NCBI RefSeq assembly: GCF_016432865.1 | Contig: NC_067400.1 | Span: 611,816,001-611,880,000 of the forward strand | Source: Antechinus flavipes | Taxonomy: Eukaryota | Direction of reading: 5' to 3' | DNA: 64,000 bases | Shown: piece by piece, positions 1-64,000 of the stretch | Layout: each line of letters begins with the position of its first letter | Numbering within the stretch: the first letter of the stretch is position 1 | Position numbers and translations under genes: made by a program | The notes under the pieces: model-generated | What the model saw: only the letters and a program-made list of their open reading frames with translations | What the model was told of the DNA's origin: nothing | Database searches by the model: none

Positions 1-489
1 TCTTTCTCAGTGAGTCCCAATGGCAGAGGGAGAGAGCGAGGGTGCAAAATTAGGGAGGGTCATGGAGCACAGTTTTTAAAAAGGCGGGTCAGAAAGGAGC
101 ACGGAAAAGCAGGACAGCTGTGAAAGTCCCGGGTTTTCTGCTTTTGCTGGGAAAGAAAATCACAATCTGTTGTTTCACAACCACCTTTTTTCAGGTGGCA
201 GTGAGTTAGGGCGGGTTTGTGAAGTTCTAAACAAATAGAAAAAATTGCTTTGGGTCGATACCGCCCGCACTAGCCTGGTCAATTTGGGTTTTGAGTCTCC
301 TGTTTACAAAACAGGACTCTAGCCTTCCTTGCAGCTCCTGCTGTGCGCTGATCCCACAGTCCTCAGTAACTTGTCTATCCCCACCCCTGCCCTGTTCTCT
401 GCTTTCTCCCTCAGAGAAACTTCTCTTCCTTTTATCACTGAAAGATTCTTCAGGATTTTCCCCATCTCCCATATCCTGATTACAGGTTG

Positions 490-595
490 TCTTTTGGTCT
501 CTCCCTTTGTCTCTCTCCCTCTGCCTCTCTGTCTCTCCCTTTGTCTCCCTCTTGATTCTCTCCCTTTGTCTCTCCCTCTGTCTCTGTCCCCTCAG
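490..595. repeat. CT-rich low-complexity/microsatellite tract
   Basis: Imperfect (TCTC/TGTCTC/CCCTTTGTCTC)n repeats; they explain the spurious low-complexity ORFs at 227-797. Confidence 0.75.
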
Positions 596-1114
596 GCCCC
601 ATCCTCTATCTCCCACACCTCCAGGCCAGGCCAGTCCCACCTCAGACACACATTCCAAACTGAACTCGTGGCCACTCCTCACCTCATTGCTTCATGGGAT
701 CTCACAGCTTCTAAGCAAACATTTCCCAGGGACTGTGCTGGGCCGGGGGAGGGCAGAGGTGGGGAGAGTTAGCGCCGACCCAATCTCGTCCCTGTAGAAT
801 GAGTCGGTCACCCAGGCTTGGGGGTCAGGAGCCCAAGACTCCGGATCTGGTTTTGACTTTAATTTTCAGTTCCAAATTTTCTCCCTTCCTCTGTCCATCT
901 CCCGCCACAGGGAAGGCAAAAAATACAAATCCCTTCCACACAGAAACTCGGACCCTCTCTCACTCTGTGGCCACAGCCAAGCTACGTAAACTCTCTGGGC
1001 CTCCTGGGTCAATGGTGATAAAAACTCACAGTATCTACTGGGCAGAATTATGGGAAAGTTCCAGTGAGATAATGGAGATGGAGAACTTTTCAAATCTCAA
1101 AGCAAGATAATTGC

Positions 1115-1463
1115 NNNNNNNNNNNNNNNNNNNNNNNNNNNNNNNNNNNNNNNNNNNNNNNNNNNNNNNNNNNNNNNNNNNNNNNNNNNNNNNNNNNNNN
1201 NNNNNNNNNNNNNNNNNNNNNNNNNNNNNNNNNNNNNNNNNNNNNNNNNNNNNNNNNNNNNNNNNNNNNNNNNNNNNNNNNNNNNNNNNNNNNNNNNNNN
1301 NNNNNNNNNNNNNNNNNNNNNNNNNNNNNNNNNNNNNNNNNNNNNNNNNNNNNNNNNNNNNNNNNNNNNNNNNNNNNNNNNNNNNNNNNNNNNNNNNNNN
1401 NNNNNNNNNNNNNNNNNNNNNNNNNNNNNNNNNNNNNNNNNNNNNNNNNNNNNNNNNNNNNNN
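1115..1463. other. Assembly gap (349 N)
   Basis: Run of N. It lies in CAPNS1 intron 2 and could hide the short exon 3. Confidence 0.99.
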
Positions 1464-1534
1464 GGAAATCTGGGGTCGGCAGACAGGGGTAATTAGCTGT
1501 AATTTTTTTATCTATGCAAAGGAAAGGGCCACTT

Positions 1535-1720
1535 GCCCGCCCAGTGGATAGGCCATCAGGCCTGGAGTCAGAAAGACCAGAGTTCAAATTCACCCTCACT
1601 AGCCATGTGAGCCTGGGCAAGTCCTTAATCCTGCTTGCCTCAGTTTCCTCACCTGTAAAAATGAGCCGGAGAAGGAAATGGAATACCTCAAGAGGTTTCA
1701 CAAAGAGATGGCCACAGGTA
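1535..1720 (+). mobile_element. Marsupial CORE-SINE (MAR1/MIR-like)
   Basis: tRNA-like head (ggcctggagtcagaaagaccagagttcaaat), CORE (ctgggcaagtc...gcctcagtttcctcacctgtaaaatg) and a ggagaaggaaatgg tail. Confidence 0.7.
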
Positions 1721-3759
1721 AGTGAGCCACGACAATGTAAAGGTGGCGGGGACAAGGCTGATCTCGTTCCAGGTGGGTCTGGAAGGACCGGAAGATGCCT
1801 TAGAAGTCCCTGGCTGTGAGCTGGGACCCGCTACGAGACCATTGAAAGTCTGCATTCTGGGAGGGCTCCCCCTCACCGGGAGTTCCCAACACCAGAGACT
1901 GCCAGTCCAGACCAAAAATTTCCAGAAGATGACACAGGGATTTGTTTTTGATTCTAACAGTTCTCCGGAGCTTGATGGTGGGTGGGGGAGTCTCTGCCAT
2001 GGCTTGCATTGGGAGAGTGTGGTGAGAAAAGACCACAGGCAGAATTTGAACTCGGGCCCTCCTGACTGCAAGGCAGGCCCCCGAACCGTCCCCAACGTGG
2101 CCTCCTTCCCCAGGGTTATGCTTCATGGCTTATCTTTCTCCCTTACCCCCAAACCCTTCACCAAGTCCTCTGGGACGTTCAGCTCCGTTCCCAGCTCCTG
2201 ACTGGCAAGTAGCGCTCCCGCCCCCACCCCGGGAGACTTGCAGCTGGGACGCCCCTGTGAGCGTCTCCTCCCCTCAGGCTGGGCGCAGGATCTGACTTTC
2301 ACCGTGCCCCGGCCCCCAGCGAAGCTTGGCCCCCCGCCAGCACCGAATAAATGCTTTCCCTCTCACCAGATCTATCTCCCACCGCGCTCCTTCCCCCAGA
2401 AGGCTCCCCCTGGGATCCCCTCCTGGAGCTGGGTACCACCTATCACTCCTCTGATCCACAGCCCAAAGCTTAAGGCTGGTGCCACATGGGTCCTGACCGG
2501 CCCTCGCCTCCCTCCCTCCTATCCTTCCCACTGCGGATGCTCCCACACGGCTGGAGGCTCTGGTAAACACCGATGGGGCAAAACACACCAGGAAAGCGCC
2601 CCTGCCCCCAGGGGGCTCACGTCCCACCGCCGGGCTCAGATAAAGCCCCTCATCCACAAAGGGACGGGACCAACGGGAGGAAAGGGGCAGCCCCGCCACG
2701 GGCACATCCAGAAGGAGGCCCGCTCCCTCACCACATCCTCGGCCTTCCTCGCGCTGCTGTCACCCAGCCTGCCACCCTCTGCCGCCGGCATCTCCCCAGG
2801 CCCCGCCCACTGCCCCCAGCAGCCGACCCCCAGGAGCCCGCTCTGCTCCCAGCCCCTCCCTAAGGGCTCGGCCACAGCCTTGTGCCCGACCCCCGACACG
2901 TGACACATCCAGGGCCCCGGAACAGGCCACGGGGGTCTCACTAGAGTCAGACCTGCAGCAGGGGTCCTTGGCTTCCATAAGGACGCCCAACAGGAAACCG
3001 GAGACAAAAAGGGATGGGGGCCGGGCAAGATGCTTCCCCCCCTGGCCGCTTCTGGCTCCCTACAGACTCCCGGGGGAGTCAGAGCCTGCCCTAAGCCGGC
3101 ATCCAGTTCCCCGCTCTCAGCCAGCTCCATTTACTCTCCCCCAGGCCCCCTCCTCCCCACCGGACATTACTCAAACTGTGGGTCTCCAATGTCCATCTGG
3201 AAGGCCCCTATCCCAGCCCCTTTTTACACAGAAGGAAACAGATCTGTCCAGTCACACAAATATTGGGCTTCAAAGGGAAGACTTGAGTCCTTCTGCTTCT
3301 CCCAGCCCCCCAATACATATATATACACACACATCCGTGGCTCCCGCCCTATTGTATCCAGACTATGGAGCTCTCGGGGCAGGGGGCTCCCTCTGGTCCG
3401 TGCCCATCCCCCACCTCCCGGGGTCCCTCCGGCGTGTCTGACTCTGGGGAGCCTCAGTTTCCTCAGCTGTGAGGGGCACCAGTGAGACCCCTTCCGGACC
3501 TTCCGGGCCAAATAAATTCAGAACCTTTTCAATCCTGGGCACACCGGGGAGTCCCAACCCCCTCATTCATGGGAAGCCCGGGTTCAAGAGAAGTTTCTTG
3601 GCTCTTCCCTGCATTGTAAACAGAGCCTGGTCTGAACCAATCCCCGCCTCGGCCAACACCTGCCATGACTTCTACTGCAGCAGGTTAACACTGCTTAAGC
3701 GGATTCACCAACTGGCTCCCGCCCACTCCCCTTCCCAGCTTCCTCCGGGACCTCCCCAC

Positions 3760-4020
3760 GTCCGGGGCTCCCCCTACCCCAGGCTCCCTATGTCCCGGGG
3801 CTCCCCATATTCCGGCCCCCTCATATGGTGGAGCTCTCCATATCCTAGGCCCTCTCATGTCCCGGGGCTCCCCATATTCCTGGCTCCCCATGTCTCGGGG
3901 CTCCCCCTACCCCAGGCTCCCCGTGTCCCGGGGCTCCCCATATTCCGGCCCCCTCCCGTCCCGGGGCTCCCCATATTCCGGCCCCCTCCCGTCCCGGGGC
4001 TCCCCATGCCCAGGTTTCCC
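3760..4020. repeat. GC-rich minisatellite in CAPNS1 intron 2
   Basis: Repeated units such as gtcccggggctccccatattccggccccctccc (about 32 bp) interleaved with ggggctccccctaccccaggctccc variants. Confidence 0.85.
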
Positions 4021-4057
4021 CTGACCGCAGCTCAGGGACCCCAGGACCCCGGCTCAC

Positions 4058-4353
4058 CTGATGGCGTTGATGACGCCGCCTAGGAAGCCCATGGCGCCCC
4101 CCGCCCTGCCGCCGCCGCCGCCGCCGCCGCCTCCACCGCCTCCGCTGAGCAGCCCCCCGATGACATTGCCGATGCCTCCAGCGCCGCCGCCGCCTCCGCC
4201 GCCGCCGCCGCCGCTGAGCAGCCCCCCGATGACATTGCCGATGCCGCCGCCGCCGCCGCCCCCTCCGCCGCCGCTGAGCAGCCCCCCGAGAGCGTTGCCG
4301 GCTCCGCCGCCGCCGCCGCCCTTGCCGCCCAGGAATGAATTAACCAGGAACAT
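4058..4353 (-). CDS. CAPNS1: Calpain small subunit 1, first coding exon (Gly-rich domain V); gene continues beyond the left edge or into the gap
   Basis: Translates MFLVNSFLGGKGGGGGGAGN...GAMGFLGGVINAI(S), matching the CAPNS1 N-terminus (MFLVNSFL...LGGVISAIS). Phase-2 donor AG|GTGAGC at 4057. Position next to TBCB matches human synteny. Exon 3 (EAAAQYNPEPP) was not found in 1-4057. Confidence 0.95.
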
Positions 4354-4689
4354 GTCTGCAGGACCTGGGGCGGGGAGGTGGGGGGGAACACGAGTCAGGA
4401 CCCCGGCCCGGCCGAGACGCGCGGCGGGAGTGCTCGGGGCGGCAGCGGGGGTCTCGAGGCGGGTTTGAGGGGCTGGGAGTCAGGGGAGTCTGGGGCTGGC
4501 TTGGGGCCCTCGGGTTGGGGGGAGCGCTTGCTTGTGACTGAGCATGGGGGTCAGGAAACATGGGACAGGCGGCACTGAAGCAGGCGTTTGGGGTGCTCGA
4601 GGCCAGGCTGGGGGAGACCTGAGCGGGGCTGGGGATCCCGGCCTGGGGGGTGTCTCTGACTCGGAGCCCGGATCTGGGGACCCTCTCAC

Positions 4690-4930
4690 CCTGATCTCGG
4701 CCTCAGTTTCCCGGCTCCGGACTGGCGTCCTATCCTCCGAGATCCGCTCCAGTCGGGTCCGGCGCAGGAGGGTCGGGCGGGGCCGGGGTGACTCAGGGGC
4801 GGCCCCGCCCGGGGCGACGTTCCTTCTCTGGGCGTCCGCGCGGCCCTAGAGCCCAGTCGCCCGGACCTGCCGCTCCGGCCCCGCCCCTTCCCGCTGCATA
4901 ACGGGACCCTGGCGTCCCCGCCCCCCCCGC
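4690..4930 (-). promoter_or_regulatory. CAPNS1: CAPNS1 non-coding first exon and CpG-island promoter
   Basis: Donor G|GTGAGA at 4689; multiple GC boxes (GGGCGGGG/CCCCGCCCC); perfect AP-1 TGACTCA at 4789-4795 and 5011-5017; no TATA box. TSS not determinable. Confidence 0.65.
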
Positions 4931-6439
4931 TGCTCCCCAGAACGGGATGCCGGTGAAGAAGGGGTGGATGTCTGCGCCTTTAAAAACCCCACCAAGTTCC
5001 CCCCTCCCCGTGACTCAGGACAGACTCTTTCTGGAGCTCTCGGGACCCACGCGGGGCTGCGAGGACACGCGAGGAACTATGCTGGGACGCCCGGGTCCCG
5101 GGGGCTAAGGCGGGGGGCGGGGCATCAGCCTAGCCTAGCCGGGGAAGGAGGGGAGAGGACTTGGATGACTCCTCCGTCCCCATCCCTGTCCCCGCCCCCC
5201 GGAAGCCAGGCCCTGGTTTCACTCCGCAGCTCCGGGGGCCATTCCGAGAAGCGGAAGTGACTGGGGTGGGGAGGGGAGACGATATGCCCGCGGCTCCGGG
5301 TGGGGCCAGTCCTCGTTCAGGGGGCGGGGCTATGGGGCACTTGCCCAGCCCCTTCCGTGGCTCCCAAAGTCTGCTCCACCTTTGTGGCTCACCCGTGCGG
5401 CGCTGGTCACTCTCCGCTTCCTCACTCGTGCCCCTCCACCCCCTGCCCGCCTGGCCTTTCCCGGCTCCCCCGTTGCAGCGTCCACTCATCGTAGGGAGGG
5501 ATTGTTTGCGATAGAATGCAAACGAGCACAGATTAAGTGCTAAGGGAATTTCGAAGGGAAGGAGAAAGTGCCTACTGTGTTCCAAGCTCTATGCCGCTAA
5601 GTCTTAGGACCTAGGACAGTGTCGGGCACTTAGTGGGGACTGACCAATGCTTGCCGAGTCACTGATAGCCCAAAGAAGTCTAAAAACAAATCACGTCTGA
5701 AACAATTCACTCTGTTGGGAACTACGGGGAAATTACAAGTCTGGCGGAAATGAGGTTCGGACCCGCTAGTCAGACCACATTCCACAATCATTCCAAAATA
5801 GCCGTGGCCCGATCGGGAGCCTGGGGCCAGACCCGGGATTTCACGGAGTAGGGAACTCCGGAAGGAATCAATTCCCTCCACCAACTCGGTAGCACACCCT
5901 TGGGAATTTAGTGCCGAGGCTGGTGTTTGCTTCAGGTCATACTGGAGAGAGCTCCTGAAGACCCGTCTGAAAGGCCACAGGGCACCCCATTATACCACGC
6001 CCCAAATGCCTGAGAAGGGTACGTTTAAATAGGGCAAGGGTTTTTTTTCCCCTAAAAATTATTTTTTAGCATTCTTCCCTCTGAACCGTTTCTTATAATA
6101 GAAAAATGAAAGTCAGCACTCACTGAATATATCAAAAAAGGTTCTAAGACACGAAATTGTGGCCCTCCCCAGTTCCACAAAGTGCGAGAGAGTTAGATTA
6201 AGATCAAGCTGACCATATCACTTCTTTGGAGTCATGTTTGATCTCTATAATTTTGTGGAGGTGATTTCTGTACCAAACAAGAGATGGGGGAAATCACAAA
6301 AAACAGCTAAGTTTGCTTAGTTGAAACTCAAGTTCTGCATGAACAAGATTAATGCCAGGAAGATAAAATTAAGTGTGAAAATATCTATGATATTTCTGAT
6401 CTTTGGGTTCGTATCTAAGCTATATAAAAGCTAACAGAA

Positions 6440-7500
6440 ACCTCTAAGATCAAGTCATTCCAATAGAGCAAGTGGCCTGGACAGTTCTCCAAAGAATGCA
6501 AATTACTAACCACAGGTATATGAATGTAATGGAATATTATTGTTCTGTAAGAAATGATGAGCGGGCTTTTTTTCAGAAAGGGCTGGAGAGACTTCCGTGC
6601 ACTGATGCTGAAGTGGGCAGAAGGGGGAGAACACTGTGCACAGCAACAAGATTTATGTAACGATTGCTATGGGACACTCTGGCAAGTCATTTTGCCTCAT
6701 CACCATCAACAAAAAATGATATGATCAGCTATGACTTAGCTCTTTTCAGCAATGAGGTGATCCAAAACAATTCCAATAGACTTGGGATAGAAAATGCCAC
6801 CATATCCAGAGAGAGAACTATGGAGACAATGTGGATTGAAGCAGAGTATTTTCATCCTTTTTTTTCTTTCTCATTCTCTCCCCCCCTTTTGTCCTGATTT
6901 TTCTTGTACAACAAATATGGAAATGTTTAAAAGGATCACACATAATATTTGGCTTATATCAGATTACTTGCTATCTTGAGGGAATGAGGGAATTAAGAAG
7001 GGAAGGAGAAAAATTTAGAATACTATCTTAGAAAAATGAATACTGAAAACTACTTCATGTATTTGGAAAAATAAAATGCTATTTAAAAAAAGAAAAGAAA
7101 CCTAGGAATCTAAAGACTTTAGCCTTTTTACACAAGAGTCTTTCCCAGCACTCGAATGCTATAAAAATATATGCTATAATTTATAATACATATTATTAAA
7201 AACTTAAAATTAAAAAAAAGGAAAAAAAAAGCCATCTGTATCCACAGAATTATGGAGACTGAATGAGGTTTATCAAAGCATTTGTGGGGTTTTTTGTTTG
7301 TTTTTTCCCCCTTTTGTTCTGATTGTTTTTTTTACAACATGACTAATATGGAAATGTATTTAAAATGACTGTATATGTATAACCTATATTAGATTGCTTG
7401 CTATCTTGGGAGGGAAAAAAATTGGAACTCAAAATGTTACAAAAATTACTGTTGAAAACGATCTTTAAATGTAATTGGAAAAATAAAATACTATTGGAAA
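6440..7500 (+). mobile_element. Two 5'-truncated marsupial L1 3'-end fragments
   Basis: Typical L1 ORF2-end/3'UTR text (aatggaatattattgttctgtaagaaatgat...gcaacaagatt...attccaatagacttggg...aaaataaaatgct) with A-rich tails near 7085 and 7210-7230. Confidence 0.8.
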
Positions 7501-8671
7501 ATGATTAACCATATGAAAGAATACTCCAAATTACTAAAAATTAGAAAAATGCCTATCAAAATAATGATGAAGCTTCACTTTTAACTCTGTAAACTTATTA
7601 ATAATGACAAAGGGAGGGGATGGGCTCACTTGGACTATTTTAATTTATGGGGATGAGAACTCCCAGACTGATGATCTCATCATGGCAATTTTATCCACAG
7701 ATGCAATCAGCAACTCCTTAGTCACTTTAACAGCCAGAGGTGATTGCCTGGAAACACTGAGATGATGGGATTTGCCCAGGATGACCAAGCCAGAAAGTGT
7801 AAGAGGAAGGACTCAAACTCTGGTCAGTATTCCCTCCTACAAATTGAGCCCCACTGGGGGCTACACCTACTGGCTCAATTTCAGTTGTTTACTCAGGTCT
7901 CCATTTAGTGTTTTCTCGGCAAAGATACTGGGGAGGGAAAGGGGGGGGAAAGAGGGAGGTGTCACCATCTCCTTAAACAAGGGAAACTGAGGCAATCCAC
8001 ATCCCCAAAGGAAACTGGGGAGAAGGCGAACTCCATAGAGGTTGGGCAGAGAGGATTAAGTGACTTTTGTCAGGGTCCCACAGCTAAAATGTGTCTGAGG
8101 CTAAATTTGAACTCTGGAAGAGAAAGTTTCCAGAGCTCTGTGCATTATATCGCCATCTAGCGGCCTGGACTTCAGCAGCTTTTAATTAAAATCTTCCAAA
8201 TATAAAATTATGACAGGTGCTTGGCCCAAAAGAAGATATCCTTCCCTCCCTTCTTAGGCGAGCTGGGGGATAGTGGGTGTTGAACACCGCAGATGTGGTT
8301 GAGTTGACTTTTTGGTTTTAGTTTTTATTCTGCTAAGGGATGAGCCTCTGGGAAAGGTCAGAGGTGATGTAGAGCAAGAAGTCAAACGCTTAACGAGATG
8401 GCCACTGGCCTCTGGTCTTTCTTCTCTTCAAAATGCCTTCCAAGCAAGCCCCCAGAAGGCGGTTCTGAAGGGACCGGAGTAAGCGCATCCTTGTCCCTCT
8501 GGGCCCAGGCCACTTCTGGGCTGGCCAGACAACGAGGGAAGGGAAGGCTGACTTCTCATCAGGCTCCCCGCTGCTCCTTCAGAGCCCACACACGCCACAC
8601 TGCCCTCCTTGACCACCCATCATCTGTATACAGCACTGAGAGGCTCTCTCCCTCCAAGGGAATCAGCGGCA

Positions 8672-8677
8672 TTTAAT
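8672..8677 (-). terminator. TBCB: Candidate TBCB poly(A) signal (ATTAAA)
   Basis: ATTAAA on the minus strand about 210 nt after the stop codon; an AATAAA alternative lies at 8324-8329. Confidence 0.45.
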
Positions 8678-8887
8678 TCACTTGTCTCACAAACTCACAA
8701 GAGCCAAGGGGAAAATAAGATAAAAAATACAACTCAAGTTAGGGAAGGGAAGAGGGAATACACCACAGACATGGAAAAGGGGGGAGAGGGAAGGTCCCAG
8801 GCTGGAGGGTGGGGAAAGAAGGGGAGGCTGCATCCAAGGGGACGACCCCCCCCAGTAGTGTTTAACCCCCCACCCCCACCAGGGGGG

Positions 8888-11800
8888 TCACATCTCATCA
8901 TCGTCCAGTCCGTAGTCTTCCTCTGGGAAGTCCCCAACGGTCACCGTGTGTGGCTTGACAAAGGCACCATACTTGTCCTGGCACTCAAAGTATCGTTTGC
9001 CATTCACGCTGCAGACAACAAAGAGTATTGGAGGCCACACACACTCTCCCTCCTCCCCCCAGGGCTGGGTCCTCGAGGGGCTCTTGCCTCACCTGCCGTC
9101 ATGTTTCCCCAGTGGCTCATCGTAGCGCACGCCGACCCAGTAGCCAGGCTTGAAATCCGTGAGTCCTGCCCAGAAGCAGCAGCCCCATGAGGACCTGGCT
9201 GAGCCCAGGGCTGCCCCATGGTGGGGGGGGTCCCGCCTCTTCCGCCTCCCAAAGTGCCGCCCCAGGATCCCTGGGGGATGGGCCTCATCCCTCCCAGCCT
9301 CCCCGCCCTGGCCCTCAGGGCACTCACCCACATACATGACGGTGCCCCGCTTGGTGGGCTGGCCCGACGCCTGCACTTGGCAGCGGCTCCCCACCGGGAT
9401 GGCCTGGGCCTGGGCCTCCTCCTCGGCCAGGCGCTGGGCCGCCTCGGCCTCCCGCCGCTTCTGCTCCTCTTCATTGAATTTGCCCATCTTGCTGCGCTTC
9501 AGGAAGGAGCGTACGGAGTCTGGAGGCCAGGGGTCAAGGGGGTCACTGCCCCACACTCACACCCCCTGCCTCCCCCCATTTCTCCCCCCATTTCCCTGTC
9601 CCCCCTTCCTCCTGCTGCTGTACCCGTTCTGCTTTCATAGGCTGACTGGGAGAGCTCAAACTTCTCCACCTGGGACAGGTCCTCATACTCGCCCAGACGG
9701 GCCCCGCTGCGGTCGATGACCTGTGGAGAGATGGTGACTGAGCCCGAGGCCTGCCCCTCCCCAGCCCACTGTGTGTGTGTGTGTGGGGGGGGGGCCATGG
9801 CCTCCCTCAGCCCAGGATCTTGGTGGGGGGGGCCCTCCACAGGAAGCATGGCAGAGCTGACAGGGAGGGGCAGAGGGACGGGGCAGGGGAGGTCTCTCAC
9901 GTGGATCCTGCAGCCATCATCCACTGGGTAGGAGCCCAAGAGCGCGTCATCCTGGTCGAGTTTCATGCAGAAGCGATCATCGGCAGTGTAGAGCTCCAAG
10001 TCCATGCAGGAGGCAGGGCTCCCCACGACCAGCTCCAGTTTGCACTGGGGGACGGGCACTCAGTGAGTCGGGGCCGGCTGGGAAGGTGCTGACCCTACTA
10101 TGTGGCCTTCTGACTGCACCCGGCCCAGCTGAGGCGGCTGAGTTACGGGGGGGTGGGGGGGTGAGGGCGTGGCACAGGCCTGGTGCCTTTCCTGTCTCCC
10201 AGATGTGTGGAACCCTCCCCCCAGATTCTTGGTCTCCTCCCCCCAAGCTGAGGCCCCAGAATCCTCCTTTCCAGCCTCATCCTCCCTCCTTCTCCCTCTG
10301 AAGATAAACCTCCCCTCCCAGAGTCTCAGCCCCACTGGCTCTGGCCCACCGGTTCCCCACTCCTGCACCACTCAGGCCTTCTTCCACCCCATCCCAAGGC
10401 CAGCCAGTATGTATATATTAGGCACTCACAACAGGCTGGGCACAGGACTAATGGGGCGGGGCAGGGCCTGCAACAATCACCTACAGATAAAACATGGGTC
10501 TGATCAAATGGCGTCCAGCCGCAGGGAGGCACTAGAATTCAGTGGGCTTGGAAAAGGCTTCCTGTGGGAGGGACCCGAGGAAGCCTAGAAACAGAGATGA
10601 GGAGGGGGAACAGCCAGGGGAAATGCCTGGAGGCTGGAGATAGAAGGCTGGAAGCTGTCTTACTCCAGAAACAGCAGAGCCCAGAGTGAGGTGTGAGAAA
10701 ACTGGAAAGGCAGAAAGGGGCCAATCTCTGAAGGGCTTTAAATGAAAAAAAGGGTTGTTTTTTTTTTAATATAGAGTGTCCTGACACATAGTTACAACAT
10801 AGTATTTTCACTTTTTAGGGCAATTTTAAATTATTAAAGTTTAAAATTGCTCTAAGTCTTTGGGGACACCCTTTATTGAACCTGGAGTTAATAAGGAGCC
10901 ACTGCACTTTCTACTGCCCCTTCTATGATCCAGACTTTCTCTTATCTTCAATCCTGAGCTTTGAATTGGCTCCTTCCTCACTGCCTACAAATGACCCTAT
11001 CTCCCTCATCCTTAAAATTCTCTGAGCTGACCCTCCATTCCCCTACATATGTACATCTGGCCCTCGGCTCAGTGGCCTGACTCTTGGAGTAAGACGGCCT
11101 CCATCTCTTCTCCTCCCACTTGGTTATATACATTTCACCATCCAACCAAAATTTCTCTCTCCAAAGTCATCAGTGACTTCTTTACTGCAAATCTTCTTTT
11201 CTCCTTCTTGACCTCTCTCCACTCTTGTCAAGAAGGGTCAGTGGCTGTCTCAGGTGCTTTCCGCTCCCAAGTTCTCCCTCATCCCAGAAATCCCACAAGC
11301 CCTACAGGGCCTCTCTCTGTCCTCTAATTACTGCCTTCCCATGACCCCTTCCCACCTTAGCCACCACTCACAAGCGATTCCCACTGCTCCGCCTGCCTTG
11401 CAACTGCAAGCCCTGCATCCTTCCAGCCCCAAGTTCTCTCCCAGGTCAATCTCTCTTTTTTTATTGTGACCCCTTGAATTTGGTGAGCGACTCTGGCTCT
11501 CCATTGTCCTCTTGTCCTCAGTCCCTCATCCCCTTATCCTAACGAAGACCTTGCCTTGTCCAACCTGCACCTTGGATCATTCCCACCACTCACTGCTGTC
11601 ACTCTGGATTCCTTGTGGCTACATATACATATTTCTGTTATAGAATCTCAACTGAGCCCACACTGCTGCAAGGAAATCCATTTTCCAATTTATTCCACAT
11701 CTCTTCAGCCCTCCTCAAAACTCTGCCCTCATTCTGTCAGCCAAGACCTTGCTTCCTATTTTATAGAATAACTGAAGCTGGTCACCTTGAGCTTGATCCT

Positions 11801-14800
11801 CCTCATCTCCCATCACTGCCAGTTCTCCTTTACTTGTCTCACATAACAAGGCGGCGTTCCTCTTCACGGAAGCTCACCCCTTGCCATGCAGAAGCAATTC
11901 CATTACAACTCATCATCTCTAGCATTCAGTCCCACTTCTATCATCCCTACTTTCTTACTTGGTTTCAGCTTTTTTTTTGTTCTCTGGCTAATTCCTTACA
12001 AACATGCTTAGATTTCCATCATCCTCAAAAAACCCTCACTTGATTTTTACATTCCCATTATTTTCCCATACCTTTCTTCCCAAAACACCAACTCAGAAGA
12101 AGACAAAAGTGTCTATGGGTAAAACCTCAAAGGGGGATATGCAAGAATATGCAATTCTGCTAAGAGGGAGTACTGAGGCCACCTCGACCCTTGTGCACAA
12201 TAAGTTTTCTGCCCCGTTGCAGAAATGCCCTTGTTAAGCAAGGAGCAATGATTTATGATCATGGGAACGAGTGTAAGCCGAGAATCACAGCCAGTGGGGG
12301 CTAAATTTGAGAAGATAGCTATAATAAATGCCTTCATTTGGGGAATGGAACTAAGATGACTAAGAGAAGCCAGGAAGTTGCCTGGGATCTCCCCAGTTTC
12401 CCTCAGAAACAACCTTAAATCAAGCCTCTGAACAGAGATTGTAGAGTCATAGAACAGACACGGAATGAAACGATTTTCCAGCTTAAGATAGCTTGGAAGA
12501 CAATGAGGTGATTCAGGCCAATTCCAATAGATTTGTGATGGAGAGAGCCACCTGCATCCAAAAAGAACACTGGAGATTAAATGTGGATCACAACATAGTA
12601 TTTGCACCTTTTTAGTTGTTGTTTGTTTGCTTTTTTTTTTCTTTCTCATTTTGCTTTCCTTTTTGATCTGATTTTTCTTGTACAATGTGATAAATGTGGA
12701 AATATGTTTAGAAGAATTGTAAACCTCTAATCTTTATTGGATTACTTGCTGCCTAGGGTAGAGAGGTGAGGGAAAGGGAAGAAGAAAAATCTGAAACACA
12801 AGGTTTTGTAAGGGTGAATGTTGAAAACTATCTTTGGGAAAAAAAAAAAAGAAAACTATCTTTGCATGTATTTTGAAAATAAAAACTTATTATTAAAATG
12901 TTTTTTAAAAAGATAGTTGGAAAGACTTCAGCAAAGGTCAATGTCACTTGGGTAAAAGGAGAGTGCAGTCTAGGACAGAAAGTGTCCAGAGGGATGGTCT
13001 TAGCCACAGCACACTGATCAGCAACTGAGATCCCTCAATCCTGGCTCAAAAGGAGAAAGCATAACAGCAGTGGTGGAACTTCCAATCCTAGGGCAGAAAG
13101 TAAATTGCCAGCCCTGGAAACCAAGTAACAATGGGCATCACTAGGTCAGGCTACACCAGTGCAGTGTCACCCAATTCTGGAGGCCCCAGCTCTCAGAGCT
13201 AGTGACTCTACATAAGAAGCTTAGGACAGAATGTACTGTGCCCCAAGAGCAGAGGTCAACCTTAAAAGCCATGAAATAGCATCCTCCCCCCCCCAAATGA
13301 AACTAAAAAGAAGCTTGGCCATAGAAAACTACTATAGTGACAGGGAAGATCAAAACACCAACTCAGAAGAAGAAAAAAGTGTTTGTGGGTAAAACCTCAA
13401 AGCGGGATATACAAAAATATGGGATTCTGCTGAGAGGGAGTATGGAAGTCACCTCGACCCTTGTGCACATTAGTTTCTGCAGAAATGCCCTTGCTGAGCA
13501 AGGAGCAATGATTTGTTATCATGGGAACGAGTGTAAACCGAGGGTCACAGCCAGCGGCTACACGAGCAAGGATGCCTGAACAGGGCCTCTCCCCTCGTAG
13601 CGAGCTGCTGCATTGCTGGATCCACTCTCCTGCCATTGGCAGATACCATGCGTACACAATGCCCACGAGCTGCTTCTCTGAATGGTGATTGGGGATTGCC
13701 TACTGTCCATGCACTGATCACGCTTACAAAAACGTTTATCCACAAGGCTGTACGGCATAATAAACTGGAGCTCTTTTCATATTCTTTAAGTCTCCGGCCC
13801 CATCCATCTCGCCAGAGATCAAAGAGTTCATATGCCATGAGCTCCTAAAAGCCGGCCACAACAGGGATATGAATTGGTCTCAAGCATAAAAAGGATTCTA
13901 AAAGTCAAATGAAAGGTAGAAGAAAAAATTGGAAAAGAAAAGAGAGATGTGCAAGACAAAGTTAACAGCTTGGAAAAGGAAGGACAAAAACTGCCTGAAG
14001 AAAATGATTCAAATATCAAGGAACTACAATCAGGAGTACTCAGGATTTAGTAGACCCTACATTAAAGGGTCAGAGGATCTGGAATATAATACTTTGCAAA
14101 GCAAAAAAATCTGTATTACAATCAAGAAATCATCTTTCAGGGGAAAAGATGGACATTCAATAAAATAGGGAACTTTCAATAATTTCTGATGAAAAGACCA
14201 GAACTAAATAAAAAATTTGATCTTCAAATAATAAGATTCAAGAGAAGCACAAAAAGGTAAACATGAAAGAAAAAAACAAACATGTCATTTAAAGGTTAAA
14301 CTGTTTATATCCCTACGTGGGAAAATGATGTTTGTAACTCTTGAGAACTGTATCTTTTATTATAAGGCAATTATTTGCAGGAGCACACATAGACAGTATG
14401 GGAGTAGAAATTGACTCTGATGTGATGATATCAAAGAAAAAGACATTAAGGGGTAGAAAAAGAATTGTATCAGGAGAGGAAAGGCAACGTAGGGATAAAT
14501 TAAATCACAAGAAGAGGCACAAAAGATCTATTACAATAGAGGGAAAGAAGGGAGGAGGATGGGCATTGCCTGAAGCTTCATCTCAACACTTTTGCCTCAA
14601 AGAGGAAATAACATATTCACACAGTTGGAGATAGAAATTTATCTTAAGTAGGAGGAGAAAGGGGAAAGAAGGAAGGGCAGAAAAAGTAGGGGAAAGGAAT
14701 AAGTGAAGAAAAGAGAGGTGATAGAGAGCAGGTAGCTCAGAAACAAAACACTACTAAGAAGGAACAAGATAGAAAGAGGAAAAAAGTATATACAGGGGAG

Positions 14801-17723
14801 AAAACAGGATGGAGGGAAATACACAGATGGGAATCACAACTGTGAATGTGAATAGTATGAATTCTCCCATAAAATGAAAGTGGATTAAAAACCAGAATCC
14901 TACACTATGTCATCTACAAGAAACACATTTGAAACAGAGATATACATACAGAGTAGGGATAAAAGTCTGGAACAGAATTTATTAAACTTCAGCAGAATGA
15001 AAAAAAAAAGCAGGGGTAGCAAATCTGATCTCAGATAAAACAAGAATAAAAATAAATCTAATTGAAAGAGATAAGGAAGGAAACTACATCTTGATAAAGG
15101 GTACTGCAGACAATGCAGTGGTACTGATATGAAATGTACGTGCACTAACTGCTACAGCATTTAAATTCTTAAAGAAGATGTAAAACCAGTTACAGGAAGA
15201 AACAGACAGCAAAACTATATTAGTGGGGGCTCTCAACCTCCATCTCTCAGAATTAGATAAATCTAACCACAAAATAAACAAGAAAGATAATAGGGAAATT
15301 ACTAGAAACTGAATAGGGATAGAAAGGAATACACCTTTTCCTCAACAGTTCATGGCAACTATACAAAAACTGACCATATATCAGGGCATTAAAAACCTCA
15401 CAATCAAATGAAGAGAGGCAAAAAGATTTTCAGATCACAAAGCAATAAAATTTACATTCAAAAATGAGCCAAGAAAAGACAGACTAAAAACCAATTGGAA
15501 ATTGAATAATTCTAAAGAATGGGTGGGTCAGACAACAAATCATAGGAACAATAGATTATTTCATCTCAGAGAATGACACTAATAAGACAACACACCAAAA
15601 CCTATGGGATGCAGCCAAAGGACAATTTTTATATCTCTAAATAGTTACATGAATAAAGTCGAGAAAGAGGCAATCAATGAAATTGGGCATATAATTTCAA
15701 AATTAGAAAAAGAATAAATTAAGTACCAAATGAGAAATTCTGAAAACCAAAGTAAAGAGCAATAAAATTGAAAGAAAGAAAACTACTGAACTAATTAATA
15801 AAACTAAAAGCTGGTTTTATGAAATAACCAACAAAATAGATAAACCTTTGGCTAATTTAAATAGAAAATGTTAAGGAAAACTATTGGCATAATTAATAAC
15901 ATCAATAATAAAACTGAAATCATATGATAATTTCAATAGATACAGAAAAAGTTTTTGTCAAAATAAAGCACCCATTCCTATTAAAAACACTAGATAGCAT
16001 AGGAATAAATGGAATATTCCTTACAATGATAAGAAGCATCTATCTAAAACTATCAGCAAGCATTATTGTATTGGGGAGTAACTACATGCATTCCCAGTAA
16101 GATCAGGGGTGAAACAAGGATGTCCATTATCACCACTATTATTCAATATTGTACTAGAAATTTCGGCTTTAATAAAAAGAAAAGAAAAAGAAATTAAGGG
16201 AAATACAATAGGCAATGAGGGGATAAAATCATCACTCTTTGCAGATGATATGATGGTATACACTTAAGGGAATCACCCAAAAATCTATTTGAAACAATTA
16301 ACAGTTTTAGTAAAGTTGCAGCCTATAAAATAAATCCACACAAATCATCAACATTTCTCTATGTTACTAAAGAAGTCCAGCAGTAATAGAGAAATTCCAT
16401 TTAAAATAACTGTAGTCAAAATAAAATATCTGGATGTCTACTTGGCAAGACAAATTCAGGAATTGTATGAACACAATTACAAGATGCTTTTCACAGAAAC
16501 AAAGTCAGATCTAAATAAATAGAAAAATATCAACTGTTCATGGGTAGGCCAAGCTTATATAATAAAAATAACAATTCTCCCTAAAATAGTCAATTTGTTC
16601 AGTGCCATACAAATCAAACTGCCAAAAAATTTATTTATAGAACTAGAAAAGATAACAAAATTCATCTGGAAAAACAAAAGGTCAAGAATATCAAGGGAAT
16701 TAATGAAAAAAAAAAATACAAAGGATGGTGGCCCAGCAGGGCCAGGTACCAGACCTAAAACAAGTCATCAAAACCATATGGTACTGGCTAAGAAATAGAG
16801 TGGTGATCAGTGGAATAGGTTAGACACACACGATACAATAATCAATGACTATGGTAATCTAGTGTTTGATAAACTCCAAAACTCTAGCTTCTGGAATAAG
16901 AACTCACTATTTCACAAAAAATGCTGGGAAAACTGGAAAATAATGTCAGAAACTTGTCAGACTTCCCTTCTCCCGCAAAGAATTGCAATGGTTCCCTATG
17001 AGGGATCTAATGCAAAATGCTATTTACCATTCATAGTTCTTCATAACCCGCCACCTCCTACCCTTTCCGTCTCCCTGATCTGTGCCACTGCTCTCCTGGT
17101 TAATTCATAAACAAGACCCTGTCTTTCTTGGCTCTGGCCATCTCTCCGGCCCTATGCCTGGATCACTCTCCCTCCTCCGCTCTTAAACCACTGATCTCCA
17201 GTCCCAATTAAAATCCCACCTTCTACAAGAAGCCCTTCCCACCCCCATCCCCCACTTTATTTTAGTGCCTTCACTTCAATAGGAAATAATATTTCCTATT
17301 GAACCTATCTGTGCTTGTCTCTCCACCTAGACTGGAAACTCCTTGAGGGCAGGCTACCTTCTGCTTTCTGAATCCCCAGCACTAACCACAGCAGATTGAC
17401 TTCTGTCCCTCAGATTCATCTCATCCTGTACCCCACCACTACTCCCCTCCAGATTACAGTCATCAAGCCCCGCCCGCTCCCCAACCCTCATCTTTCCCGG
17501 GCCCCGCCCTCCATCTCCCCTTCCCCACACCCCACCCCCTCCCCAGCCTAGATCTTTTCTCTCCGCAGGCCCCGCCCCCCTTCCCCCTCGTCTACTCCTG
17601 AGCCCGCACCTTGAACTCAGCCAAAGTGAGGCCCCGGTTGTACCGCTTCTCCGAGCGGAAGCTGTTGAGGGAGCTGCTGATAAACACGGTGACCGTGGGC
17701 GCCGATACCCCGGCCACATTCAT
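8888..17723 (-). CDS. TBCB: Tubulin-folding cofactor B (Ubl + CAP-Gly), 6 exons, 246 aa
   Basis: Exons 17723-17610, 10044-9901, 9720-9624, 9519-9328, 9165-9093, 9008-8888 (741 nt, all GT-AG, phases close). Protein [28 protein letters not shown]...[19 protein letters not shown]...CAP-Gly [21 protein letters not shown]...DYGLDDDEM*. Confidence 0.97.
10900..12070 (+). mobile_element. Ancient L2 LINE fragments
   Basis: L2 ORF2-like text (ctctctccaaagtcatcagtgacttctttactgcaaatc...cttgacctctct); the matching L2 3' end resumes at about 17040-17395 after the L1 block. Confidence 0.6.
12502..12910 (+). mobile_element. Nested 5'-truncated L1 3' end inside the L1 5'UTR
   Basis: L1 3'UTR text with A tail, flanked by a degenerate TSD aagatagcttggaagac (12485-12501) / aagatagttggaaagac (12910-12926). 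Confidence 0.75.
13384..13862 (+). mobile_element. Probable solo ERV LTR inserted in L1 ORF1
   Basis: Starts TGTGGG and ends CCGGCCACAACA; AATAAA at 13759-13764; CpG-rich compared with flanks. L1 ORF1 text stops at 13383 and resumes at 13863. No clean TSD seen. Confidence 0.65.
17040..17395 (+). mobile_element. L2 3' end
   Basis: cctatgcctggatcactctccctcct...aaatcccaccttctacaagaagccc...ctagactggaaactccttgagggcagg...atccccagcactaaccacag. Confidence 0.65.
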
Positions 17724-17729
17724 GTTTGC

Positions 17730-18825
17730 GGAGGGCTTCCGGCCGCGGGCGCTCCTTCCCGGCCGCCGCCTCCTCGCTCCCCTCAGGCCCGGCCGCCCGA
17801 AACCGCCGTCGTTGTCGCCGCCGCCAATGCTACAGCCGCGGCCACCGCTTCTGGAACTTTAGCCCCGCCCCCTGCACCCTCCGCCAGCCAATCGCCACCT
17901 TGAACTCCTTAACTCAGACCAATTGGCACTTGACTCTGTCCTCGAATGACCACCTCCTCTCCAGAGTGTCCCTCCTTCCGCAGATGGTGAAGCTCATCCG
18001 GGTCTTCTGTCGAGGCTCAGCCTATCGCTTGTCGTTTTGCTGTAGCTGCGGAACCCTGAAGCCCAATAAGAACACGCTATTCTGTGAGGACCACGGCGGG
18101 CTGAAGTCGGCGAGAGGGACTGGCACTAGCCTGCTCCGAGCCCCAGGAAGCATGCGCGGGCGCCTGCCTGCTCCACTCTGGCGGAGGTGAGGTGGGGGTG
18201 ATGGAACTTCCAGCGGAGAACGGTTCGCTTTCCATTCATCCTCCAGTCAGGGAGGAGTCGGGGTGGTCTCCTTGTGTTGGTCCACGCCCCGAGGGGAGGG
18301 GCGGGCAGCACCCACCAGCTGTCCAGATTTAGGGCAATTGGCCAGACCCACCCCCTGTCCTCTCCGGGTCCATCTGGAGGCCTCAGTTTTCGCGTTTGTG
18401 AGATGAGATGGCTGAAGGTGACTTAAGCGGTCACTTTCTCTGGTTCATGGCTCCCAATAGACAGGGTTAGCCTGATCCCACGCCAGAACACGAGTTTCCC
18501 ATTAAGGGAGACAAACAGGGGAACCCATCCATATATTTGGGGCCCCATGGAGGTACTACTTCCTACTCCGCGATACCGTGCTATGGGTGATCACGGTGTC
18601 AAGGGGATACTGAGAGAACCTATGAGTCCTCAGTTTCCCCATCTGTAAAATAGAGGCGGGACAAGATCTGAGACGCTCGAAACTGACGTTTTTCCGCAAT
18701 CTCTCGTGAGCACTGGGGCCCCGCCCTCAAAGCGGTGAAAGGCGGAGCTTCTCTTTGGACCTTCGCGCGACCCGTAGCTGCGCCCGCGCACTGAGGATCA
18801 GGGAATCTGACGGTTTGCCTTCGCC
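17730..18825. promoter_or_regulatory. Divergent TBCB/POLR2I promoter region (CpG island)
   Basis: Head-to-head ATGs 1103 bp apart; CCAAT at 17824, 17888 and 17919 (CCAATTGG palindrome); GC boxes; CpG-rich. Confidence 0.75.
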
Positions 18826-20105
<1,280 letters not shown>

Positions 20106-20143
20106 CCCAGGCTCGCGCCGCCTTCTCCTGCACGCAGTTTCCT

Positions 20144-20160
20144 AATAAAAGCATTTTATT
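20144..20160. terminator. Back-to-back poly(A) signals of POLR2I (+, 20144-20149) and OVOL3 (-, 20155-20160)
   Basis: AATAAAAGCATTTTATT lies 39 nt after the POLR2I stop and about 70 nt after the OVOL3 stop. Confidence 0.85.
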
Positions 20161-20227
20161 TTTGGCTTTTTGGCATCCGGGCTGCTCTGTGGGGGGAGGG
20201 GGTGTGCTGCTTGGGGGCGGGGCCTCC

Positions 20228-21438
<1,211 letters not shown>

Positions 21439-22709
21439 CTACCCACCTGTTTCTAGGAGCGGGTGGATGAGGTAGGGGGGGATGGGGCCTAGACCTCCTC
21501 ATCCTCTCCATGCAAATCTGGGAAGGGCCTCAGCCAACGGCCCTGCCTGGGCTCCAGTTACCTCGGCCCCCTCCCTCCCGCCTCAAGGGCCTATTTGCGA
21601 TTCTCTGGACAAACAGTCTAATCTATGACAGGCGGAGTCTAGGCCCTCGAGGGAGGGCCATTTCCCAGAGGCCTCTGCAAGAGAGCCCCGAGCTGTAGGT
21701 GGAGGAGTTAGGTGGGGAAGGCTGACCCCATTGGAGGGTCACACTGCCCACTCCCTAAATTGACAATGGCTCAGGGTGGGGCAGGGAGGGGGTGAGGGTG
21801 TTTGACAGTCAAATCAGGCCCCCTGCAGGGCATCCAACGGCCCCTTGAGGAAGCTGTCTCTGGAGAGAGGTTATTCAAATCACTGCAGCTGCCTCCAGGT
21901 CCGGGTTGGGGGGGGGGGGGGGGCAGTGAAGGGCACTGATTTTCCAGCCCCAGGTGACGGGATTTGACTTTTGGAGAAAACCCCTATAATCACTTGCGGG
22001 GTGTGAGGCTTGGGAGCTCCATCAGCCTCCCAGGGCGAGCTCCTTTCTCAGAAACAAGCCACAAGGAAAAAAGCCCATGACTCCCTTCCAGGTGGTTTGG
22101 AGGAGCCGGAGTTGGAAAGTTGGGCATGGGCTACCCCTCTCCTACAGGTGGGGAAACTGAGGCTCCAGTTGGCCTCATGGCTTCCCCAGGGTCCTGACGG
22201 CAGGTTTAGCCGCCGAGGAGTCGTTGGAACCCACATCTTCCTGCCCACACCTAAAGGGACACAGCTAGAAAGCTCTCCTGGGAAAAGGACCAAACAAGCC
22301 GACAGAGCAGACAGTGTCTGCACGGAGCAGCCGACAGCGCGGCCTGCTCCCGCTCCGGGGTCTCCCACCTAGGGCAGGGGGATGTTGGCCAAGGCGAACC
22401 ACACTCACAGGAGGATGAAGAGAGAAGACATGAGACATACGGCCACAGGACACAGCCAAGCGGGCGCTTGGGCCCGAGGAGAACTGGAACCGACGGATGG
22501 TTATACAGGGGACTTCCTAGCCAGCTGGGCTGCTCCACAGTGGGATGGACCGCCTTGCTGAGGGCGAGCACTCCCCACCCCCGAGCAATCAAGAAAAGGT
22601 TGGATGCAGTCTCACTACTGGGCCCGTATCCCAGAGATCGTGAAGGAGGGAAGAGGACCCACGTGTGCACAAATGTTTGTGGCGGCAAGAACTGGGAACT
22701 GAGTGGCTG

Positions 22710-23410
22710 CCCATCAGTTGGGGAATGGCTGAATCAATTGTGATATATGATTATTATGAAATATTACTGTTCTGTAAGAAACAACCAGCAGGATGGTTTC
22801 AGAGAAGCCTGGAGAGTCTTACATGAACTGATGCTGAGTGAAGTGAGCAGAACCAGGAGATCATTGTACACGGCAACAAGATTATGTGATGATCAACTGT
22901 GATGGATGTGGCTCTTCTCAGCAACACAGTAATCCAAGACAATTCCAATAGACTTGGGAAGAAAAATGCCATCCGCATCCATAGGAAGAACTAGCGAGAC
23001 TAAATGTGGATCGAAGCATACCGTTTTCATTTTTTTCTTTGTGTTTTTTCCCTTTTGTTCTGATTTTTCTCTCAACACAAATAATATGAAAATATGTTGA
23101 AAATTACTGTACATGTATAACCTAGATCAGATTGCTTGCTCTTTTGAGGAGTTCAAAAGGGAAGAGGAGGAGAAAAAAATCTGAAACTCAGAATCTTCAA
23201 GTGAATGTTGAAAACTGTATATGTAATTAGAAAAAATAAGAATATGGAAAATACATTTAAAATTAGTGTATATGTATAATCAGATTACTTGCTGTTTGGG
23301 GGAGAGGAAAGGGAAGAGCAGCAGAAAAAAATTTGGAACTCAGAATCTTCAAGTGAATGTTGAAAACTATATATGTAATTAGAAAAAATAAAGTATTAGT
23401 GGAGAAAAAA
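22710..23410 (+). mobile_element. L1 3' end with an internal tandem duplication of its terminal ~150 bp
   Basis: L1 3'UTR text; aactcagaatcttcaagtgaatgttgaaaact...atatgtaattagaaaaaataa occurs at about 23185-23240 and again at about 23337-23390. Confidence 0.8.
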
Positions 23411-23617
23411 AACCTGCATCTTAGAGAAGATTCATGGGCAGGCACTAGGGCCAGAAGGGAAAAGTTGGAGTAATGGGCGACCTCTGTTAAAGCATTTTGT
23501 TAAAGCTGAGAAGAGAAGGGCCTGGTGGAAAGATCACCCTGCCCAAAGGAGCTGCCCTAAGATGAGAGGGACTAGGGGCTGGGGATGAGGCACCAGGAGC
23601 CACTCACATCAAAGTTG

Positions 23618-23623
23618 TTTATT
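23618..23623 (-). terminator. WDR62: WDR62 poly(A) signal AATAAA
   Basis: tttatt on the plus strand, 112 nt past the stop at 23735. Confidence 0.7.
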
Positions 23624-23734
23624 TTCCAAAAAATAGACATTTTCTTAAAAGCAGCAGAGCAGAGAAGGAAGAGGTTGTCATGTCAGTGTTATGGCTCTTG
23701 ACCCCCCGAAGGGGTAGTAGTGCTAAGAGGCGGC

Positions 23735-50969
<27,235 letters not shown>

Positions 50970-51240
50970 CTCGGCTCCCGGCGCCCTCCCGACGGTCCCG
51001 GCGTCGATCGGAACGAGCGGAGAGACCGTTAGCCGTCGCAACGGCCGCTCGCTCCGAACCGCCGCGGGAAAAGCCGGCGCTCCCGGGCGATTGGCTGGGT
51101 TTCGCTCCAAGGCCGGCCAATGGCTGAGTGGCCGGTCCCGCGGCCAGCCAATCAGAGGCCAGGGGAGGACCTGGGTGTATCGCGTCACTGGAGGGTGGTG
51201 GCGGAGAGGGGAAAGCCGAGCTAGCCCAAATAACGAGGAA
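50970..51240 (-). promoter_or_regulatory. WDR62: WDR62 promoter: three CCAAT boxes plus an E2F site
   Basis: ATTGG 51090-51094, CCAAT 51117-51121 and 51148-51152 (27-31 bp apart); TTTCCCGC (E2F consensus, minus strand) at 51064-51071; CpG island. This layout is typical of cell-cycle genes. Confidence 0.7.
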
Positions 51241-51309
51241 GGGGTTTCACGCTCCTCCACGGCCTCCTCTACTTTTTTTTTAAATTTTATTTGAAAATTT
51301 ATGAGTGTG

Positions 51310-51721
51310 CAACAACGATACTGTTTGGGGATGTATTCTGATGGAAGTGGACCTCTTCGAGAAAGAGAGCCTTAATTGATCAAAGATGGACAGAAGCAGC
51401 TACACCCAGAGAAAGAACACTGGGAAATGAATATAAACTGCTTACATTTTTGTTTTTCTTCCCGGGTTATTTCTACCTTCTGAATCCAATTCTCCCTGTG
51501 CAACAAGAGAACTGTGCGGTTCTGCACACATATATTGTATCTAGGATATACTGCAACCCATTCAACATGTAAAGGACTCTTGTCATCTGGGGGAAGGGGT
51601 GGAGGGAGGGAGGGGAAAAATCGGAACAGAAGTGAATGCAAGGGATAATGCTGTAAAAAATTACCCTGGCATGCGTTCTATCAATAAAAAGTTATTAATT
51701 AAATAAATAAATAAATAAAAA
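51310..51721 (+). mobile_element. Young 5'-truncated L1 insertion with a perfect 17-bp TSD
   Basis: L1 3'UTR (ctgtgcaacaagagaactgtgcggttctgcacacatatattgtatctagg...aataaaaagttatt) and (TAAA)n tail; TSD gaaaatttatgagtgtg at 51293-51309 and 51722-51738. Confidence 0.9.
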
Positions 51722-52019
51722 GAAAATTTATGAGTGTGTTTTTATGTTACAAACATTCACAGATTACCCCGACTCCACGAGAGGTCTTTTATAACAAAAT
51801 AAAACAAGTGAAACTAACAACATAGGGATCTCTTCTGCAGTCCCCCCCCACCCCCACCTGTCTTTTTTGTTATTTAAAGTGAAGAGAAATCCATTTTCTC
51901 TCCCTCCCACTCTCAGCTCACTGGAAACCAGAGAAATATGTCTCCCTCTACACCCTAAATGTATCATCTCTGTGATATGTTTCATCATTCATCCTCTGAA
52001 CCATCTTAAATCAATCAAT

Positions 52020-55000
52020 CAAAATACATTTATTAAGCATTTTTTTTTATTTTTTTATTTTCAAAATATATGCAAAGATAGTTTTCAACATTCACCTTTG
52101 CAAATCCTTGTGTTCCAAATTTTTCCTCTCCCTAGCCAACAAGTAATGTAATATATGTTAAACATAGTGCACACTTATTAAGCACTAAAGTGCCAGGTTA
52201 ATAGACTAATGGCTATTAAACTCTGGGATGAAAAAAAAAAAGCAATTTTACCGTTTTCAGTTGTTTGTTTTGACTGTCGATATCAGATTCTCAAAATTGA
52301 TGGCCATATTTTTAGTTCCTCAGCAATTGCTGTTGGGGGGTTTTGCCACTTCAAAAAAGAGCTGCTATAAATATCTTTGTACATAAGAGCCCTTTTCTTT
52401 TTTCTTTGATCTCTTTGAGTATAGGCCTAACAGTGTTATAGCTAGTCTGTGCCTTTTAGATCCACCACCCATGTTGCAATGTGCCTGTTTTTCCACAGCC
52501 CGTCCAACATTTTTTTTTTTTTTTTTGGTCCTATTTTCCATACGATGAATGTAAGAATGTAAGGCAGAATCTCAGAATTGTTTTAATTGGAATTCCTTTA
52601 ATTATATGGAACATTCCCCATCTCCTGCTCCCAACATGGCTAATTAAAGTTTATTCTGCTTAAAAATTGACTTCATATACTTAGACTATTTTATCAATTG
52701 GACAATGATCCTTATTCTTATAAATTTAAATCCATTCCTTTTATGTTTTAAAAATAAGACCTTTATTAAATGACATAATACTTGTAAAGTGCTTAGAATA
52801 AGGTCTGACTCATAGTAGGTGCTTAATAAATGCTAATTCTCCTTCCTTTCTCTTTATCAGAGAAACTTGCTGCAAAGATTTTCTCCAGATGTTTCCATTT
52901 TAATTTTAACTATTCGATTTGTTTATGCAAAACTTTTTCAAGTTTTATGTATTTTATTTTCTCCGATACTCTTTATTCATTGTTTGCTCATGAATTTTTT
53001 TTCTATCCATAGACTTGATAGGAAATTTATTTTTAGATCTGTTCCCATTTGTAATTGATAGTTATGTAAAGTTATAAGGTATTGGTCTAAATTTAATGCC
53101 TTTCATGCTGCTGTCTAATTCTCCCAACAGTTTTTGTCAGATGTTAAGTGCTTATCCCAGGAACTGGGGTCTTTACCTTTATTGAAAACTAAAGTATTAG
53201 ATATATTACTTAATCTATTCCACCGATTGAATTTTTCTTTTTACCAATGCCAAATTGTTTGAGGAATCACTGCTTTGTAGTATACTTTGAAATGTGGTCG
53301 TTAGGCCTCCTTGATTCCTATTTCTTTTCATTATTTCTCTTGAAATTTTTGACATTCTCTTTTTGCCCCATAAATATTTATTTTAATTTTCAAATTTGAA
53401 TTCTCTTCCTCTCCCTGCACTTCCTCTTCATCCATTGAGAAGGCAAGAAAAATAAAACCCAATACAAAACAAATTTCTCTATTAGCCACTTCTGAAAGAG
53501 GGAAGAAGAAAGAGAAACACAGAAACACAGAGACAGAAAGAAGAAAAAGGAGGAGAGGAAGGGAGGAAGAGGAAGAGAGAGAGAGGAAAGAAGGGAAGAA
53601 AATATGCTATAATCTGCAATTTTAAGTCTTAGCTCCCTATCATGAGGTAGATAGCATGTGTCATCATGAGTCCTTTGGGATTGTGATTAGTTATTGTGTT
53701 TAATCAAAATTACTCTTTCAAAATTGATTATCTGTAGATTATTATTCTTATTGTGTAAATCCTTCCTCTAGTTCTCAATTCATTTTGCAATGGTTCAAAT
53801 GAGTCTTTTGATCATTTTTTTTTTTAACAGGACATTTGTATTCTATTACATTTATGTACCATAATTTGTTCAGCCATTTCACAATCGATGGAGATTCCTT
53901 TAGGTTCAAATACTTTTCCATGACAAAAAGAGAGGCAATAAATATTTTTGTATATATGGGACCTTTTGTTCTGTCTTTGATATCTTTGGTTTGTAGACCT
54001 AAAACCTAGAAGAGGTCGTTGCTGGGTCAAAAGATATGCACAATTTCATAGCTTTTGGGGCATACTTGTATATGCTTGCCTCTAACAGTTGGACCAGTTG
54101 GACCAGCTATACCAACAGTGCCTTAGTATACTTTTCCCCCCATAATCCCTCTAGCATACAGTTTCCCATTTCCATACACATTTCCATTAGCCAAATTGAT
54201 GGATGTTAGTGGTATCTCATAGTTGTGTTAATTTTCATTTTTCTAATTGTTATTTAGAGCAATTTTTATGTGGTTATTGACAGATTTGATTTCTTTCTCT
54301 GAAAACTGCCTAATCATATCTGTTTAGCATTTATCAACTGAGGAATGGTCTTTTTCTTGTAAATTTTACTCACTTTCCTAAATATCTTAGAAATGAGATC
54401 ATTATGAGAGAAATATGCTATAAAAGATTCCCCTTTTCCTGCTTTCTCCCCACTAATTTTAGCTGCATTTGGTTTTGTTTGTGCAAAATTTTTAAAAATT
54501 TTATGTCATCAAAATTATTTAATTTAGAACACAAGATTTTGTAAGGGTGAATATTGAAAATTATCCATATATATATAAATATATAAAAAAGCTTTAATTT
54601 AAAAAATTATTTATTTAACCTTTTGTGAACCTCTCTATTTCATTTTACAGCTCTCAGATTGGTTAAGAGGATAGGAATATTGTACATGGCAACAAGATTA
54701 TACAATGATCAATTCTGATAGATGTGGCTCTTCAATACTGAGGTGATTCAGGCCAGTTCCAATATACTGTGGTGGAGAGAGCCATGTGCATCCAGAGAGA
54801 GAACTAAGGGGACTGAGTATAGATCACAACCTGGTGTTTTCACTTTTGTTGTTTTGTTGCTTGCTTGTTTTTTTCCTCCCTCTTTTCCCTTGTTGATGAT
54901 TTTTCTTGTGCAGCATTATAAATGTGGAAATATTTTTAGAAGAATTGCACATGTTTAACTTATATTGGATTACTTGTTGTCTATGGGAGGGATGAGGGAG

Positions 55001-56200
55001 GGAGAAAAATATGGAACCCAAGGTTTTGCAAGTGTGAATGATGAAAACCTCTCTACTTTTCATTTAATCATAAACTCCCTATCAATAAATCTTACCTGTA
55101 ATTTCCTCTATATTCTACCAATTTGCTTATGATGTCCCCCTTTATGTCTAAATCGTGTACCCATTTTGAAGTCTCTTGCCATATAATGTGAGATGTTAGT
55201 CTATGCCTTGATTCTGCCAGATTACTCTTCAGTTTTCCCAATAGTTTTTTTTTTTTAATCATATAAAAAATTCTATGGCTTTATCAAAGATTAGGTTACT
55301 TTGCTGATTTGTTTTTGCATACGGTATCTAATCTGTTTCAATGATTAACTACTCTATTTCTTACCCGGTACCAAACTGTTTGATGATTACAGTTTGATGA
55401 TTATACTTAGTAGTATAGTTTGAGATCTAATACTGCTTGACCTACTTTCTTGCCATTTTTCCCACTGTTTCTCTTAATATTTGTGCCTTTTTTGTTCTTC
55501 CAGATAAATTCTGGCATTTTTTTTTTTCTGGTTCCATAAAACAATCCTTGATAGTTTGGCATAAAATAATATAATGGCTAACATTTATGTAGTATCTGCT
55601 ACATAAATTTTAGCTGCATGTCATCAAAATTATTTAATTTAGAACACAAGATTTTGTAAGAGTGAATACTGAAAATTATCCATGTATATATTTTTAAAAT
55701 AAAAAACTTTAATTAAAATTTTTTTTCATTTAACCTACGAATCTATTTCACTTTACACTATCAGCACTATTGCTAAGTGCTTCAAAAATAGTATTTCTTT
55801 TGATTCTCACAATAATCTTGGGAAATAGGTGCTATTATTATCCCCATTTTATAGAGCAACAAGTGCCTTGTCTAGGCCCAAATAGTTAGTTTGTGTCTAT
55901 TACTCCCTGATTCTAAGCCCTGGAGCTCTATCCATAAGCCAATTATCTTTACTTTTAGTAATTAATTTAGGTTTATTGTAGGGTTGAACCTGGCTCATCC
56001 TACCCAAGGGCAATTAACATTAACAATTTCCCACTTAATTACCTTTGGGGTTTTTTTTTTGGTGAGCCTTTGTAGTTGTATAGTTCATGTGTATATCTTG
56101 GAACATGGAATCCCAAGTATTTTCTACATTCTAGAGTAATTTTAAATAGTTTCTCTTTTTAGCTCTTCCTGCTGAGTTTTATATAGAAACTTCTCTAATG
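52020..56200. mobile_element. Cluster of old, nested L1 fragments (mostly minus strand) between WDR62 and THAP8
   Basis: AT-rich; reverse L1 3' ends (about 52030-52150, about 53400), reverse ORF2 remnants, and plus-strand 3' ends at about 54520-54610, about 54670-55050 and about 55635-55725. Confidence 0.75.
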
Positions 56201-56559
56201 CTGGGAGGCCTGGAAGATAAGGTAAAGCCTTGGGAAACAAAGGTTGGTCAGACCATATCCCAAAGGCAATTTGGTTTCATCTCACAGAGAGTAAAGATCA
56301 AAACAGAAGTCATAGAATTATTGTTGGAGAGGTTTAAGGTTAATAGTCACCAAACTTGACCTAGTCTCCTCACTTTTATAAATCTTATTTTGCTTATCTA
56401 GAAATTGTGGAAATTAAGACTTACCTACCAACCTCATACGGGCATTCATGGGATGATAGCATTTAGCTGGAAGGGAACTTCTAAGGTCATTTAATCCACC
56501 CACATCCTCCTTTCATGGGTTGCTAGGTATCCAAGAGGAGAGAATTCTGGGACCCTAGA

Positions 56560-56720
56560 CTGGTCCTAGCTGGTGCGATCCTGGGCAACTTAACCTGTTA
56601 GCCTCCATTTCCTCATCTGTCAAATGAGCCGGAGAAGGAAATGACAAACCAATCCACTTCTATGCCAAGAAAACCTTAAAGAGCATCATGATGAGTCAGA
56701 TACTACTTACTGAACAATAG
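56560..56720 (+). mobile_element. MAR1-like CORE-SINE
   Basis: ctgggcaacttaacctg...ttcctcatctgtcaaatgagccggagaaggaaatgacaaacc...gccaagaaaacc...atgagtcagatactac. Confidence 0.7.
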
Positions 56721-59099
56721 TAAATAACAATCTTGTCTTGTAGAGGAAAAAATTGAAATGATTGCTTGCCCGGTACTGCCTGAAATCAAATGATTTCATT
56801 TGAACTTCACAAAAACCTCCTGAAATAAGTGTTCCTGGTCTCAGAAAAGAGATAACAAAAAAGAATGGCATTTATGTAGTGCTTTTGAAATTTTATGTTT
56901 TAATTAACTTTAATTCCAATTTTAATTTAAATTCATCCATGCAAAACTTTTTACATGTATTATTTTATTTGATCCTCATAACAACTCTGTGAAGGAGATG
57001 CTATCATCGTTCCCATTTTCTACAAGAGGAAACTTAGGGTGAGAAAGAAAGGTTAAATGACAAGGTCACAGAATCAGAGGGGGGATTGGAAAGCCCATTT
57101 TACAGATGGGGAGACTGAGATTCAAATGACTTGTGCTAAATTCCTAGCATCTGAGGAGTATTTTGAATCTGTCTCTCTCGATTTCAAATCCAGCATTCTT
57201 TCCCCATTCTAGGCACTGGGCTAAGTAAGCACTGGGGATACAAAGGTAAAAAAAGCTTCAAGGAGCTCACATTCTAATAGGAGAAACATGCAAATGATTT
57301 TTTAAAATAGCTTTCTATTAACAAAGCATATGCATGGGTCATTTTTCAAGACTGACTCTTGCAAAACCTTCTGTTCCAACTTTTCCCCTCCTTCCCCCGG
57401 CCCCCTTCCCTAGATGACATGCAAATATTCACTAGCCATTTTTCAGACTCCATGGACCACAGCAATCAAGGCCTTTCTACCTACACTATATCCTGAAGTC
57501 TGTCCTTGGTCATGCTCATTGTATTCCAGACCCCATCTCTCTCTCTCATCCTCTGCCATCCTTTCTCCTTTTGCCTTCAGTCTTTCCCCAACCTCATTAT
57601 GTGGCTAAAATATATAAACTTCAGCTTCGGTATTTGATCTTTCGGTGAAAAACTGCCTGAATCCATTTCTCTAAGTATTGACCCATTTGATCTCTTCACT
57701 TGCTGTCCAAAGGACTCTCAAAAGCCTTCTGCAGCAACAGTTCACTCAGTTTTCACTTCCCTGACTCTCACAGCCCTACATTTAGTGTCACACTAGCTAT
57801 GGACAGAAAAAAAGAGCCCCGTCCATGTAGTCAGAATGAACTGGCTTCCAATGTTGTTCAGACTTGTACTGATTGAATGACTGGTCAAATCACTGCTTCT
57901 TCCTGGCTCGCCAAATCCTCGGCAACAAAGGGTCCAACTCGGTCTCCTAAGTCCTCTTGGATTCTAACTCTGGAATTGTATGGGAGGTAATCTCAGGGAA
58001 AGTAATTAGTAGCTGCCAGGATCCAGAACGAGCTCCCGCAGAGGAAGCCATCTGAGCCGTCTCAAGGAAGGACCTTGGGGAAACGAAGGCTGAGGTGACA
58101 AGTATCTTCCAGAAGGATGAATCTAGGTGCAATGAGAGAACCGCCAACCCGACACTTCCTGGAGGGTCGTGAGGTTCATTTTGGGACCAATTTATCCGAA
58201 ATGGATGGTTCCTAATCATTTGTTGGATGAATCTGAACCCTAGCTTTGTGCCAAGTGCATATTAATAAATCCTTCCTTCCGAGAATTCTGGGATGTTACG
58301 GAATAAGGAGTAATTAAAGTCCGTTGCACTAATGGGGTTTTTTTCCCAAGAATTCTCGACGTATAATTGAATACAGACGGATGCATAGGGTAGATATATG
58401 CAAGTTTACATTCTAGTTGGAAGTGGGTGGGTGGGCAGCTGGAAATAATACTTACAAATTCTATGCTTCACACAACTTTACGGTGGTATATATTTACATG
58501 TAATGATTATAAATAGTATCTAGAAACTTGAAGTTAGTCTTGAAAGTGTTTGGCGTGAGTCGTTCACGAGAAGTTCATAATTAAACCTAGAAAGGACGTG
58601 CTGTTATCCCTATTTTACAGATGAGGAAACTAAGTGACTTATACAGGTGGTAAGCGTTTCCGAAGGGGAATTTGAACTCGGATCTTCTCCGCCCGAGTTC
58701 CTGCCCCTCTCCCCAAGCTTCATCTCCTTAAGCTGCTTGGGTTAGTATTTATGCCATTTACGAAGCTTCAAAACTGCTTCTATTTCCAGGACCCCGTCCG
58801 CCCCTTTACTCCATTAATAAACTTTTCTCCACGCTAAATTCGGACCGTTAAGAAAGCTTTCGATTCGGACAAAAGAAAGTCCCGTTTAGTGGGGAAAGTA
58901 TTCAGGGATTTAGAGATCTTTTCTTTTCCCAAATTAGATTGTAAACTCCCCGAGGGCAGAAACTCGGATTTCCTCTCGCTTACGGAGCACTCTTGTCGCT
59001 CTTCTCTTCCCCCTCGGCACTAGCAAATCCTAGGCACAGAAAGGGGAAGAGGCCGATCGCACCCCGCCCCTCGGTTTTTGAGCCGGCGCCAAGTGCATT

Positions 59100-59460
59100 C
59101 CTCTTTCTTTTGACACGCGCAGTTTTTGCGCATGCCCGGGCGTCCAGCTACAACTGCGCACGCTCCCGGGCTCTTCCCTTACCCTACCCCGGCACATGAC
59201 GGGGCCGGAGTGGAGTCACGTGACCAGGGCGGCGCGTAGAACCAGGCCGACCCGGGAATCCCGCAGAGGCCCGAGGGAGGGAGCCAGACAGGGCCGGGAC
59301 AGAGATCGGGGCCATGCCCACGTCTTCTTTGGCTCCGCCCTGCCTCAACACTGCTGGCCTACTCGGCACCTACAACCTCCGCCTCGGCTTTTCTACAAGT
59401 GAGCGTCACTGTCAGGGAAGGGCGAACGGGGCGCTCCGGCATCATGACTCTGACGTCAAG
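59100..59460 (+). promoter_or_regulatory. THAP8: THAP8 CpG-island promoter
   Basis: NRF1-like GCGCATGCCC 59128-59137; perfect palindromic E-box GTCACGTGAC 59215-59224; perfect CRE TGACGTCA 59451-59458 just inside the intron. Confidence 0.6.
59314..59398 (+). pseudogene. THAP8: Degenerate remnant of THAP8 exon 1 (N-terminal part of the THAP zinc finger)
   Basis: Reads MPTSSLAPPCLNTAGLLGTYN versus human MPKYCRAPNCSNTAGRLGADN; ends TTCTACAA|GTGAGC like the human donor. The first Zn-ligand Cys is Ser here, and 2 extra nt before TTCTACAA shift the frame. Confidence 0.7.
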
Positions 59461-59619
59461 ACGCCGTGGTGACGTTGGTCCCCACCCCCTCCCGAAAAAA
59501 GAGCGAAGCCTCAAGGGCGGGGCCAAGGGAGGTGTGGGCGGGGCTTCCCCTTTCTCTCCACGCCCCTAGATTAAGAGGCGGGGGGAGAGAGAGGAGTCCT
59601 GGGATTCCTTGGCGAGAGG

Positions 59620-59930
59620 TGGAAGGAGTCCCAGAGGCCACCAGTCCCATCCCCTCTCTCTACAGTGGAGGAAACTGAGGCCCAGGCAGAAGTGACTCGT
59701 CCAAGGTCACCCCGGGAGTAAGTCGGTTGAACCGGGGTTCCCACACAGGTCTTGTGGCTGAACCCAGTCCTCCCCTTTACCCCCCGGCCCAGCAGGAGTC
59801 ACAGCCCCTCCCCTATAATTAGAGGGAGGAGGGTCCTGGCTCCCTTCTGGAACTGGAAGGCCGGAGAGGTCCTCCAGCCCGACGCCCTCGTTGTACAGAT
59901 GGGGACACTGAGGCCCAGGGCGGGCAGGGT
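59620..59930 (+). mobile_element. Two GC-shifted MIR/CORE-SINE copies in THAP8 intron
   Basis: ...tacagtggaggaaactgaggcccaggcagaagtgactcgtccaaggtcac... and ...ggaaggccggagaggtcctccagcccgacgccctcgttgtacagatggggacactgaggcccagg. Confidence 0.65.
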
Positions 59931-60054
59931 CGGGTCCAAGGCGGGGCCAGCACTCGCTCCGGGGAGTCGGCGTCGTGCCCCGGCCGCGCAGCCCCTGGCC
60001 TGCCCCGGGCAGGGCTCGAGGTCCTGATAGGCGGCGCCTCTGTGTGTGTTTCAG

Positions 60055-60970
60055 GAACGCAGACGGCTGGGACCTGACGGCTGGATCTCTGCCGGAGCAG
60101 CCCTGAAGGCGACCGCGACCGTGGCCTCCTGGGGGGCCCCCGCGCTCCCGGGGACGGCGTACCTGGAAGCCTGGCCGGCCCTTCCCCTCGAGGCGCGGCC
60201 CCTGCCCCCCGTGACCGTGGTGTCGTCGGCGCTCGTCACCCCCATCGTCTCCACGCTCCCCATCGTGTGCCACACGGCCGCCGCGGCCTCTGCCGAGGCT
60301 GAGCGGGCCGAGCCGGAGGAGCCCGACGGTGCGGCCGAGGAGCCGTCGGGGGAGCCGTCCGGGGCGGCCCCGCGGGACGAGCACGCCTACCACCGTGCCC
60401 GGCTGGAGCCCGAGGCCGGGCTGGACGGGCTGGTGGCGGCGCTGCAGCGCAAGGTACGGGGGCTGCAGCAGCGGCAGCGGCGGCACCGCGCGCGCCTCGG
60501 CGCCCTCGAGGGACTGGTGCTGCAGCTGCGACGGGACCACCTGCTGTCACACGAGCGCCTGCGGCTGCTGGGCGCGGTAAGCCTGCGGGGCAAGGTGGGG
60601 GATGGGTCGGGGACCGAGGGGGACACAACTGGGGGGCGGGTCCCGGGACATAGGGACACGGGGGGGGGGGGCGCAGAACACAGAAAGGTGCACAGCGTGG
60701 GGGAGGGCAGGCTGCGGGACACGGAGACATGGGGGGGCACAACGTGGGGGGACGGGCCGCAGAACCCTGACGGGTGCACGGCGGGAGGGGGGGCCTCCAG
60801 TGGTTGGGCTGTACCCCACTCACCACCCTCTTCCCTTCTTCCCGCAGACATGCCTGCCCGGGGGCCCCGCACGCCCCGAGCCCGCGGGGGCTGGCGCCGT
60901 GACCATCGTGTGCGGGGAGCAGCCCGCTGGCACCGTCCTCTACACGCTAACATCTGCCCCCTCCCCCTGA
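60055..60970 (+). CDS. THAP8: THAP8 C-terminal exons (HCF-1-binding motif + coiled coil), no THAP domain
   Basis: Exons 60055-60576 (ttcag|GAA...GCG|gtaag) and 60848-60970 (cgcag|ACA...TGA), open in frame. LVAALQRKVRGLQQRQRRHRARLGALEGLVLQL matches human THAP8 VLGALQRRVRRLQRCQERHQAQLQALERLAQQL; VTIVCG matches FTIICG; the syntenic position between WDR62 and CLIP3 fits. Start codon and coding status unresolved. Confidence 0.75.
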
Positions 60971-61023
60971 GCGCCCCGGGGGGCGGGGTGGGGGGGCCAT
61001 GCCTCAGAGATTCTTTTGCACTC

Positions 61024-61029
61024 AATAAA
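61024..61029 (+). terminator. THAP8: THAP8 poly(A) signal AATAAA
   Basis: 54 nt after the stop codon. Confidence 0.7.
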
Positions 61030-61199
61030 CTAACTTGAGAAAACCTGGAGTCTGTGAATTGGGGGGAGGGGGGAAATCTGAGCCCTTTCTGTCTGCTTAG
61101 CGCCGCCTTGGACTTTCTCTCCCTGTGTGTCTTTTCTGCCATTCTGGGGGTCTCTGTTCACTGCCTGCTCCCGCTCCCCCTCCAGTCCCCCGCCCCCGG

Positions 61200-61342
61200 G
61201 GGCGCTGCGCGGCACGGCGCGCATGCGCGCTCGGGGCCCCGCCCTCCGGCCCGTCTCTGTCTCCAGGTCTCTCCATCTCCATCATCTCTCCGTACTCCTC
61301 TCTTTGCACCTGTCTCTCCCCTTCTCTGTCTCTGCACCAGGG
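61200..61342 (+). promoter_or_regulatory. CLIP3: CLIP3 promoter and non-coding exon 1
   Basis: Perfect NRF1 palindrome GCGCATGCGC 61219-61228; donor GG|GTAAGA at 61343; acceptor for the next exon ccccag| at 61646. Confidence 0.6.
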
Positions 61343-61702
61343 GTAAGAGGCCCCGACCCCACCGGGGGGAACGCGAGCCCAGGCATCCGAGCCCGCGGTC
61401 TCCGGCTGCATCTGCTGGAGCCCGGCGGCCTGATGCCTTGGTCCAGGCAGGAGGGGAGGGGATGCGGGGAGATGGGAGGGAGACGTAGATTCCCTAAGTA
61501 AGGGCGGGGTGGGGGGAGAGGTGCGGGCCTCGGTCTTGGGGAGGGGGCTCCGGGACCCTGGGAGTGGCTACGCCGCCTGCCCCTGCCCTGGGGGCGGTGA
61601 TGAGTGCTGACAGCTGTCCGCCCCCTTTGCCGCCCCCTCCCCCCAGGTTTTGATCCCAGCTCCCCCAGTGCCCGGGCCCCCTCCCTGAGCGTCCCCGGGG
61701 CC

Positions 61703-63982
61703 ATGACGAAGACGGACGCCGCAGCGCTGCCCCCGGAGGAGGAAGAGGAGGAAGAGGAGGAGGAGGAGGAGCCCCTGCCAGAAGCTCCCAGCCCCATCCC
61801 GGAGCCCAGGCAGAAGCCCGTGGTGCACCCCTCCGCCCCGGCCCCGCTGCCCAAGGACTACGGTAAACACGCCCGAGGTGTGGCTTAGCGGGGAACCCCG
61901 GGAGCCGCCGTTCTCCCAACCCAGATCCTCGGGAGAGCCTGAGGGGGTCAGTCTTGTGACCCAGCGGGATCCATCCTGGATCTGAGGGATCCGACCTAGT
62001 GGGAATCCAGAAGGATCCAGCCCCGAGAGCTCAGGGGATCTGGTGGCTCTGCGCCTGGGGGGCTCAACTTGGCCATTTTTGAAAAGTGTTTGGTGACAGA
62101 AGGGCACTTGGCTCTTGTAGGTTCCCTTTGGAATCCGGAGCATTTGATGGTTTAAAGGGCCCTCCTGAGGAGGGGCCCCAGGGGACCGCACATACCCCCC
62201 CTTTAAGAGCCCCTCCTTTTGGTGGGTCAGAAGGCAGGAAGGGGGGCTGAGGGGGGTCCAGGTGAGCATTCTCAGTCTGCAGGGTGACCCCTGGGGACCC
62301 TGGCAGGTGGAAGCAGACTCTGGATCTGGGGGTACGTTACCTTGGCCAAGAGCTGACCTGCCTCTCTCTCCCATCAGCCTTCACTTTCTTTGACCCCAAT
62401 GACCCAGCCTGTCAGGAGATTCTGCTGGACCCACGGACCACCATCCCCGAGCTCTTTGCCATCATCCGCCAGTGGGTGCCCCAGGTTCAGCACAAGATTG
62501 ACGTCATTGGCAATGAGGTGGGTGGAGGCCGCGGGTGGGGTGCGGGGGGTCCAGGACGGCCCTTCCCGGGGTGACAGCGGAACCCTTCCCCAGATCCTGC
62601 GCCGTGGATGTCACGTGAATGACCGGGACGGGCTCACAGACATGACCCTGCTCCACTACGCCTGCAAAGCCGGCGCGCACGGCGTTGGTGAGTGGGCTGG
62701 GCCCCCGGAGCCCCGGGAGCCATCTTTGAGTTCCTAAGATCCCAGGCCCTCGAGCTCCCTAATGCCAGCTCTCCTTAAGTTCTCGCCCCACCCCCGGCCT
62801 GTGCCCACCCTGCCAACCTCCCCACAGGAGACCCGGTGGCCGCCGTCCGCCTGTCGCAGCAGCTGCTGGCCCTGGGGGGGGACGTGACCCTGCGGAGCCG
62901 CTGGACAAACATGAACGCGCTCCATTACGCCGCGTATTTCGACGTCCCCGATCTCATCCGCGTGCTGCTAAAGGGGGCCCGGCCGCGAGGTATGGGGGAA
63001 GGCCCCGGCCTGTGGGGGAGGGAGGCCCAGACTGGTGGGGGGAGGGAGGCCCTGGCCTGTGGGGGAGGGAGGCCCAGACTGGTGGGGGGAGGGAGGCCCA
63101 GACTGGTGGGGGGGAGGCCCCGGCCTGTGGGGGAGGGAGGCCCAGACTGGTGGGGGGGAGGCTCAGATTGGTGGGGGGAGGGAGGCCCCGGCCTGTGGGG
63201 GAGGGAGGCCCAGACTGGTGGGGGGAGGGAGGCCCAGACTGGTGGGGGGAGGGAGGCCCAGACTGGTGGGGGGAGGGAGGCCCAGACTGGTGGGGGGGAG
63301 GCCCAGACTGGTGGGGGGAGGGAGGCCCAGACTGGTGGGGGGTGGGAGGCCCAGACTGGTGGGGGGTGGGAGGCCCAGACTAGTGGGGGGGAGGCCCCGG
63401 CCTGTGGGGGAGGGAGGCCCAGACTGGTGGGGGGTGGGGGGGAGTCTGGGACCCGAGGAGTCTCTGGCTACCCTGACCGGGCCCCTTCCTGCCCCCTCCT
63501 CCCTCTCCCCTCCTAGTGGTGAATTCGACTTGCAGTGACTTCAACCACGGCTCAGCCCTGCACATCGCAGCGTCCAACCTGTGCCTCGGGGCTGCCCGCT
63601 GCCTCCTGGAGCACGGGGCCAACCCTGCTCTGCGGGTACGTGAGCTGGCCCTAGGCCTGGCGCCCGGCTGCCCCCTGGGCCCGTCTCCCAGAAGCTGGGG
63701 GGGGGGTGCAGCCCGCGCCCCCTGACCACGGCTGTCCCCCCGCAGAACCGCAAGGGCCAAGTCCCGGCCGAGGTCGTCCCGGACCCCATGGACATGTCCC
63801 TGGACAAGGCTGAGGCCGCCCTCGTGGCCAAGGAGCTGAGGACGCTGCTGGAGGAGGCCGTGCCCCTGTCCTGCGCCCTCCCCAAGGTCACGTTGCCCAA
63901 CTACGACAACGTCCCGGGCAACCTCATGCTCAGTGCCCTCGGCCTTCGGCTCGGGGACCGGGTCCTGCTGGACGGCCAGAAG
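61703..63982 (+). CDS. CLIP3: CAP-Gly domain-containing linker protein 3 (CLIPR-59), 5' part; continues beyond the window
   Basis: Exons 61703-61862, 62378-62517, 62594-62687, 62828-62989, 63517-63635, 63746-63982, phases closing. Protein MTKTDAAALPPEEEEEE...KPVVHPSAPAPLPKDYAFTFFDPNDPACQEIL..., ankyrin repeats (MTLLHYACKAG, NALHYAAYFD, SALHIAASNL), ...LGLRLGDRVLLDGQK. Confidence 0.97.
62992..63435 (+). repeat. G-rich 24-bp minisatellite (about 18 copies) in a CLIP3 intron
   Basis: Unit gggaggcccagactggtgggggga with variants ggccccggcctgtggggg; fills most of the intron between 62989 and 63517. Confidence 0.92.
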
Positions 63983-64000
63983 GTCAGGGGCCGCGGGAGC

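Follow-up and report, generated by a model that had tools for sequence, protein, structure and literature searches.

The question raised by the interval between WDR62 and CLIP3 in the dasyurid marsupial Antechinus flavipes is whether a THAP gene that can no longer make its zinc finger still makes a protein. The window, a stretch of 64,000 nucleotides that contains a single run of N (1115-1463), matches Antechinus flavipes CM028219.1 at 100% identity and shows the gene order WDR62, THAP8, CLIP3, WDR62 being encoded upstream by the minus strand and CLIP3 downstream by the plus strand. An initial annotation made from the letters of the window alone had proposed that THAP8 has lost its DNA-binding THAP domain and kept an HCF-1-binding motif (HBM) together with a coiled coil, and the evidence set out here supports that description. 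The neighbours that frame the locus are as follows.

40-51 kb, minus strand: WD40 exons and exon 1 of WDR62
from 62.3 kb, plus strand: ankyrin exons of CLIP3

The locus represents THAP8 in marsupials, an orthologue that no longer encodes the THAP zinc finger. The head-to-head arrangement with WDR62 and the proximity of CLIP3 are what is expected of THAP8: WDR62 and CLIP3 are common neighbours in Sarcophilus, Sminthopsis, Dromiciops, wombat and tammar, and the THAP8 gene of the rattlesnake is likewise head to head with WDR62. The C-terminal half agrees with this assignment, as a profile built from exons 3 and 4 matches the named THAP8 proteins of snakes and birds with E values of 1e-28 to 1e-14, the matches over this range including tuatara, snake, coelacanth, tarpon, stork and others; reptiles, birds, amphibians and fishes are all represented by THAP8-type proteins. 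The snake LLEV/ACLQ junction corresponds to LLGA/TCLP in Antechinus, with the exon 3/4 boundary in the same place and phase. At the other end of the gene the start of exon 1, MPTSSLAPPC.NTAG, can be aligned to MPKYCRAPxCSNxAG with no gap, and its donor AA/GTGAGC is found at the homologous place. DNA alignments covered four species (Antechinus, Sarcophilus, Sminthopsis and Dromiciops), to which Petaurus, wombat and tammar were added as proteins only.

The 5' half of the gene, where the finger was once encoded, contains the following features.

59100..59480, plus strand: conserved CpG-island block (Antechinus-Dromiciops identity and motifs read directly)
59132..59239, plus strand: upstream ORF running from an ATG at 59132, whose frame leads into exon 3, to a TAG stop at 59237-59239
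59314..59398, plus strand: decayed THAP8 exon 1 of 85 nt with the ancestral ATG and its context kept and a GT donor at 59399
59399..60054, plus strand: intron 1 of 656 nt with conserved donor GTGAGC and acceptor TTTCAG and no trace of THAP exon 2

Exon 1 (MPTSSLAPPCLNTAGLLGTYNLRLGFST) had been described as recognisable but decayed, and this is borne out by its alignment to sauropsid THAP8 (MPKYCRAPxCSNxAG...RRLSFYK) as well as by tblastn, which finds the Dromiciops copy at E 0.007. The first cysteine of the C2CH finger, C5, is indeed replaced by serine while the second cysteine is retained. A frameshift of +2 had also been reported, correctly as to its size; its place is not behind codon 21 but in codon 26, where two additional T residues are inserted (within 59389-59392), so that the marsupial exon ends AGC TT[TT]C TAC AA/gt where the snake exon ends AGC TTC TAC AA/gt, giving 85 nt against 83 nt. 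No frame-specific constraint is seen in exon 1.

The rest of the finger is missing altogether. In snakes the 83-nt first exon is followed by an exon of 193 nt, which carries the third cysteine, the histidine and the AVPTIF box, and then by exon 3 starting in phase 0. The absence of such an exon from 59399-60054, as first proposed, holds against two kinds of search: no ORF piece of this interval matches Pfam THAP at E<=10, and tblastn, a kind of check that had been suggested, with six THAP domains as queries recovers exon 2 neither in the whole 64-kb window nor in three other marsupial loci (Dromiciops, Sarcophilus and Sminthopsis, each with 10 kb on either side), the exon-1 remnant being the sole match. 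Places 59658-59694 were masked in tblastn and in later searches. The THAP signature (PF05485, with the ligands C-X2-4-C-X35-53-C-X2-H and the AVPTIF box) is absent at E<=10 from the exons, the intron pieces and the public gene models, none of the nine marsupial THAP8 models having the domain; bird and snake THAP8 proteins score 3e-17 to 1e-18. Over the exons and ten ORF pieces of the intron Pfam returned weak coiled-coil noise only.

It is conceivable that the domain has been retained all the same, with its exon outside the examined stretches or unassembled, or with an alternative first exon that brings a DNA-binding domain. The koala and wombat models start at the bidirectional promoter of WDR62, approximately 8-10 kb further upstream, so upstream exons do exist in some annotations, and the tammar model has an extra 77-nt middle exon, for which no counterpart is found in the window. 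However, the upstream pieces of these models consist of promoter-like sequence with a CCAAT box and are not THAP-like, and tblastn detects no second THAP piece between WDR62 and CLIP3 in the window or within 10 kb of the locus in the three other species. Intron 1 aligns end to end among Antechinus, Dromiciops, Sarcophilus and Sminthopsis in loci that are free of N, its gap-free layout is identical in five independent assemblies, and all five also carry the C5S substitution and the frameshift in exon 1. A retained THAP domain is therefore very improbable. The loss of the THAP finger extends from Antechinus flavipes to seven further marsupials of the Australian lineage. The defects of exons 1 and 2 are common to the four aligned genomes and recur in the tammar model, and since they are shared by Dasyuromorphia, Diprotodontia and Microbiotheria the loss is old; the 193-nt exon would have disappeared, and exon 1 would have decayed, before these three orders split.

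The 3' half of the gene has had a different fate, and its features are listed here.

60055..60576, plus strand: ancestral exon 3, 174 codons encoding AYLEAWP, the VTVVSSALVTPIVSTLPIVC motif, an acidic run, the HBM and the greater part of the helix
60157-60177, plus strand: AYLEAWP, in exon 3
60211-60270, plus strand: VTVVSSALVTPIVSTLPIVC motif, in exon 3
60454..60455, plus strand: internal GT (AAG/GTACGG), the donor of Petaurus isoform X2, in which the helix is skipped in frame
60848..60970, plus strand: last coding exon (exon 4), 40 codons and TGA, with the conserved tail AVTIVCGEQ...LYTL and an omega of 0.24
61024..61029, plus strand: AATAAA poly(A) signal, read directly, conserved with its flanks in four species

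The last two exons had been noted to stay open over 214 codons with good splice sites and a poly(A) signal. This is confirmed for 174 plus 40 codons, and the splice sites tttcag/G, GCG/gtaagc and cccgcag/A are conserved in the four species; these sites, the stop codon and the poly(A) signal have been maintained over three marsupial orders. The internal GT is likewise present in all four aligned species, its use in Petaurus being read from the isoform models of that species. An open frame is of little value by itself in such DNA, a caveat already attached to the first reading and now quantified: in about 8% of shuffles a given frame remains open over 214 codons, which makes openness alone not significant. 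The sense frame is moreover also open through intron 3, for 335 codons, and long ORFs are found on the other strand. These observations favour a unitary pseudogene or a non-coding RNA, left by a gene that died with the loss of its THAP domain, whose frame is open only because the DNA is 77% G+C, as do the lack of an AUG for the frame in dasyurids and the disagreement among the N-termini of the public models.

The pattern of substitution speaks against a dead gene. Exon 3 is 89% identical between Antechinus and Dromiciops as opposed to 63-73% for the introns, and the exons as a whole stand 16-26 identity points above the introns; the only exonic indels are +6 and -12 nt, both in frame, whereas the introns are riddled with indels. 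Neither stops nor frameshifts occur in exons 3 and 4 of the four genomes or of eight models. By the NG86 method dN/dS is 0.27-0.50 in frame and 1.05-1.5 in the other sense frames. Maximum likelihood gives an omega of 0.19 for exons 3 and 4 (likelihood ratio test, p 2e-13), computed with a purpose-written GY94 likelihood script in which F3X4 codon frequencies may bias omega low at 77% GC. By the same approach omega is 0.17 within dasyurids alone (p 3e-7) and 0.03 for codons 103-170, which encode the HBM and the helix, and in exon 3 it is 0.17 in frame 0, the values for the shifted frames being 1.5 and 2.9. An omega near 1 with frame-breaking mutations, the mark of a unitary pseudogene, is thus confined to the THAP-coding part. 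Together with the similarity to reptile and fish THAP8 that persists at E 1e-28, this makes a pseudogene or non-coding RNA unlikely. The mid-decay interpretation that the initial annotation had offered is rejected for the C-terminal exons, given an omega that is low and frame-specific, indels that are all in frame and signals that are conserved; the dN/dS check that it had named, with a value near 1 and lineage-specific stops as the sign of a pseudogene, returned the low omega given above and no stops. Judged by comparison of the sequences, exons 3 and 4 are protein-coding, under purifying selection and not decaying.

Not all of this conservation acts on the protein. In codons 15-73 the synonymous sites are almost invariant (pS 0.04), and part of the conservation must therefore act on DNA or RNA. 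The CpG-island exon 3 could accordingly have been conserved as an enhancer, promoter or insulator of WDR62 or CLIP3, or on account of an antisense transcript, the more so as the conserved block at 59100-59480 is plainly non-coding and the antisense frame that shares the wobble positions has a dN/dS of about 0.5, similar to that of the sense frame. Purely regulatory conservation is nevertheless decidedly unlikely. In the part that encodes the HBM and helix the synonymous sites change (pS 0.18) and the replacement sites hardly do (pN 0.03), the indels respect the frame, and the sense product has homologues with the same order of motifs whereas the antisense product has none. RNA structure does not explain the frozen synonymous sites either, as the predicted fold is no better than that of shuffles (z-score 0.40). 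The upstream block itself is 78-91% identical between Antechinus and Dromiciops, compared with 58% upstream of it and 63-73% in the remainder of intron 1. It includes what is left of exon 1, the initial ~80 nt of intron 1 and also TGCGCATGC, two copies of CACGTGAC and TGACGTCA, promoter-like motifs that may well serve as such.

The reading to be preferred is that exons 3 and 4 still encode a protein, which would have approximately 200 residues and is predicted to be mostly disordered, with four conserved parts: the short motifs AYxExxP and SSAL..PIVSTLPIV, the acidic run, the HBM EHAY and a 54-residue helix. The last two lie close together.

60379..60390, plus strand: E-H-A-Y, the HCF-1-binding motif, with a D just before it at 60376-60378, fitting the literature consensus D/E-H-x-Y
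60421..60576, plus strand: long helix or coiled coil by prediction, covering residues 123-174 of the product of exons 3 and 4, with two further codons in exon 4

The motif D-E-H-A-Y that had been reported in front of the coiled coil is found at 60376-60390, about ten residues ahead of the helix. EHAY is invariant in all eight marsupial models compared and falls within a stretch of predicted disorder, the accessible setting in which an HBM is looked for. AlphaFold2 predicts a helix over residues 123-176 with a pLDDT of 94-99, and weak Pfam coiled-coil matches of this helix are to ATG16 and ZapB; a search of the PDB sequences with the marsupial profile gave nothing meaningful. The helices of THAP7, THAP8 and THAP11 are grouped together in the literature, and the marsupial protein has the features of this group, namely a long leucine-rich helix that follows the HBM and whose L, V, Q and R positions are conserved across vertebrates.

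The HBM consensus is also present in the homologues of tuatara, snake, caecilian, coelacanth, ray-finned fishes and cartilaginous fishes, where EEHRYH, EEHGYH, EEHCYH and DEHSYY align with the marsupial EHAY. On the strength of these alignments the motif is the ancestral state and not a marsupial novelty, having been lost in eutherians and birds. The ancestral amniote THAP8 is by the same comparison one with a canonical HBM beside its coiled coil, and the gnathostome ancestor probably had such a motif too. It follows that the lack of an HBM in human THAP8, which had been noted in the initial annotation and agrees with the literature, is a secondary loss. Human THAP8 has been reported to homodimerise, to heterodimerise with THAP11 and to co-precipitate with HCF-1, and a 2026 review that regards THAP8 orthology as weak lists it as a protein without an HBM that yet co-precipitates HCF-1. 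Conversely, an HBM does not guarantee HCF-1 binding, as THAP5 has one and failed in co-immunoprecipitation.

Set beside its relatives, the marsupial gene combines ancestral and derived traits. Eutherian THAP8 (human, and the models of sloth, chinchilla and armadillo) resembles it in lying between WDR62 and CLIP3, in the exon 1 start MP..C..N.AG and in the helix LQR[RK]V..LQ.R..RH.A.L..LE.L..QL with the tail ..TI[IV]CG, but has kept the finger and lacks D/E-H-x-Y, which is the reverse of the marsupial condition, and it also lacks in the alignment the SSAL..PIVSTLPIV motif that marsupials have. Sauropsid THAP8 and the 'THAP5-like' proteins of amphibians and fishes share the whole C-terminal order with the marsupial product (AYFETIP, TVLSSAL..PIVSTLPIVS, acidic run, EEHxYH, helix and AIIC..LVY tail) and differ in having an N-terminal Pfam THAP domain and a linker that is 150-250 residues longer; the fish proteins are compared here as homologues and may be of the THAP8 type or of a THAP5/8-ancestor type. 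Birds, unlike marsupials, have lost the HBM. In THAP11 (Ronin) and THAP7 the HBM is immediately N-terminal to a dimerising coiled coil, as it is to the predicted helix in marsupials, but these proteins bind DNA via the THAP domain and so tether HCF-1 to promoters, whereas the marsupial product has no recognisable DNA-binding part.

How translation of the frame begins is less obvious. Dasyurids have no AUG in frame with the exon 3-4 ORF, and exon 3 (60055-60576) contains no ATG in any frame; the public marsupial models obtain their AUG through 5' ends of six unrelated kinds, some of them implausible, and the N-termini of the nine models are probably artefacts. The tammar and Petaurus models begin at an ATG homologous to that at 59132 (MCMYPVTT...). 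The TAG that closes this ORF is common to three dasyurids and is CAG in Dromiciops, and from the region of this ATG to ~59300 the frames vary among species. The ORF from the old ATG at 59314 would, once spliced to exon 3, stop at TGA 60075-60077 and so span 36 codons, and inspection by eye found no alternative donors or acceptors that put this ATG in frame with exon 3. Our best guess for dasyurids is a near-cognate start, CUG at 60103 or GUG at 60121, after the short ORF from the old ATG. RNA-labelled sequencing runs contained only about 0.2 of the sampled words and DNA-like runs 0.75-0.87, and the marsupial protein clusters included no transcript-derived (Logan) protein.

Because the finger exon is lost and the tail half is under selection, the gene is probably not dead but the source of a DNA-blind protein that binds cofactors. 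Taken as a whole, the explanation judged likely is that of a finger-less THAP8 orthologue with coding exons 3 and 4 whose product would act as an adaptor or competitor in HCF-1/THAP complexes, in line with the THAP-less HCF-1 adaptor or dimerisation decoy that the initial annotation had offered as its other reading. Exon 1 would survive as a conserved leader exon within a CpG-island promoter and would still be spliced to old exon 3; old exons 3 and 4 would remain coding for a product unable to bind DNA itself, which would bind the Kelch domain of HCF-1 via the HBM and whose helix would let it form homodimers or associate with THAP11-type partners. That the marsupial product is translated, binds HCF-1, dimerises and has a regulatory role is what we infer from these sequence features. 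Among bHLH factors the Id proteins are domain-less dominant-negative relatives that have the dimerisation surface without the DNA-binding part. They are work-alikes only, with no homology to marsupial THAP8; by analogy the marsupial product could titrate its partners in a similar manner. A more far-reaching version, put forward tentatively as it is rather doubtful, is that the ancestral THAP8 has been divided in opposite fashion within therians, with eutherians keeping the finger and marsupials the motif and helix, and that the marsupial HCF-1 adaptor would be made by non-AUG initiation at CUG 60103 or GUG 60121, in a Kozak-like context, after a conserved upstream ORF from the old start codon.

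THAP8 is among the least understood THAP genes. An AUG-less conserved ORF behind a conserved upstream ORF offers a clean case for tests of non-AUG initiation, and marsupial THAP8 would represent a natural separation-of-function allele in which the cofactor and dimerisation half, deprived of the DNA-binding half, has been under selection throughout a whole mammalian clade over tens of millions of years, so that the C-terminal module would have a function of its own.

The marsupial THAP8 locus, whose exons are numbered after the ancestral (snake) gene, sits between WDR62 and CLIP3 and is made up as follows.

40-51 kb, minus strand: WDR62 WD40 exons and first coding exon
59314-59398: THAP8 exon 1
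60055-60576: THAP8 exon 3
60848-60970: THAP8 exon 4
61024-61029: poly(A) signal AATAAA
from about 62.3 kb, plus strand: CLIP3 ankyrin and CAP-Gly exons

The final 13 kb of the window is 100% identical to CM028219.1, the A. flavipes chromosome record of assembly GCA_016432865.2, and the sole N run in the window lies at 1115-1463 (349 bases). The called neighbours at other marsupial loci have the WDR62 and CLIP3 Pfam families, and rattlesnake THAP8 adjoins WDR62 too, head-to-head; the snake genes are separated by about 600 nt, those of the window by about 8 kb. This marsupial spacer (51300-59000) is A+T-rich (26-45% G+C), and the THAP8 remnant has a CpG island of its own. G-rich tandem repetition in a CLIP3 intron (62980-63500) produces long repetitive ORFs in several frames (GGGREAQTGGG..., RPRLVGGG...).

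The ORF from ATG 59314 begins MPTSSLAPPCLNTAGLLGTYNLRLGFST and can be aligned gap-free with residues 1-28 of THAP8 from bird and snake (MPKYCRAPxCSNxAG...RRLSFYK), while the Dromiciops copy is found by tblastn at E 0.007, in keeping with the initial annotation of exon 1 as recognisable yet decayed. The first Cys of the C2CH finger (C5) has indeed been lost, being replaced by Ser, and the second Cys ligand is retained. Snake exon 1 is 83 nt long and ends ...AGC TTC TAC AA/gt, whereas the marsupial exon of 85 nt ends ...AGC TTTTC TAC AA/gt; the proposed +2 frameshift is thus a real TT insertion, but it lies in codon 26, right at the exon's 3' end. In the snake a 193 nt exon 2 encodes residues 28-92, the remainder of the finger, and exon 3 begins in phase 0. 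The marsupial intron 1 is 656 nt of gap-free sequence in which, as had been claimed, no such exon was detected: Pfam THAP matches none of its ORF pieces even at E 10, and when six THAP domains were run by tblastn over the entire window, with 59658-59694 masked, and over three further loci (Dromiciops, Sarcophilus and Sminthopsis), the exon-1 remnant was all that they matched. No frame-specific constraint was seen in exon 1, which we read as a leader exon with a conserved donor. A promoter-like block conserved in four marsupials (59100-59480) spans the remnant and 80 nt of intron 1 and contains TGCGCATGC, two CACGTGAC, TGACGTCA and GC boxes; the old ATG and its context are invariant, though the ORF opened is just 29-36 codons long.

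An assembly error as the cause of the missing finger is ruled out by five independent assemblies from four species, all without N, that align from exon 1 through intron 1 into exon 3. A sequencing-run search backs the assembled sequence weakly but independently: DNA-like runs from three organisms contained 0.75-0.87 of the sampled words. A word search matched exclusively marsupial 'THAP8' models and a cluster look-up added further ones, giving nine models from eight species (Antechinus, Sarcophilus, Sminthopsis, Dromiciops, Petaurus, koala, wombat, tammar), with no opossum or monotreme model among those returned. None of the nine matches Pfam THAP, unlike the bird controls scanned alongside. 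Because the ATG, the C5S change and the 85-nt exon are common to all four aligned genomes, and the tammar model has a matching MPTSSLAPPCPNTAG...RRLSFST, loss of the finger predates the divergence of Microbiotheria, Dasyuromorphia and Diprotodontia.

Exons 3 and 4 are open for 174 and 40 codons with good splice sites, which together with the poly(A) signal agrees with the 214 codons first described. An open frame proves nothing by itself, and the original caveat about GC-rich DNA was fair: about 8% of shuffles remain open and the frame continues open through intron 3. Antechinus and Dromiciops are 89% identical over exon 3 and 84% over exon 4, against 63-73% over unconstrained intron parts, and exon 3 contains one 6-nt and one 12-nt indel and no others, whereas the difference in intron 3 runs to hundreds of bases. 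Variable sites at codon positions 1, 2 and 3 number 21, 23 and 41, and Nei-Gojobori dN/dS is 0.27-0.50 in frame versus 1.05-1.5 for the two remaining sense frames. Omega (maximum-likelihood dN/dS) was obtained from our own GY94-F3X4 fit to the concatenated exons; public model P0006, whose exon 3-4 part is identical to the window translation, served wherever a full product was required.

Omega and likelihood-ratio tests against omega = 1
Exons 3+4, all four species: 0.19, p 2e-13
HBM (HCF-1-binding motif) plus helix, codons 103-170: 0.03, p 4e-12
Exon 4: 0.24, p 6e-4
Exons 3+4, three dasyurids only: 0.17, p 3e-7
Exon 3 shifted +1 (control): 1.5, p 0.2
Exon 3 shifted +2 (control): 2.9, p 6e-5

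The alternative of a pseudogene, also raised initially, is rejected for exons 3 and 4 by the low in-frame omega (0.19, p 2e-13), its frame-specificity and the presence of only the 6- and 12-nt indels in exon 3. Synonymous sites are also nearly invariant between dasyurids and Dromiciops in exon 3 codons 15-73 (60100-60273; AALKAT...PIVSTLPIVC), where pS is 0.04 versus 0.18 over the coiled coil, and RNA folding predicted for this stretch does not surpass that of shuffles. Intron 3 (60590-60800) is G-rich and highly variable in length, about 270 nt in the window, several hundred nt more in Sarcophilus and Sminthopsis and about 55 nt in Dromiciops.

The D-E-H-A-Y assigned to the last two exons was located at 60376-60390. 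A profile (A1) built from the exon 3-4 portions of five marsupial models matched 66 proteins among 1.8 billion representatives, the top ones (E 1e-28 to 1e-14) including tuatara, viperid THAP8, coelacanth, tarpon and stork THAP8, and most full-length matches carry an N-terminal Pfam THAP domain. Their alignment (A2) is a single module of fixed element order.

Elements of the C-terminal module
1: AYFETIP; marsupial AYLEAWP
2: TVLSSAL..PIVSTLPIVS; marsupial VTVVSSALVTPIVSTLPIVC
3: acidic run
4: EEH[RGCSK]Y[HYN]
5: helix, LQKKVKVLQQRHRRH..KL.A[ML]E..V.QLR..NL.SEE[KR]L.LLE
6: tail, TVAIIC.E....VY

AlphaFold2 on the alignment gives a helix at residues 123-176 (pLDDT 94-99) as the sole confident element and predicts the rest of the product to be disordered. 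The HBM consensus of the literature, D/E-H-x-Y, is present in tuatara, snake, caecilian, coelacanth, gar, teleosts, manta and elephant shark, and absent from the bird sequences and the sloth, chinchilla and armadillo THAP8 of the aligned set; human THAP8 is listed in the literature as lacking it, as the initial annotation stated. Because of this distribution the marsupial motif is an ancestral state retained rather than a new one, and the HBM was lost independently in eutherians and in birds; for amniotes the ancestral motif rests on the snake gene with its WDR62 synteny, the fish homologues being 'THAP5-like' proteins and putative orthologues.

Exon 3 has no ATG in any frame, and the one in exon 4 is out of frame. 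The conserved old ATG 59314 is not in frame with exon 3, its ORF ending at TGA 60075-60077 (in Dromiciops at a TAA created at the junction), and in the three dasyurids the frame of exon 1 that leads into exon 3 meets a stop at TAG 59237-59239, a codon that reads CAG in Dromiciops. The public models find their AUG by six unrelated routes.

Starts of the marsupial THAP8 models
Antechinus: MN, a 6-nt CDS piece at 52545
Sminthopsis: MDGKKGTVHA
Sarcophilus: MAPRPSV...
Dromiciops: MSNLLS..., via an 83-nt intron
Petaurus and tammar: MCMYPVTT..., ATG within GCGCATGC
Koala and wombat: MAERPVPRPANQRP..., WDR62 promoter CCAAT-box region

These starts resemble workarounds by annotation pipelines for the lack of an AUG. 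The N-termini of the RefSeq/Ensembl models P0002, P0004-P0007 and P0091-P0093 are unrelated to one another, and several models need minute CDS pieces or extremely short introns. Two stretches near the WDR62 start (51120-51173 and 51717-51785), conserved in dasyurids and Dromiciops, are taken as coding 5' exons by the koala and wombat models; the first holds a CCAAT box (RPANQRP = ...GCCAATCAG...) and is more likely promoter than coding sequence. Frames upstream of about 59300 vary between species, and conservation at the protein level sets in near exon 3 codon 16. CUG 60103 (gcagccCUGa) and GUG 60121 (gcgaccGUGg), invariant in all four species, lie just past the stop of the old-ATG ORF and just before the conserved protein part, and near-cognate initiation at one of them is the best guess, though a tentative one.

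RNA-labelled sequencing runs contained about 0.2 of the sampled words, and the marsupial clusters contain no transcript-derived proteins, the latter a mild argument for low expression. Marsupial THAP8 is an orthologue without finger-coding capacity in which the HBM, the helix and two further motifs are under purifying selection, which supports the THAP-less reading; the literature searched makes no mention of marsupial THAP8. According to published work, THAP proteins recruit HCF-1 through an HBM adjoining a coiled coil, and human THAP8 forms homodimers, partners THAP11 and co-precipitates HCF-1 despite having no HBM. The marsupial product would bind HCF-1 directly, may pair with itself or THAP11-type partners and, with DNA binding impossible, would serve as an adaptor or competitor. 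Petaurus isoform X2 uses as donor an internal GT at 60454 (AAG/GTACGG), conserved in four species, skipping the helix in frame and retaining the HBM; if real, it would be a monomeric HCF-1 binder. Marsupial THAP8 is a variant of a known family, with an unusual question of translation initiation.
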